DNA from: Candidatus Bathyarchaeota archaeon
GTDB lineage: Archaea; Thermoproteota; Bathyarchaeia; TCS64
Direction: 5' to 3'
Assembly: GCA_963771885.1 (NCBI GenBank)
Contig: CAVYVF010000002.1
Location: 32,001-96,000 of the forward strand
Length of the DNA: 64,000 nucleotides
In this document: positions 1 through 64,000 of the stretch, piece after piece
How positions within the stretch are numbered: position 1 is the first letter of the stretch
Layout: each line of letters begins with the position of its first letter
Notes under the pieces: generated by a model
Databases searched by the model: none
Told to the model about the DNA's origin: nothing
The model's input: only the letters and a program-made list of their open reading frames with translations
Translations under genes and position numbers: made by a program

Positions 1-117
1 GAACACCTTAACAGCAAATGGAAGAAGAGAAAGGATGCCGAGAAGGCAATAGGCGAGGTAAAAGTCTACTTCGAGTTAATGGGAACCGGTGGCGACGAAC
101 ACAAAGAGTGGCTATAA
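1..117 (+). CDS. 3' end of a gene truncated by the window edge (hypothetical)
   Basis: Open frame 1 EHLNSKWKKRKDAEKAIGEVKVYFELMGTGGDEHKEWL ending at TAA 115-117. Confidence 0.45.
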   Translation, partial: EHLNSKWKKRKDAEKAIGEVKVYFELMGTGGDEHKEWL

Positions 118-271
118 CCTAACCCGCATTTGCAGGGGCGACAATCAAGTCGCGTGAAATCTTTGTTCACATGTTCTCGATGTGAGTCAAGGATTCTCAT
201 GTTTACCCTATGGCAATTTTTGGTGTGGAAACTATTTTCTAGTCGGTTGCAGACTTGAACGACGACACAAC

Positions 272-1168
272 ATGGTGGAAAAAAAGGCGGGCAAGGACGT
301 CGGCTACATCTTCATGAATCCCATGGTGGAGCGGAAGAAGAAGACCGTGAAGCCGGGCCAGACACACATCGACAACCACAGGTCTGGAACCATCGTCGCG
401 GAAAACAAAGAGAGCCCCTGGTACAAGGCGACGTACTACTCGCACGGGAGCATCCTGCAGGACTCAGCGGGCAAGCTCATCAGGCAGGCGGCGTTCGTCG
501 AGACGATAGACGCCGACGGCGACGTAACGTGGAGTATCCTCTGGGAGCCAAGCGACGGGAAGCCCACCTACCACTTCGTAGTCGGCACGGGGAAGTGGAA
601 GGGCATAGCCGGCGAGGCGGTCATCACGGGCACACAGCGCCGCGCCGACGAGGGCACGATGGCGAACTACGAGATAAGCTGGGAGATCGACGAGAAGAAC
701 GACCAGACCATACCCGCCTTCAACCCCAAGGGTCCATACACGAACAAGGCGTCTAGCCTCAGCTTCCACGGCCCCCACGTCACCGAGTCGATAAGGGAGC
801 TATCCAACGGACTCAAACTCATTATCAACACACAGATAGGTGTCCTGCTGCCCGAGGACCCAGCTGTTCAGAGCCCACGCGGCTACGCGGCAAGCAACGA
901 CAACGGGGTGACCGTGTGGAAAGATGGGGAGAGGCTCGCCGACGTGATGCTGCTCGAGGACTGCGACGCGGAGGGGGACATGTCGTGGCTCTGCCACGTC
1001 TGGTGGTACGCGAGGGGTCGCGGGTTGTACAAGTTCGTAGGAGGCACTGGGAAGTGGGAGGGCATCAGGGGTGAAGGAACCACGCTCCCCGCGATTCTCA
1101 AGCCTCGAACCGACGACTACCACTTCCTCAGGTCGGGGATACAGTGGAGGATAGACAACCCCAGCTGA
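272..1168 (+). CDS. hypothetical protein with two tandem beta-barrel (allene oxide cyclase/dirigent-like) repeats
   Basis: Internal repeat DADGDVTW...FVVGTGKWKGIAGE vs DAEGDMSW...FVGGTGKWEGIRGE; ATG at 272 chosen as start. Confidence 0.7.
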   Translation: MVEKKAGKDVGYIFMNPMVERKKKTVKPGQTHIDNHRSGTIVAENKESPWYKATYYSHGSILQDSAGKLIRQAAFVETIDADGDVTWSILWEPSDGKPTYHFVVGTGKWKGIAGEAVITGTQRRADEGTMANYEISWEIDEKNDQTIPAFNPKGPYTNKASSLSFHGPHVTESIRELSNGLKLIINTQIGVLLPEDPAVQSPRGYAASNDNGVTVWKDGERLADVMLLEDCDAEGDMSWLCHVWWYARGRGLYKFVGGTGKWEGIRGEGTTLPAILKPRTDDYHFLRSGIQWRIDNPS

Positions 1169-1305
1169 GAACGGGGATCGAATAAAGTACTAACACGGTT
1201 TCCGCCTTCAGCAGGAACGAGTTAACTGATATTAGAAGATTTGACTTTTCCAGTATCAACCCTGATGTGAACCGCGCGCGCCTATTCTAAGCCCTTGAAG
1301 CGCGC

Positions 1306-1434
1306 TCACATATCCCGTGATGGGTAATGCTTCTTCGTCCCGCGAACAGTCTTCAAAGCATCTTGTAGTTTATTGTCCCGCTTCTCGAATTCGGTAAATA
1401 ATCTGTAACCCTTCTTCTCCTCTTTGGTTTTCAA
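1306..1434 (-). CDS. possible 42-aa basic small protein
   Basis: TTG-start ORF MKTKEEKKGYRLFTEFEKRDNKLQDALKTVRGTKKHYPSRDM read manually; AT-rich TATA-like element ~25 nt upstream. Confidence 0.25.
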   Translation of the reverse strand: MKTKEEKKGYRLFTEFEKRDNKLQDALKTVRGTKKHYPSRDM

Positions 1435-1529
1435 CGGCTTATCTACTCCATGAATTATTTAGGAGGCGTAGTTAAAGAACCTACAAATTCGTATGGGAGG
1501 CCTTCGGATTCTTTTCTCAGGAGTATCCG

Positions 1530-1949
1530 CTAAAAGATCGTTACTTCACCCGTGGTGCCATTTACCTCGACTATGTCTCCAGTCTTTATCGCCTTAATCG
1601 GGTCCTCAGAAAGACGGTCCACCATGGGCATATCCTTGTCGTAGAATTTCTTCGCCATCAGGCCCCCGGCCGCAGTTATCGTCTCTATCTTCACGTTTAT
1701 GATGGCCGCCGGGGCGCAGCCGGTGCGAACAAGCTCGAGAACCACAGCCGCGCCCACGGTGGAGCCCCTGCCCTCAGGGTACACCAGCACCTTCCCCTTG
1801 ATGTTCTTCCCGTAGAGCTCATGCCACTTATCGATCACCAGACCAGTGGACGGATCCACGCCCCCAAAAAAGCCGAAAGGCTGAGTCGATACGAGAGCCT
1901 CACCCTTCGCGATCCCCTCGATTACGCCTCTCCCCATAATTTTCCTCAT
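1530..1949 (-). CDS. aconitase X small (swivel) subunit, DUF126
   Basis: GEALVS...FGGVDPSTG...GKVLVYPEGRGSTVG motifs; directly downstream of DUF521 gene. Confidence 0.9.
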   Translation of the reverse strand: MRKIMGRGVIEGIAKGEALVSTQPFGFFGGVDPSTGLVIDKWHELYGKNIKGKVLVYPEGRGSTVGAAVVLELVRTGCAPAAIINVKIETITAAGGLMAKKFYDKDMPMVDRLSEDPIKAIKTGDIVEVNGTTGEVTIF

Positions 1950-1963
1950 AATCACCCATCTCC

Positions 1964-3199
1964 CTACTTCGACAGCCTGCCTGAAACCGCGGCCTCCACA
2001 CACTCATCCACACCGGCGAATATGATCTCCGTGCGACACTCCGCTGGACCATAATAACTGCATTTCCCGGAGTCCGTCATCATCGTTCTGAAGTTCCAGT
2101 TCGCTATAGGCGATATGACCATGCACGTCTCCGCGCGGATCACGACGCCGGCCTCCTCAAGCGACTTGCGCAGACCCATCTTCTCCGCAAGGTCGATGGC
2201 GTAGCTGTTTGCGTAGATCCAGAAGTTAGTGCCCGGGTTCACCCTACGCCCGTTGAGTAACCTATGGACGTTAACAATCTCATTTATCGTATACTGCGGG
2301 CACCCCAGAGCGACGAAGTCAATCTCGTCTCCCTTGTAGGTGCACATAGAATTGCGCGTCTTCAACAAGTCCTCGGCCGTGACGACGAATTCATCGACCG
2401 GCTTCTTAGGTCCGAAGGCTTCCTCCAGCGTCCTGGCTTCGGGCGTCACCCCGACGATGTGGAGCAGGGTCACGGAGCCCGAGGCCGCCGCGGCGGCGCA
2501 GAGAGACTTTAGACTCTCATGCTTCGGGGCACCCTTCATCCCATCGACGACGCCGATGCGGCTGCCGAGCCTCTTACCAAGGAGATAGCCGAGGGCAGGG
2601 TACTCCCACGACTTCAACTCCCTATCCACGTTGAGATGTATGAGAACCTCACCGTAACGGTTTTCCTGGAGGTGAAGACCCGTCTCAGGCACCTTCCCCA
2701 GGATGCCGCAGCATATGTCGACGATCGCCGTCTGCCTGTTTGTCCTCGCGCCTATTACCGTGTTTGCGTAGGCGACCGCGGATGACTCCGACCATGCGAG
2801 GTGGTCTCCGAACCGGGGCGCGTTGAACCCATAGTAGGGGGTGCACGTCCAGACGGGTATCACACCCATCTTCATCACGGCTTCCTCGAGCCTTATCTGC
2901 TGCTTCGCATAGCTTTCAGGGGTTTTCGCGCCCCTCCAGTCCTCCGCATCCATCCCATAGGGGTCGATGGTCGTGGGCACGATGAACTTGCCACCCATCT
3001 CCGCTATCTTGACGGCAGCGTCTACACCCGCGTCGAAGGCACTCTTATACGCGTGAAGAACGAGGTGGACACTCTGAATTGGAATTAATCGCTCGGCTTC
3101 GTTGATCTCGCCGACTTTCTTCATAATCTCCATGGCCAGCTTCGGAGCCTCGCCCTCAGCTCCCTCTAAAATCGCTTTTTCCTGCTCGGTTAGATGCAT
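1964..3199 (-). CDS. aconitase X large (catalytic, Fe-S) subunit, DUF521
   Basis: MHLTEQEKAILEG start, WTCTPY, AWSESSAVAYANTVIGARTNR, LGCP, TCMVISP motifs. Confidence 0.9.
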   Translation of the reverse strand: MHLTEQEKAILEGAEGEAPKLAMEIMKKVGEINEAERLIPIQSVHLVLHAYKSAFDAGVDAAVKIAEMGGKFIVPTTIDPYGMDAEDWRGAKTPESYAKQQIRLEEAVMKMGVIPVWTCTPYYGFNAPRFGDHLAWSESSAVAYANTVIGARTNRQTAIVDICCGILGKVPETGLHLQENRYGEVLIHLNVDRELKSWEYPALGYLLGKRLGSRIGVVDGMKGAPKHESLKSLCAAAAASGSVTLLHIVGVTPEARTLEEAFGPKKPVDEFVVTAEDLLKTRNSMCTYKGDEIDFVALGCPQYTINEIVNVHRLLNGRRVNPGTNFWIYANSYAIDLAEKMGLRKSLEEAGVVIRAETCMVISPIANWNFRTMMTDSGKCSYYGPAECRTEIIFAGVDECVEAAVSGRLSK

Positions 3200-3220
3200 C
3201 CTGACGCCCCTTCCTAGTTA

Positions 3221-3297
3221 TCCCCGGAATATTCTATTAAAAGCTCCTGATATGCGAATTGTCCCAGGGATTTCAGTCCCTTCTATCCCGGGGACTG
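3221..3297. promoter_or_regulatory. three TCCC-N-GG(G/A)A palindromic boxes around the aconitase X promoter (candidate operator)
   Basis: TCCCCGGAA 3221-3229, TCCCAGGGA 3262-3270 and TCCCGGGGA 3286-3294 flank a minus-strand TTTTAATA box at ~3235-3242. Confidence 0.45.
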
Positions 3298-3455
3298 TAA
3301 GGTTTTTTACCCGAACTCACCGCGTGCTGGCCTGTCATTCTCCCGCGGATGCCTCCACACTCCACAACACCTTATACATGAAAAGAAGGCAACCCTAGCA
3401 AGGGTTATTTTTCATACCTCAACCCCTTTAAACGCGGCCACCCCGATGCAGCCCC

Positions 3456-3977
3456 ATGGGAAACGATGGCACGTGGGGAAGCCTATACAGCAACTACGTT
3501 AAACTCGCAATCGAGAAAGGCGCATCCGATGCGAAGGCCATCCTCGCCACATCTATAAAGACGGCTAGCTGGACCCGGCTCAGGTGCCAGTACGGCTGCC
3601 CCCGTTACAACACGAACCTCTGCTGCCCTCCATACACACCAACAGCGGAGGAGACCCAGAAAGCGATAGATGACTACGATTACGCCCTACTCATCAAGTT
3701 CACATCGATGGCCGATGTGAAGAAAGCTATGCCGGAGATTGAGCGCGCCATATTCCTAGACGGCAAATACAAGGCATTCAGCTTCAAGGCGGGTAGCTGC
3801 GCCTTCTGCGAGAAGTGCAACTTAAAGAACTGCGTACACCCAGCCCAGGCACGGCCAACGATGGAAGCATCTGGCATCGACGTCTATGAGACGGTTAGGA
3901 GGAACGGCTTCACTGTCGAGGTCCTCAAGGACAAGGATTGCCAGGGCAGCTTCTTCGGGCTTGTGCTGATTGAATAA
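3456..3977 (+). CDS. DUF2284 predicted metal-binding protein
   Basis: RCQYGCPRYNTNLCCPP, GSCAFCEKC...CVHP...ARPTMEASGIDV motifs. Confidence 0.85.
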   Translation: MGNDGTWGSLYSNYVKLAIEKGASDAKAILATSIKTASWTRLRCQYGCPRYNTNLCCPPYTPTAEETQKAIDDYDYALLIKFTSMADVKKAMPEIERAIFLDGKYKAFSFKAGSCAFCEKCNLKNCVHPAQARPTMEASGIDVYETVRRNGFTVEVLKDKDCQGSFFGLVLIE

Positions 3978-4074
3978 TCTCATCACTTACTCTGGAGCGT
4001 CGGCGAGGCAAGAGCCTGAGTAGTAATCGATCCCAGATTTAAGAACCCCCGTTCACACCCAACGATCGACCCTA

Positions 4075-4471
4075 ATGGACCCAACAATCATACATTTTGA
4101 GATACCCGCCGAGAACCTACGAGAAGCTCAAGGGCTTCTACGAGAAGGTCTTTGGCTGGAAGATCGTGAAGCACCCTCCCGTGCCAGGCGTCGATATGGA
4201 ATACTGGAGCATCCAGACTGTACCAATAGACGAGAAGGGGATGCTCCTCCGCCCCGGCGTCAACGGAGGCATGTACAAGAAGGAAATGGCGGGAGCCATC
4301 CCTGTCAGCTACGTCGCTGTCGAAGACATAGACCGCGCCCTCAAGGAAGCAAAGAGGCTCGGTGCTAAAATCGTCAGCGACAAAGCCGAGATACCAACTA
4401 TCGGCAAGTTCGCAATCGTCCTCGACCCAGAGGGAAACCCCATCGGAATAATGCAGCCAGCCATGATATAG
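4075..4471 (+). CDS. VOC/glyoxalase family protein (one +1 frameshift near 4117)
   Basis: MDPTIIHFEIPAEN joins YEKLKGFYEKVFGW...GVNGG...DPEGNPIG in another frame. Confidence 0.85.
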
Positions 4472-4528
4472 GATGCAGAATCTTCACGTGCAACATTCTA
4501 AATAGTAGTTTTATCGAAAGAAACAACT

Positions 4529-5470
4529 ATGAAGCTAGGATTTTATACGAACTACGACGAGAAGACCGTCGAATTCGCGCACAAAGTCGGGTTCCGGAGC
4601 ATGGAGCTCTCGGCGTGGCCCGACTCGAGCCTGAACGCCGACAATGTGACTGACAGGCGCATAAAGGAGGTCAAGAAGGACCTCGCGGCGCACGATATCG
4701 AGATATCGGCGCTGGGCTACTACCCTAACTACCTCGACCCGAACCCGAAGCACGCCAAGGAGGCGATCAGGTACTTCGGCAAGGTCATGGAACTCGCCAC
4801 GCGGATGGATGTGGATGTAGTGTGCACATTCGCTGGGAGGAATATGCCTATGTCGATCAAGGAGAACATCCCGCTCTTCGAGAAGGTCTTCACACCCTTC
4901 TGCGCCGAAGCTGAGAAGCGGAGCATAAAGATCGCCATCGAGAACTGCCCAATGATGGACAGATTCTACCTCCGAGGCGAGAACATCGCAATCAGCCCCG
5001 AAGTCTGGGACGAGATGTACAAAGTCGTCAAGAGCAAGGCGCTCGGCATCGAACTCGACCCCAGCCACATGATCTGGCAAGGCATCGATTACGTGCAAGC
5101 CATATACGACTACGGCGACCGCATCTTCCACATACACGCCAAGGACATGGAGATCAACCAGAAGGTGTTGAAACGCGTCGGCATCATCGGCCAGTGCTTC
5201 GGCGAGACAGTGGGCCTCGGCCACGGCTGGTGGCGGGCACGCCTCCCCGGCTGGGGCCTCATGGACTGGCCCAAATTCCTCACCGCCCTCATCGAGGTCG
5301 GCTACAAGGGCAACATCGACATCGAGCACGAAGACGACGTCTTCGCCGCCGCCTACGCTAAGGAACACATAGAGACCGAGTCCGGCATCGTTGAGAAGTA
5401 CGGCCGCGAGGAAAAGGGACTCATCCTAGGCTACAACTACCTCTCCAAGATCATGCCCGTCGAGGAATAA
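4529..5470 (+). CDS. sugar phosphate isomerase/epimerase (xylose-isomerase-like TIM barrel)
   Basis: IAIENCP, ELDPSH, HIHAKD, DIEHED metal-binding motifs. Confidence 0.88.
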   Translation: MKLGFYTNYDEKTVEFAHKVGFRSMELSAWPDSSLNADNVTDRRIKEVKKDLAAHDIEISALGYYPNYLDPNPKHAKEAIRYFGKVMELATRMDVDVVCTFAGRNMPMSIKENIPLFEKVFTPFCAEAEKRSIKIAIENCPMMDRFYLRGENIAISPEVWDEMYKVVKSKALGIELDPSHMIWQGIDYVQAIYDYGDRIFHIHAKDMEINQKVLKRVGIIGQCFGETVGLGHGWWRARLPGWGLMDWPKFLTALIEVGYKGNIDIEHEDDVFAAAYAKEHIETESGIVEKYGREEKGLILGYNYLSKIMPVEE

Positions 5471-5554
5471 CCCCCTTCTTAGAAGGTATACACGCCACTC
5501 GGTAAACACCTAAATCCTGGGAAACAATAGACTACCTACCCGAGGGATCTACGC

Positions 5555-6025
5555 GTGATAGGGCCGATACAGGTTGACATTCTCGAGCGCCTACACATGG
5601 CGCCAAACGGTCTACCCGTCATCGAGCTCCTGCGGAACTACCGCTACAAGCAGGGAGGCGAGAGGAGCCTCGCGAGCCTCCAGCGCGCAGGCTACATAAG
5701 AGTCACCAATGGCCTCGCCCACTTCGAGAGGTACCCCGAAGAGATGCAGCCACGCGTAACCATCAAGACCTACTCCCCCGAGCAGCTCAACGAACTCGAC
5801 GACATGAGCCGCATGAACCTCCTCTACCTATACCAGGACGAGTTGGCAAAGTACAAGGACGGCGTCGTCCCAGCCAGCGCACTACCAACGGGAGTTAAAA
5901 AGAGCCTCCAACACCTAGGCGTGATAAAATGGAAGATACTTGAGCTGACTGACCTAGGGCGCAGACTCCTCGGAGAGATACTCTCTCGGTCGACAGCGCC
6001 GATGCCCGCATTAGTCGGCTACTAA
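5555..6025 (+). CDS. hypothetical protein, probable tandem winged-helix domains
   Basis: LASLQRAGYIRV and SLQHLGVIKW..LELTDLGRRLL wHTH-like endings. Confidence 0.55.
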   Translation: MIGPIQVDILERLHMAPNGLPVIELLRNYRYKQGGERSLASLQRAGYIRVTNGLAHFERYPEEMQPRVTIKTYSPEQLNELDDMSRMNLLYLYQDELAKYKDGVVPASALPTGVKKSLQHLGVIKWKILELTDLGRRLLGEILSRSTAPMPALVGY

Positions 6026-6127
6026 AACAACGGTGAACCAGAGAGATTCCTCTCCCCGTTTTCATCGAAATAAAATCAATAAGCGATTCTTAGCGGTTTT
6101 ACCCGCTCGAAAGGCTCACGTTGTGGC

Positions 6128-6298
6128 TTAGTACCTTCTCGGTGGTCTGTGCTTGGCGAAGCACTCTTGACAGTAGACCGGACGGCCCTCTGTCGGCTTG
6201 AAGGGGACTTCTGTCTCCTTTCCACAGTCAGAGCACGTTACCTTGTGCATCTCGCGTGGTCCACTACGGTCAAAGCTACGCCTTTCTCTATAACCCAT
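6128..6298 (-). CDS. CxxC-x17-CxxC domain small zinc-binding protein (56 aa; not in ORF track)
   Basis: Manual translation MGYRERRSFDRSGPREMHKVTCSDCGKETEVPFKPTEGRPVYCQECFAKHRPPRRY; AAGGAGTGA ribosome-binding site upstream. Confidence 0.92.
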   Translation of the reverse strand: MGYRERRSFDRSGPREMHKVTCSDCGKETEVPFKPTEGRPVYCQECFAKHRPPRRY

Positions 6299-6385
6299 TT
6301 CATTCACTCCTTGTTCAGTATAACGGTCACCGTTTAGGTAGCCACTATACGCGTTATCGGATACTTTCGCTGGTTTTAAAGGTAT

Positions 6386-7609
6386 TTATTTGTTAAAGCG
6401 AGGTTTCCTGCTTCTCATCCTACTCACCCTGTCTACTATCCTCTTTAACCCCTCATAGTCAGCATGGAGGAAGTCGGCGTCGCTGAGGCCCTTGAGGTCC
6501 TCTGGGACGACTCCCTTTGCCTTCGCCTTCTTCAGCCTGTTCCTGAGCTGAGCCGCCTGCGAGATGACCTTCCTACGTTCGACGTTGGCGGGTGGGTCCT
6601 GGACGAGCTCGCTCATCAGGTAGGCTTCCTCGCGTGTGCCGATGGGTGTGACGTATGAGGCGTCGTCGGGGATACCTGCGAAGGACGGGTCGTGAGGCTC
6701 CTGCTGGTACCAGTAAGCGAGGCTTGAGTAGTCCTGCTGGAGCATATTGCAGTTGCCGTGCTCGATCTGGACACTGATGCTCTCCGTAAAGGGAATGGGG
6801 TCGGGGATGTGTAAGCGGTAAGCACAGTATTTGCTGTGCATCTTATCGCCAACAGTTAGGCCGTGGAACGGCGCGCTGAAGGGGCCGTTCTCCCAGTACC
6901 AGCCACCCTGGAAGTAGTCCTCGGTGCCTGTGCCCCTGATACTTGGCTCCTTCTCGCCATCGACCCAGATCATCTCGTCACCCTCCAGCATCTGGCGGCT
7001 CCCCTTGTCGTACTCCTGCATGCTGAGGACGACACCGCAGTAGTGGCCGCGGCCTTTTGCTTCGAGGATGGTGTAGTTCTTGTCCTGTGTAGTGGGGTTT
7101 TCTCGTCTCCACTTGGCGTGGAAGCGAGGGGTGTCCTTAGAGACGTCGGTCTCGTGAATCTGTATACCATAGTAGAGGTGAGATACATCGACGTCCCCGA
7201 TGTTGCGCGCCTCGAAGCGGGCGCCCTTTGTGAAGGGCATGGGCCAGTAGCTGTAGAAGCCGCCGCTCGTCACGCCCTGTATGAGGCTCATGTTCTGGGC
7301 GTACTCGCTGAAGCCTACGCCGAAGAAGTCGCCGAAAGGCGTCTCGACGCTAGGGTTCTCCTCCCCATCCCAGTAGAAGCGGAGGATGAGCTTACGATAG
7401 ACGTCCTTATCGGGGCACATGACAGTAAACCACAACCTACTCACCCAGCCGGGACCGTCTATCTTCCCCAACTGCACCGTCTCCCCCGCGGGGATGGGTA
7501 CAAAGTCGAGGTTGCCTCCCGACGAGTCACTGCTGGATAGCTGCCGCGTCTTCCACTTCTTGAGACCAGGGAGGTCGCCCGCCCCGAAGCCGCCTATACC
7601 TGAGAACAT
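6386..7609 (-). CDS. DUF2961 / glycoside hydrolase family 172-like protein
   Basis: LRFYWDGEENPSVETPFGDFFG, SYWPMPF, LEGDEMIWVDGE, GTGTEDYFQGGW, YRLHIPDPIPF. Confidence 0.88.
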   Translation of the reverse strand: MFSGIGGFGAGDLPGLKKWKTRQLSSSDSSGGNLDFVPIPAGETVQLGKIDGPGWVSRLWFTVMCPDKDVYRKLILRFYWDGEENPSVETPFGDFFGVGFSEYAQNMSLIQGVTSGGFYSYWPMPFTKGARFEARNIGDVDVSHLYYGIQIHETDVSKDTPRFHAKWRRENPTTQDKNYTILEAKGRGHYCGVVLSMQEYDKGSRQMLEGDEMIWVDGEKEPSIRGTGTEDYFQGGWYWENGPFSAPFHGLTVGDKMHSKYCAYRLHIPDPIPFTESISVQIEHGNCNMLQQDYSSLAYWYQQEPHDPSFAGIPDDASYVTPIGTREEAYLMSELVQDPPANVERRKVISQAAQLRNRLKKAKAKGVVPEDLKGLSDADFLHADYEGLKRIVDRVSRMRSRKPRFNK

Positions 7610-7841
7610 GGTGGAGGATCAAGCCCTCCACTTTTGAAGTTTTACACTCCTTCTATTCACGTGACCACCGTTCAAGCACTCTAGGAATATGCAAATAGGG
7701 CGCTTATTCCGATCTGCAATCCTTTTTATGCTTAAGCGACCATATTTAATCATACACCCGGGTCTGCCGGGTTATTCGACTTGTATCTCGTAGTACGTCT
7801 TAGCGGAGCATAGACTGACTGCAGGGGAGGTGAAAGAAGGA

Positions 7842-7970
7842 TTGGATAAAACAGTAGTCGTGTGTACAAAATGCGCGAACAAGTTCGAGACAAACTCGCC
7901 GTTCCCCAAGACGACGTGCCCGGTCTGCCACTTCAAGACTGACGTAAAGAAGGCGGTAGTGACCGCCTAG
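7842..7970 (+). CDS. 42-aa zinc-ribbon microprotein (CxxC-x14-CxxC; not in ORF track)
   Basis: TTG start after GGAGGTGA SD; MDKTVVVCTKCANKFETNSPFPKTTCPVCHFKTDVKKAVVTA. Confidence 0.75.
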   Translation: MDKTVVVCTKCANKFETNSPFPKTTCPVCHFKTDVKKAVVTA

Positions 7971-7988
7971 ACTGCGTGAGTGGCTGGC

Positions 7989-9161
7989 TTACTCGAAGCC
8001 GTGCCACATCCTCTCGAAGACGCGCACGGCCTCCTCCCTATTCATGCTCCTCGGATTTATGCTGAGGAGCCTTCCAATTCTCATAGTCTCGTCGGCCATC
8101 TTGGGTATCTCGTCGTGTTTAGCTCCTAACTCCTCAAGGCTCAGGGGGATGCCGAGGTCGTGGTTGAGGCGAGCGACGGCGTTAACCGCCTCGTACGCCG
8201 CCTCGCGCGGGTGCATGCCGCTGGTGTCCTCTCCGAGTGCCTCGGCGACGTCAGCGAGCCTCTCAGGTATGGCGAGCATGTTGTACTCCATGATGAAGGG
8301 AAGCGCCATAGCGCAGGTGAAGCCGTGTGGCAGCGACTTCATGACGGCGAAGCCATAGGCGAGGGCGTGCCCACCACAGGTGCTCGAGTTAGCTATTGAT
8401 AGTCCGCCGAGCATGCTGCCCATCGCCATGTGTGCGCGTGCCTCGATGTTGCCGCCCTGCGCGTAGGCGAGGCGTATGTTGTCGGAGATGAGCCTCATCG
8501 ACTGTAAGGCGACGGCGTCCGCGAACGTGTTATTCTTCTGGCTCATGTATGCCTCGATGGCGTGGCTCAGGGCGTCCATGCCTGTGTTGGCCGTGACGCG
8601 CTGGGGAAGACTAACTGTGAGGGCGGGGTCGACTAGGGCGGTGTCGGGCATGATGAAGGGATGGGTTATCCCCGTCTTCATCTCCTTGTGGGTGACAACC
8701 AGCGTGGCTGTGGCCTCGCTGCCCGTGCCGCTAGTAGTAGGTATGGCAAGGAGCGGGATGCCCCTCTTCCCGGGTGCGGTGCCCTCGACGTAGCCCCTGA
8801 AGTCGCCAGGGTTCACCTTCATCAGCGCGGCGACCTTTGCCATGTCGAGGCTGCTGCCTCCGCCGAGCCCGATGACGGAGTCGTAGTCCTTCTCCCTCAC
8901 GAACTTCGTCAACGCCTCGGCGACGGGCATCGTCGGCTCCGGCTCCACCTTGTCCCATACGTCGACATCGAATCCCTCAGAGCTGAGGGGGCCGAGCACC
9001 CTGTCCGCTATCTTGAGCTTGACCACGGTCTCATCCGTGACCAGAAGCACCTTCTTACCACCTAGCATCTTCGCCTCATCCGCCACCTTGTCGACGGCAC
9101 CTGCGCCGAAGAGCGTTTTGCGGGGGGCGAGAAGCGTCCTTAGAACTCCCATGTCAGCCAT
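7989..9161 (-). CDS. iron-containing alcohol dehydrogenase
   Basis: GLGGGSSLDMAK, IPTTSGTGSE, GMDALSHAIEAY, HALAY, PHG. Confidence 0.93.
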   Translation of the reverse strand: MADMGVLRTLLAPRKTLFGAGAVDKVADEAKMLGGKKVLLVTDETVVKLKIADRVLGPLSSEGFDVDVWDKVEPEPTMPVAEALTKFVREKDYDSVIGLGGGSSLDMAKVAALMKVNPGDFRGYVEGTAPGKRGIPLLAIPTTSGTGSEATATLVVTHKEMKTGITHPFIMPDTALVDPALTVSLPQRVTANTGMDALSHAIEAYMSQKNNTFADAVALQSMRLISDNIRLAYAQGGNIEARAHMAMGSMLGGLSIANSSTCGGHALAYGFAVMKSLPHGFTCAMALPFIMEYNMLAIPERLADVAEALGEDTSGMHPREAAYEAVNAVARLNHDLGIPLSLEELGAKHDEIPKMADETMRIGRLLSINPRSMNREEAVRVFERMWHGFE

Positions 9162-9205
9162 GGCTCTCTCAGGTTCTAGCAGGGGCAGCGGTTATTTCTC
9201 GTTTG

Positions 9206-10152
9206 CTAGAGCCCAAGGAGGCGCGCCGCGTTACCGTAGAAAATCTTGTCGACAATGTCCTCCCCGACGCCGATGCCGCGCACCTCACGCAGCTGCTCTC
9301 GGAGGTAGTCGACGGCGAACCCGCGGGGGAAGTAGCTGGAGTCGGTACCGAAGACTATCCTGTCCGGACCGACTGTCTCAAGGCACTTGAGGAAAAGGTC
9401 GCGGAGCGTCAGCCTGTACGGCATCCACGCCATCCACTGGTTACTCCCCGAGGTGTCGATAGGACATTAGGGCAAGCCCAGCATAGCTGGAGTAGCTCGC
9501 GGAAGTAGCAGGCGCCGAAGTGAGGTATGACGAAGTTGAGAGTTGGGAAGCTGGCTGCGACCTCCCAGAGGCTCAAAGGGTCGAGGTTGTGCAGGTTCCG
9601 GGCCGGGCCGCCTCCGCCACCGAGGACGCCGAAATGGATGAGGACAGGGACTTCGAGCTTCTCAGCCATCTCCCAGACAGGATACGCTGCCTTATCGTCC
9701 ACGGGGCGCGTGAGCCCGGAGGCGATGAGCTTGAAGCCGCGCAGCCCGAGCTTCCTCACGCCGCGCTCCAGCTCCGAAGCTGCACCCTCGGAGAAGATAT
9801 CGTGATGGGCAAAGCCCGTGAACCTATCGGGATGCATCTTCACGATCTCGGAGAGGTTATCGTTTCCTCCACCCATGACGAAGTTGACCCTGCTCAGACC
9901 CTTGGCGTCCATGTCGGCGATCCAACGCTCGACCTGCTCCTCGTCGCTGTGCACCCCGTTCTCAGGAGGGTCGAATCCCCATTTTCTCCTCCACTCGTCG
10001 CGGTAGTGAGCCGAGTTCGCCATGATTATCCGGGCCTTCTCCTCACCGTATCTACTGATGAGTGACTGTGTGTAGCTCGCCCTCGAGTCCCCGCCGCGCT
10101 GAATGGGGAAGTGGGCGTGGAAGTCTAGCACCCTGAGGCCGTGGAGGTCCAA
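9206..10152 (-). CDS. amidohydrolase family 2 protein (one-base deletion near 9461)
   Basis: DFHAH, GLRGFK, PVLIHFG, IPHFG, then IDTSGSNQW...RIVFGTDS in the shifted frame. Confidence 0.85.
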
Positions 10153-10250
10153 CTTGATCGTTGGAATAAGACGTAGAGAGTCGATATAGGGCTGACGCCT
10201 CAAAAGTGGTAATAACCCGCGGATACCCCTCAATCCACGGGTGTGATGTT

Positions 10251-10733
10251 TTGAGCGAGAGGATCGAGGCACTAAAGTCATTCGCCAACGCGGCGTTCGG
10301 CAGGTTCGATGTCTCAATGAAGGACATCAAGGAGGCCGAGTTGGAGTGGAGGCCTGACGTGGAAGCCAACAACATAAGGTGGATACTCACGCACCTGTCA
10401 AACCAGTGGAACGTCGGCTTCCAGAGGACCTTCAGGGGTGACAACAACTACAAGCCGGCTGGGTGGCCCGACGACTACGTCGGCAGCAAAACGATAACCT
10501 ACTCGAAGCTGATGGACGACCTCACCCGGGGCAGGGCGAGTGTGCTGGAGGGGCTCAATAAGCTAAAGCCAGCCGACCTCGCCATCGAGGTGCAGTCGCC
10601 AAGCGGCCCAGTGAAGCGCTACGACAGGCTCATCAGGCAGATGTCGGAGATCATACACCACGAGGGGCAGATCGCCTACATCCGCGGAGTCATCGCGAGG
10701 AAGGCGAAGAAGGACTCCCGTTTCCTATCCTAG
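10251..10733 (+). CDS. DinB/YfiT family protein
   Basis: NNIRWILTHL and IIHHEGQIAYIR motifs. Confidence 0.8.
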   Translation: MSERIEALKSFANAAFGRFDVSMKDIKEAELEWRPDVEANNIRWILTHLSNQWNVGFQRTFRGDNNYKPAGWPDDYVGSKTITYSKLMDDLTRGRASVLEGLNKLKPADLAIEVQSPSGPVKRYDRLIRQMSEIIHHEGQIAYIRGVIARKAKKDSRFLS

Positions 10734-11233
10734 AACTTTACTTCTGACGACTTTTTCCCCGTCATCTCCCCAACGGCTATCCAGCCGATCGTCGTCCGGC
10801 CTATCTCAGTATCCTTACCTATGCGTGTGAAATGTGGATCAATCTCACCCGTAGGGGAGGGCTTCTCCTGGTTGGCGAAGAGGTACTCCATTATACGCCT
10901 CTTCTCCTCGATTCCCTCTGCTAGGTGGACGGTACCCTCGAACATAGCCGTGACATAGAGGTGGTTGCACTTACCCTCGACATAGCCATGGTCGATTATA
11001 GCCTGCCCCCAGACGCGTGGGTTTGCCTTCCAGTAATCCATCTTTTTCCCCTCGCTGGCACAGTGGAAATAGATGCGCTTCCCGTTGGGATCATATGCAT
11101 GGCTAAGACTTACGAGGTAGGGGACATCGTCCTTGCACATGGCGACAGTGATGTAGTGGGTCTCCTTGAGGACCCTCTCCAGCTTAGCCGGGTCGGTTAT
11201 CGCCCTGTCCATACGTCTCATGTGGTACTTCAT
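10730..11233 (-). CDS. pyridoxamine 5'-phosphate oxidase-like FMN-binding protein (NimA-like)
   Basis: MRRMDRAI, PYLVSLSH, IYFHCASEGKK...NPRV. Confidence 0.85.
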   Translation of the reverse strand: MKYHMRRMDRAITDPAKLERVLKETHYITVAMCKDDVPYLVSLSHAYDPNGKRIYFHCASEGKKMDYWKANPRVWGQAIIDHGYVEGKCNHLYVTAMFEGTVHLAEGIEEKRRIMEYLFANQEKPSPTGEIDPHFTRIGKDTEIGRTTIGWIAVGEMTGKKSSEVKF

Positions 11234-11378
11234 GGTGTATCGGTTTCCATTATCAGCTATCGGCGTTAAAAGGGGGCGGGTGTGCGTGGAGACTCTCGGA
11301 AGGGTAGCGCGTTACACCTATAGCCGGCTCATCCTTAATTACAGGGCGGCGGGAATCAGGCACATCTGAGGTTATCCA

Positions 11379-11723
11379 GTGTCGGGAGTCGATGGAAAGT
11401 TCAAGGCGGGGATCGTACACCTGATCCTCACGCACGACGCCGAGAAGGCGCTCGCCTCCCTCGCCGAGAAGTACAACGTCGATGTCCCTAGGCTCAGAGT
11501 GGGCATCCCCAAGGGCCATGTCACCGTCTCGGGGTGCTACATATTAGAAAAAGAGACGATTTACGTGGCGACCAGTGACGGGTTGACTGACCCGTTCCTG
11601 ATACTGCACGAGTTCTACCACCACCTCAGGTCGGTCAGCGGAAGGCACCTTGGGACAGAGAGGTACGCGAACAAGTTCGCCCGCGAGTACATCAACGAGT
11701 ACCGCAGCGGATCTAATCCTTAA
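11379..11723 (+). CDS. small HExxH zincin-like hypothetical protein
   Basis: ILHEFYHH followed by E..ANKFA. Confidence 0.6.
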   Translation: MSGVDGKFKAGIVHLILTHDAEKALASLAEKYNVDVPRLRVGIPKGHVTVSGCYILEKETIYVATSDGLTDPFLILHEFYHHLRSVSGRHLGTERYANKFAREYINEYRSGSNP

Positions 11724-13261
11724 GGCTCATAAAGGGCAGTTCGACTATGAAGGTTGTGCCCTCCCCCTGCTTCGACTCGAAGCTGATGCTCCCCCCGAGA
11801 GCCTCAACAGCCCTCTTCGAATAAGTGAGGCCTAGACCCATTCCCCCCGGCTTGGTCGAATATAGGGGCGTGAATATCTTCTCCTTCGCATCGTCAGAGA
11901 TACCGATCCCCGTATCCGAGACAATTACGGCGAGTCTTCCATTCTCCATGTCAGCACTAACCATAAGCTCGCCACCAGACGGCATTGCCTCGACGCCGTT
12001 CTCAATGAGGTTGTTCAAGACCTTCCTGAGCATCTCGGGGTCAGTCCTGATAGGCTTCATTTTGTCGCCGAACTTTGTAGTCAGCTTCACGCCCTCGGGC
12101 AGCTTAAGTGTCTCAGCAATCTTACCGATGAGCGTAACGGGGTCTATTTCGACGGGCTGTGGAATGACATCCCTCGTGTTCGATCGCCAGTCAGCTATCA
12201 TGGTGAGCGACTTAACGGCATTCAACTCGATGATCCTCATCATGTTGCCCTGCACGCTTGGGTCGCGCTTCGACACGTTGACGGCTTGGACTATGGCGCC
12301 CAGCGGCCCCCTCAGGTCGTGAGCAACCACCTGGCTCATCCTCGTCAGGGCAACGAACTTCTCCTCCTTCGAGATTCCTCCGTTTATCTGTCTCATTTTG
12401 GGTCACGTCTCTCCGAATTAAGCCGAGGTTCTTTCCCATCCTGAAGGCCCAGGTCGAGGCCCAGCCACCCATACCCCACTCGAAGATCACGCGGTGACAA
12501 TCCTCATAGAACTGCTCACCCGTGTCTAGGACCCTAAGGAAGCCCTTGTACCTCTCCGTCGACTCGATACCAGGTGCGAGATCAGACATCTTCCTCCCGA
12601 TGAGAGCCCTCTTCTGCGTCCCCAGCGGGTAGGCTGCAAGAGCCGCGTTGTTCAGGTCCAAAAGCCTGAGGCCCGCATCATAGATGAATATCGCGTCGGG
12701 AGCCGAGTCCATGAAGGACTCCAGACGCTCTTTCGTTTCCTTGATCTCGATAGTCCTCTCGGCTACTCTCTCCTCTAACATATTCACATAGGCCTGAAGT
12801 TGCTCCTTAGAGTGCTTGAGGTCATCGTTAGTCCTCTCGAGAGCCTCACGCATCCTATTCCTCTCTATGGCATCTTTGATCCTGTTATCGAGTATGATGT
12901 AATGGGCGAGCTCGGACTCCTTCTTTATGTAGGCGTCGACACCGGCAGTGAACGCCTCAGCGGCGACTTCCTCGCTGCCGCGCGCTGTGTAGAGGATGAA
13001 CGGCACGCTACTCGTTTTCCTTATCTCCCTGCAGAGCTGTATCCCGCTCATCATTGGGAAGGAGTAATCTGAGACTATGCAATCGTAGCCCCCCTTCTTC
13101 AGGAGCTTCAGCGCCTCCGTAGGTTTTGCCACAAATGAAATGTCCAAGTTGGCGTTGAGCCGCCCAAGGTTCAGGGCGACTAGCTCTACCTGTGTCTCCT
13201 CATCGTCCACAAACAGAACCCGTATTCTGTTTGGAGGCGAATTACTGGTTAAGCTAACCAA
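11713..13261 (-). CDS. hybrid sensor kinase REC-PAS-HisKA-HATPase (one extra A in CAAAATG near 12397)
   Basis: VLFVDDEE...CIVSDY receiver; PAS (MDSAPDAIFIYD...RRDVTQ); VAHDLRGPL H-box; NLIENGVEAM, DTGIGI, GMGLGL. Confidence 0.85.
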
Positions 13262-13312
13262 CCCGGTTCGAATCCTCACTCTAGTTTCACGGTTATTTAT
13301 CCTTTTTAGGAG

Positions 13313-13510
13313 ATGATACACGCGCGGCAGGGTCCCATTTTCACTACCTTCGACGACATCGAGTATGTGAGCAGCATCGTGAAGATGGGCACACCATGTC
13401 ACATCATTGGAATCAGGAAGGAGATACGCGCCAGAATAGGCAAGTGGCTCGGCGACACTGCGCTCGCGAAGGGCGGAGAGTGGCCGCATAATTTTAAGAG
13501 ACCGGAATAG
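13313..13510 (+). pseudogene. DUF1905-family remnant
   Basis: TFDDIEY..SIVKMGTPCHIIGIRKEIRARIGK..GDT; upstream RGRVP lies in a different frame and the N-terminus is missing. Confidence 0.55.
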
Positions 13511-13553
13511 CCCTCATTATCAATCCTGCGCCGGGTTTAGAGGTGTTGCAGAA

Positions 13554-14375
13554 ATGAAACTAGGGCTCTTCACTATGCCGTATATGCGCCTGTCACTGGA
13601 GAGGGCGTTTAGCGATGCAAAGCGCTTCGGGTACGAAGGCGTCGAGGTGTGGGGTGGACGCCCACACGCCTACGCGCCGGACCTTGTGGGCGGCCGCGCA
13701 AGTGAGATAGGCGAGCTGGCGAGTAGGTACGGCCTACCCGTCATTGGGTACACGCCGGAGATGAACGCTTACCCCTACAACATGATGGCGGGTACAGAGG
13801 CTATGCGCCGTGATTGCGTCAACTACGTTAAGCTCTCACTGGATGCGGCAGTAAGGATGGGTGCAGGTTTCGTGCTTATCTCCGCAGGGCACGCAGGCTA
13901 CGAGGAGCCGCGAACCCAATACTGGCCACGCCTCATCAAAAACCTCGGGGAGATATCATCGTATGCCGAGGACGTCGGTATGGACGTGCTCCTTGAGCCA
14001 CTCACCCACTACGAGAGCAACGTGGTTGTGACCCTTAACGACCTCGTAGCAGCCCTCGACGAGGTTGGATCTCCACGCCTCCTAGGGATGTGCGACGTGG
14101 TGCCCCCCTTCTGCAACCGGGAACATATAATGGGCTACTTCGAGAAGCTGGGGGCGAGGATGCGCCACGTTCACCTCGTCGACAGCGACGGGCAGTCGGA
14201 CACTCACATAATGCCCGGCGACGGAAGGATACCGCTGCGCCAACTCCTCCGAGAGATGGAGGCGTCGGGCTACTCCGGCTACTGCACGATAGAGCTTATA
14301 TCCGCGATCATGAACGAGCCTTCCCTAGGCTCGGCGCTCGCCATAGAGCGCGTGAGAGAGCTGCTCAAGGGGTAA
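13554..14375 (+). CDS. frlC: fructoselysine 3-epimerase-like protein
   Basis: WGGRPHAYAPDL, PVIGYTPEMNAYPYNMM, EPLTHYESNVV, HLVDSDGQSDTH match E. coli FrlC as I recall it. Confidence 0.85.
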   Translation: MKLGLFTMPYMRLSLERAFSDAKRFGYEGVEVWGGRPHAYAPDLVGGRASEIGELASRYGLPVIGYTPEMNAYPYNMMAGTEAMRRDCVNYVKLSLDAAVRMGAGFVLISAGHAGYEEPRTQYWPRLIKNLGEISSYAEDVGMDVLLEPLTHYESNVVVTLNDLVAALDEVGSPRLLGMCDVVPPFCNREHIMGYFEKLGARMRHVHLVDSDGQSDTHIMPGDGRIPLRQLLREMEASGYSGYCTIELISAIMNEPSLGSALAIERVRELLKG

Positions 14376-14380
14376 CCTGA

Positions 14381-15457
14381 TTGGAGATGCTGAAGAAGTT
14401 CGACCCGATTAATGCATTGCTGGTCTTCATCCCGCTCACCGTGGCATTTGAGATGCTGGGCTTCGACCCGCTCTGGGTCTTCCTCGGGAGCGCAGCCGCC
14501 ATCATCCCACTCGCGAAGTGGATGGGAGTCGCGACCGAGGAGCTGAGCTACAAAATGGGTGAGGGCCTCGGCGGCCTCCTGAACGCGACGTTTGGCAACG
14601 CAACGGAGCTGATTATCGCCATCTTCGCGTTGCAGAGGGGGCTCATCGAGGTTGTGGAGGCGTCGATCACGGGCTCGATCGTGAGCAACTTCCTCTTCGT
14701 ACTGGGGCTCAGCATGCTGGTCGGTGGTTGGGGAAAGGTAAAACAGGAGTTTAACCGGACGGCGGCGTCGGTGAACTCGTCGCTCCTAACCATCGCCATC
14801 ATGGGGCTCGTCCTCCCCGCCATGTTCGCTCTAGTCTCAAAGAACACGGGTTTCATCGTGCTGGAGGAGGTGAGCCTCGCGGTGGCGGCGCTTTTAATGC
14901 TCTGTTATATCCTCTCCCTCTGGTTCAGTCTGAAGACTCACAAGCACCTCTACATCGGCGGGAAGCATGCGGGCGAGCCCGAGGAGAATGGTAAGGGGTG
15001 GGACACTAAAAAATCCATCATAGTGCTGCTTATCGCCACGATAGGGGTTGCCCTCATGTCCGAGATGCTCGTCGGCGTCATAGAACACGTCGCCGAGGCT
15101 GCCCACATGAGCCAGTTCTTCATAGGCGTCATACTCATCCCGCTCATCGGTAACGCGGCGGAGCACCTGACGGCGGTGACAGTGGCGGCGAAGGACAAGA
15201 TGGACCTCGCGCTAAACATCGCGCTCGGGTCAAGCGCACAGATTGCGCTCTTCGTAGCGCCACTCCTAGTCTTCCTCAGCCTGCTGCTTGGGAACCCGAT
15301 GCAACTGGTCTTCAACGAGCTAGAAGTCGTCTCTATCGCCGTCGCTGTGTTCATACTCAACAGCATCGTCCACGACGGAGAATCCCACTGGATGGAAGGC
15401 GTCCTCCTAGTGGTGAGTTACCTCATCATAGCCATCGTCTTCTTCTTCATGATGTAG
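14381..15457 (+). CDS. cax: Ca2+/H+ exchanger (CAX family)
   Basis: GGLLNATFGNATE and PLIGNAAEH alpha-repeats; ~11 TM. Confidence 0.93.
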   Translation: MEMLKKFDPINALLVFIPLTVAFEMLGFDPLWVFLGSAAAIIPLAKWMGVATEELSYKMGEGLGGLLNATFGNATELIIAIFALQRGLIEVVEASITGSIVSNFLFVLGLSMLVGGWGKVKQEFNRTAASVNSSLLTIAIMGLVLPAMFALVSKNTGFIVLEEVSLAVAALLMLCYILSLWFSLKTHKHLYIGGKHAGEPEENGKGWDTKKSIIVLLIATIGVALMSEMLVGVIEHVAEAAHMSQFFIGVILIPLIGNAAEHLTAVTVAAKDKMDLALNIALGSSAQIALFVAPLLVFLSLLLGNPMQLVFNELEVVSIAVAVFILNSIVHDGESHWMEGVLLVVSYLIIAIVFFFMM

Positions 15458-15567
15458 GTTTCTCCGCCAATATCTGCGCGATTAGTTTTCTACCAAAGTC
15501 GTGCTCAAGTCCAAAATCCAAGTGTTGATTATCATAGTTTTGTTACGCGCGGGCAGTTGGTATTCGC

Positions 15568-16152
15568 TCACTTTGCCTGTTTATCGATGAGCTTCGCCCA
15601 GTCGTACTTGAGGAGGGCGACGATTATGACTGCGAGGATAATAATGGTCGTGACTAGTCCCAAGTCACCACCACCGGCGAAGAGGTCTCTGAAGTAGGTG
15701 AGGCTGTAGGCGCCGGCATAGGCGAGGAAGAGGCACATTCCCGTCTTACCTATCAGCATCGCGGCCAACAGCTTCTTGGCCGGGTACTTCATCATGCCGA
15801 GGGGGATGAGCAGAAGGTCGTCGGGAATAGGCAGCAGCGACACCAGGATTATCACCATCACACCGTATCTCTCGATGAGCTTTCTAACAGCGTCGAGCCT
15901 ATCCCCATACCTGTCCTCAATTACCCTCCTTCCTCCCCTGCCAATGAAGTAGGCGGACATCTCACCTATAGTCGAGCCGACCCCGGCCACGACACCTAGT
16001 ATGAAGGGGTTTAGGGTTGAGCCGAAGGCGTAGACGACGAGGGCGAAGGGGATGGGGAGAATTATAGAGATGTTACCCACGATGCATATTATGAATGCGC
16101 CGAAATAGCCGTAAGCGGTCACAAACTCAGTCATCCAGACCCAGATGTCCAT
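15568..16152 (-). CDS. DedA/VTT (SNARE-associated) membrane protein
   Basis: GSTIGEMSAYFIGR, LLPIPDDLLLIPLGM. Confidence 0.85.
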   Translation of the reverse strand: MDIWVWMTEFVTAYGYFGAFIICIVGNISIILPIPFALVVYAFGSTLNPFILGVVAGVGSTIGEMSAYFIGRGGRRVIEDRYGDRLDAVRKLIERYGVMVIILVSLLPIPDDLLLIPLGMMKYPAKKLLAAMLIGKTGMCLFLAYAGAYSLTYFRDLFAGGGDLGLVTTIIILAVIIVALLKYDWAKLIDKQAK

Positions 16153-16259
16153 TGCTACGCAGATTATGGACGAGGGTGTATTAGAATGAGTCTAAACTGA
16201 GACCACTTGAGGCGACGTCTGCGCGGTTTTATACACGTCACGGCAGAAGATTATCCGCC

Positions 16260-17699
16260 ATGATCAAAGATACCGCATTGGGTTGGATCGAGGAGCACAG
16301 GAAAGAACTGATTGATGTAAGCGACTCGATCTGGGGCTTCGCGGAGTACGGCCTCTGCGAGGAGAGGTCAAGCAAGCTGTTGGCGGAGACCCTTGAGAAG
16401 TACGGCTGGAGGGTAACGCGAGGCGTGGCGACCATGCCTACAGCCATCATAGCCGAGAAGGGGGAGGGCAAACCTATTGTCGCCACTATGGGGGAGTTCG
16501 ACGCCCTCCCGAACCTGAGCAATAAGCCGATACCGAGGAAGGAGCCACTCATGCCCGGCGGCATGGGACACGGCTGCGGGCACAACGTCCACGGCGTGAC
16601 GGCGCTCGGCGCCGCCATCGCTGCAGGTGAGGCGTTAGAGAAGCACGGGTTAAAGGGTACAATCCGCTTCTACGGGACTCCGGCAGAGGAGAACTTCAGC
16701 GGCAAGATGATAATGGTCAACCACGGCCTCTTCGACGACGTCGACGCGGCGCTAAGCCACCATCCGGGTAACCTAAACGTAGCGACGCTGGCGAGCAGCA
16801 ACGTGATCAGCGGGTGCCGCTTCGCCTTCCACGGCAGGTCAAGCCACGCGGCGGGCAACCCAGAGGCTGGACGCAGCGCCCTAGACGCGGTCGAGCTGAT
16901 GAACGTGGGCGTCAACTTCCTCAGAGAGCATGTAATCCCCGAAGCGAGGATACACTACGTGATAGAGGCCGGGGGCGGCCAGCCTAACGTCGTCCCTGAC
17001 TACGCCCGGAGCCACTACTATATCAGGGCCCCCGAGCAGGACCTACTCGAACCGATAAAGAAGAGGGTGCTGAAGATAGCGGAGGGGGCAGCGCTGATGA
17101 CAGAGACACGGCTCGAGGCTGAGATGGGATGGGGCGGCTACCACAAGATACCGAACAAAGTCCTCAGCGAGGTCGTCACTACGAACATGAGGCTGGTTGG
17201 CCCCCCGAAGTACACGAAGGAGGAGTACGAGTTCGCCACCGAGATAGCTAAGAGCTTCCCCCGCGAGGACAGGGAAACCAGCCTCAGGAAAGGTAAAGTT
17301 CCTGACTGGGAGAGGTACGTTGATCAGGACATCGTCTCCGATATATTTGACGCGTGGGACGACGGGACGACGAGCCCGGGGAGCACCGACGTAGCGGACG
17401 TGAGCTGGATCACACCGACAATGGAGTTCAGGACAGCCACAAACGTCAACGGCGCGCCGGGGCACAGCTGGCAGATGACAGCGTGTGCCGGGACGGGGAT
17501 AGGCCACGTGAGCTTGATATTCGCAGCCAAGACGATGGCAGGCTCCGTCCTCGACCTTCTCACCTCCCCCGAGCTGCTAACGAAGGCTAATGAGGAGCAG
17601 GCAAAGAGGCTCCGCGGCAGAGCCTACAAGAAGGACCCCTCAATAGTAGCACCCCTCGAAAAGGCGAAGGAGCTGGCAAGAACCTACACCGGGAAGTAG
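16260..17699 (+). CDS. M20 amidohydrolase, AbgB-like (copy 1)
   Basis: GEFDALP, GHGCGHN, GTPAEE, GRSALDAVELMN, GGGQPNVVP, GSTDV. Confidence 0.9.
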   Translation: MIKDTALGWIEEHRKELIDVSDSIWGFAEYGLCEERSSKLLAETLEKYGWRVTRGVATMPTAIIAEKGEGKPIVATMGEFDALPNLSNKPIPRKEPLMPGGMGHGCGHNVHGVTALGAAIAAGEALEKHGLKGTIRFYGTPAEENFSGKMIMVNHGLFDDVDAALSHHPGNLNVATLASSNVISGCRFAFHGRSSHAAGNPEAGRSALDAVELMNVGVNFLREHVIPEARIHYVIEAGGGQPNVVPDYARSHYYIRAPEQDLLEPIKKRVLKIAEGAALMTETRLEAEMGWGGYHKIPNKVLSEVVTTNMRLVGPPKYTKEEYEFATEIAKSFPREDRETSLRKGKVPDWERYVDQDIVSDIFDAWDDGTTSPGSTDVADVSWITPTMEFRTATNVNGAPGHSWQMTACAGTGIGHVSLIFAAKTMAGSVLDLLTSPELLTKANEEQAKRLRGRAYKKDPSIVAPLEKAKELARTYTGK

Positions 17700-17759
17700 C
17701 GCGCGCATCTTCTGATTTATGAGGCACAGTAACAATCGATTAGGCGAAGGGCACCCGAC

Positions 17760-18716
17760 TTGGTTCTTTCCGTTTTACACTACGTGCCATCTGCCGTGGC
17801 GGGTGTCCTCACAATCTACATCGCGTTTGGGGGCGGTAAGCCCCATAAGCTCATCTCCTACGCCGCCACTGCCCTTGCTGCTCTGGGACTCTACGGGTTC
17901 CTGACCACCGAGACCGAGACAATGTTCCAGCTAGGCCTCCACTCGATCCACGGCTGGATTGGGGTGGTAGCCCTCATCCTACTCCTCTTAAATCTTGCCC
18001 TCAGGGGTAAGACGAGGCGCCACTGCGGCGTGGGGAGGGCCGCGGGAGTACTCTCCGCCATCTCACTAGGCATGGGTATCATCATTCTCCTCGGCCTGGC
18101 ACCCGGTCCCGTACCAGCTGGCATAGGACAGGTCCCAGTGTCGAGCGTCCTCCCAGAGGTCGAAGCGCCTACCTTCATGGGGGCGACACTCACACCCATC
18201 GTAAACCAGTTGAACAACGCCATCGAGGGGACGCAGCACATTAACAGAAACACGTACCGGCTCAGGGTCACCGGCCTAGTCGACAGAGAACTTTCTCTCA
18301 ACTACGCTGACCTCCTAGACTTGCCGGCGTACGCTGAGGTCGTCTACCTTCCCTGCGTCGAAGGGTGGGGCTTCAACGCGAAGTGGACGGGGTTCAGGGT
18401 CACAGACCTCCTTGACGCAGCAGGTGTCCAGCCGAGCGGGAACTACGCCGTCTTTTGGTCCAGCGATGGCTACTCTACAGCGCTTCCACTGTCCTACCTT
18501 GAGGGTAACCAGACGCTACTTGCCTACGGGCTGAACGATGTAACGCTTCCCTCGGACCGCGGCTTCCCGCTCCAACTCGTGGCTGGTGGAAAGTACGGTT
18601 ACAAGTGGGCGAAGTGGGTGGTAGAGATCGAAGTGGTTTCAGCGCCGGTGCGGGGTTACTGGGAATCTCGAGGATACAGCGACTCGGCGGACGTCGGCAC
18701 ATACCCTTATGAGTAG
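17760..18716 (+). CDS. sulfite-oxidase-family molybdopterin oxidoreductase with N-terminal His-containing membrane domain
   Basis: LRVTGLVD, LPCVEGW...AKWTG, DGYSTAL, RGFPLQLV..GKYGYKWAKW, GYWE; N-terminal ~4 TM with HSIHGWIG. Confidence 0.85.
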   Translation: MVLSVLHYVPSAVAGVLTIYIAFGGGKPHKLISYAATALAALGLYGFLTTETETMFQLGLHSIHGWIGVVALILLLLNLALRGKTRRHCGVGRAAGVLSAISLGMGIIILLGLAPGPVPAGIGQVPVSSVLPEVEAPTFMGATLTPIVNQLNNAIEGTQHINRNTYRLRVTGLVDRELSLNYADLLDLPAYAEVVYLPCVEGWGFNAKWTGFRVTDLLDAAGVQPSGNYAVFWSSDGYSTALPLSYLEGNQTLLAYGLNDVTLPSDRGFPLQLVAGGKYGYKWAKWVVEIEVVSAPVRGYWESRGYSDSADVGTYPYE

Positions 18717-20149
18717 TGCTTGGGACCCAGTTTCTCAGCGGACTGCTTCGCAAGCTCAAGCGGGGGTTTACGGTGTATGTCAGCGACGTAGACGTTCTTA
18801 CCCATTCTCCGCATATGCTCCTCCTTCGCCTTGACGATTAAATCGGAGTCGGTAATGAGGTCAATCGCCGCTCCCGCCATGGTCTTTGCAGCGAAGATGA
18901 GGCTTTTGTGGCCTATGCTGCTGCCTGAAGCGGCGACAAACTGCCAGCTGTGGCCCGGGGCGCCGAGGACGTTGCAAGTGGTTCCAAACTCCATCGTCGG
19001 TGTGATCCAGCTGACATGGCTGACGTCGGTGGAACCAGGACTTGTCTCGCCGTCGTCCCAGGGGTCGAAGATGTCGGTTGGGAGGTCGGTGTCGGTGTAA
19101 CGCTCCCAACTGGGCATCTTACTCTTCTTGAGAGTGTCGAGTTTGTTCTGCTTGGGAAAGGTCCGAGCGATCTCGGAGGCGAAAGCGAGTTCCTCAGGGG
19201 TATAGGTGGGCGCGCCGACCATGCGCATGTTCGCTGTAACCACCTCGCTCAGGGTCTTCGAAGGTATCTTGTTGTAGCTCCCCCTGTCCATCTCGACGCT
19301 GAGCGTGGTCTCGGTCATGAGGGCGGCACCCTCAGCGATCTTGACGACGCGATTGTAGATGTGTTCAAGCTGGTCCATCTCGGGGGCACGTACATAGTAC
19401 CAACTGCGTGCATAGTCCGGGACGACGTTAGGCTGGCCGCCCCCGGCCTCTATCACGTAGTGTATGCGTGCCTGCTGGATGATGTGTTCGCGTAGGTAGT
19501 TCACGCCTACGTTCATGAGCTCCACCGCATCTAGGGCGCTCCTGCCCTGCTCAGGGTTCGCGGCGGCATGCGCAGTCTTGCCGTGGTAGCTGAACTTGGC
19601 GTGTATGGTGGCTGTGCTGCTTGCGAGACTAGCGACATTCAGGCTACCGGGGTGGTGGCTAAGGCAGGCGTCGACTCCGTCGAACAGACCGGCGGCGACC
19701 ATGAATATCTTGCCCTGGAAGTTCTCCTCAGCTGGGGTGCCGTAGAAGCGTATGGTGGCTTGGTCTTCTTTGAGTGCGTATCTCAGGGCAATGGCTGCGC
19801 TCATCGCTGTTGTGCCGTGAATATTATGGCCGCAGCCGTGACCAAAGGCGCCGGGGACGAGCGGCTCCTGGCGGGGAACGACCTTGTTGCTTATGCCAGG
19901 GAGAGCATCGTACTCGCCCATGAGGCCGATGATGGGCTTACCCACACCCCATTCTGCGACCATAGCAGTGGGCATCCCCGCGGCACCGAGCTTCACCTTG
20001 AATCCTTGCCTCTCGAGTGTGGAGGCGATGAGCCTGCTGCTCTTCTCCTCCAGAAGGCCGTACTCGGCGAAGCCCCAGACCTCGTCGCTCACCTTAGTAA
20101 GCTCGTCCTTGTGATCCTCGATCCACTTCCACGCAGTTCCCTTCGACAT
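18707..20149 (-). CDS. M20 amidohydrolase, AbgB-like (copy 2)
   Basis: Same motif set as 16260-17699; colinear paralogue. Confidence 0.9.
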   Translation of the reverse strand: MSKGTAWKWIEDHKDELTKVSDEVWGFAEYGLLEEKSSRLIASTLERQGFKVKLGAAGMPTAMVAEWGVGKPIIGLMGEYDALPGISNKVVPRQEPLVPGAFGHGCGHNIHGTTAMSAAIALRYALKEDQATIRFYGTPAEENFQGKIFMVAAGLFDGVDACLSHHPGSLNVASLASSTATIHAKFSYHGKTAHAAANPEQGRSALDAVELMNVGVNYLREHIIQQARIHYVIEAGGGQPNVVPDYARSWYYVRAPEMDQLEHIYNRVVKIAEGAALMTETTLSVEMDRGSYNKIPSKTLSEVVTANMRMVGAPTYTPEELAFASEIARTFPKQNKLDTLKKSKMPSWERYTDTDLPTDIFDPWDDGETSPGSTDVSHVSWITPTMEFGTTCNVLGAPGHSWQFVAASGSSIGHKSLIFAAKTMAGAAIDLITDSDLIVKAKEEHMRRMGKNVYVADIHRKPPLELAKQSAEKLGPKHYS

Positions 20150-20305
20150 AAGGATCCAGATTCGATTTAGCCGCTAAAAAGTTATTGACAATATAATAAT
20201 TTTAACATCTTTTTTAAATAGACTTGGGAAATTTTCCTATGCGCGCTCACTTCATAACAATCTTGCTAAGATAACGACTTTAAAAATGCATTAACTAACT
20301 CCACT

Positions 20306-21829
20306 TCAAGAGCCTTTGAAAGCGAATTTCTCCTCCACCGATGACCTATGGAAGATGTTGTAGCTGCAGAAGGGTATGAGGCGGAGGTCGGGCGTCGCGT
20401 AGTGGATGCAACACCTTTCAACCCTATCAAGGTCAAAGTTGTAAGGATCCATGAAATGCATGCACCCCACGAAAAGCCCCTTTTTCTTTAGCGACGTGGG
20501 TACGATACGTAGTCCGTTGTGCAATGACTCTTTCAAAAGCTCGTTGTAGTTGAAGTATTCAGGTGCCTGACTCCTATCGATGGTCTTGGATATCTTGTAG
20601 ACGAGCGACGCTTTCAGCCGTAGGTCCCCCATGATTTGCCTCTCCGACACAAGCTCGTCCAGAATTATCTCCCGCGCGGAGTCTAAATCTATGAACCTGT
20701 TCATGGGTACATATTCACCGTTCCTCTCGAACAGGTAGAGGCCGGCGCCACAGTGCATATGGGTGGACGCTTTCGACCTCCTCTCCTTAGATATCTTCTC
20801 CATCATCATCTCCAATGGGGCGAACGCCGGTATCGGCATCCAGTCACTCCTCAGTATCTTCCCTCCCGTCTGGTCCTCCACCATCCTCATGACATCCGAA
20901 ACCGTAATCCTCATCTTCTCCAACTCCTCGGCGTCGATTCGCCCCGTGAAGGAGACGGGCTGGAAATTCACTGCCTTGACCGTATCGAGGTTCTGGAAAC
21001 CGAAGTCGATAATGGCGCCGAGCTGGTTATCGTTTACACCTTTCACTACTGTCGGCACAAGCGTCGTCGGTATATCGGCCTCACGCAGATTCCTAACGGC
21101 TTGTAGCTTAATGGGGAGCGCGTCGAAACCCCTCGCCTGCACATAGGGCTCTGACGTGAGGCCATCGAACTGTAGGTAGGCGACAGTCAACCCGCTTTTC
21201 TTCAGCCGCCTCGCGAAGTCGATATCCTCGGCTATCTTTACACCGTTCGTCGCCACAATTACATACGCCACGCCGAGCTGCTTCGCCATCTTAATCGCCT
21301 CGAAAATATGCGGGTACACTGTCGGCTCCCCACCAGAGAACTGGACAGCCCAAACGGGATTCGGTCTCTGGTCCCTCAACATCTGAAGCATCTCCCTGAC
21401 CTGTTCCAGCGTGGGTTCGTAGACATATCCGGCGGAGTCGGCGTTTGCGAAACATATCGGGCAATGAAGGTTGCACCTGTTAGTCAGGTCGATATTTGCC
21501 AACATCGTGTGGGTCTTATGACCCTCGCACAGTCCACAATCCCTCGGACAGTCGCCACTACTTCTTGTATTCGGGTTGTCTATGGGATCGCCCTCGACCC
21601 CGTATCTCAGCTGCCGCTTGAACAGCAAAGAGTCGGACCAGTAGACATCCTTGAAGTGCCCATGTTCTTTACACTCCTTTTCAATGTAGATCTTCCCGAC
21701 CTCCTCGAATACGCGGGCATTGATCGTTGAGTGACAGACCGGACAGAGCGAGCGAGTCTCCTTCGAATAGTGTTCATCGAAGTCGATCTCTTTTCTGTTA
21801 TTATCGATCGATGATTTCATTTTTCCCAC
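20306..21829 (-). CDS. tes: radical SAM tetraether lipid synthase (Tes/GDGT-MAS family)
   Basis: N-terminal CPVC...CKEH, CPRDCGLC, CNLHCPIC radical SAM motif, MHFMDPYNFD..RVERCCIHY..PD.RLIPFC. Confidence 0.85.
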   Translation of the reverse strand: MGKMKSSIDNNRKEIDFDEHYSKETRSLCPVCHSTINARVFEEVGKIYIEKECKEHGHFKDVYWSDSLLFKRQLRYGVEGDPIDNPNTRSSGDCPRDCGLCEGHKTHTMLANIDLTNRCNLHCPICFANADSAGYVYEPTLEQVREMLQMLRDQRPNPVWAVQFSGGEPTVYPHIFEAIKMAKQLGVAYVIVATNGVKIAEDIDFARRLKKSGLTVAYLQFDGLTSEPYVQARGFDALPIKLQAVRNLREADIPTTLVPTVVKGVNDNQLGAIIDFGFQNLDTVKAVNFQPVSFTGRIDAEELEKMRITVSDVMRMVEDQTGGKILRSDWMPIPAFAPLEMMMEKISKERRSKASTHMHCGAGLYLFERNGEYVPMNRFIDLDSAREIILDELVSERQIMGDLRLKASLVYKISKTIDRSQAPEYFNYNELLKESLHNGLRIVPTSLKKKGLFVGCMHFMDPYNFDLDRVERCCIHYATPDLRLIPFCSYNIFHRSSVEEKFAFKGS

Positions 21830-22225
21830 ACCTAGTCTTTTTCAGCACATATCTTGGAAGTACTAAGCCATGGAACTATAGTTATTTATTAATTCATTAA
21901 GATTAAAAAACTATCCCAATTTTTAATATGTTTCATGAGAAAAACCCTTTTTTTAAAAAAAACAACTTATGCCTATCATAAATGCAGAGAATATTATGCC
22001 GCTCCTAAATATTATTAATAAACCCTATCTGGAAAATACTAGATATGTCTGCAGACGCGACTTAATATTTCCGTGAATATGAATCTTCATAAAAATATGT
22101 ACTCGATTACACCCAATAGTAGAATCGTTGGCGAGCAGAACTAACCCCCTCTAACTAAAATAATCTAACTTCCCCAGATGGCTAGCCTTTTAACAGCTCA
22201 CAGCCTTAACATTACCCGATCAGTC

Positions 22226-23569
22226 TTGTCGAAGCCGGACACAACTGTGGAAAAAGTAGTCGAATATACCTACGGGACATGGCGGTTCCAAAAAGGCTGG
22301 AAACCGACCCACATTATTGACGCTGAGGGCGTCTACATGACAGACGCCAACGGAAAAAAGTACCTAGACTTCTCTAGCCAACTCATGTGCTCAAACCTCG
22401 GACACAAGAACCCCGCTCTCATCAAAGCTATTGTCGATCAGGCGCAGAAAATGCCCTACATAAACCCCGGCTACTCGACCGACCTGCGCGCCAAGGCGAG
22501 TGAGGCACTCGTCAAGGTCCTTCCCGAGGGCCTCGAGAAGATCTTCTACTCGACCTCCGGCACAGAGGCAAACGAAGCGGCGCTCAAAATCGCCCGCATG
22601 TACCTAAAGCAAAAAGGCGCCTACAAAGTCATCAGCCGCTACACCAGTTACCACGGCGCCACCGCCGCATCAGTCGCATGCACCGGCGACCCCCGCCGCT
22701 GGTTCACCGAACCAACCATGAAGGTAGATGGCACAGTATTCGCCCCCGACTGCTACTGCTACAGATGTCCTTTCAATCAGAAGTACCCCGAGTGCGGTGT
22801 CACTTGCGCCGAGTACCTCGACTATATGCTCAAAAACGAGGGCAACGTCGCCGCGATGATAGTCGAGCCCGTCGTCGGCACTAATGGAATACTCGTCCCC
22901 GTCAAGGAGTACCTCCCACGCATCCGCGAGATCACTGAAGAGCACGGCGTCCTACTCATCGCCGACGAGGTCATGTCCGGCTGGGGCAGAACCGGCACAT
23001 GGTTCGCCGTCGACAACTGGGGCGTAAAACCCGACATACTAAGCACCGCGAAGGGCTGCACGGGTGCTTACACGCCTCTGGGCATCACCGCCACTACGAA
23101 GAAGATATCCGACTACTTCCAGGACAACTACTTCGCCCACGGCCACACCTACGAGGCACACCCCATCAGCATGGCTCCCCTAGTCCCCGCTATCGAGGAG
23201 TACAAGCGCCACAACCTCTTCGAGAACACGAAAAAGATGGGAGCACACCTGGACAAGAGGCTCAATGAACTCAAGGAGAAGCATCCATCTATCGGCGACG
23301 TCCGAGGAATCGGCCTCTTCTGGGCGGTGGAGATCGTAAAGAACAGGAAGACGAAGAAGCCCTTCAACACTCGCATAGACAAAGTCAGCGGCACCCCACT
23401 CATGGTCGACAAGGTCGGCGCCGAAATGGGCAAGCAGGGCGTCATCTGCAACACGTGGATAAGCCACTTCGTCATCGCCCCACCCCTCATCATAAACAAG
23501 GCGCAGCTAGACCAGGGCATCGACGCCCTCGACGAGGGGCTCAAGGTCGCTGACAAAGAAGTCGAATAG
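22226..23569 (+). CDS. class III PLP aminotransferase (taurine/omega-amine type)
   Basis: [45 protein letters not shown] start at 22226 assumed. Confidence 0.9.
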
Positions 23570-23664
23570 AATCTTTTTCCCCAGCCTTCACAAGGCCAGC
23601 CGCAGTTTTCCACATTTCAGCCACGAATAGAACTAAAATACCTCGAAATACTCCCATAGACACC

Positions 23665-24795
23665 ATGTCAACGGTCGAAACCGCCAAGACCATGATCAAG
23701 TACGACACCTCCGGCCCCCCTGCCAAGGAACTCCCACTCGCCAAGTGGATAAAGGACTACCTCGAAGACATCGGCGCAGAGACCGAGCTACAGATAGTCG
23801 AGAAAGACCGCGCCAACGTCATAGGCAAGTTCGGCAAGGGTAAAGGCCCCGGCCTCCTACTCAGCGGCCACATAGATGTCGTCCCCGCCGGAGACCCAAC
23901 CCTCTGGAAGGTCACGCCACCCTACGAACCCACCATCCAGAACGGCCGCCTCTACGGACGCGGCGCCTGCGACATGAAGGGCCCAGACGCCTGCCTCCTC
24001 GAGGCGGCAAAATCCCTCTCAAAGGAGCGCCTCAAGCGCCAGCTCACTCTATCCTTCACCGCCGGCGAGGATACCGGAGGCTGGTACGTCACCAAAGTCA
24101 TAGAGGAGGGAAAGGTAACTAAGGCGGAGGCCCGTATGGGAATTATCCCCGAGCCCAGCATGATGGATGTCATCAGCACCCACAAAGCCAGCGGCCACGC
24201 CAACATCACCGTCCACGGCAGAGCCGCCCACAGCAGCCGTCCCGAGCTCGGCGTGAACGCCATAGACAAGGCCGCCGACATCCTCGTCGAAATTAGGGCT
24301 CTCCAAGCACGCCTTAACGCGGAGCCACACCCTCTCCTCGGCCCAAGCACCATAGAATGCACACTCATATCCGGCGGCTTCAAGGCAAACGTAATCCCAG
24401 ACAAGTGCACATTCCACTTGAGCACACGCCTCATCCCCGGACACGAGAAAACCACCACCACCAAGGCATGGCTCAGAGCTATACTAACACACCTCCACGA
24501 CAAAGACCCCAAGTTCAAAGCAGAAATAACCGAGGTATCCACTGGCAAGCCCCTTGATGTCCCGGAGAATAGTGAAGTTGTTCTTCTACTAACCAAGATG
24601 TTGAAAAAACAACCTACAGGAGCACCCTACTACACAGAAGCTGTAAACTACACTGCTGCAGGCATTCCCACCGTGATCTGCGGACCCGGCAACATAGATC
24701 AGGCGCATACACCTGACGAGTACATCACCTTAAAACAGCTTGAACTTGGGGTTAAAACCTTTAAAGAGTCGATAAGACAAGTCTGCTTAATATAG
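23665..24795 (+). CDS. M20A ArgE/DapE-family deacylase
   Basis: [31 protein letters not shown]. Confidence 0.9.
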
Positions 24796-24921
24796 GCATC
24801 GTAAATAATTACTCTCATGTCGTCATGAGTCTATCCTTAATTTTGAATAGATATTTGATAAGATTTGATATACAATAAATTTAATAACTCAAATGAATTA
24901 TTTCCATGTAGGCGAAAATAA

Positions 24922-25173
24922 ATGAGTGACATCCCATTCAAGTTAGTAGATGTAGAGAAGAAGCCCTCTAGGAAGTATCGAAAGGGTAGCAAGTATGACC
25001 CAATCATCGACAAGTTCCTTAATGGTAAATCCGGTCTAGTCAAGGTTGAGGTGACAGGTAAGGATGCAAACTACCTGAGAACTCAGTTGAAGAAGAGAAT
25101 CGATGCCCGAGATCTGAACTCAAAGATAGAGGTTTCGGTTGTAAATAACGTTGCATACCTCGAGAAGAAGTAG
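24922..25173 (+). CDS. small Lys/Arg-rich hypothetical protein (83 aa)
   Basis: Clean ORF in AT-rich context with TTTAATAA box upstream and T-rich tract downstream. Confidence 0.75.
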   Translation: MSDIPFKLVDVEKKPSRKYRKGSKYDPIIDKFLNGKSGLVKVEVTGKDANYLRTQLKKRIDARDLNSKIEVSVVNNVAYLEKK

Positions 25174-25379
25174 AAATATCCTCTTTTTCTACGGTTTATT
25201 TCGTTATTATTAATGAAGACTAATGCGGATACCGTCTAATGTAGAATTTTTAGTTCTAATAAACGACCTAATATCCTAATGTTCACACGCATTTCTCTCA
25301 GAAAACACGGAAACTATCTATACTTGTTATGAAGGACGATGCGAGCTACCCCAAAGCGAGGCGCTTACCTAATAAACGG

Positions 25380-25622
25380 TCACTTTAGGAGAGTAACAAT
25401 CTGCTCGTCGGTGGCGCCTTTCTCGATAGCTATCTTCTCATCGAGCGGCACGAGGTGGTTGACGTTTACCCTCCTCCGGCGCACCCCGGTGACCTGCTTC
25501 GGCCCCGTGACGAGAGCGAAGTTCTTGTCAATCAGGTCGACGACGACGCAGCGCCTGCCAGCGTCCCTGCCCTGAGTCTTCATACACAGCCTACCGATAT
25601 CAAATGCGGGCACAGTATTCAC
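25380..25622 (-). CDS. rpl14e: 50S ribosomal protein L14e
   Basis: IGRLCMKTQGRDAGRRCVVVDLIDKNFALVTGPK..TGVRRRRVNVNHL. Confidence 0.95.
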   Translation of the reverse strand: MNTVPAFDIGRLCMKTQGRDAGRRCVVVDLIDKNFALVTGPKQVTGVRRRRVNVNHLVPLDEKIAIEKGATDEQIVTLLK

Positions 25623-26168
25623 CTATCTGACATGTATGCTTCGACTACATTCTTAAGCATATCAGCCACGCAGTCCGCGTCGAAGTGCTCAGTGTTTAAC
25701 ACGAGGTCATAGATGGACAGATCAGAGACATCATACCCGTAGCACTTCTTGAACCGCATCAAGCTCATTGCTCTCCCTGAGCCGCGTCTCCCTCTTGACC
25801 TCCCTAACCCCCCTGTTCTCCCTCCCCGCTATCCGCTTCACCCTCACGTCCAGCGGCGCGGTAAGGTATAGCCTGAGATCGGGCTTCACCGCAACCCAAC
25901 CTGAGAGCGTCGCATCGAGCACCACGCCCCCCTTTCTCGTCTCCTTTTTCGCCCTATCGTCGAGGAACCTATCAAACGAGTCGTCCCCAGCAGCGATACG
26001 CGTCATCTCCTCAAGCGAGACACCGAGCTGCTGCGCCCTCTCCCTGAAGAGCGTGCCCGTAGAAACGTATCGAAGCCCGAAAGCCTCGGCGAGCTTCAAA
26101 GCCTGTGTTGATCTACCTGAGCCATGAGGCCCAGCTACAGTCAAAACGAGTCCACGACTATTCTTCAT
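25619..26168 (-). CDS. cmk: archaeal cytidylate kinase (one extra base near 25757)
   Basis: GPHGSGRST P-loop, STGTLFRE, LTAPLDVRVKRI; shifted frame gives RFKKCYGYDVSDLSIYDLVLNT; canonical position next to rpl14e. Confidence 0.9.
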
Positions 26169-26676
26169 CTTTCGCCCTCTCCTCGGGGTCGATCTCAAAC
26201 GTGAGTCCGAGGAGGCGACTAATCAAGACACTCGATGCGAAGCTGCAGAGAAGGTACCAGTTCGCCACGCTCAACTCCGTAGGAATGAAGGGGAACTGAA
26301 AAGGGAAGTAGGCGATGATGATATTCCCGAAGAAGCTGCCCAGAAGCTGCCAGATCAGTAGGAAGGGAATCATGAAGAAGAGACTGATCTTCATCCTATC
26401 CATGCTCATCTTGCTCTGCTGTCCCATAACCTCCTGCTGCTTCTTTTGCGCCTTATCGATCGCTCTCTGGTTACCGCTCTTCGCCGCCTCCATCATCTGA
26501 TGCTGAGCACGTGCACTATCTAGCATCATCCTCCTGTAGGCTTTCAGATCGGTCATCCTAGCGTTCACGAAGCTCGTGAGCAGGCCTAGCCCCGCCGCGA
26601 TGGCGAGAATGGCATATGTGGCAAACGGTGGGGTCTTGAGGAAGTCGAGCTCCAGGGCGACGAGGGCGGACAGCAT
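26158..26676 (-). CDS. EMC3/TMCO1 (DUF106) Oxa1-superfamily membrane insertase
   Basis: TM, coiled coil, then WYLLCSF motif; conserved position upstream of cmk. Confidence 0.88.
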   Translation of the reverse strand: MLSALVALELDFLKTPPFATYAILAIAAGLGLLTSFVNARMTDLKAYRRMMLDSARAQHQMMEAAKSGNQRAIDKAQKKQQEVMGQQSKMSMDRMKISLFFMIPFLLIWQLLGSFFGNIIIAYFPFQFPFIPTELSVANWYLLCSFASSVLISRLLGLTFEIDPEERAKDEE

Positions 26677-26721
26677 CCCTGATCTATCCGCCTATCCGCG
26701 CCCTAGGGATAAAAACTGTTC

Positions 26722-28258
26722 CTATTCCGCTACGAGCTGGCAGAGCTTCTTCCAGCTCAGGCAGATGGTCTTCGGGTGAGCCGCCTTAGCCTCATCCAGC
26801 TTGCCCACAACCGTGTTCACCGGCGCCTTAAGCGCCTCCGCAGGGTTCGAGTAGGCTAACTCACAGGTCCTCTTCACAACCTCAATGAAGTCGTCGAGCG
26901 CCTCCACGGGCTCCGTCTCAGTTGGCTCAACCATGAGGGCTTCGTGGACTATCAGTGGGAAGTAGATGGTCGAGGCGTGCATCCCGCTGTCGAGCAGGTT
27001 TTTCGCCACGTTCAGCGCGCGAACTCCAGTGTCGACGCTCAGCTTCTCCGCGCTCAGCACCGCTTCGTGCATACGGGGCTTCTCCGGCGCGAAGGGTAGG
27101 CTCAGTCCCTTGGTGTTCATTAGCTTCTTGGAGATGTAGTTGGCGTTTAGGACGGCGAGCTCCGATGCCTCCCTGAGGCCGTCGGGGCCCATCGTCAGCA
27201 TGTAGGTGTATGCCTTGAGCATGACGTTGACGTTGCCGTAGTAGCCGTGGACTTTTCCGATGCTTTTCGGCTTTTCGTAGTCTAGTGAGTATTTGCCATC
27301 CTTATAGATGATGTCGGGAACCGGTAGGTATTCGGCGAGGATTGCCTTGCATCCGACGGGACCGCTACCGGGGCCGCCGCCGCCGTGAGGGGTGCTGAAG
27401 GTCTTGTGAAGGTTGACGTGTACCACGTCGAAGCCCATGTCTCCAGGACGGCACTTGCCCATGATCGCGTTGAGATTCGCCCCGTCGTAATACATGAGTC
27501 CGCCAGCTTTGTGAACTATCTCGGCGATCTCCGCGATCTGGTGGTCAAAGAGGCCAAGCGTGTTGGGGTTAGTGAGCATAAGCCCGGCAGTCTGGGGGCC
27601 GACTACTGCCCTAAGGGCTTCAAGGTTAACAGTGCCCTCGGGAGTCGAGGGGACCTCAACAATCTTGTAGCCTGCCATTGCGGCGGAAGCAGGGTTCGTC
27701 CCGTGAGCGCTATCGGGGACTATGATCTCGGTACGCTGAGCTCCCTCACCATGGTCTATATGGTAGGCGCGTATCAGCATGATGCCCGTCCACTCGCCGT
27801 GTGCGCCCGCCGCGGGCTGCAGCGTCGCTTCATCCATCCCAGTAACTGAGAGATAGCCTTGCTTCAACTTGTAGAGGAACTCGAGGACGCCCTGCACCGT
27901 GGCGGGGTCCTGATTCTGGGTGCGCCTCAGTGAGACTCGGGTGGCCGGCGAGGACCTCATTAATTATCGGGTTGTACTTCATGGTGCAGCTGCCGAGGGG
28001 GTATATGAGACCGGAGTTTACCCCATAGTTCATCTGGCTCAAGTGGATGTAGTGGCGGAGGACCTCCATCTCACTGACCTCGGGCAAGCCACTCGAGGTC
28101 TCCCTAGCGATGCCCTGCGGGACGAGCCTGTCGACGTTAACCTCATCGCGTAACTCCCTCTCCGCCTCGGGAGGGTGGAAGCCATACCTGCCCTCATGGC
28201 TTAACTCGAAAATGAGGGGTTCATCCCAGTCTGCCTGCCTGAATTTGCGCACGGTCAT
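26722..28258 (-). CDS. gcvPB: glycine dehydrogenase (decarboxylating) subunit 2 (one extra base near 27921)
   Basis: YPLGSCTMKYNP, QPAAGAHGE, SAHGTNPASA, NLHKTFSTPHGGGGPG, EPTETE. Confidence 0.93.
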
Positions 28259-29637
28259 CACTGAGCCGCCTCCCTCAATGCAGCCACTAAGCCATCTATA
28301 TCCTTCTTAGTGTGCATCTCTGTGACGCAGAAGAGCGCGGACTCGCCGAGCTCGGGGAACTCCGCCTTGAGGGGCTTGCCGCCCTGATAGCCTTGTGCAA
28401 GGAGCACTTTGTTGACCTCGACCGCTGTCTTCTTCGAGTACTTGACGACGAATTCCTTGAAGTGGTAAGAGTTAAAGGCGGGAGCCTTGACGCCGGTGAG
28501 GTCATTAATCCTCCTTATCGCGTAGTGTGTCCTGCTCGTGCACGTCTCTGCGAGGTCCTTGAGACCACTTGGGCCGAGGAGGCTCAGGTAGACCGCGCCT
28601 GCGACACTGCACAGTGCCTCGTTGCTGCAGATGTTGCTCGTTGCCTTCTCACGGCGGATATGCTGCTCTCTGGTCTGAAGGGTCATGACGAAAGCGCGGC
28701 GCTTGTCAGCGACTGTTTCTGTCACGCCGATGATGCGGCCGGGCATCTGGCGGATGATGGCGTTGTCGTGATTGCAGGCGAATATACCGAGGAGTGGTCC
28801 GCCGTAGCTCATGTGGTTGCCCAGCGGCTGCCCCTCGCCGACTACGACGTCTGCGCCGTAGCTTCCCGGCGCCTTGAGCAAGCCGAGGCTGATGGGATCG
28901 ACTCCGGTGATGTAGATGGCCTTCTTGGCATGTGCTATCTCGCCTATCGCCTGGACATTCTCCTCAGCGAAGCCGAGGTAACTGGGAGTCTCGACGTATA
29001 CTGCAGCAGTGGACTCGTCGACCCTTGACTTCAGGTCCTCGAGGTCCATCAAACCAGTATCTTTGTTGTAGCCGACCTTCTCGATTTTCATACCGGCTGG
29101 GCCTGTGTAGGTTTTAAGGACTGCGAGACGTGCGGGGCTTATGAAGCTAGGTACGAGGACCGTGTCGCTGTGGTTGAGCCTGTTGGCGAGGAGCGCCGCT
29201 TCGCCCAGTGCACTGCTCCAGTCGTACATGGACGCGTTTGCGACCGCCATCTCGACGAGTTCGCAGATCAGGCTCTGGTACTCGAAGATGCTCTGTAGTA
29301 TGCCCTGGCTTATCTCGGGCTGGTAGGGGGTGTAGCTTGTGAGGAACTCGGCACGGCTGACGACCTCGTCCACGACGCTGGGGACGTAGTGAGGCCAGAC
29401 GCCTCCGCCGAGGAAGGGGGCGCATTTGAGGCGCATGTTTTTCTCGAGAGTGTCTGAGACGAGCTTCTTGACCTCCAGCTCCGTGTAGGGACCGGGGACG
29501 TCTAGCTCGCCCTTGAATCTTAGCTTCTCGGGGATGTTGACATACAGGTCATCGATCTTCTTGATGCCTATGTCCTCCATCATCTTCTCCTTGATCTCTG
29601 GTACGCTGTTCGGTAGGTACGGGTGGGCTCTGCTCAT
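28258..29637 (-). CDS. gcvPA: glycine dehydrogenase (decarboxylating) subunit 1
   Basis: TSYTPYQPEISQG, NASMYD, TLQTREQHIRREKATSNICSN. Confidence 0.95.
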   Translation of the reverse strand: MSRAHPYLPNSVPEIKEKMMEDIGIKKIDDLYVNIPEKLRFKGELDVPGPYTELEVKKLVSDTLEKNMRLKCAPFLGGGVWPHYVPSVVDEVVSRAEFLTSYTPYQPEISQGILQSIFEYQSLICELVEMAVANASMYDWSSALGEAALLANRLNHSDTVLVPSFISPARLAVLKTYTGPAGMKIEKVGYNKDTGLMDLEDLKSRVDESTAAVYVETPSYLGFAEENVQAIGEIAHAKKAIYITGVDPISLGLLKAPGSYGADVVVGEGQPLGNHMSYGGPLLGIFACNHDNAIIRQMPGRIIGVTETVADKRRAFVMTLQTREQHIRREKATSNICSNEALCSVAGAVYLSLLGPSGLKDLAETCTSRTHYAIRRINDLTGVKAPAFNSYHFKEFVVKYSKKTAVEVNKVLLAQGYQGGKPLKAEFPELGESALFCVTEMHTKKDIDGLVAALREAAQ

Positions 29638-29770
29638 CTTGTTGCCTCCGTTGACGGGTGTCTTGTGGCTGTTCGGGGATTTAACCGCTTACACGGGGCA
29701 AATAGGGGCTTCACTGTCGTATACTATTTTTATATCCCCGAGACGACTTCTCCGAGGGAAGGCGACCGCA

Positions 29771-29974
29771 TTGCATAAAGTGACGATCAACTACGACAAG
29801 TGCGTCTACTGTAAGACCTGCGTGAGCATCTGCCCTTGGGGAGTATACGAGGACACCGGGGACCGGGTTGAGGTGACGCATATGAAGGAATGCGTCTGCT
29901 GCATGAGCTGCGTCGCACCTTGCCCGACGGACGCGATAAAGGTCGAGGAAGACCCCGCCTACCTAAACAAGTAG
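29771..29974 (+). CDS. 2x[4Fe-4S] ferredoxin
   Basis: CVYCKTCVSICP and CVCCMSCVAPCP; TTG start at 29771. Confidence 0.9.
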   Translation: MHKVTINYDKCVYCKTCVSICPWGVYEDTGDRVEVTHMKECVCCMSCVAPCPTDAIKVEEDPAYLNK

Positions 29975-30013
29975 CTCGAACTTCTTTTAACCGGGTCCCG
30001 CGCCAATCCCCTT

Positions 30014-31219
30014 GTGGCTAGTTTGACCGTTTCGGCTTCGGATTGGGTTCGAGATCACAGGGACGACGCCATAAGGGTTCTCCAGGAGTTCATCCGGGTG
30101 CCGAGCCCGAGTGGGCAGGAGAAGGCCTGCGGAGAGAAGGTAGCTGAGGCAATGCGCGTCGCCGGATTCGACACCGCAAGCGTTGACGCCTTAGGGGACG
30201 CGATGGGTGTGCTGAAAGGCTCAGGTGGAGGCCGTAGCCTCCTTATGAACGGGCACATAGATCATGTGCCCGTCGGCGACATGGCCGATCCCTACTCTGC
30301 GAAGCTGATGGACGGCGCCACCTTCGGCACAAAGGGCGAGGTTATCTACGGCCGCGCCGCATGCGACATGAAGGCGGGCGTAGCCGCTATGGTCATGGCG
30401 GGCGCTTACCTCAAAGACGCCGGAGTCAAGCTCAAGGGAGACTACAAGGTCGCCGCTGTCGGGCAGGAGGAGATTGGCGGAGCGGGCACGGTCTCCACTA
30501 TCGACAAGGACCAATTCCTAGCGGACGTTGTCCTCATCGGCGAGGCGACGAACATGGACCTCGCCCTAGGCCACAGGGGCTCAATGAAGATGAACGTAGT
30601 CGTCAAGGGGAGGAGCTGCCACGCGAGTGCCCCCGAGAGAGGGATAAACGCCCTCTACAAGGCGACCGACCTGATGACTAGAATTAGGAACGAGCTAGTC
30701 CCGCAGCTCCCAAACGACCCCCTCTTCGGTAAAGTCAGCCTCACAATTACGATGATCGAGGTGAAGCCCGGCGCATTCAACGTCGTCCCCGAGGAGTGTC
30801 GTTTCGCCATCGACTGTCGCAACACGCCGAACTATACCGCTGAGAACCTCTACCACGACTTGCAGGCGATCATCGCTGATCAGGGCTTGAAGGACCCCGA
30901 GTTCAAGGCGAGTGTGCTACCCACGCCTCTAATCAGGGGTGAAAGGATATTCAATGGCTTCTACACCGATCCCAAGGTCTTCCCCGTCGTGGAGGAGGCG
31001 GAAGCCGCCATCAAGGACGCCCTCAACAAGGCTCCCCGGAGGAAGGTCTGGACATTTGCCACCGACGGCAAGTTCTACAGCTGGCTCGGCATCCCTGTTA
31101 TAGGCTTCGGCCCCGGCGAGGAGCAGTTCGCACACACCGCGATGGACCACGTCAGGATCGAGGACTATCTAAAGACGATAGAGGTCTACGCCGCGATAGC
31201 CCAGAAGGTCTGTGCGTAG
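30014..31219 (+). CDS. M20 metallopeptidase/deacylase (DapE/YgeY-like)
   Basis: NGHIDHVP, YGRAACDMK, QEE, IGEAT, FATDG, GFGPGEEQFAH. Confidence 0.88.
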   Translation: MASLTVSASDWVRDHRDDAIRVLQEFIRVPSPSGQEKACGEKVAEAMRVAGFDTASVDALGDAMGVLKGSGGGRSLLMNGHIDHVPVGDMADPYSAKLMDGATFGTKGEVIYGRAACDMKAGVAAMVMAGAYLKDAGVKLKGDYKVAAVGQEEIGGAGTVSTIDKDQFLADVVLIGEATNMDLALGHRGSMKMNVVVKGRSCHASAPERGINALYKATDLMTRIRNELVPQLPNDPLFGKVSLTITMIEVKPGAFNVVPEECRFAIDCRNTPNYTAENLYHDLQAIIADQGLKDPEFKASVLPTPLIRGERIFNGFYTDPKVFPVVEEAEAAIKDALNKAPRRKVWTFATDGKFYSWLGIPVIGFGPGEEQFAHTAMDHVRIEDYLKTIEVYAAIAQKVCA

Positions 31220-31265
31220 CCCCATTAGCCCCAAGCTTAAACCCTCCACCAACCCTTTTTACCCC

Positions 31266-32312
31266 ATGATCAGCCCCCTGGACGAACTCGACCAGATGCG
31301 CCGAATCGACCCGCGTGGGATGCTCGACGTTATCACTGCCCTCCCGGAGAGTGCCGAGGACGCTATCGAGAAGGCGGAGAAGGTCATATTCAAGTTTGTG
31401 CGCTTCAGAAGCCTCGTCGTCGCGGGGATGGGCGGCTCAGCCGTCGGTGGCCTCTTACTCCGTGACTGGCTTCAGCCGATAAGCCCCGTCCCTATAGTGG
31501 TTTCCCGCGACTACTCCATCCCCGGATATGTTGACAGAGACACACTGTTCTTCGCTGTCAGCTATTCTGGGGGTACTGAGGAGACACTGAGCGCCTACGA
31601 GGAGGCGTCAAAGAGGCGTGCGAAGATAATCGCTTTCACGTCTGGCGGTGAACTCTCTAAGCGGTCGTTCGCAGCACGCGTCACAACTTACATGCTGCCA
31701 ACAGGTTTCCAGCCACGCGCCGCAATCGCCCACCAGTTCTTCACTCTCGCCGTCGCCGCACGCAAGGCAGGGATAGCCGGCGACTCATGGTGGGAGGTAA
31801 AGGAGGCGATTGACGTCCTCAAGGCGATTAGAGAAGAGATGCGCCCCGAGGTGCCGCTCTGGTCGAATCCAGCTAAGAGACTCGCCGAGGAGATCAAGGG
31901 CTACATTCCTATTGTCTACGGCAGCAGTATACATGAGGCTGTCGCCTATAGGTGGAATACGCAGTTGAACGAGAACGGGAAGAGCCCCGCCGGGTCAAGC
32001 TTCATTCCGGAGGCTTTCCACAATGCCACCGTTGCCTCGGAGGGAGACCAAGCTATCCTAAGGCACCTCTGCGCCGTCCTCCTCAAAGATCCCATGGAGG
32101 GTGAACACCTCGTCGCGAAGACACACCGCTTCATCGACCTCCTCAGGCCCGGCTTCGGCAAGATACTTGAGGTCCAGGCGAGGGGCGAGGGACGCCTAGC
32201 CCGCATGTTAAGCGCCCTCTACATCGGCGACTATGTAAGCACCTACCTCGGAATCCTCTACGGCAAAGACCCGAGCACCGTCGAGTCAATTAACCAGCTT
32301 AAGCGTGTTTAG
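31266..32312 (+). CDS. bifunctional phosphoglucose/phosphomannose isomerase
   Basis: GMGGSAVGG, SYSGGTEET, QPRAA, QLNENGK, PEAFHN. Confidence 0.92.
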   Translation: MISPLDELDQMRRIDPRGMLDVITALPESAEDAIEKAEKVIFKFVRFRSLVVAGMGGSAVGGLLLRDWLQPISPVPIVVSRDYSIPGYVDRDTLFFAVSYSGGTEETLSAYEEASKRRAKIIAFTSGGELSKRSFAARVTTYMLPTGFQPRAAIAHQFFTLAVAARKAGIAGDSWWEVKEAIDVLKAIREEMRPEVPLWSNPAKRLAEEIKGYIPIVYGSSIHEAVAYRWNTQLNENGKSPAGSSFIPEAFHNATVASEGDQAILRHLCAVLLKDPMEGEHLVAKTHRFIDLLRPGFGKILEVQARGEGRLARMLSALYIGDYVSTYLGILYGKDPSTVESINQLKRV

Positions 32313-32352
32313 GGCGGCCCCCTTTTAACCCCCCATGCGGTTTAATCGAGCA

Positions 32353-32868
32353 ATGGTTGTTGAGGTTGACGACTCCGGCTGGGGTGACCTCGTGGGCGGC
32401 GCAGTGATTGTGATGAGGCGCCTCGGAAGGAACGAGAAGTACGTAGGCGGTGTGCCCGTCGAGGCCTTCCAGGGACAGGCGTTCAAGGCGAAAGCATACC
32501 TCCCATATGTCCTCCGAATCGTCAGGGAAGGCGCAGAAGCCCTCGGCATCGAAAAAGACGAGCCTGTCCACATATGCACCGGTTACATCCTCAGCGAGGT
32601 TAGAAAGGCGCTCACCAACGAGGGCTACAAGGTCGTTCCCTCTCGTATAGTCGGTGCAACCCAAGAGTTAGCTGAGGCGGAGTATATCAAACACCTGAGC
32701 CGCCTCGGTGTCGGCACTCCTGAGGAGGCGAGGAGGATCAGGGGATTCGACGCCAGCCTCGCTTGGGTGCTCCGAGACGTTGATAAGCGGGAGCGCCTCG
32801 TAAAGACGGGCTGGAAGAGCTGGCCTAGACTCAAGACTGGTGAGGATGTTGATCCCAAGCAGGCGTAA
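32353..32868 (+). CDS. RNase H-like fold hypothetical protein (paralogue 1)
   Basis: EVDDSGWGDLVGGAVI resembles the RNase HII GxDEAGRG motif; similar to 56157-56669. Confidence 0.65.
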   Translation: MVVEVDDSGWGDLVGGAVIVMRRLGRNEKYVGGVPVEAFQGQAFKAKAYLPYVLRIVREGAEALGIEKDEPVHICTGYILSEVRKALTNEGYKVVPSRIVGATQELAEAEYIKHLSRLGVGTPEEARRIRGFDASLAWVLRDVDKRERLVKTGWKSWPRLKTGEDVDPKQA

Positions 32869-33688
32869 GGCTAAACTGTCGATCGCGGTTCCCGCGTCCC
32901 TCGTCGGCGAGTACGCGAACCTCAGGGACAAGACTGAGGTGATTGGCCGCGTTGCTCGCAGCGCCGCCATATTCCGGGCGGAAGAGATAGTCATCTACCC
33001 CGACCAACCCGACGAGTCCGGTCTCATCAAGCTCATTCTCGGTTATGTCGAGACCCCTCAGTACCTTCGCAAGTACTTATACAAGGTTCGTCCCGAGTTG
33101 CAGTACGCGGGTACGCTCCCGCCGCTCCGCACAGCCCACCACCAATTGGAGGCGCATATCGCCAACCTACGCGTCGGCGAGTTCCGCGAGGGTATCCTCA
33201 GCGACCAGCAAGGCGTAAACGTCGTCGACATAGGCGTCGAGAAGCCGATCCGGATGATCGGCAAGGCGCCCTCGATGGGCAGCAGGGTAACAGTGAAGAT
33301 CACGGAGACCGGTCTCGAGCCGCGTTGTGAGATGGCGAGGCGGGCTGAGATACCCACATACTGGGGCTACGAGATACAGGCGTCGAAGAAGACCCTCGGC
33401 GACCTAGCCACTGGTGGCTACTACGACCTAACGATCGCGACGAGCAGAACTGGCGCGCCAATCGCCCAAGAGTCGGAACTCCTCAAGGAAAAACTCATTG
33501 AAGCTAATACAGTGCTAGTCGCCTTCGGTAGCCCCCGCACTGGGATACAGGAGATACTCAGGCGGGAGCACAGGGAGATCGCCGACTGCTTCAAGTTCAA
33601 CATCAACACCATCCCCGAGCAGGGCACAGAAACCGTCCGCACCGACGAAGCAGTCCACGCCACCCTCGCCGTCCTCAACCTCTACTAG
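32846..33688 (+). CDS. SPOUT RNA methyltransferase (DUF171/MTH1-like)
   Basis: ARSAAIFR.EEIVIY, ETPQYLRK, YWGY, FGSP..G, NTIPEQGTETVRTDEA. Confidence 0.92.
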   Translation: MLIPSRRKAKLSIAVPASLVGEYANLRDKTEVIGRVARSAAIFRAEEIVIYPDQPDESGLIKLILGYVETPQYLRKYLYKVRPELQYAGTLPPLRTAHHQLEAHIANLRVGEFREGILSDQQGVNVVDIGVEKPIRMIGKAPSMGSRVTVKITETGLEPRCEMARRAEIPTYWGYEIQASKKTLGDLATGGYYDLTIATSRTGAPIAQESELLKEKLIEANTVLVAFGSPRTGIQEILRREHREIADCFKFNINTIPEQGTETVRTDEAVHATLAVLNLY

Positions 33689-33732
33689 CGCCAATGTTAA
33701 ATCCCTCACATTTTTCTTAAAGGTGAAGCCAC

Positions 33733-34167
33733 TTGGACGACGCCCACATCGAGTCGGAGTTAAAGGGCAAAACACTCCTAGTCTACATGCATATCCTCAA
33801 GGCGGGGCAGGACACCGTCGGGGTCCGCGAGGTTCAGCGAGCCCTCGGCTTCAGCAGCCCAAGCGTCGCCGCCTACCACCTCCAGAAGCTCCAGGATCTC
33901 GGCCTCATAGAGAACGCCTACGGCGACTACCGGCTCATCAAGGAGATCAAGGTGGGCGTCCTACGCAGCTTCGTCAGCGTCGGCGGGGTAATGCTCCCCC
34001 GCTTTCTCTTCTATGCCGTCCTCGTCACCTCGATGCTCGTCACCTTCGTCGCCTCCTTTCCCTTCATCCCATCACGCGAGTATATCACCACCCTAATCAT
34101 GGGCTTCGTCCCCGCCGCTGTCTTCTGGTACGAGACCGTCAAGATATGGAGGGAGAAGCCGAGCTGA
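33733..34167 (+). CDS. winged-helix transcription regulator with two C-terminal TM helices
   Basis: VGVREVQRALGFSSPSVAAYHLQKLQDLGLI followed by two hydrophobic segments. Confidence 0.82.
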   Translation: MDDAHIESELKGKTLLVYMHILKAGQDTVGVREVQRALGFSSPSVAAYHLQKLQDLGLIENAYGDYRLIKEIKVGVLRSFVSVGGVMLPRFLFYAVLVTSMLVTFVASFPFIPSREYITTLIMGFVPAAVFWYETVKIWREKPS

Positions 34168-34240
34168 CCGTTCTAACATTAGAACAGCTGTTCGGAAGTC
34201 TAGCATTAAGAGCCCCGGGGGTACGCTCTAGTTGACAACG

Positions 34241-34612
34241 ATGAAGAACAGTCTCTACGCCCTCGTCGCGGTGCTCGCGGGCGTCATGCTTGTCGGCCTC
34301 CTCCCTGGCCAACTCTCAAATCTAGCCTCCCCAACGGTAACATTGCAGGCTAATGATCCTTTAGGACACAACATCACAATCACTGGTAGCGGGAGTACGA
34401 CTAAGGGGTATAACGATACACTCACACCAGCTGAACAGGAGGCAGCTATAGCTGCGTCTGATGCTCAATCAAGGGCGGATGATGGTGCTACATTTGTATT
34501 GGCTGGAGACACCGCTAATCCATATGCTGACTTAATTTACTACGGCATGATGTGTGTTGGCCTAGTCGTCGCCCTTGGGGTCTACTTCGCCGCTAGGCGG
34601 ATGTTAGGATAG
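34241..34612 (+). CDS. membrane protein with N- and C-terminal hydrophobic helices and extracytoplasmic loop
   Basis: MKNSLYALVAVLAGVMLVGLL...NIT/NDT sequons...LIYYGMMCVGLVVALGVYFAARR. Confidence 0.65.
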   Translation: MKNSLYALVAVLAGVMLVGLLPGQLSNLASPTVTLQANDPLGHNITITGSGSTTKGYNDTLTPAEQEAAIAASDAQSRADDGATFVLAGDTANPYADLIYYGMMCVGLVVALGVYFAARRMLG

Positions 34613-34788
34613 AAACCTCAACCCTTCGAGGATCTTTTTAGCCCTCTCAAGGAGTTCGCTCTTACCGATCTTCATCTTTGGCCCGGTCGTCTCCACGACC
34701 GCTGAGGCCCGCTGCTGAGCCCACCGCGGTGTGCACGCTTCACCTTTTCTAGGAAACCAATAAAAACAACCTTCCCGCTGATCCACTA

Positions 34789-35349
34789 GTGAAAAACTTG
34801 GTCAAAGCAATGACTGAGCAGAACCTTATAAGCGCTTTCAGCGGTGAGAGCCAGGCACACATGAGGTACCAAGTATTCTCGAAGAGAGCGAAGGAATCGG
34901 GTTTCCCTAACATTAGCCGCCTCTTCACAGCCGTCTCCTACGCGGAGAGGATACACGCGGGCAACCATTACCGAAATATAGTGACGAAGGGTCCCCAGAG
35001 CACATTCGGCGGCGCCCTCTTTGGCGCTCGGACGACGGTCGAGGACCTGCAGCAAGGTATCGACGGGGAAAACCACGAGGTCGAAGAGATGTACCCCGCC
35101 TACATGGCGGTGGCAAAGGACCAGAAGGAGTACGGAGCCGAGGTCACCTTCCGATACGCCTGGGAGGCGGAGAAGACACACGCCGGCCTCTACGCCAAGG
35201 CGAAGGGATATGCGGAGCAGAAAAAGGACGCTGACTTCAAGCAGCTAGGCGTCTGCGACATTTGCGGTTGGACTTTCGAGGGTGACGCCCCTGACCAATG
35301 CCCCATATGCAAGGCGAAGAAGGACAAGTTCACCCTCTTTCCCCCCTAA
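34789..35349 (+). CDS. rbr: rubrerythrin
   Basis: AFSGESQA, ERIHA, GENHE..EMYP, AEKTH, C-terminal CDICG...CPIC. Confidence 0.95.
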   Translation: MKNLVKAMTEQNLISAFSGESQAHMRYQVFSKRAKESGFPNISRLFTAVSYAERIHAGNHYRNIVTKGPQSTFGGALFGARTTVEDLQQGIDGENHEVEEMYPAYMAVAKDQKEYGAEVTFRYAWEAEKTHAGLYAKAKGYAEQKKDADFKQLGVCDICGWTFEGDAPDQCPICKAKKDKFTLFPP

Positions 35350-35555
35350 AGCCCCTGACTGCAATGCTTCTAACCGACGACCCAATTTATGAGTTGATCT
35401 ACATGAGGGTCAGCGCAAGCATCCTTCTCAATAATGTCTCTTGCATCGACCCTTGTGGCCATTTCGTCAACTGGGTGATTATACCGGAGTCTCGTTGATC
35501 CTTATTACCCCATAAAAATAAGAAACCGCAGCCAGCATACAGTTCTTGAACCCCA

Positions 35556-36812
35556 TTGGTCGAATGCTGGCTCCCCTACGGAAACACCGAAGTATACGTC
35601 ACTGTTGACATAAAGGAACTACTGAGCATAGCGGAGCCGGCTCGAGTCGACCCACAGCAGCACCCCCGCGAGATCGTCTCCAAGGCGCTCGACCAACCGA
35701 GAGGCGCAAAGAAGCTCTCAGAGTTGGTCGGTCCTGATTGCACCGTCGCGATAGCAGTTGAGGGCACGACCGCCCCCGCGAACGCCATCGCCGTCTTAGT
35801 GCCCATAGTCACACAACTCGTCAACCTCATCGTTCCCCGAGACAAGATCACGGTAATAGTAGCGAACGGCGTGAGAGAACGCAGTGGCAGGGAACTTCTA
35901 AAGGCGCTCAAGACTGCTGATGAACTCAAAGGAGTCAACCTCGTCGAACACACCAAGGCGTCCACAGGAATCACTAACCTCGGCGAGACGAGGCAAAAGA
36001 CTCCCGTGTCAATGAACAAATCATACACCGAAGCCAAGGTAAAGATAGCCGTGGGTGAGGTCGAGATAAATCCCTACACTGGCTTCACCGGCGCTCACAC
36101 GGCGCTAGTCCCCGGCATATCCTCTCCGTCGACAGTTGAGACCTATAGAAAGCTAGTCCTAAAAGGCGGCGTTAAGCCTGGCGTTGTCGAGGCGAACCAA
36201 GTCAAGGAGGACGTCCTCGAAGCGGCGAAGATGGCAGGCTGCGATATGGCGGTGCAGCTCGTTACGAATCCTCGAGGTAAGTTGCTCCACGCATTCGTAG
36301 GCGCAATAGAGGAGACGTGGGGGCAGGCAATCTATGCGCTAGGCGCGAGCTACCAAATAAACGCCGAGGCAGGGGCAGACGTCGTCGTCGTGAGCGCCGG
36401 AGGCGCAAAGCATGACAATGACCTATACGCCGCATCATGGGCGTTGCTGAACTCGGCGAGGATTGCTAAAAAGGGAGGCGCCATAATTCTGTTAGCTGAG
36501 TGTCCCGAGGGGCTCGGCCCCGAGTCCTACACCAACCTCGCACACATCGAACAGCAGAGCGAATTGGAGAGGCGCTACGCCCTCGGAGCCGAAGCACTTC
36601 AGATCTTAAAGACGGCAACTGCTAAGTGCCAAGTCATGCTCGTTTCAAGCCTCCCAAAGTACATGGTCGAGCCCTTAGGTCTCACGGTGGCGCGTACGGC
36701 GAACGACGCTTATCAAAAAGCCATAGACGGGAGGAGGGGGCGCAGGACACTAGTAATCCCCTATGGCTGCTCGACAGTCCCCATCGGAGCTAAGCCTGAA
36801 GCAGCACTATAA
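35556..36812 (+). CDS. lactate racemase (LarA/DUF2088) domain protein
   Basis: WLPYG start, GFTG, VVSAGG..D.DLY, GGAIILLAECPEGLG, VIPYG. Confidence 0.8.
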   Translation: MVECWLPYGNTEVYVTVDIKELLSIAEPARVDPQQHPREIVSKALDQPRGAKKLSELVGPDCTVAIAVEGTTAPANAIAVLVPIVTQLVNLIVPRDKITVIVANGVRERSGRELLKALKTADELKGVNLVEHTKASTGITNLGETRQKTPVSMNKSYTEAKVKIAVGEVEINPYTGFTGAHTALVPGISSPSTVETYRKLVLKGGVKPGVVEANQVKEDVLEAAKMAGCDMAVQLVTNPRGKLLHAFVGAIEETWGQAIYALGASYQINAEAGADVVVVSAGGAKHDNDLYAASWALLNSARIAKKGGAIILLAECPEGLGPESYTNLAHIEQQSELERRYALGAEALQILKTATAKCQVMLVSSLPKYMVEPLGLTVARTANDAYQKAIDGRRGRRTLVIPYGCSTVPIGAKPEAAL

Positions 36813-37908
36813 GGGACAGCCCCATGAGGACCGCGTAGCCGACTAAGCCTAGTTTCCTTGTGAAGCTCGTCGGGGACACATCGTCAAGGGGTGCCATCGA
36901 CTCGGTGCCCTCCCTCATCAGGAAGAATGCTATGATCACTGCCATTATGACGTAGCCGGATATCATTAGGAGGAAGACGCCGGTTATTGAGATTATTTTA
37001 TGCGTTTCCCGCCCGAAGAGTGCTCTTATGACGTGGCCGCCGTCGAGCTGCCAACTCGGTATCAGGTTGACGAAGGTGACGAGAAAGCCGACCCAGGATG
37101 CGAAGGCGAGGGGGTGGAGCACGAGGACGCTTCCCTCGGCCACGGGGCGGATGAAATCTGAGACTACCTGCAAGGCGATGGGCATCGGTATCTGCTGGAA
37201 GCGTATCTCAGGGTATGCAACAGCCCACTGCGCTACCTGCCACACAGGCACCGTGAAGCTCAGCATGATGCCGACAACGCCCACGACGAGTGAGGCTACG
37301 AAGCCGAAGACTGGCCCCGCTATGCCGAGGTCGAAGAGGTCGTCCCGATTCGTCGGGGGTTCGTCTTGGCTTATCACAGCGCCGAAAGTCCCGCCCATGC
37401 CCGGGGGCGCGGGAATGAAGAATGGCAGCGAAGCCCTGACGCCCCTCCTCTCCGAGGCGAGCTTATGCCCCATCTCGTGGACCCCAAAGACAAGCATGAT
37501 GCCTATTGTGAATATGAGGGCGTTCATGAAGACGGGCGTCCCAGTCATGAGGGCTTGGGTGAGTACAGGGTTATTGCTCCTCAGATAGCCGTCGATAAAA
37601 ACCGTCACCACAGTCGCCGCGAAGAGCAGCATGTTCCGCGCTTTGCTCCGCCCCTTCTCAGGCGGCCTCGGGCTGAGCGTGACATAATACCTGCCGACTA
37701 TCCACCTAAACTCAGCGAGGTATCCGAGGTGGCGCAACCCGTCTGCGAGTGTCCTAAAGGATCTCTTCAGCACCTGCTGCTTGTCCCCCTCCGACTTCTG
37801 TGAGACTATGTAGTTGGGGGTCTCCTTGTCCATGAAGCGGTCCTCGACGAGGAAAAAGGACTCGACGAGTCCATCGACCTCCGCATTGACGAGGATGCCC
37901 TGCGACAT
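36790..37908 (-). CDS. site-2 protease (M50 family)
   Basis: HEMGH, GTFGAVI, AGP, NLIPSWQLDGGH. Confidence 0.93.
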   Translation of the reverse strand: MSQGILVNAEVDGLVESFFLVEDRFMDKETPNYIVSQKSEGDKQQVLKRSFRTLADGLRHLGYLAEFRWIVGRYYVTLSPRPPEKGRSKARNMLLFAATVVTVFIDGYLRSNNPVLTQALMTGTPVFMNALIFTIGIMLVFGVHEMGHKLASERRGVRASLPFFIPAPPGMGGTFGAVISQDEPPTNRDDLFDLGIAGPVFGFVASLVVGVVGIMLSFTVPVWQVAQWAVAYPEIRFQQIPMPIALQVVSDFIRPVAEGSVLVLHPLAFASWVGFLVTFVNLIPSWQLDGGHVIRALFGRETHKIISITGVFLLMISGYVIMAVIIAFFLMREGTESMAPLDDVSPTSFTRKLGLVGYAVLMGLSLIVLLQA

Positions 37909-38006
37909 GGCCGATCAAAGACCCTGAGGAAGCGACCCCATAAAAGGCTTGCAGCCTCCGACGCGTTTAAATCCGCGGGGTTCTCCGCTTGAAAGAGGTA
38001 TCGGGG

Positions 38007-38507
38007 ATGAGCGAGGGCTACACTTTGAGGACATTCAAAGGAGAGGACCTGAACCGCGTCATGGCGATAAACTTCGAGTGCCTCCCCGAGAACTACAGCA
38101 GCAGCTTCTACAGGGAGCTCTACAGTAGATTCCCGGAGACCTTCATAGTCGCGGAGGCGGACGACGAGGTTCAGGGCTATATAATGTGCCGTGTCGAGAG
38201 GGGCTTCAGCAAGCTCAGGAACCTCAGCCCTGCACGGCTTCTGCATGTTGTCTCCATCGCTACACGCGAGCAGTATAGGCGCCGCGGCATCGCCAAGGTA
38301 CTTATGCTCGAGGCTATGAAGAAAGGCGCCGCTTTCTACGAGGCGACGGAGTGCTACCTCGAGGTACGCGTTGGCAACGAGCCCGCGATAAAGCTCTATG
38401 AGAACCTCGGCTTCACGAAGTCGAAGAGAAACTATGGATACTACCTCGACGGTGAGGATGCCTGGGTCATGGCGCTACCGATCACCGGTAAAGGGAAGCT
38501 TCAATAG
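38007..38507 (+). CDS. N-terminal acetyltransferase (Ard1/RimI-like GNAT)
   Basis: CLPENY, GYIMCRVE, HVVSIA...RRRGIA, YLEVRVGN, YYLDGEDA. Confidence 0.92.
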   Translation: MSEGYTLRTFKGEDLNRVMAINFECLPENYSSSFYRELYSRFPETFIVAEADDEVQGYIMCRVERGFSKLRNLSPARLLHVVSIATREQYRRRGIAKVLMLEAMKKGAAFYEATECYLEVRVGNEPAIKLYENLGFTKSKRNYGYYLDGEDAWVMALPITGKGKLQ

Positions 38508-38538
38508 CCCCCGAGACACAACGCAGGATGGTGCAAAG

Positions 38539-38706
38539 ATGGACATCGTACTCGCTTGGACGATAGTCATCTACATCGCCGCATTCCTACTGCTGGGCTT
38601 GTTCGCCATGTTCACGAGGAAGCTGATCAAGCAGCACAACGACATCTACCCTCTCCTCTACGCGATGGAGGAGTCGGATAAGAAGAAGGAGCGCGGCAAT
38701 TCCTAG
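38539..38706 (+). CDS. 55-aa single-TM small protein
   Basis: MDIVLAWTIVIYIAAFLLLGLFAMFTRKLIK...; fills the gap between genes. Confidence 0.55.
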   Translation: MDIVLAWTIVIYIAAFLLLGLFAMFTRKLIKQHNDIYPLLYAMEESDKKKERGNS

Positions 38707-39836
38707 ACATACTGGAGTAGCGACTCCGGGTGTGCCTTCTTGTAATTCTCATACCTCAGGCACAGCCTCCAGAGTATAGCTAGTCCTATGAGCCAGAATG
38801 CGATCGTGGTCTCTATATCAGTCCTGAACAGCGGTTCCTTATCCCAGAGGGGGCGTACCCTGTATAGGATGAGGTGAGTGACGTAGAAGAATAGTGGCGT
38901 CCTCCCGAAAACGAGGATGACGCCGGTGACGCCCTTGCCGTACCAGCTCCGTCCTTCAATGGCGAGGCCGAGGGCGAGTAGCAGGCACATGCCGCCGAAT
39001 GTCACCGTGAGGAAGGCGAGGTCGGGTGGGTACTTCGACACCGCAAGCCATGCTTGTATCGTGTTGCCCTGCCTTGAAACGAGGTTGCCGTACCCGTTGA
39101 GCCACCTAATCACAATGAAGGTGGCGATGGACAGCACACCGCTCAATGTGATGGGTACTACTAACCTCTTAATCCGGTAGCCGTCGAGCCGGTTGAGGTA
39201 AACACCGAAGCACCAGCCTAGCCCCATTACGCCAGCCCAAGGGATTATCGGGTACAGGACCTGGAAGGGGTAACTGTTCAGGTTAGGCTCATGCATATAC
39301 ATCCGCAGCAGTGGCCAAAAAGCCGTGTCCGGGAGGGAACTCAGGTCGAGGAGCGGGTGGAGTAGCACGACCAACACAGACACAGCCAGAATAATCTGCC
39401 AGGGCAGCCGGCGGAGGACACTGAAGATGAGGAAGCACGCAGCGAAACAGCCGAGTACTCCGAAGTAGAGTGGGCTCAGGTCGAAGGCGTTTCCCTCTAT
39501 GAAGACCATGAAGAGGACCAGAACCCCTGCTCGTTTGACTAGGTGGAGGCTGATCTCCCGTTGACTCACACCCCTCTGCAGCCTCCTCGCTGTGGAGATG
39601 GCGATGGATGTTCCCGATAGAAAGAAGAACGTTGGAGCGCAGAAATGAGTTATGAAGCGCGCGAGGTAGGGAACCAGCGGCGCTCCAAGGTAGGGGAACC
39701 CGCCGCCGAGGCCCTCGCCCCCATAATGCTGCTCAAACCAGAAACCCGCAACGTGGTCCCACGCCATCAGCGCCATGATGACGCCACGGGCGAAGTCGAT
39801 TGACCCGAACCTTCCCCGAGGAGTCTGCGCCTGCAT
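38703..39836 (-). CDS. DUF1624 / HGSNAT-catalytic-like membrane protein
   Basis: SIDFARGVIMALMAWDH, RFITHFCAPTFFFLSG, YPIIPW, SKYPP. Confidence 0.85.
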   Translation of the reverse strand: MQAQTPRGRFGSIDFARGVIMALMAWDHVAGFWFEQHYGGEGLGGGFPYLGAPLVPYLARFITHFCAPTFFFLSGTSIAISTARRLQRGVSQREISLHLVKRAGVLVLFMVFIEGNAFDLSPLYFGVLGCFAACFLIFSVLRRLPWQIILAVSVLVVLLHPLLDLSSLPDTAFWPLLRMYMHEPNLNSYPFQVLYPIIPWAGVMGLGWCFGVYLNRLDGYRIKRLVVPITLSGVLSIATFIVIRWLNGYGNLVSRQGNTIQAWLAVSKYPPDLAFLTVTFGGMCLLLALGLAIEGRSWYGKGVTGVILVFGRTPLFFYVTHLILYRVRPLWDKEPLFRTDIETTIAFWLIGLAILWRLCLRYENYKKAHPESLLQYV

Positions 39837-39948
39837 GGAATCAACTTCATTTACCGGAGATAAAACGTTTCCAATGCCCGATGCTGTGCCTCAAGTATCC
39901 AGCCGGCAAAGGTATTTAGGCGTCCGGCTCACATGCCTGTAGAACGCA

Positions 39949-40452
39949 ATGGGGGACAAAGCTCTCATACCCTGGCGTGAGGTCGCGAACTGGGGCTGCC
40001 GCGCATGCGGAAACTGCTGCGTCGGCTACAGGGTCCCCCTGAAGATGGACGAGTTCGTAAAGATCGGTAACGCCTGCGGCCAGGAGGTCTTCGAATACGG
40101 CATGGGCAAAGTCTACCTGCGCAACGGCATGAACCGCAGATGCGTGCTCCAGCGCCCACTCATGGACAGGTGGATATGCACCGTACAGGGCATGAAACCC
40201 ACAGCATGCCGCCTATTCCCGTTCCGTATACAACACAAGCCCGTATACCCCCGCGGCGACAACAGCGCATACAGCCTCGGCGACAAGGTCTACTACATCT
40301 ACCTCGACCCCGACTGCGAGGGCATCGTCCCAGGGCAACCCACGGAGAGGTTCGCAATGCAGATACTCCCCGAGATAATCAGGAGCGGCTTCGGCGTCGC
40401 AGGGAAGCAGAGGTTCACAACGTCCAAGTACATCAGCTGGACGCCGCCATGA
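39949..40452 (+). CDS. YkgJ/UPF0153 CxxCxxCC metal-chelating protein
   Basis: CRACGNCC, C..Q..KPTACRLFPF. Confidence 0.87.
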   Translation: MGDKALIPWREVANWGCRACGNCCVGYRVPLKMDEFVKIGNACGQEVFEYGMGKVYLRNGMNRRCVLQRPLMDRWICTVQGMKPTACRLFPFRIQHKPVYPRGDNSAYSLGDKVYYIYLDPDCEGIVPGQPTERFAMQILPEIIRSGFGVAGKQRFTTSKYISWTPP

Positions 40453-40669
40453 CGCCGCCGAAAGCTGATGTTAATAGGAATTAAACCTGTTAATCGAGTT
40501 CCACGAAGCCAGTCCTCGTTTTAGCGGCGCCGACAATTATTCGTCGTCCCATCATGATGGGACATTATTAACTGATGGAGGACAATAATCCAGCGGGATC
40601 GCGGGGAATACTCGAAGAAGTTGTCACACCGGGACAACGCAGCCACTAAATCCGTTAAGATCAATGTAT

Positions 40670-40820
40670 GAATTGCCCAGGTGGGAGCGCCTCAAGGGTC
40701 GGAGCAGCGTTCAAGACCCCCGCGAGACGCAGAACCCAGAGGGACGGGCTGCATAAGGCCCCGGGGGCTTAGGCTCTTGGGAATCCTTCGTCCCCTCGGT
40801 GAGAACACCTGGGCAACTCC
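40670..40820 (+). ncRNA. candidate ~150-nt structured non-coding RNA (three-way junction), family unknown
   Basis: Perfect 11-bp closing helix TTGCCCAGGTG/CACCTGGGCAA enclosing two internal stems; G-U pairs favour the + strand; TATA-like element upstream and TTTT downstream. Confidence 0.55.
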
Positions 40821-40846
40821 ATTTTATCTGGAAAAATTAATTCCGG

Positions 40847-41449
40847 TTATCCGCCACGCATGCCGAAGAGGCCGCCCGGGTTCGCCTGAGCCGCTGTGTT
40901 GACCATCCTCAGCGAGAATAATCCTAAGGCAAGTGAGAGGATAATGGGGATGAGCGCTACGAAGGCAGCCTTTTTTGCTGTTAGGCCGTAATTGAGCATT
41001 ACCGCTACCCCAATGAGGACCAGGCTGATTATCGTGAAGACGTTGAAGTAGTCGACCAGCAACTCGATAAGATTCGTCGTCGTCAGCGGCATGCTGCCTA
41101 GAAGCCAGTAGCTAACGAATCGCAGCATCTGCTGGATGAGCGCCGGGATAGAGGCATACGCCGTGAGAGCGAACATCCTGTTTCTGTCACCCTTACCGCC
41201 GAGTATATGCGCCGCTGCGTGGTAGATGAGCGTCGTTATGACCCAGCCCAAATAGACCCCGAGAACCGCGCCGACCGATGTCGCGGCTCCAATGGTACCG
41301 CCCATGCCCGCGAGCTCCGGTATAACCAGCTTCGACGCCACAACATATGCAGTCGCCGCAGCAAAGGCCGCAGTGAGAGTAACTATCCCAGCGCCTTTCA
41401 TGAGGTCCTTATCTGTGACACCGTCGAGCCACCTTGTTACCGGCGCCAA
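40847..41449 (-). CDS. Yip1-domain membrane protein
   Basis: ~5 TM; YHAAAHILGGKG...AYASIP. Confidence 0.75.
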   Translation of the reverse strand: MAPVTRWLDGVTDKDLMKGAGIVTLTAAFAAATAYVVASKLVIPELAGMGGTIGAATSVGAVLGVYLGWVITTLIYHAAAHILGGKGDRNRMFALTAYASIPALIQQMLRFVSYWLLGSMPLTTTNLIELLVDYFNVFTIISLVLIGVAVMLNYGLTAKKAAFVALIPIILSLALGLFSLRMVNTAAQANPGGLFGMRGG

Positions 41450-41589
41450 TCTGCCCCGTATATTGCTTCTCGGCCAAGGATCTGCACCTCTCTATGCTCC
41501 TTCAGGGCTCGGATATATAGTTGACCTCTACCTAGTCAGCTGGCTCTGCCCCTCCTGCTTATATTTTCTGGGGCGTGGATAGTTACGTT

Positions 41590-42051
41590 ATGGTCGCGTC
41601 TGATGACGTCAGGAGCCACACCGCAATCCACGTACTCAAGGGGGCGGTGGTTCATGTTCTCGGGAGGGGAGCAAAGTGGTCTTCAAGCGCCTACAGCCAG
41701 GACACACACGGCGGGCTCACCGTCCAGTTCGACAGAAAACCGACGGACGAGGAGATGCAGCGGATAGAGGAGGCGGCGAACGCCAAGATAAAGGAGGATG
41801 CCGCTACCGAGATGCACGAGATGGCGAGAAGCGACGCCGAGGCGCGGTGGGGTGACGACATGTATGACCTCTTTCCCCTCCCCGCGGAGCTTGAGATCGT
41901 CAAAGTCTTCCACCTCCCAGGTTGGAACGTCAACACCTGTGGTAAGCAGCACTGCGAGAAGACTGGCGAGGTCGGCGGCATCAAGGTCGCCAAGTGGCGA
42001 TACCGCGCCAACAAGCAGCTCCTAGAGATGAGCTTCGACGTAACAGGTTAA
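41590..42051 (+). CDS. free-standing tRNA editing protein AlaX-S type
   Basis: HTAIHVLKGA and NTCGKQH zinc motifs; IEEAANAKI. Confidence 0.88.
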   Translation: MVASDDVRSHTAIHVLKGAVVHVLGRGAKWSSSAYSQDTHGGLTVQFDRKPTDEEMQRIEEAANAKIKEDAATEMHEMARSDAEARWGDDMYDLFPLPAELEIVKVFHLPGWNVNTCGKQHCEKTGEVGGIKVAKWRYRANKQLLEMSFDVTG

Positions 42052-42089
42052 ATCCGCGACCTGACTAAGCAGTAACCGGTGTAACTGGT

Positions 42090-43091
42090 TTGAAGTTCAG
42101 TAGATACCTCTCGTGCATCGACACCCACTGTAGCGGCGAGTCCACGAGGATCGTCGTCGGCGGGCTGCCGAAGCTCAGGGGAAAGACGATGGCGGAGAAG
42201 CAGAAGTACTTCCAGGACCACTACCACAGCCTCCTCGGGACGCTGATGAAGGAGCCACGCGGCTTCGACGGCATGCTTGGCAGCATCCTCACCGAGTCGA
42301 CGGTCCCCGAGGCGGACGTTGGCGTCATCTACCTCTGGACCGACGGCTACTTCAGCGCCTGCGGCGACTCGACGTACAGCTGCAGCGCTGCCCTCGTCAA
42401 CACGGGGATGGTGGATGTAAAGGAGCCGTACACGGAGATCACATTCGACACAGTCTCCGGCCTCGTCAAGACGAAGGTCGAGGTCAAGGACGGTGTTGCC
42501 AAGAGCATCGCCATGCAGGGCGTCCCTAGCTTCTACTGGAAGACGATGAAGTTCGACGTCCCCAAGGTGGGCGAGGTCGAGGCGGACATCGCATACGGCG
42601 GCCTCTGGTACGCCTTCGTGAACGCGGACAGCATCGGCCTCAAGCCAACACTAGAGAACAAGGGGGAGTGGATACCCCTCGGCTGGAAGATAAGGAACTT
42701 CATAGCCGACCAAATCAAGGTGGACCACCCCGAGTACCCCAACCTCAACATACTTGACCTCGTCACCTTCTACACGAAGCCGAGCAAGAAGGAGTACACG
42801 AGCAGGCACTGGAACGTCTTTGGTCCCAAGCAGACATGCCGTAGCCCAGCGGGCACGTGCACCAACGCCAGGATGGCGGCGCTCTACGGTAAAGGTGAAC
42901 TCAAGCCCGGGCAGGAGGTCAAGTTCGAGTCCACTATCAGCACCGTGATGACGGGGAGGATAGCGAAGGAGGTTAAGGTGGGCAAGTACAAGGCGATAGT
43001 CCCCGACGTCCTCGCCTCAGCCTACATAACCGGCTTCACGCAGGTGGTCATCGACCCCGACGACCCCCTCAAGGGCGGGTTCCTACTCTAA
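42090..43091 (+). CDS. proline racemase family protein with non-canonical active site
   Basis: IDTHCSGESTRIV, EPRG, DIAYGG, C-terminal DPDDPLKGGFLL; SACGD and CRSPAGTCT replace MCGH and DRSPCGTGT. Confidence 0.9.
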   Translation: MKFSRYLSCIDTHCSGESTRIVVGGLPKLRGKTMAEKQKYFQDHYHSLLGTLMKEPRGFDGMLGSILTESTVPEADVGVIYLWTDGYFSACGDSTYSCSAALVNTGMVDVKEPYTEITFDTVSGLVKTKVEVKDGVAKSIAMQGVPSFYWKTMKFDVPKVGEVEADIAYGGLWYAFVNADSIGLKPTLENKGEWIPLGWKIRNFIADQIKVDHPEYPNLNILDLVTFYTKPSKKEYTSRHWNVFGPKQTCRSPAGTCTNARMAALYGKGELKPGQEVKFESTISTVMTGRIAKEVKVGKYKAIVPDVLASAYITGFTQVVIDPDDPLKGGFLL

Positions 43092-43092
43092 G

Positions 43093-43855
43093 CTATTTAT
43101 GGGGCTTGGGAAGTAACTCCTCGAGCCTCGCTTTCTTTAATTCTTCCGCGAAGGCGCACAGCTCGTCGACGTGTGCCTTCAGAATCTCCTCACCATGCGT
43201 AGCTGTGGCTTTCGTTGCCTCGATGGTCTTTCCCGCTGCGCCGAAGACGCCGGTTGTGCTCAGATCGATGGTGTCCCAACCGAAGTCAGCTGGCCCCGCC
43301 TTCTGCGACTTCATCTATGATGCCGGCGATCTCCTCGCTCTGCTTCGTGTCGACGGCCTTCTTCATGTTTACGAGGTCGGGGCGGAGGTGGAGCATGAGG
43401 CTGGTCTCATCCTCGCCGGCGTGGCCATCGAGCTTCGAGGGGTAGGCTGTCACGATTGCGACGAATATTTCGTCATCGCTGCGTAGCTCCTCTGCGATCT
43501 CCTTGAGGCTCGGGGTGTTACCGCCGTGGCCGTTGACGACGAGGAACTTGCGGGAGCCGTGGCTCGCGGCGCTGAGTATCACCGACTTGACGTAGTCGCG
43601 GAAGACGGTGGGGGGCACCCAGAGAGTGCCGGGGAACTGCCTGTGGTGGCTGCTGACGCCGACGGGGATCACAGGGAGGACAGGTAGCTTCGCGCTGTCC
43701 CCGACCATATTGGCGACGGCGTCCGCCGTAATGTGGTCCGTGCCAAGCGGGCAGTGGGGGCCGTGCTGCTCCGTACTCCCCACAGGCAGGACGACCGTGT
43801 CGACCTTCTTGAGCGCCATCTGCGCCTCGACCCACGATAACTCGGCGAGCCTCAT
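43093..43855 (-). CDS. creatininase family protein (one extra base near 43317)
   Basis: PVGSTEQHGPHCPLGTD, VNGHGGN, HAGEDETS; shifted frame gives STTGVFG...KATATHG. Confidence 0.88.
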
Positions 43856-43938
43856 GGATCAGAGCACACGCCCCGGCTTGGCTTAAGTCTGTCCGCTCCA
43901 CCTGCTAACTTTTCAACCCGAGGGCGCGAATAGTTCAC

Positions 43939-44367
43939 GTGTCCTCCGCCGAGCCGGGGCTTGTCGTCGTCTTCGAGGGGAGGCGCACCCGTGTCAGGGT
44001 GTATCGCCGCTTCTTCTACCCCGTGCAGGCGAGGGACGAGGACGTCGAGGTGATCGTCTACTCCGACACGGGGAGGGAGAGGGAGGTCACTTACAGCAGG
44101 GCCGATGACTACGACCTCGACAGCCCTTTCCGCCTCGTCGCCATGATCAGGCTGGCGCGCGCCTTGCGCGTCTTGAAGACGCAGCCGACAACGAACAGCG
44201 TCCAGAACCTCAGCTTCACAATCTGCCGGAGCACCGAGCTTATCGGCCCCGATGCGGAGAAGGACGAGTGGATGCCCTTCGACCCGACGCGCATGAAGCC
44301 GCTCGATGAGCGTATCCGGGACGCGAAGAAGAGGGCGCGCTGGAAGCAGCGGCTTAAGCAGCGTTGA
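43939..44367 (+). CDS. hypothetical protein
   Basis: 142-aa ORF filling the gap between two minus-strand genes; codon usage like its neighbours. Confidence 0.6.
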   Translation: MSSAEPGLVVVFEGRRTRVRVYRRFFYPVQARDEDVEVIVYSDTGREREVTYSRADDYDLDSPFRLVAMIRLARALRVLKTQPTTNSVQNLSFTICRSTELIGPDAEKDEWMPFDPTRMKPLDERIRDAKKRARWKQRLKQR

Positions 44368-45317
44368 GTGCCGCCGCGAGGTCATCGATGAAGGCGTCGA
44401 GCTTGTCCCGCGGCACCTTTGCCCCGCTCGCGCGGGCATGCCCGCCGCCGAAGCCGCCGTATTTCTTCGAGAGTCGCGAGGCGAGGTCGCCAAGGTGCTC
44501 GGGGAGTCGCCTCTCGCCGCGGAGGCTGATGTTCACCATCTCCCCCTGATCCTTCCAGCACATTGCCGACGGCGACGAGGAGCGTATCCATCACTATGTT
44601 TGCGACCTCTCCCGTGGAGGAGGCATCTTCGCACTCCATCACGGCGAGCCTCCCCATCCTCTTGGCCCTACCGAGAACTGTCTCCTTGATCTTGACTATC
44701 TTCTCGAGCTGGGCAACGGACGCCTCGACGACTCCCTTAATCCTGTGGGGGTAAGCGTATTGGCTTAGCTCATCGAGTAGCCGCCTCTTGAATGATTCCG
44801 ACTGGTCTGCACCGAGGGCAGCGCTCAACATCAGAGCCTCGTGCTGCACGAACTTCCTATCCATGCCATCCATGAGGCGGCTAGCGACGGGGCCGTCCTC
44901 GAACATGTCCGAGACGGCGGCGTAGGCGGCAAGGCGCGCCGCGTCCGGCTCCAGCCTTTCCTTAAAGTGGTCGTAGACGAGGGCTGAGGCGCAATCGCGT
45001 GTGTCGTGGACGATCTCGACGCCTAGCGCTTTGAGGGCGTCGGTCAGTCCCTCGTCCATGGGGTGGTGGTCGATGATGGTGACCACGGCGTGCTCCCTGA
45101 TATCCGCTATTAGTGGCAGAAGCGCCTCACGGAGGTTCAGGTCAGTTATGAAAAGCCTGTCCACATTACCCACAACGCCTCTGAGTGCCTCCTCGAGGTC
45201 GTCGTAGTTGGCAGGTATCACCTTTGCCTTGAAGAGCCTGATGAGGAATGCGCCAGATGTGAGGCCGTCGACGTCATCGCCGTGGGTGATGCTAACTATC
45301 GGCAAAGTGTGCTTCAA
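44354..45317 (-). CDS. DHH/DHHA1 phosphoesterase (one extra base near 44564)
   Basis: THGDDVDG, ITDL, IDHH; shifted frame gives ISLRG...GGGHARASG. Confidence 0.88.
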
Positions 45318-45354
45318 AACAAGGCGCCGGTTCTACGTGATAAATACATCCCCG

Positions 45355-46203
45355 CTAGAGTTTTCGGCCTTGCGGGGTGGAGGCAGAGACCTCTTCGAAG
45401 TAGGTTTGAATGTGTATCGTCGCTCCGGTGAGGGCGTTGAGTGCGTTGACCATGTGGAGATCCGAGGCGGGGATATGTTTGGCGAGAAGCGCCACAGCGT
45501 AGGGGCGCTTCGGCTGGTAGACTATACCCGCGTCTAGAGTTGCGCCGCCGACCCAGCCCGACTTGTCCGCAACCTCGACGGCGTCGGGGACAGCGTTCCT
45601 TATCACGCCTTGAACCATGCCCTCCTTGGGTCTCCTAAGCATCTTCAGTGTCTCGCCACAGACGAAGGGCGTGAGCACCTTGCATGTGTGCAGCTCCTCG
45701 AACATGGCGACCATCTCGCGGGGCGTCGTGAAGCTGTCTTTCCCTGCCTTGAACGCCTCCATGTCCATCATCTTGCGGGCAAGGCGCGTCGTCCTGAGCC
45801 CCATCAGTGCGCAGACGTCGTTTATCTTCTCCATGCCGAGGACGTCGATGAGATGGTTAGTCGCGCTGTTGTCGCTGACGTTGATCATTAGGGAAGCGTA
45901 GTCGATCAGCGGCATCGTGACGGCGCCGGGTGTGAGCGTCTTGATGACGCCGCTGCCCCCCGCCTTGTGGGACTCGACATACTTCACGGGAGCCATAGGG
46001 TCGAGGGTCTTTGCCTCGATGCGCCTGTAGAACTCTATGAGTATCGGCACCTTGATAGTGCTCGCGACGGGGAATACCTCGTCGCCGTTGATGAGTATCG
46101 CCTCGCCGGTTGTGAGGTCCTTGACGGCGGCGCCCATCACGCCCTCGTACCGTGCTGACGCCTCCTCGAGTGCCAGGCGGAGCTTTCCGAAGAGCAGAGA
46201 CAT
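45355..46203 (-). CDS. serine hydrolase, class A beta-lactamase-like fold
   Basis: ASTIK (SxxK), SDNSATN, DKSG; no signal peptide. Confidence 0.88.
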   Translation of the reverse strand: MSLLFGKLRLALEEASARYEGVMGAAVKDLTTGEAILINGDEVFPVASTIKVPILIEFYRRIEAKTLDPMAPVKYVESHKAGGSGVIKTLTPGAVTMPLIDYASLMINVSDNSATNHLIDVLGMEKINDVCALMGLRTTRLARKMMDMEAFKAGKDSFTTPREMVAMFEELHTCKVLTPFVCGETLKMLRRPKEGMVQGVIRNAVPDAVEVADKSGWVGGATLDAGIVYQPKRPYAVALLAKHIPASDLHMVNALNALTGATIHIQTYFEEVSASTPQGRKL

Positions 46204-46234
46204 TGCAGAAAAGATAGAAGCAAATACTATTTAA

Positions 46235-47251
46235 TTAATAGCCCTTGCGGGGGTCGCAGACATTCTGCAGAGGCTCCCCCGCCGCGTATCTTCTGAGGTT
46301 CTCGCAGAACTGGGCGACGAGCCTGTCCCCTATCTTTGTACTGGAGTGGCTGTCGTGAGGCACGACGAAGACATTCGGTAGACCCCAAAGTGGGCTGCTG
46401 CTTGGAAGCGGCTCTACATTGAAACAGTCGAGGTAAGCCCCGGCGATCCTGTTCCCCTCGAGTGTCTGGATCATCGCGTCCTCGTCAGCTACAGCGCCAC
46501 GCCCCACGTTAATCAGGTAACTCGTCTCCTTCATCGTCGCGAACTCCTCCTCGCCGAGGAGCCCCTCCGTTTCTGACGTGTGTGGCGCAACGACCACAAC
46601 GAAGTCGGCCTCAGGGAGATGCCTCTTCAGCTCCGTCGCAGGGAAGACCTTGTCGACGTTCTCAACTGGCCCAGGCCTCCTCTTAGTGCCGATGACCCTC
46701 ATATCGAACGCCTTGCAGAGATGCGCGATCCGCTTCCCGAGGTTACCGAGCCCTATGAGGAGTACGGTCGAGCCCTCTAGATCGTTGCAGTAGACCTGCC
46801 TCCAGAGGCGAGCCTTCTGGTCCACCCTCCTCTGGCTGAACCGCTTCGCATGTTCCAGCATAGCGGCGACGGCGCTCTCCGCGATGGGGATCGTGTGTAT
46901 ACCGGGGCTATTCGTGAGCGTGACGCGCCCGTCGATTATCTCGGGTGTGATATTGTCGCTGAAGCCGGTGCTGCAGAGCTGCATCCACTTGAGACTTGGG
47001 GTGAAAAACTTCTCGTAGTCAGACCTATCGAGTTCCCCAGCGTAATGCGTCATGTTTCCGCCCTCGGTTAGGGCGACCTCGATGCCCTCTACGCTCTTCA
47101 TGCCGTGGACGACTGTCTCTGGCAGCTCGACGAGCTCAATTTTCGGTGAGACCGCGAGTATCTGTTTCCTATGTTTATCCTGGAGCCAGTTTCCGTCTGG
47201 ACGGGGGAACTGGTACCCCCTCGGTATACCGCTGACTGCGACTCGGATCAA
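46235..47251 (-). CDS. D-2-hydroxyacid dehydrogenase family protein
   Basis: GLGNLG, INVGRG, LDCF..EPL, VPH. Confidence 0.92.
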   Translation of the reverse strand: MIRVAVSGIPRGYQFPRPDGNWLQDKHRKQILAVSPKIELVELPETVVHGMKSVEGIEVALTEGGNMTHYAGELDRSDYEKFFTPSLKWMQLCSTGFSDNITPEIIDGRVTLTNSPGIHTIPIAESAVAAMLEHAKRFSQRRVDQKARLWRQVYCNDLEGSTVLLIGLGNLGKRIAHLCKAFDMRVIGTKRRPGPVENVDKVFPATELKRHLPEADFVVVVAPHTSETEGLLGEEEFATMKETSYLINVGRGAVADEDAMIQTLEGNRIAGAYLDCFNVEPLPSSSPLWGLPNVFVVPHDSHSSTKIGDRLVAQFCENLRRYAAGEPLQNVCDPRKGY

Positions 47252-47285
47252 TGCACCGAGAATAGGCGGGCACACGGATAAAACA

Positions 47286-47576
47286 CTAGTTAGGCGCCGG
47301 CGCTTGCTTCACCTCAGCGCGCGCCTCCCTGAACCTGACTATCGATTGGAGAACGCTTAGCGTAACAGCGCCGATTGTGAGATAAATGAAGATGCGCAGG
47401 TCGATGGCTATATCCGTCGCCACCTTCCCCTGCTTTAGACTGAAGCTGCTCAGGCCAGGCTTCCAATGTTGCCGACGCCGACGATCAGCAGTGCAAACGC
47501 CAGCGTGAAGACGTTAACAGATACATCGAGTATCAGGTATCAGAATCACGATGCCGAGTGCCCGGGATGTCTTCAT
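47286..47576 (-). pseudogene. degraded small membrane protein gene
   Basis: Hydrophobic segments in shifting frames ending ...LRIFIYLTIGAVTLSVLQSIVRFREARAEVKQAPAPN*. Confidence 0.3.
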
Positions 47577-47625
47577 TAACGCGCCCAAACCTATGTGGAG
47601 ATGGGGAGCGTAAAAGATGGTGGGT

Positions 47626-48720
47626 CTACTTCCTGTAGACCTCGACGGTGTGCTTGAGGTCGCTCTTATCGAGAGCTTTTATTGTCGCAGCGATGAGTTT
47701 GCCCGCATTCGTGAGGTCGCTGAGACTGACGACCTCGTTAGGGCTGTGCATGTAGCGGTTTGGCAGACTGACTAACCCCGTGATCGTGCCGCCGCGAGTG
47801 ACCTGTATAGCCCACGCATCCGTGCCGCTTGCGGAGGGAACGCCTTGTCGTTGTACGGGTATCTTAGCCTTTTTCGCCTCCTTCTCCATCATCTCCCAGA
47901 GAGCTCGTGTGAAGTTGGCGCCCACCCCTACAACGGGGCCTTTCCCGATCTGTACATCACTGACCCTGTTAGCGTCAACACCTGGTGCTACTGCGTGAGT
48001 TACATCCGCTGCGATGGCAGCCCAGGGCTGAATGTTGTAGGCGCAGACCTGCGCGCCTCTCATACCGATCTCCTCCTGGGTAGTCGCGACGGCGTAGACT
48101 TTGAGCTTCTTTGGCGGGTCCTTGGCGAGTATGTCGAGTGCCTCGATGAAGGCTGCGACTGCGCAGACGTCGTCGAAGGCGGGGCCGATTACAAGATCTG
48201 AGCCCTCCTTTCCAAGGTACTCGACCTCGGCTAAGGGTGTGCATGGGCAGCCTATTTTGACCCCCATCTTGGCCGCGGCCTCGGCCGATGAGGCGCCGAA
48301 GTCAATTCTCATATCCTTGAGTGGGATAGCCTTCTCCCTCTCGCTCAGCTCTGTGAGGTGGGCCGCCTTCGTACCGATTATGCCGACGATGTAGTCGCTT
48401 GGCTCGTCTCCTATCCATATCTTGACCCTTGTCCCGTAGGCGACGCGTGGGTCCCAGCCACCGACCTGGTCGAAGCTTGCGTAGCCCTTCTCGTCCACGT
48501 ATTTGACGAGGAAGCCGATTTGGTCGTAGTGCCCAGCGAGCATCACGGCCTTCTCCCCTTTACCTATCGTCCCGATGACGTTGCCGATCACGTCGACGGT
48601 GACGGAGTCGCAATACTTGGAGTATGCCTCTATGATCTTCTTTCGGCGTGGCTCCTCGAACCCCGTCACGGCGGGGGCGCTCATGAGTTCCTTCAGGACC
48701 TTGTGCATGTCAACGGGCAT
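47626..48720 (-). CDS. M42 (TET-like) aminopeptidase, copy 1
   Basis: AGHYDQIG, FDD, QEEIG.RGA, ADVT, GTDA, RYMHSP.E. Confidence 0.92.
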   Translation of the reverse strand: MPVDMHKVLKELMSAPAVTGFEEPRRKKIIEAYSKYCDSVTVDVIGNVIGTIGKGEKAVMLAGHYDQIGFLVKYVDEKGYASFDQVGGWDPRVAYGTRVKIWIGDEPSDYIVGIIGTKAAHLTELSEREKAIPLKDMRIDFGASSAEAAAKMGVKIGCPCTPLAEVEYLGKEGSDLVIGPAFDDVCAVAAFIEALDILAKDPPKKLKVYAVATTQEEIGMRGAQVCAYNIQPWAAIAADVTHAVAPGVDANRVSDVQIGKGPVVGVGANFTRALWEMMEKEAKKAKIPVQRQGVPSASGTDAWAIQVTRGGTITGLVSLPNRYMHSPNEVVSLSDLTNAGKLIAATIKALDKSDLKHTVEVYRK

Positions 48721-48808
48721 TACTATTCACGGCTAATGTTGGGTTCCGTTGGGCGTTTAAGGTTTGGCGGGTCTCAACTGTTTTAAGAGGACGAGGCAAT
48801 GAGAAGCC

Positions 48809-49573
48809 ATGACAATCAGGGAGCCGCGTAGAGCACTCGTTAGGGACATTGGGGACAAGTATAAGAGCTGCCTTTCGACCCACCCACTGCACGCGACCCT
48901 CGACCTCGCGCTGGCGAGGAAGCAGCACGCTGCATACTGCAAGGCAATCGCTGAGCTCGGACTAGAAATAATCAGGGTTCCACGGGATGATGAGCACCCA
49001 GACTCCGTCTTCGTCGAGGACAACGTTGTCGCTTTCGGAGGTAAGGCGCTCATCTGCAGGATGGCAAAGACGAGCCGCCGCGGCGAGGAGACCGGCGTCG
49101 AGGCCGTCCTCAAGCAGTACCTTTCCGTGAAGAGGGCTACGAGCCCCGCAACAGTCGAGGGTGGTGACGTCGTCCACCTCCCCGACAGGCTCATCAGTGG
49201 TATAAGCCAGCGCACGAACCCGGAAGGCGTAGCGCAGATGCAGGAGTGGCTCGGCGTCCCCGTCGCCACAGTCTTCGACCCCGGCATAATGCACCTTAAG
49301 AGCTATGTCACATACCTCGGAAAGAACCTCATGATAGCTACAGAGAGATATGCGTCCCACCCCGCACTGGAGGGCTTCCAGATTATAGTTCCGCCCAGTA
49401 AAGACGAATACGCCGCGGACACCCTCACCATTGGCGACACCGTCCTCATGGCTGAGGGGTACCCCGAGGCTCAAATCCTGGTCGAGGAAGCCGGTTTCGA
49501 AGTAGTCACGTTGAACGTCTCGGAAATACAGAAGTGCGATGGCGCCCTTACATGCATGAGCGTTCTATTCTAG
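48809..49573 (+). CDS. dimethylarginine dimethylaminohydrolase (amidinotransferase superfamily)
   Basis: PDSVFVED, RRGE, EGGDV, MHLKS, DGALTCMS. Confidence 0.9.
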   Translation: MTIREPRRALVRDIGDKYKSCLSTHPLHATLDLALARKQHAAYCKAIAELGLEIIRVPRDDEHPDSVFVEDNVVAFGGKALICRMAKTSRRGEETGVEAVLKQYLSVKRATSPATVEGGDVVHLPDRLISGISQRTNPEGVAQMQEWLGVPVATVFDPGIMHLKSYVTYLGKNLMIATERYASHPALEGFQIIVPPSKDEYAADTLTIGDTVLMAEGYPEAQILVEEAGFEVVTLNVSEIQKCDGALTCMSVLF

Positions 49574-49637
49574 GCACAACTCTTTTCACTTCGAATCAGG
49601 CACTTTTCACCGCGTACTGTTAGATAGGGGTCGTTGA

Positions 49638-51071
49638 ATGGTCGACACGATTGTGGAGTGGGTCCTCGTTGTACTCTACTTCACCTTCACACTCCTGCTC
49701 ATCCCCTATGGCTACAACTGCTTCTACATGGTCTACTTCTCCCAAAAGTACAAGCCTCCTCGCTATGAGGCTGTGAAGAACCACGCTTTCGTGACCGTCC
49801 AGCTCCCTGTCTACAACGAGAAGAACGTCGTGGAGAGGCTGATCAACTCCGTTTGCGAAATGGAGTGGCCACGGAATCGGCTAGAGATATTCGTCCTAGA
49901 CGACAGCACTGACGAGACTAACGGACTCGTCGATGTGGAGATTGAGAAGCAGCGCGCTCGCGGCATCGACATCAGGGCGATACGCAGGGGGAATCGCGAG
50001 GGCTACAAGGCGGGTGCCCTGCAGAACGCCCTACAGCAGACGCGGGGCAAGTACATCGCAATAATTGACGCAGACTTCACGCCCCCCCGCGACTTCCTCG
50101 AGAGGACTGTCGCGGCAATGGATGCTGACCCCGAGCTCGGCTTTGTGCAGGCTCGCTGGGACCACATAAACAGGTCGTACAGTATGTACACGGAGGCCTT
50201 CAGCCTCGCCATAGATGGCTACCACGTCGTGGAGCAGTCGGCGAGGAGTGCCTCGGGGCTCCTCCTCAACTTCAACGGCTCCGCTGGGTTGCTGCGAGTC
50301 GACGCCATCAATGACGTCGGGGGATGGAGCTGGGACACGCTAAGCGAGGACATGGATCTCAGTTACCAGATGCAGCTTAAAGGGTGGAAGAGCCTCTACC
50401 TGCGAGACCTCACGGTCAAGGGTGAGATACCCCCGACGATGTCCGCCTTCAGAACCCAGCAGGGGAGATGGGCGCGTGGCAGCGTCCAGTGCGCTAAGAA
50501 GCTCCTCTCCCCCCTCTGGCTAAGTGACAAGACCCCCCTGCAAAAAGTCGAGTCGACGCTCCACCTCACCTATTATATGGTGAGCCTCTGGATGTTCCTC
50601 TGTCTCGTCGTCACCGTTCCCCTACTCGCACTGAACAAGTTCCCATACGTCACCGCGCCTTGGTACGTGGGATTGTTGAGCCTCTGCACGGTAAGCAGCT
50701 TCGCCCTCTACTACTCCGCGATAAGGGGACAGGGATTCAGCCTGAGGAAGAAGCTACCATACATCGGGCTCCTCGCGCTCATAGGCTACGGTATTTCCGC
50801 GAAGGTTTCTGTCGAGATGCTTAGAGGCCTTCTGAAAAAGGGAGGCAATTACCAGAGGGTCCCAAAGTTCAACATAGTCAAGAAGGGTGACCGCGTCGAC
50901 ATCTCCTACAACACACTACGCGAGTTACCGTGGCTGGAGATGGTTATGCTCGTCTACACTGCCTTAGGGATAATGTTCGCCTTCATGAACAGCAGCTGGG
51001 GAATAATGTTATACCTCTTCATCTACTTCATGGGCTACTTCGCCATCGCCTACAGCATCTCGCCCCTTTGA
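49638..51071 (+). CDS. processive membrane GT2 glycosyltransferase (CesA/CslA-like)
   Basis: QLPVYNE, LDDSTD, KAGAL, DADF, SED, QQGRW (D,D,D,QxxRW); TM helices. Confidence 0.92.
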   Translation: MVDTIVEWVLVVLYFTFTLLLIPYGYNCFYMVYFSQKYKPPRYEAVKNHAFVTVQLPVYNEKNVVERLINSVCEMEWPRNRLEIFVLDDSTDETNGLVDVEIEKQRARGIDIRAIRRGNREGYKAGALQNALQQTRGKYIAIIDADFTPPRDFLERTVAAMDADPELGFVQARWDHINRSYSMYTEAFSLAIDGYHVVEQSARSASGLLLNFNGSAGLLRVDAINDVGGWSWDTLSEDMDLSYQMQLKGWKSLYLRDLTVKGEIPPTMSAFRTQQGRWARGSVQCAKKLLSPLWLSDKTPLQKVESTLHLTYYMVSLWMFLCLVVTVPLLALNKFPYVTAPWYVGLLSLCTVSSFALYYSAIRGQGFSLRKKLPYIGLLALIGYGISAKVSVEMLRGLLKKGGNYQRVPKFNIVKKGDRVDISYNTLRELPWLEMVMLVYTALGIMFAFMNSSWGIMLYLFIYFMGYFAIAYSISPL

Positions 51072-51138
51072 GTAAAGATAATATTAAAATGAAGTCTATT
51101 TAGATAAATGTTATATTGCGGGTCATATAGATTAATAC

Positions 51139-51575
51139 ATGGGAGAGACGATTAGGTACTCTTTATCTGATTATCTCAGACAATATAGAAAATCCGGAAC
51201 AAGGAAAATATATTTCGTACATGCGAAAAACTTCTTCAACCAATTATATCCAGAACTAAAAGATAACACAGATAGACTAGATGAAATGAGCCTCATCTAT
51301 GTCACCAAACAACATGACTACAAAAACGACCTGATAAACTATCGCGACAGCAACGAGAGACCACGCCCAAAACGGTCCAATTAAAACTACAAGCTATACT
51401 TAACTTTCTACACTATAACGACATTACACTCCCCTATTCCTTCAGGAAAAATCTCATAGGGGACGCGGAAACCATCTCTGAGGAACACCTACCTACACCA
51501 CTTGAGCTGAGAAGGATATGCGAGTTCCTTCCGCTAGGGGCAAAGGCTCTCACGTTTTTCTTAGCTCATCTGCGT
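51139..51575 (+). pseudogene. truncated, frameshifted tyrosine recombinase/integrase
   Basis: AT-rich. After a frameshift near 51350 it reads TPKTVQLKLQAILNFLHYN...HLPTPLELRRICEFLPLGAKALTFFLA and breaks off at the expected LASSGxR box. Confidence 0.65.
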
Positions 51576-51646
51576 CGTATGGTGAGAGTAAAGATAATAT
51601 ACCCCGAGCCGTATAGCTTCAGAGCCCGTTAGAAAGGTGGATCGAT

Positions 51647-51820
51647 ATGTCTCTACGTGACCCGTTTAAAATAGAACTAAGCCGCGAGGCAAACCTAGTC
51701 AAGACAGTCTGCAGGCAGTGCGGCGCCACCAACTCCAAGGCAGCGGTAAAATGCCGAAAGTGCCATAGCAAGAACCTCCGCCCCAAGCGGACGAAGAGCA
51801 GAGGCCGCTCAGGTGGATAA
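51647..51820 (+). CDS. rpl40e: 50S ribosomal protein L40e (57 aa; not in ORF track)
   Basis: Manual translation [57 protein letters not shown]. Confidence 0.92.
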
Positions 51821-51856
51821 AAACCGCTAACTTCTGGATATATCGCGCGTATCCCA

Positions 51857-54568
51857 TCACTTCTTCGACTTAACTTGTTTAATCAGAACACGCGGCACAG
51901 AGGAAGGCGCTCATTGCAGATACGATGCATAGGAGCAGTGCCCAAGCGTCAAGGGCGACACCTTGAAGATGTCCTCAAGTGGCGCCCAGTAGACGACCAT
52001 GAGTTGGAGAAGCATCGACGCGACAGTCGCTACGAAGAGCATCCTGTTACCCGTCAGCCCCTTCCACCCCTGGCTGAAGAGGTGTTTATCGTCAGACCTC
52101 ACCATATAGGCTAGGAATAGCTCGAAGAAGACGATGGTCGTCAGCGCCGCAGACCTAGCCACGGCTACATCACCTGTCTCGTTGTAGACGAGGTAGTATG
52201 TGATGAAGTCCGCGGCGAAGGCTATGAAGGCCGCGGTTATTATGAAGAGCCAGTACCTCGAGAGGAGCCCCTCCTTTGGGTTACGGGGCGGGCGCCTCAT
52301 GAGCCCCTCCTCGGCGGGGTCGACGCTGAGCGCGACGGCGGGAAGACCGTCTGTGACTAGGTTGACCCAGAGGACGTGTATGGGTAGGAAGGGGAGCGGC
52401 AGCCCCATCGAGATGGAGACGAGTATCATGAGGAACTCGTCAAAGTTGGCGGATAGCATCAGCCTAACGTACTTGCTTATATTGGCGTAGATGGTTCGCC
52501 CGCCCTCGACGGCGCGGACGATGGTGGCGTAGTTGTCGTCTTCGAGGACCATGTCGGAGGCCTCGCGTGTCACGTCGGCTCCCTTTATCCCCATGGCGAC
52601 TCCTATGTCGGCGGCTTTCACGGCAGGGGCGTCGTTTACGCCGTCGCCCGTCATGGCGACGATGTCCCCATTCCTCCTGAGCGCAGAGGCTATCCTCATC
52701 TTGTGCTCGGGGGAGACGCGAGCGCATACCCTGAGGCTCTCCACGAGCCTGTCGAGGTCGGCGTCACTGAGCTTTTCAATCTCAAAGCCCTCGGCGACTG
52801 TCACCTCACTAATCTCTTCGAGTATGCCGACCTGCTTTGCGACGGCGACCGCGGTTATCTTATGGTCCCCTGTCAGCATCATCGTCCTTATCCCGGCTTG
52901 GGTGGCGACGCGTATCGCCTCCTTGACCTCCTCGCGTGGTGGGTCGATCATGCCGGCGAGTCCGACGAAGGTCAGCCCCTTCTCCGCATCCTTTAATCCA
53001 ACCTCGTCGTTGCCCTGAGGGAGCTTCCTGTAGGCGAGCCCGATGACGCGGAGCGCCTCGTTTGCCCACCTCTTCATGGTGGCGTCATACTCAGCCCTGT
53101 CGTCTTTTGTGATCTCTTTCTCACGGCCCGCGTCGAAGATAGAGACGCTGTCATCGAGCATCTCCTCAGGGGCTCCCTTGACGTAGGAGACGCGTGTCCC
53201 GTCCTCGAGCCGGTAGATCGTGCTCATGCGTTTTCTGCCCGAGTCGAATGAGTTCTCCTGTAGGAGCGTCTCCTTCAGTGCGGATATGGCAAAGCCCGCC
53301 TTCGTGGCGGTGACTAAGAGTGCACCGTCTGTCGGGTCGCCGTGGATGCTCCATATGCCGTCATGCTCGTTGAGGGTTGAGCTGTTTGAGAGAGCCCCGA
53401 TCTTCAGCGCGAGCGCGAGTCCCTTGTCTTCGAGCGGCTTGATTGTTGAGCCGGCCTCACTGAAGTCTCCTCTCGGCTCGTAGCCTGCGCCGCTGATCTC
53501 CAACTCCCTCCCCCTCAGGGCGAGCTTAGTGACTGTCATCTCGTTCTTGGTAATTGTGCCCGTCTTATCGGTGCAGATCACCGTGGTGCTGCCGAGTGTC
53601 TCGACGGAGGCGAGGCGTCTTACTATTGCCTTCTGTTTCGCCATCGCTGAGACGCCGAGGGCGAGAGTGATCGTGAGGACGGCGGGCAGCCCTTCGGGTA
53701 TCGCTGAGACTGCGAGGCTGATGCTTGTCATGAGCGTCTCCTCGAGGGGGGTGCTGTAGAAGACGACGCCGACGATGAAAACCCAGGCACAGAGGGCGAG
53801 GCTGATACCTCCAAGTTGGCGCCCGAGGACCTCGAGCTTGTGCTTTAAGGGTGGCTCGTCCGAGTCGATAGTCGTGACCATTTCGGCGATCCCACCGAAG
53901 ACCGTGGACATCCCTGTCGTGGTGACGACGGCGTGTACGCGGCCACCTGTAACGCTGGTGCCCATGAAGAGCATATTCGACTTATCCTCAGCGCCTTCGG
54001 GGAGCGTCGCCGTCTTCTTCGAGACGGGCATCGACTCGCCCGTGAGGATAGCTTCGTCGATCTCTAGGCTGAACTCCTCGAAGATGCGCGCATCCGCCGG
54101 TACCCTTTCTCCTGCCTGAAGGACTATGACGTCTCCGGGCACTACCTCCGAGGAGTCGATCTCCTCCTCAAATCCTCCCCGGATGACGAAGACCTTGGGT
54201 GAGACCATCTTTTTCAGTGCCTCGACCGCCTTCTCCGCCCGATACTCCTGCACGAAGCCGAGGACAGCGTTCAGGACGAGAATGGTGACGATGACATACG
54301 AGTCTGTCAGGGGCTCCCCCTCGACGACGGCGAGGTAACCCGAGACGGCCGCCGCGATGGCGAGTATGACGACGAGTACGCTCTTGAACTGGCCTAAGAA
54401 GATGGATAAGGGAGATATCTTGTGCTTCTCCGTCAGCACGTTTGGCCCGTATATGCCGAGACGCTTCTTCGCCTCGTCGGGTGCCAGGCCTTCTTTGCCA
54501 GTTTCGAGTTTCTTGAAAACGTCCTCTACATTAAGCGTGTGCCAGGGTGTTTTCGTTTTGTCTGCCAA
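51857..54568 (-). CDS. P2A-type cation (Ca2+)-transporting P-type ATPase (frameshifts near 51940 and 51900)
   Basis: TGES, PEGL, CTDKTGT, KGAPE, DPPR, TGD, MTGDGVNDAPA; last TM helix recoverable in shifted frames. Confidence 0.93.
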
Positions 54569-54825
54569 ATGGTAGACCCACTCAGGTGAAGCTAGAAATG
54601 AACGCAGGGAAAAAGGGGTTTCGGTCTATTCTATAACGACCTTGACGACACTTCTTGGGGTAGTCCAGGCCGCTTTGATGGCGATGATTACGCCCTATAG
54701 TGATATTAGATCCACTTTTTTCGTGATAAATGTTAATCAAACCTTACGCGCCGAATGGGACTAACCAGCGTGAGACTAACAGGGAAGGGGTAAACGTCTT
54801 AACGCCCCTCCCCGGTACCCTATCC

Positions 54826-55599
54826 ATGGTCAGCTTCACGCTCTTCGCCTCGATGCTCGTCGCCGGGCTCCTCGAGATATTCGTGCCCGTCATACTCGGC
54901 CTCCTACTCTGGACGAGGCTGAAGACAAAGTGGGTCTACTTCATCATCGGCGGAGCACTCTGGCTCGTCGCCCTCGTAGTGAGATTGCCTATAAACTCCA
55001 CCTTCTCCCTCTGGCTGGTCGACAACTTCAGCGGCGCCTCACTCATCTACCTCGGCATCGCATTCCCGTCGCTGACGGCGGGGATATTCGAGGAGGGCGC
55101 TAGGTGGCTCGCATTTAGGTTCGCCATCAAGGATCACAGGCTAGAGAACGGGCTGATGTATGGGGCAGGACATGGCGGCGTGGAGGCGATGCTCCTTGTC
55201 GGGATCAACGTCCTCGGCACGGCTATACTCGCCTACTTCTACCCCCAGACATTCACTGAGACTCAGCTCGCGGCAATCGGCGCGACACCCGAGTGGACGG
55301 TCTTCATCGGCGTCTGGGAGCGTCTCGCCGCGATAACGTTCCATATCGCCATGAGTGTCCTCGTCCTTGAGTCCTTCAGGCAGAAGCAGGTGTGGTACGT
55401 CGGCGTCGCGGTTGGCGCCCACTTCTTCCTAAACTTCGCCGCTGCCTACGCTATCCGATGGGGCATAATACAATCCGAACTCGTCGTCACGGCCTTCGCC
55501 GCTGTCTCGGCGTGGTACATCTGGACGACGTGGAAGAACTACAAGGCGGCGCCTGCGCCGCAGGTCCCCGATACGACCATCCCGCCAACTACGGTTTGA
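54826..55599 (+). CDS. YhfC-family glutamic-type intramembrane protease
   Basis: AGIFEEGAR, GAGHGGVEA, ERLAAITFH, AH; multi-TM. Confidence 0.85.
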   Translation: MVSFTLFASMLVAGLLEIFVPVILGLLLWTRLKTKWVYFIIGGALWLVALVVRLPINSTFSLWLVDNFSGASLIYLGIAFPSLTAGIFEEGARWLAFRFAIKDHRLENGLMYGAGHGGVEAMLLVGINVLGTAILAYFYPQTFTETQLAAIGATPEWTVFIGVWERLAAITFHIAMSVLVLESFRQKQVWYVGVAVGAHFFLNFAAAYAIRWGIIQSELVVTAFAAVSAWYIWTTWKNYKAAPAPQVPDTTIPPTTV

Positions 55600-56113
55600 A
55601 GGGCTTACCGCATGTAAGGACAGCGTCCGGGACAATCTTCTGCCACTTCTTCAACCAGGTGAGGTCCTTATCCTCTTCCCTCAGCTCATCCGGCATCAAC
55701 TCGGGTATGCCCTCGACGGCGCTGCCGATGGGGTACCACCTCTTGCACTCGGGGCAGAAGAGAAGCCCCTCGGCGAGCTCCAGGGCATTCATGTAGCTGT
55801 AGAGGGTGTCTAGGTCCTCCGCCTTCTCGGGTTTGCCTCCGAGGAGCTTGAGTGCCTTAGCGTGGAGTGAGGCGACCGCCTTCGACCCCGTGTGGTCGTG
55901 TACAGCCACTATCGCCGGCGGGCTTACTGTGCCGTCCCTAAGCTGCTTCTTGAGGATAATATACCTGTCATCCAGCCCCTTCTTGGGCTTCCCCGCCTCC
56001 GCGACGACCTTTTCGATGTCCTCGGTCTTCGTCTCCCACCTGAAGAAATAGGCTTCTAATGGGTGGTGCTTGTCAATGGGGCAGGCGAGCAAGTTGAGGA
56101 GCCACGGCTTCAA
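55589..56113 (-). CDS. Trm112-like protein with long internal insertion
   Basis: MKPWLLNLLACPIDKHHPL ... EGLLFCPECKRWYPI...IPELMPDELR. Confidence 0.85.
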   Translation of the reverse strand: MKPWLLNLLACPIDKHHPLEAYFFRWETKTEDIEKVVAEAGKPKKGLDDRYIILKKQLRDGTVSPPAIVAVHDHTGSKAVASLHAKALKLLGGKPEKAEDLDTLYSYMNALELAEGLLFCPECKRWYPIGSAVEGIPELMPDELREEDKDLTWLKKWQKIVPDAVLTCGKPFKP

Positions 56114-56156
56114 TGCTGTTCGATGGATCTGGGCACAAACCCAATATATGAGGCTA

Positions 56157-56669
56157 TCAGCGCACCTGGAAAATTTTAAACTTTTTCAGGTTTGGGAAGC
56201 CAGTCTTCACCCACTTGACTCGCCCTCTGGGGTCCTTCTTGACCCAGTCGTACATATGCCAGAAGCTCTTGCCCCACCTCTCTGTTCTGTCCGGCATCGG
56301 CTCGTAGCCGAGGTTGCGTATCTCGTCCGTGTAGGCACCTTCGATGAGCTCTTGTGCCCTTCCCTCGACATGTACACGCTCGATAACGTCCTCGCCGTAC
56401 TTCTCCTTGAGCTTCTCGGCGGAGACATTGAGAATATCCCCCTGGCAGACCTTGATCTTCTCGTTTTGCTTCAAGCCGAGTCTCTCGACGAGTTCGAGGG
56501 TTATATTGGCCGCCTCCTCGTAGTGGACCTTCTCCTCGAATGCTCCCGGCTTGAAGAAGGAGACGTCTATAATGTCATAGAAGAAGGTGTCTGTCTCAGG
56601 CTGGTAGGCGCCGATGACGACCCCCCAGAGGAGGTCGCCGGTCCCGGCGTCGTCTATGAGTATCGTCAA
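56157..56669 (-). CDS. RNase H-like fold hypothetical protein (paralogue 2)
   Basis: LIDDAGTGDLLWGVVIG; shares C(Q/T)G.IL, QEL.E..Y and WV....R...VKTG with 32353-32868. Confidence 0.65.
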   Translation of the reverse strand: MTILIDDAGTGDLLWGVVIGAYQPETDTFFYDIIDVSFFKPGAFEEKVHYEEAANITLELVERLGLKQNEKIKVCQGDILNVSAEKLKEKYGEDVIERVHVEGRAQELIEGAYTDEIRNLGYEPMPDRTERWGKSFWHMYDWVKKDPRGRVKWVKTGFPNLKKFKIFQVR

Positions 56670-56670
56670 G

Positions 56671-57937
56671 CTACTGACCTTTGAGTTTGGCGACTATCTC
56701 TTGCGCCTTGGGGAAGCGTATCTGGCCGGACTCGACGAGCTGCTTCACTGCCTCGTCCATCATCTCGGGCGTTGCGCCGGCCATCACGACGAGGTTCCGG
56801 GCGTGTAGCCTCATGTGGCCCTGCTGTATGCCCTCCTGGGTGAGGGCGCGTAAGGCGCCGAGGTTCTGAGCTAGCCCCACGGCGACCATCGCCTCTCCGA
56901 GCTCTTGCGCCTTTGTGCAGCCGAGTATTTTGACGGCTATCTGCGCCATTGGGTGGCTCTTAGTGGCGCCGCCTACTAGGCCGACGGCCATCGGCATCTC
57001 CAACTCGCCGACGAGGTCCCCGTCCTTGTTCTTACTCCACTTGCTGAGACTGCGGTACCTACCTGTCTTGGCGGCGTACGCGTGTGCTCCCGCCTCTATT
57101 GCGCGGTGGTCCTGCGCGAAGGCTAAGGCGACGGCGATTGTGCCGTTCATTATACCCTTGTTGTGGGTCGATGCCCTGTAGGGATCGGCGTCAGCGAAGG
57201 CCCACGCCTTGACGATCCTGTCCACCTTGTCCTCGCCGCCTATGTCCTCCTTCTTAATGACCGCCTCCGCCTTACAGGTGCGCCTATCGGCGAGGTTGCT
57301 GATGATGCGTAGTAGTGACTTGCCGCCTGTCAGCTCGGCTAGCATGGGGGCTAGTGTCTCGGCCATTGTGTTTACGGCGTTTGCGCCCATGGCGTCGCGG
57401 CAATCGACTAATAGGTGGCAGATGAGCATGGGTCCCGCGGGCGTTTCCAGCGGGCGTAGCTCTAGGTCCTTGGCGCCTCCGCCGAACTTGACGAGTACTG
57501 GGTCGACCTCGTTCGCCATGTCGAGTATCTTCTGCTTCCTCTCCATGAGGGTTGCGATGGCCTTCTTCATGTCTGGGATGTCGGTGAGTTGTATCTGCCC
57601 GATCATGATGGGCGGGCTACTGGTGACCTTGATGCCTGGGCCGTTCCTCATTATCCGCGCCATGTTGCTGGCCGCGGCGACGACGCTGGGCTCCTCTCCT
57701 GCCATGGGGATGAGCAGGTCCTTACCGTTTAGCATGAAGTTGACTGCGACGCTGAAGGGGTACGCTATTGTGCCGACGACGTTCTCCGTCATGTGGTCGG
57801 CCTGGTCGATCATGCAAGCCGCCGCCGGATTTGAGGGTCTTAACCTCGTCCGAGGTTAGGCCGACCTGCTCGGCGACTATCTTCACCCTCTCGTCTACCG
57901 GCATCTTGTAGAATCCTGAAATCCTGCTTGATACCAT
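56671..57937 (-). CDS. mvaA: class II (bacterial-type) HMG-CoA reductase (one extra base near 57814)
   Basis: SRISGFYK, ENVVG, EEPSVVAAAS, DAMGAN, THNKGIMNG, GLAQN, GHMRLH. Confidence 0.92.
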
Positions 57938-57988
57938 GCCTTTCACTCTTCTTTGCAGTAGCTTCCACGACCACTGATAAAAGGTAGG

Positions 57989-58012
57989 CGATGGGGGTCG
58001 ATTCCCCCATCG
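57989..58012. terminator. GC-rich hairpin between the dehydrogenase and HMG-CoA reductase genes
   Basis: CGATGGGGG-TCGATT-CCCCCATCG perfect 9-bp stem ~15 nt downstream of the stop of 58028-59209. Confidence 0.4.
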
Positions 58013-58027
58013 ACAACTGTCTAAGGG

Positions 58028-59209
58028 CTAGTTGAAGGGGCTCTCGAAGCTCTCGGTTATCTTAATGCCGCGCTTCGCCATCTCAGCGAAGAATGTGTCG
58101 CTGAGTTTCTCGTCGTAACCGATCTTCGCCGGGTGAATGACGCCTGGCGTATCCATCTGACCCTTAGCTATCATCTGGGCGACGATGCTGCACGGGAAGG
58201 CGGTGGTCTTCGCCATCGCGGAGAGGTCAGCCTTGAAGTCCTGGAACTCGACGAACTCATATGTGTACTTCGCCTTTGCTCCGTCTTTCTTGCCCTCCAC
58301 GATTACGCGTTGGCAGATGGCATCCCCCTCATCGGGCTCGTACTGGAGGTACTTGTTGCCCCACGCCTCGAAGAAGTCCATCGGACTGATCTCGGTGCCT
58401 TTGACCTTCATGGGCTCTTTGTCAAGGAAGTGGAGGTCCTTGAGCTTGTTCCACATGTCGCAGTGGCCGGGCCATCTGATCGTCTGCCCGTAGGCGTCCC
58501 TCACACCCTTGAGACCGAGGTGGTTGACCACGTCCATGAGGCCGCTGTTTGTGAAAGCCTCAAGGTGGCCGAGAGGCTCGGGGAAGTCGATGGGAGAGGG
58601 GTCGCTGAGGACCTTGACCTCGACCGTCTTACCGTTCCGTAGTATCTTGCATGTGCCGACGCTGCCGCCGATCGCGAAAAGCCAGCTCCAACTGATCTTG
58701 TAGTTGATCGGGTTGTAGTAGCCGGGTGTTCCCTTCTGTGGGAAACCGCCGCAGGCGACGTAGAGCTTCTCGACGCTGTCGAGCTTCCGGGCGCCGACTC
58801 CGAGTAGGACTCGGTCTGTGCCCACATCGAGCCCGATGTGTGGGACGACAGTGACGCCAGCGTTCGCTGCGGCATCGTTCATCGAGAATACAGTGTTGAA
58901 GTCAGCAGCGATATCAGCCCAACTGACTCCCGCCTCGATGGTGGCGCTGATTGCCTGGTCGCAGAACGTCCTCGGGATCGCGGCAGCAACGATATCAAAG
59001 CCTTTGATGAGCTTGACAGTCGCCTTCTTGTCGGTGACATCGAGCTTCTCGGCGCCCTTGACCTTTTCGCTACCGATCCTCTTCACCGTCGCCTTCGCCG
59101 CCTCGACGTTAGCGTCCGCGGCGACTATCTCATCAACCTCCTTCTGGGTCGTTAGGTCCTTTAGGAGACCGTAGCCCATCTTGCCCGTTCCTAGGACGAG
59201 TACCTTCAT
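58028..59209 (-). CDS. saccharopine dehydrogenase-like / lysine 6-dehydrogenase
   Basis: MKVLVLGTGKMG, CGGFPQ, YKISWS, TIRWPGH, SAMAKTTAFP. Confidence 0.85.
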   Translation of the reverse strand: MKVLVLGTGKMGYGLLKDLTTQKEVDEIVAADANVEAAKATVKRIGSEKVKGAEKLDVTDKKATVKLIKGFDIVAAAIPRTFCDQAISATIEAGVSWADIAADFNTVFSMNDAAANAGVTVVPHIGLDVGTDRVLLGVGARKLDSVEKLYVACGGFPQKGTPGYYNPINYKISWSWLFAIGGSVGTCKILRNGKTVEVKVLSDPSPIDFPEPLGHLEAFTNSGLMDVVNHLGLKGVRDAYGQTIRWPGHCDMWNKLKDLHFLDKEPMKVKGTEISPMDFFEAWGNKYLQYEPDEGDAICQRVIVEGKKDGAKAKYTYEFVEFQDFKADLSAMAKTTAFPCSIVAQMIAKGQMDTPGVIHPAKIGYDEKLSDTFFAEMAKRGIKITESFESPFN

Positions 59210-59251
59210 TTATTATCCCGAGTAGGGGGACACGGGTTGTGGATAAAACTC

Positions 59252-60022
59252 CTACTGTTTAGCCGGTTGCCGGTCGACCTCCCAGCTGTCCCTGTCCATG
59301 TCGTGGACAAAGGAGACGAGGTGGTCGACGAGGGCGTCCCACATCAGTATACCCTTCTCTGACGTTGCCTTCGTGGGATCGCCGGTCACGCCGTAGGGGG
59401 CGACCTCGTGGAAGAGCCACTTGACCTGCACGTGCTCGGGGAGGACGGGTATGTGGCCTCTCGCCCTGCTCATGTTAACGAGCTCCGGGGCGACCCTCAG
59501 CATCATACTCGTTTCACCCTCGCCTGCATGGCCGAGGCCTCCCCACGCCTCGAATGTGCCTTCTGGGAGGAGCTTCGGTGCTGTCTCCCACCAAGCTTCA
59601 AGGGCTGCTATCTTCATCTCGGGGTGCTCTATACGGAATTCTCGCCCTGCTGCCTCGATTGCTGGGATGTTGCCGTCGTGGCCGTTTATTATGAGCAGCC
59701 TTTTCATGCCATGCATGTCGAGGGAGGCAAAGATCTGCTTGAGCACCCTAGTCAATGTCTCTATATCTAGCGTCAGTACCATGGGGAAATGCGCGTAGTG
59801 GTTGCTCACGCCATAAGGTAGCAGGGGAAGCTTCACCATCCCCTCGACCCTGTCCGTCACCGCCGCGGCGAGGCTGTCCGCGACCAGCGAATCAGTACCG
59901 AGCGGTAGGTGCTCGCCGTGGTACTCGGTTGAACCTATTGGAAGAATTGCCTTGTCGTAGAAAGCCTCATTCAACTTGTACCCAGTCATTCTGAGTAACT
60001 CGTTATCTGTCAAGCCTATCAT
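59252..60022 (-). CDS. creatininase family protein (second copy)
   Basis: PIGSTEYHGEHLPLGTD, INGHDGN, HAGEGETS, GVTGDP.KAT.EKG. Confidence 0.9.
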   Translation of the reverse strand: MIGLTDNELLRMTGYKLNEAFYDKAILPIGSTEYHGEHLPLGTDSLVADSLAAAVTDRVEGMVKLPLLPYGVSNHYAHFPMVLTLDIETLTRVLKQIFASLDMHGMKRLLIINGHDGNIPAIEAAGREFRIEHPEMKIAALEAWWETAPKLLPEGTFEAWGGLGHAGEGETSMMLRVAPELVNMSRARGHIPVLPEHVQVKWLFHEVAPYGVTGDPTKATSEKGILMWDALVDHLVSFVHDMDRDSWEVDRQPAKQ

Positions 60023-60042
60023 TTACGAATGGGGATTCTGGA

Positions 60043-60408
60043 TTAAAGAACTCTGCCCGGGAGTACCTCAGCGATTGTCCTAATTATGATGTCCGGAGGT
60101 ACGGGCTTCAGCAGGACCCTGTCATAGAGGTTGTTCCCAGCCTCGTCGTTATTCATATATCCAGTGAGAAGGATTATCCTCGCCTCGGGCTTAATCGATT
60201 TGAGCATTTTCGCCACCTCGAGCCCCTTCATATCTGGGAGTATATAGTCGAGAAGGACGAGGTCATACTTCTTCTCCGTGAATTTTTCAACCGCAGTGGC
60301 GCCTGTCGTCACTGTGTCCGCCTCGTAGCCCTCGTCGGTTAGGATGTAGCCAAGGATCTGGCTGCTCATCTCGTCGTCGTCTACGAGAAGCAGGGCGGCT
60401 CGGGTCAT
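60043..60408 (-). CDS. stand-alone response regulator receiver
   Basis: LLVDDDE, LLDYILPDMKG, LLTG, KP. Confidence 0.9.
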   Translation of the reverse strand: MTRAALLLVDDDEMSSQILGYILTDEGYEADTVTTGATAVEKFTEKKYDLVLLDYILPDMKGLEVAKMLKSIKPEARIILLTGYMNNDEAGNNLYDRVLLKPVPPDIIIRTIAEVLPGRVL

Positions 60409-60705
60409 AGTTGATTCTGCCCGTAGCCCTTTTTTAAAGGTGACTATGGATGACGATACGGGTTAAGAGTATTTTTTGAGGGCAACATTGTGATCTTCGT
60501 TCTGGATTGATGCGCATATTGTTCATGTGCCTAGGAAAAGAAGTTGGCTTAAAGTCTCCTATCTGATCGTGGCTAGTTATATTTGATAAAAACCTGTCTC
60601 TAGTTACCAATCCAAGTTGCGTGCGAGATGCTAATGGAATGTTATCATATTCCGATTACGCTGATTGAATGGATAAGTATTCGTCTAAGATTCAATTCGT
60701 TTTCA

Positions 60706-61836
60706 TTAAATTGTTTTTACTTTTCCCACTTGACTGAAAACGTTACCCACGCCGGGACGGGTTGTGTTGAAGCCCGGCTCGAGCTCCGCTATGGCAGTCG
60801 CCACAATCTCGATGAGGTTTTCTAGGTCGCTTGGGGCGAAGACCTCGACAGGACTGTGACTGTAGCGGCGCGGTATGCCTATTGTGCATGCGGGTATGCC
60901 TCCGCGGGTCTGCATGAGAGTCATGGCATCGGTGCCGCCGCTCATGATGCCGACTTGGTGGGGTATGTTATGCGCCTCCGCGGTGCGACGGAGCCATCTG
61001 TGGACCTGTTGGCTCTGGATCCTCACCCTGTCCCCTTGCTCGCCGACGTGGAGCCCCGCGCCTCTGCCGACCTCGTAGAATAAGTCGCGCATGTTGACGT
61101 CTGGCTGGAAGCCTGAGGGGAAGGTGTCTATGGCGACGGCCATGTCTACGTCGATGTCGTGTAAACACGTTTCGGCGCCGCGGAGTCCTATCTCCTCCTC
61201 GACTGAGCCGATGTAATATACTGTTGCTTTGGTTCGCTTGTTTGCGAACATCTTAGCGATGGTTATGAGTGCGGCGCAGCCGGCTCGGTCGTCGATGCTC
61301 GGGCTTGCTATGAGGCCGTTCGCAAGCTTGACCGGAGATGTTGCGTAGGTGATAGGCGTGCCATTTATGACGCCCATGGCTACCGCCTCCTCCCTGCTTC
61401 TCGCGCCGATGTCGATATACATTTCCTCAATGGGTGGAATTGTGTTCGCCTCAGCGGGGGTGGTTATGTGGCCCGGCTTCATCCCTACGACGCCGACGAT
61501 TGGCCCCTTCTCGGTGAGTATCTGTAGGTGCTGCCCCTGTATGGCGCGCGTGACGCTGCCTCCGATCTTCCTGAAACGAATGAAACCCGTCGCGTCTATG
61601 TTGAAGACTATGAAGCCTATCTGGTCTAGGTGGGAGACGAGCGCCACCTTGGGTGCCATGGGGTCCCCTCCCTTCTGGATGGCTATCACGTTGCCGCGGG
61701 GCGTCCCATATACCTCGTCGACGTAGGGCTTGATTTCGTCGATGAACGTCCTCATCATAGGCTCCTCGAAACCTGAGGGAGCCTGAACCTCAACAAGTCT
61801 GTAGAATAGGTCTAGAATCGAGTCCTTGCCACTCAT
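60706..61836 (-). CDS. M42 (TET-like) aminopeptidase, copy 2
   Basis: SHLDQIG, IDDRAG, EEEIGLRGA, GGTDA, RYSHSPVE. Confidence 0.92.
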   Translation of the reverse strand: MSGKDSILDLFYRLVEVQAPSGFEEPMMRTFIDEIKPYVDEVYGTPRGNVIAIQKGGDPMAPKVALVSHLDQIGFIVFNIDATGFIRFRKIGGSVTRAIQGQHLQILTEKGPIVGVVGMKPGHITTPAEANTIPPIEEMYIDIGARSREEAVAMGVINGTPITYATSPVKLANGLIASPSIDDRAGCAALITIAKMFANKRTKATVYYIGSVEEEIGLRGAETCLHDIDVDMAVAIDTFPSGFQPDVNMRDLFYEVGRGAGLHVGEQGDRVRIQSQQVHRWLRRTAEAHNIPHQVGIMSGGTDAMTLMQTRGGIPACTIGIPRRYSHSPVEVFAPSDLENLIEIVATAIAELEPGFNTTRPGVGNVFSQVGKVKTI

Positions 61837-61874
61837 AAGGAAGGGGTGACTGTTGGGGAAAAGAGGTTTTGGGT

Positions 61875-62201
61875 CTAGATATCAATGATATCGTCTTCGA
61901 GACCTCCCCTCTGCTTCTTCTGAGTAGCGGGGTTGACCTTCTCAAGCATCTCGAAGACGGTCTCCATCTTGCTGTTGCTTAGTATCTCCTTGAACTCCTC
62001 GTACTCGGAGACGTCGCGTATAAGGAGGCCCTTGCGCTTAGTTGGGGCGCCGCTGGCGTCGACGGGATTTACCTCTATGGCGAGTCGCGCGGGCTGGCCG
62101 CGGTATGAGGGTAGTTTCTGTATGAAGACTCCAGGGATGGTAGTTTTGACCTTCGCCCAGTCTTTTCCTGTTGCTAGGAACTCCTGTAGTTTCTCGGACA
62201 T
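61875..62201 (-). CDS. hypothetical protein (possible nucleic-acid binding)
   Basis: 108-aa ORF; LAIEVNPVD..G.PTKRKGLLIR and acidic C-terminus EDDIIDI. Confidence 0.7.
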   Translation of the reverse strand: MSEKLQEFLATGKDWAKVKTTIPGVFIQKLPSYRGQPARLAIEVNPVDASGAPTKRKGLLIRDVSEYEEFKEILSNSKMETVFEMLEKVNPATQKKQRGGLEDDIIDI

Positions 62202-62280
62202 GGGTATGGCTACACTGTGCCGGTATTCAAGTTTAGCCCTACGGGGATAGTGGTTTAAACGGGATTAACAACTTCATATT

Positions 62281-63972
62281 ATGTCTGATTCTCTGTTCGT
62301 CTACCAGCTGCGGCGATGGGCTGGTCCGGGGAGACACGACGGTGTCGCCCAGAACGGGATGGTAGCATCGAAGCACACCTTGATCGGGGAGGCGGGGTGT
62401 AAGATGATCAGCCGTGGCGGTAATGCTGTGGACGCCGCTGTCGCTGGGGGCTTCATGGACTGCGTCGTCGAGCCCGCTATGAACGGCATCGGAGGAGAGG
62501 GCGTCATGGCGATACACCTCCACACTGGTGAGAACGTCATCATTGACTATGTTGGCAGGCCCTCGAAGGATTGCACACCGGATATGTATGAGCTGTCCGA
62601 CTCGAAGGAGCCGGGCTGGATGGGGTGGCGCGCCGTAAAGAGGGACGCCAACGTCATCGGACACAAGGCTTGCGTCACACCCGGCACAGTGGCGGGACTC
62701 ACCGAAGCACTGGATCGTTATGGCACGATGAAGCTCATGGACGTTATGGCCCCTGCCATAAGCGTCGCGGAGGAGGGTTTCCCCGTCGGCTGGTGGACCG
62801 CTGGTTACATCTTCCAGAGGATGAAGACCTTCGCCCACCTCCCTGAGTGGGGCAAGAAGTTCCTCCACGACGGCAAGTACCCCTACATACCCTTCACCTA
62901 CGATATGCAGAAGCCCGAGATGTTCATCCAGAAGAACCTCGCCAAGTCACTCAAGGCGATCGCGGAGGGCGGCAGGGACGCTTTCTACAAGGGGTGGATA
63001 GCTGACGCGATAGCCGACGAGATGGCGGCGCACAACGGTCTCATCACGCGTGAAGACCTCGCTATGTACGAGCCTATCATCAGCAGCCCCGAGCCAGGTT
63101 ACTACAGGGGATGCGGGTTAGTCTACGACCCGACACATGGAGGCACGACCCTCGTCGAGATGCTCAACATCCTCGAGGGATACAACCTCGCCGGCTACGG
63201 CTTCGGCTCCCCAGAGTACCTGCACCTAGTCGGAGACGCTATAGGACTCGCGTACGCTGACCGTTTCGAGTTTATGGGTGACCCCGACTGGGTCAAGGTC
63301 CCACAAAAGGCGTTGGTCTCCAAGAAGTACGCCGAAGAGCTAAGGAAGAGGATCAGCGTTGACAAGGCGTCGAGGATAGGATTTGGGAAGCCGTGGCCGT
63401 TCGAGCCCGACCACACGACCAGCCTCGCCGTCGGGGACAAGGCGGGGAACATGGTCTGCATAAACCAAACACTAGTCAATCTCTTTGGCTCTGGTGTCGT
63501 CGTCCCAGGGACGGGCATCACGATGAACAACGCCATGTACGGGCTTAATCCCGAGCCGGGTCACGCTAACTCAATCGACGGGAGGAAGAGGCGAATTCAG
63601 AATGTCTGCCCGATTATCCTACTCAAGGATGGCGAAGGGTTTCTCGCAGTCGGCGCGCCGGGCGGGCGCAACATCCCAGTAGCGGTTATGCAGATGGTTC
63701 TACACGTCGTCGACTTTAAGATGGGCATACAGGAGGCTATTGAAGCGCCGAGGTGCACGCGCGAGACTGGGCGTCTATTCATCGACAGTAGGTTCCCGCC
63801 TGAGACCCGGGACAGGCTCAGGGCGATGGGCCACGACCTCGACTGGGTCGACGAGGAGCTCCGGAGCTGGGCGCGCCCCGTCGGGGTGATTAGAGATCCC
63901 GAGACTAGGCTGCTCCATGGTGGTGTCACGACTACTCTCACTAATTTCGAGTCCCGCGCCGTCGGCTGCTAA
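62281..63972 (+). CDS. ggt: gamma-glutamyltransferase family (Ntn hydrolase)
   Basis: GGNAVDAAVA, GIGG, FYKGWIA, HTTS nucleophile, FGSGVV, GAPGG. Confidence 0.92.
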   Translation: MSDSLFVYQLRRWAGPGRHDGVAQNGMVASKHTLIGEAGCKMISRGGNAVDAAVAGGFMDCVVEPAMNGIGGEGVMAIHLHTGENVIIDYVGRPSKDCTPDMYELSDSKEPGWMGWRAVKRDANVIGHKACVTPGTVAGLTEALDRYGTMKLMDVMAPAISVAEEGFPVGWWTAGYIFQRMKTFAHLPEWGKKFLHDGKYPYIPFTYDMQKPEMFIQKNLAKSLKAIAEGGRDAFYKGWIADAIADEMAAHNGLITREDLAMYEPIISSPEPGYYRGCGLVYDPTHGGTTLVEMLNILEGYNLAGYGFGSPEYLHLVGDAIGLAYADRFEFMGDPDWVKVPQKALVSKKYAEELRKRISVDKASRIGFGKPWPFEPDHTTSLAVGDKAGNMVCINQTLVNLFGSGVVVPGTGITMNNAMYGLNPEPGHANSIDGRKRRIQNVCPIILLKDGEGFLAVGAPGGRNIPVAVMQMVLHVVDFKMGIQEAIEAPRCTRETGRLFIDSRFPPETRDRLRAMGHDLDWVDEELRSWARPVGVIRDPETRLLHGGVTTTLTNFESRAVGC

Positions 63973-64000
63973 ATTTTCCAGTCGAGGTTGAAGCCGTTTC

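Follow-up and report, generated by a model that had tools for sequence, protein, structure and literature searches.

The interval 40673-40816 (+ strand) of the window, i.e., of the whole 64-kb stretch of DNA that was analysed, very probably encodes a member of a real, new, and stand-alone family of structured non-coding RNAs. A stand-alone structured RNA of a possibly new class had been proposed here in the earlier note, and the element proved to be conserved and covarying and to have no Rfam match. The RNA of about 145 nt has its ends joined by a helix of 10-11 bp, with two arms leaving a purine-rich three-way junction and a pseudoknot tying these arms together. The family is known so far from five of the twelve genera of one family of Bathyarchaeia and was found only there. 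Its several paralogues per genome, the pseudoknot joining the arms, and the confinement to one archaeal family had been missed previously.

The body of the RNA comprises the closing helix P1, arm 1, arm 2, and the pseudoknot, and was delimited by the fold, the bounds of the orthologue matches, the score with covariance model R1, covariation, and RNA-library contigs spanning 40679-40824. As described before, the RNA lies between convergent genes, with the gene of a CxxCxxCC protein on one side (39949-40452, +) and that of a Yip1 protein on the other (40847-41449, -).

Fold, covariation and the pseudoknot

All elements of the fold are given on the + strand. P1 is formed by TTGCCCAGGTG at 40673-40683 and its exact complement CACCTGGGCAA at 40806-40816. 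Arm 1 (40687-40730) consists of GCG.CTC/GAG.CGC (40687-40693 with 40724-40730) and GGGTC/GACCC (40696-40700 with 40715-40719), with a 14-nt loop as its cap. Arm 2 (40734-40800) is built from ACC/GGT (40734-40736 with 40798-40800), GAGGGACG/CGTCCCCTC (40739-40746 with 40789-40797), and AGG/CCT (40756-40758 with 40785-40787), and carries the apical hairpin CCCGGGGGC-TTAG-GCTCTTGGG at 40760-40781, whose core GGCTT(A/T)GGCT is invariant. The closing helix and both arms were returned by the minimum free energy fold of 40670-40820 (-72.5 kcal/mol), and the three-way junction with a perfect 11-bp closing helix was thus recovered in the sequence as well as in the fold. The single-sequence fold is only moderately unusual (z = -2.5 versus shuffles) and the minus strand scores equally; the evidence for more RNA structure than expected by chance therefore comes from the comparison among copies.

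Two alignments were used for this comparison. The first, A1, was made with MAFFT from 13 orthologues and one paralogue, with the structure set by hand, and 95.3% of its cells were paired compared to 31-46% when the 3' partners were slid by 1-3 columns. Both sides had changed at 11 pairs, a number reached in 0 of 500 shuffles. Covariance model R1 was built from A1; the window copy scores 178 bits with it, and a search with R1 picked up copies in two further genera. The second alignment, A4, holds 30 short-form copies from three genera aligned to the covariance model, and model R2 was built from it. Of its 1392 cells, 91.1% were paired versus 28-43% after sliding. Changes on both sides occurred at 31 of 49 pairs (197 cells) and were matched by none of 500 shuffles, a count that overstates the support since A4 was fitted to the structure of the model and the genomes are relatives. 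The covariation check that had been called for thus gave strong compensatory change in both alignments, as judged by pair counts against slides and shuffles.

The individual helices contributed to this signal to different degrees in A4. P1 was paired in 99.7% of cells, with both-side changes at 5 of 10 pairs, as in the swap from CCCAGGUG/CACCUGGG to CCCGAAUG/CAUUCGGG, while its outer pairs G-C, C-G, C-G, and C-G were almost invariant across the 30 copies. Helices 2 and 3 of arm 1 were paired in 85.5 and 88.0% of cells, respectively, and 8 of their 11 pairs had changed on both sides. Arm-2 helix 5 reached 88.7% with both-side changes at 9 of 11 pairs, helix 6 reached 76.2%, and the apical helix 7 reached 91.5% with changes at 5 of 9 pairs, the three innermost pairs of the apical hairpin being identical in 30 of 30 copies. 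The junction purines GGA, AGAA, and GAGAA are invariant, and no freely varying unpaired stretch was present among the orthologues. The 84 G-U cells of A4 outnumber its 24 A-C cells, which points to the + strand and agrees with the earlier reading of the G-U pairs.

A pseudoknot of 5 bp, noticed in the paralogues, connects GCAGC in the arm-1 loop (40704-40708) with GCTGC (GCUGC in the RNA) at 40748-40752, in the conserved arm-2 bulge GGGCTGCATAAGG. It was absent from the model behind A4 and was counted alone on that alignment, where 95.3% of 150 cells were paired versus 8-65% after sliding. Both-side changes were found in 10 cells compared to 2.8 expected, and 0 of 500 shuffles reached 10. The paralogues carry the pairings GAAGC/GCUUC, GAGGC/GCCUC, GCGGU/GCCGC, ACAGC/GCUGU, and GCAGU/ACUGU, and the pseudoknot is broken at one pair in two copies, by A opposite C in L011 and A opposite A in L022/L043. 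Each of the two pairing sites is some 11 bp away from the junction, leaving the arms about equally long up to that point, which fits two arms lying side by side and tied within one molecule. On this geometry the pseudoknot is presumably intramolecular, covariation alone being unable to tell intra- from intermolecular pairing.

Comparison with known RNA classes

Neither an Rfam 15 family (4227 families) at gathering score nor a tRNA or tmRNA gene by ARAGORN was found in the entire 64-kb window. When the Rfam threshold was lowered to E<=10 on 40400-41000, five matches with E>1 appeared, all to eukaryotic miRNA, lncRNA, and snoRNA models and regarded as noise. Rfam searches of 14 and of 7 paralogue loci gave nothing relevant, the sole real match being a neighbouring tRNA in L044, and ARAGORN gave 0 in the 14 loci. 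The Rfam check suggested earlier thus yielded no known family at the window locus or its paralogues, including tRNA, 5S rRNA, SRP RNA, RNase P RNA, and hammerhead, whose hallmark sequences the earlier note had found to be lacking.

The 5S rRNA model RF00001 (threshold 38 bits) had no match in the window at gathering score or in 40400-41000 at E<=10, while the same model found a canonical 5S rRNA of 70.7 bits on contig C23 of the source genome. Similarly, the archaeal models of SRP RNA (RF01857) and RNase P RNA (RF00373) did not match at the locus, and canonical copies of these two RNAs were located at C23:4201-4512 (132 bits) and C23:455651-455945 (185 bits), respectively. With canonical 5S rRNA, SRP RNA, and RNase P RNA elsewhere in the genome, the RNA does not replace a missing one. 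The cloverleaf of tRNA (RF00005) was not matched at the RNA by ARAGORN or Rfam. The models of hammerhead, twister, twister-sister, pistol, hatchet, and HDV-like ribozymes gave no match at the locus (E<=10) or at 7 paralogue loci (E<=1), and riboswitch models gave none at the locus or the paralogue loci. The phi29-type pRNA model RF00044 did not match either, and the neighbours of the RNA are cellular genes. No snoRNA-type Rfam model matched the RNA, and no C/D or ACA boxes were seen by eye.

A very divergent form of a known class, such as 5S rRNA, a tRNA-like, SRP Alu-like, or RNase P-like RNA, or a self-cleaving ribozyme that the models missed, is quite improbable. It would account for the Y shape, which is like that of 5S rRNA, for the G-C-rich terminal stem followed by a conserved A as in the acceptor end of tRNA, and for the tertiary pairing of a loop with an arm, which recalls the SRP Alu domain and the hammerhead. 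Against it stand the lack of any Rfam 15 match at E<=1 at the locus or its paralogues, the negative ARAGORN result, the canonical RNAs found elsewhere in the source genome, and a length and pseudoknot unlike those of 5S rRNA. The RNA shares with 5S rRNA the character of a small stable RNA, a closing helix of the 5' and 3' ends, a three-way junction, and two arms. However, 5S rRNA is about 120 nt long, has no pseudoknot, and occurs in a single form, while the RNA measures about 145-147 nt, has a loop-bulge pseudoknot, and occurs in 5 diverged copies in the source genome, some with inserted domains. The SRP Alu domain is a three-way junction in which two hairpins touch via a few base pairs, and the RNA likewise has a three-way junction with a base-paired contact between its two arms. 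In contrast, this contact is made by a loop and an internal bulge over 5 bp, and the archaeal SRP model did not match.

Three apparent resemblances were considered and rejected. The RNase P-like succession GCAGAAC ... GGCUUAGG was not collinear with the conserved regions, and a comparison by eye with the SRP RNA and RNase P RNA of the source genome revealed no common blocks. The GAAA/UGAAA internal loop of the long forms was unfit for a K-turn in its G-A positions and, by eye, was unconserved in the short forms. The CACCUCC tail at the 3' end of some orthologues, which resembles the 3' end of 16S rRNA, was not kept across copies and was discarded as a functional feature. In the accessible parts of the literature, 2026 preprints on prokaryotic non-coding elements included, the family is undescribed, while an unnamed cluster in supplementary material could correspond to it.

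Transcription signals and genomic context

A weak TATA-like box, CACTAAATCC, is situated at 40644-40653 (+) in the window copy, and orthologues carry GGTATATTC or GTAAATAT in the same place. Of 33 copies, 25 had an 8-mer with at least 7 A/T between -40 and -22, most often between -25 and -30, while that of the window copy is weaker (CACTAAAT, 6 of 8 at -29). Just 5' of the TATA-like box, the palindrome GTTGTCACACCGGGACAAC (TTG-N11-CAA) occupies 40620-40638 (+) and recurs in paralogues and other genera, e.g., in L037, L044, and L058. A TTG-N10-14-CAA motif starts at -51 to -53 in 14 of the 33 copies, whereas 500 shuffles gave 2.8 on average and 10 at most, and other copies have palindrome variants with GAAAC or TAAAC ends. 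Its recurrence suggests that TTG-N11-CAA is the site of a dedicated transcription factor or an (extended) BRE common to the promoters of the family.

At the other end, the T-run TTTT at 40822-40825 (+) is a likely archaeal terminator, and one RNA-library contig extends to 40824. A run of at least four T started within a few nt of the 3' end of the model in 22 of 33 copies, 21 of which were among the 23 of the short class. We infer that every copy has a TATA promoter of its own and that transcription stops at the T-run. The promoter and terminator signals named in the earlier note were partly as described: CTAAAT lies at 40646-40651, about 22-27 nt upstream of the closing helix, and TTTT is present, but it stands 6 nt past the helix and not directly after it.

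Two further elements were observed beyond the RNA. The hairpin CTGGAA-N7-TTCCGG at window positions 40828-40846, between the T-run and the Yip1 stop codon, may be the terminator of the convergent Yip1 gene. Conserved sequence was also seen 10-30 nt past the T-run in L044, L050, L057, L058, L061, and L043, in one set as GGAGAAA..TTACAGC and in another as AGGAAACCAAACTCC. AUUUUGG in this region resembles an Sm-site. The conserved sequence could belong to a 3' extension of the RNA, to a site for a termination factor, or to the promoter of a neighbour.

Part of the stretch was present in six RNA libraries, of which four, one each from four studies, were compared as assembled contigs. The contigs covered 40679-40824 in X18, 40683-40813 in X16, 40685-40813 in X17, and 40692-40813 in X15. 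These contigs from four libraries cover the RNA, as the proposed expression check had looked for; they do not establish a discrete transcript, since neither transcription nor its strand, ends, or abundance can be proven from assembled contigs, and such libraries may contain DNA. All four libraries left 40300-40678 and 40840-40920 uncovered, and since uncovered parts prove nothing, they were not counted as evidence for a discrete transcript. In X17, Illumina adapter letters directly adjoin both 40685 and 40813, and in X15 they adjoin 40813; library inserts therefore ended there. The orientation of the adapters would make read 1 antisense to the + strand, which would mean a + strand RNA if a dUTP-type protocol was used. 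Contigs of three libraries from three studies end at 40813, i.e., 3 nt inside P1 and 9 nt before the T-run. The shared stop is at most a weak hint of a 3' end; it could reflect trimming of the mature RNA at this base or an edge effect of the libraries. No joints were found in the contigs of the four libraries, and nothing in them points to a circular form.

The genomic surroundings bear on whether the RNA could be a cis-acting leader, riboswitch, or attenuator of the gene downstream, a reading that is very improbable and that the earlier note had already considered unlikely. Among 33 copies, the ORF that follows runs in the same direction in 18, sometimes at a distance of only 6-150 nt as with Band_7/SPFH and gamma-glutamyltranspeptidase genes, and is convergent in 15, a distribution as expected by chance. 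The co-oriented genes belong to unrelated families, and the Yip1 gene is convergent in the window and in the orthologues. Neighbours of the paralogues vary and include Fe-S proteins, SPFH/Band_7, F420 ligase, gamma-glutamyltranspeptidase, aminotransferase, CsbD, Lrp/AsnC, and integrase. The random downstream orientation and the differing neighbours argue against a leader and for action in trans.

Several riboswitch aptamers likewise combine a three-way junction with a long-range pseudoknot. Aptamers of the purine, TPP, and THF riboswitches have a purine-rich junction closed by P1, arms placed side by side, and loop-loop or loop-bulge pairing, and the RNA has a conserved purine-rich junction closed by P1, two arms, and loop-bulge pairing. 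Unlike these aptamers, it is stand-alone with its own promoter and T-run, which directly follows the short forms, and no Rfam riboswitch model matched it.

Paralogues, distribution and putative role

The source genome comprises 2.46 Mb on 23 contigs and is 92% complete. It holds one exact copy of the RNA, while the covariance model identified five copies: that of the window, two more on its contig, separated by 3 kb, and another two on contig C23. When 60 relatives were searched with a BLAST-type method, orthologues (83-97% identity) turned up for 14 of the 17 genomes in the genus, and the matches stopped where the closing helix ends. These genomes also gave second and third matches, of 70-77% identity, at other places, by which an RNA family was revealed. 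What its members have in common is the 5' end TTGCCCAGGTGGGAGCG, the two arms, and the 3' end CCTGGGCAC; they occur as short forms of about 140-150 nt and long forms of about 175-210 nt. The latter carry one or two extra hairpins ahead of the 3' strand of P1: after arm 2, either a single hairpin is inserted (total length about 175 nt) or a larger domain (about 210 nt). Two long-form paralogues outside the window, L036 and L037, lie 3 kb apart on the same strand at C2 169183-169327 and 172498-172642, with genes of a CsbD-like protein, a Rieske protein, and a hybrid histidine kinase/response regulator around and between them.

Model R2 matched 51 of 71 genomes of the archaeal family, each with 1-6 diverged copies. 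The matches fell into five of its twelve genera (16/17, 28/32, 4/5, 1/1, and 1/1 genomes), while the other seven genera gave none (0/5, 0/4, and five times 0/1). One genome of the source genus, G007 (88% complete), had no copy by R2. Outside the family, R2 matched 0 of the 123 genomes that represent other families in a class-wide sample and 0 of 150 genomes in a phylum-wide one, both searched with stricter Infernal filters by which weak relatives could be missed. A degenerate 18-mer proved too loose for scanning public genome contigs: it matched at least 120 stretches, and among the 80 loci checked, 78 were bacterial sequences that fit by chance, leaving 2 real ones. These two model-confirmed loci sit in Candidatus Bathyarchaeia / Bathyarchaeota MAG records.

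Several copies per genome, together with 11-bp ends that form inverted repeats, could also indicate a mobile or selfish repeat, i.e., a MITE or its remnant, with a terminal inverted repeat mimicking the closing helix. One copy in another genus (L045) moreover has a phage-integrase-family gene (L045:2016-3140) 375 nt upstream of it; small RNA genes are common integration targets. Such an origin is extremely improbable, as the source genome has a single exact copy and second-locus matches are only 70-77% identical, while the order of CxxCxxCC gene, RNA, and Yip1 gene is kept across species within the genus. The compensatory changes in the internal helices and the pseudoknot are unlike the outcome of selection on DNA ends. 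In addition, a putative promoter is found at a fixed distance from each copy, and 12 pattern matches on viral contigs included 0 model matches. The copies, diverged and syntenic, were thus unlike the MITE that the earlier note had named as an alternative. The chance that the element is instead a small protein-coding ORF (40681-40902, +, 73 aa) is close to nil: this frame is open, but it has no Pfam match and crosses the T-run into the convergent Yip1 gene, the substitutions in the helices are compensatory, and orthologous elements measure 146, 147, or 148 nt, so that 1-nt indels break any reading frame.

The RNA may act in trans, as a stable scaffold whose surfaces of invariant sequence would be recognised by a protein or an RNA. 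Three features look like recognition surfaces on a rigid body rather than guide or antisense segments, namely the outer pairs of P1, the junction purines, and the apical hairpin, all of them invariant; in sequence terms, these would be UGCCC/GGGCA at the end of the closing helix, the purines of the junction, and the hairpin GGCUU(A/U)GGCU. The paralogues, longer forms included, would then be isoforms of this scaffold. By analogy, a trans-acting scaffold comparable to Y RNA, 6S RNA, or SRP RNA is tentatively put forward. Y RNAs and the bacterial YrlA are paralogous small RNAs with a sequence-conserved terminal stem and a variable interior that serve as protein-binding scaffolds. The RNA resembles them as a small RNA in several paralogues with a conserved terminal stem formed from both ends. 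In contrast to them, its interior is rigidly structured and conserved, no Y_RNA match was obtained, and a Ro/TROVE protein gene was not found in the 92%-complete source genome.

It is rather unlikely that the RNA forms the core of an undescribed archaeal particle, i.e., an RNA-only assembly with intermolecular loop-bulge pairing, or is a new trans-acting catalytic or ligand-sensing RNA. The pRNA of phi29 builds a ring by intermolecular loop-bulge pairing. It is similar to the RNA in size, in its 5'/3' closing helix and three-way junction, and in a covarying complementarity of hairpin loop and bulge. The RNA differs in having no RF00044 match and no phage context, and in arm lengths that fit intramolecular pairing. 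If the pairing were intermolecular, the paralogue "codes" GCAGC/GCUGC, GAAGC/GCUUC, GAGGC/GCCUC, and GCGGU/GCCGC would keep assemblies apart.

Bathyarchaeia are widespread and largely uncultured archaea of sediments and soils. To our knowledge, few large structured non-coding RNAs beyond the universal ones are known in archaea, and none from Bathyarchaeia. An architecture of seven covarying helices including a pseudoknot, with invariant unpaired purines and paralogues with added domains, usually means a defined biochemical job. The family is a concrete target in the search for a new ribonucleoprotein, sensor, or catalyst, and the covariance model would enable the annotation of its RNA genes across the genomes of the archaeal family.

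A partner gene common to all copies was not found in their surroundings. The neighbouring CxxCxxCC protein was considered as a partner and rejected; it occurs in every one of the 12 genera, also in the seven where the RNA was not found, and is therefore not a co-distributed partner. Downstream of the CxxCxxCC gene in 14 other genomes, no RNA was detected (all E>0.8, filters off). One CxxCxxCC homologue (G031:C21:13081-13566) contains a single in-frame TGA, which might be explained by an error in sequencing, by decay into a pseudogene, or by recoding.
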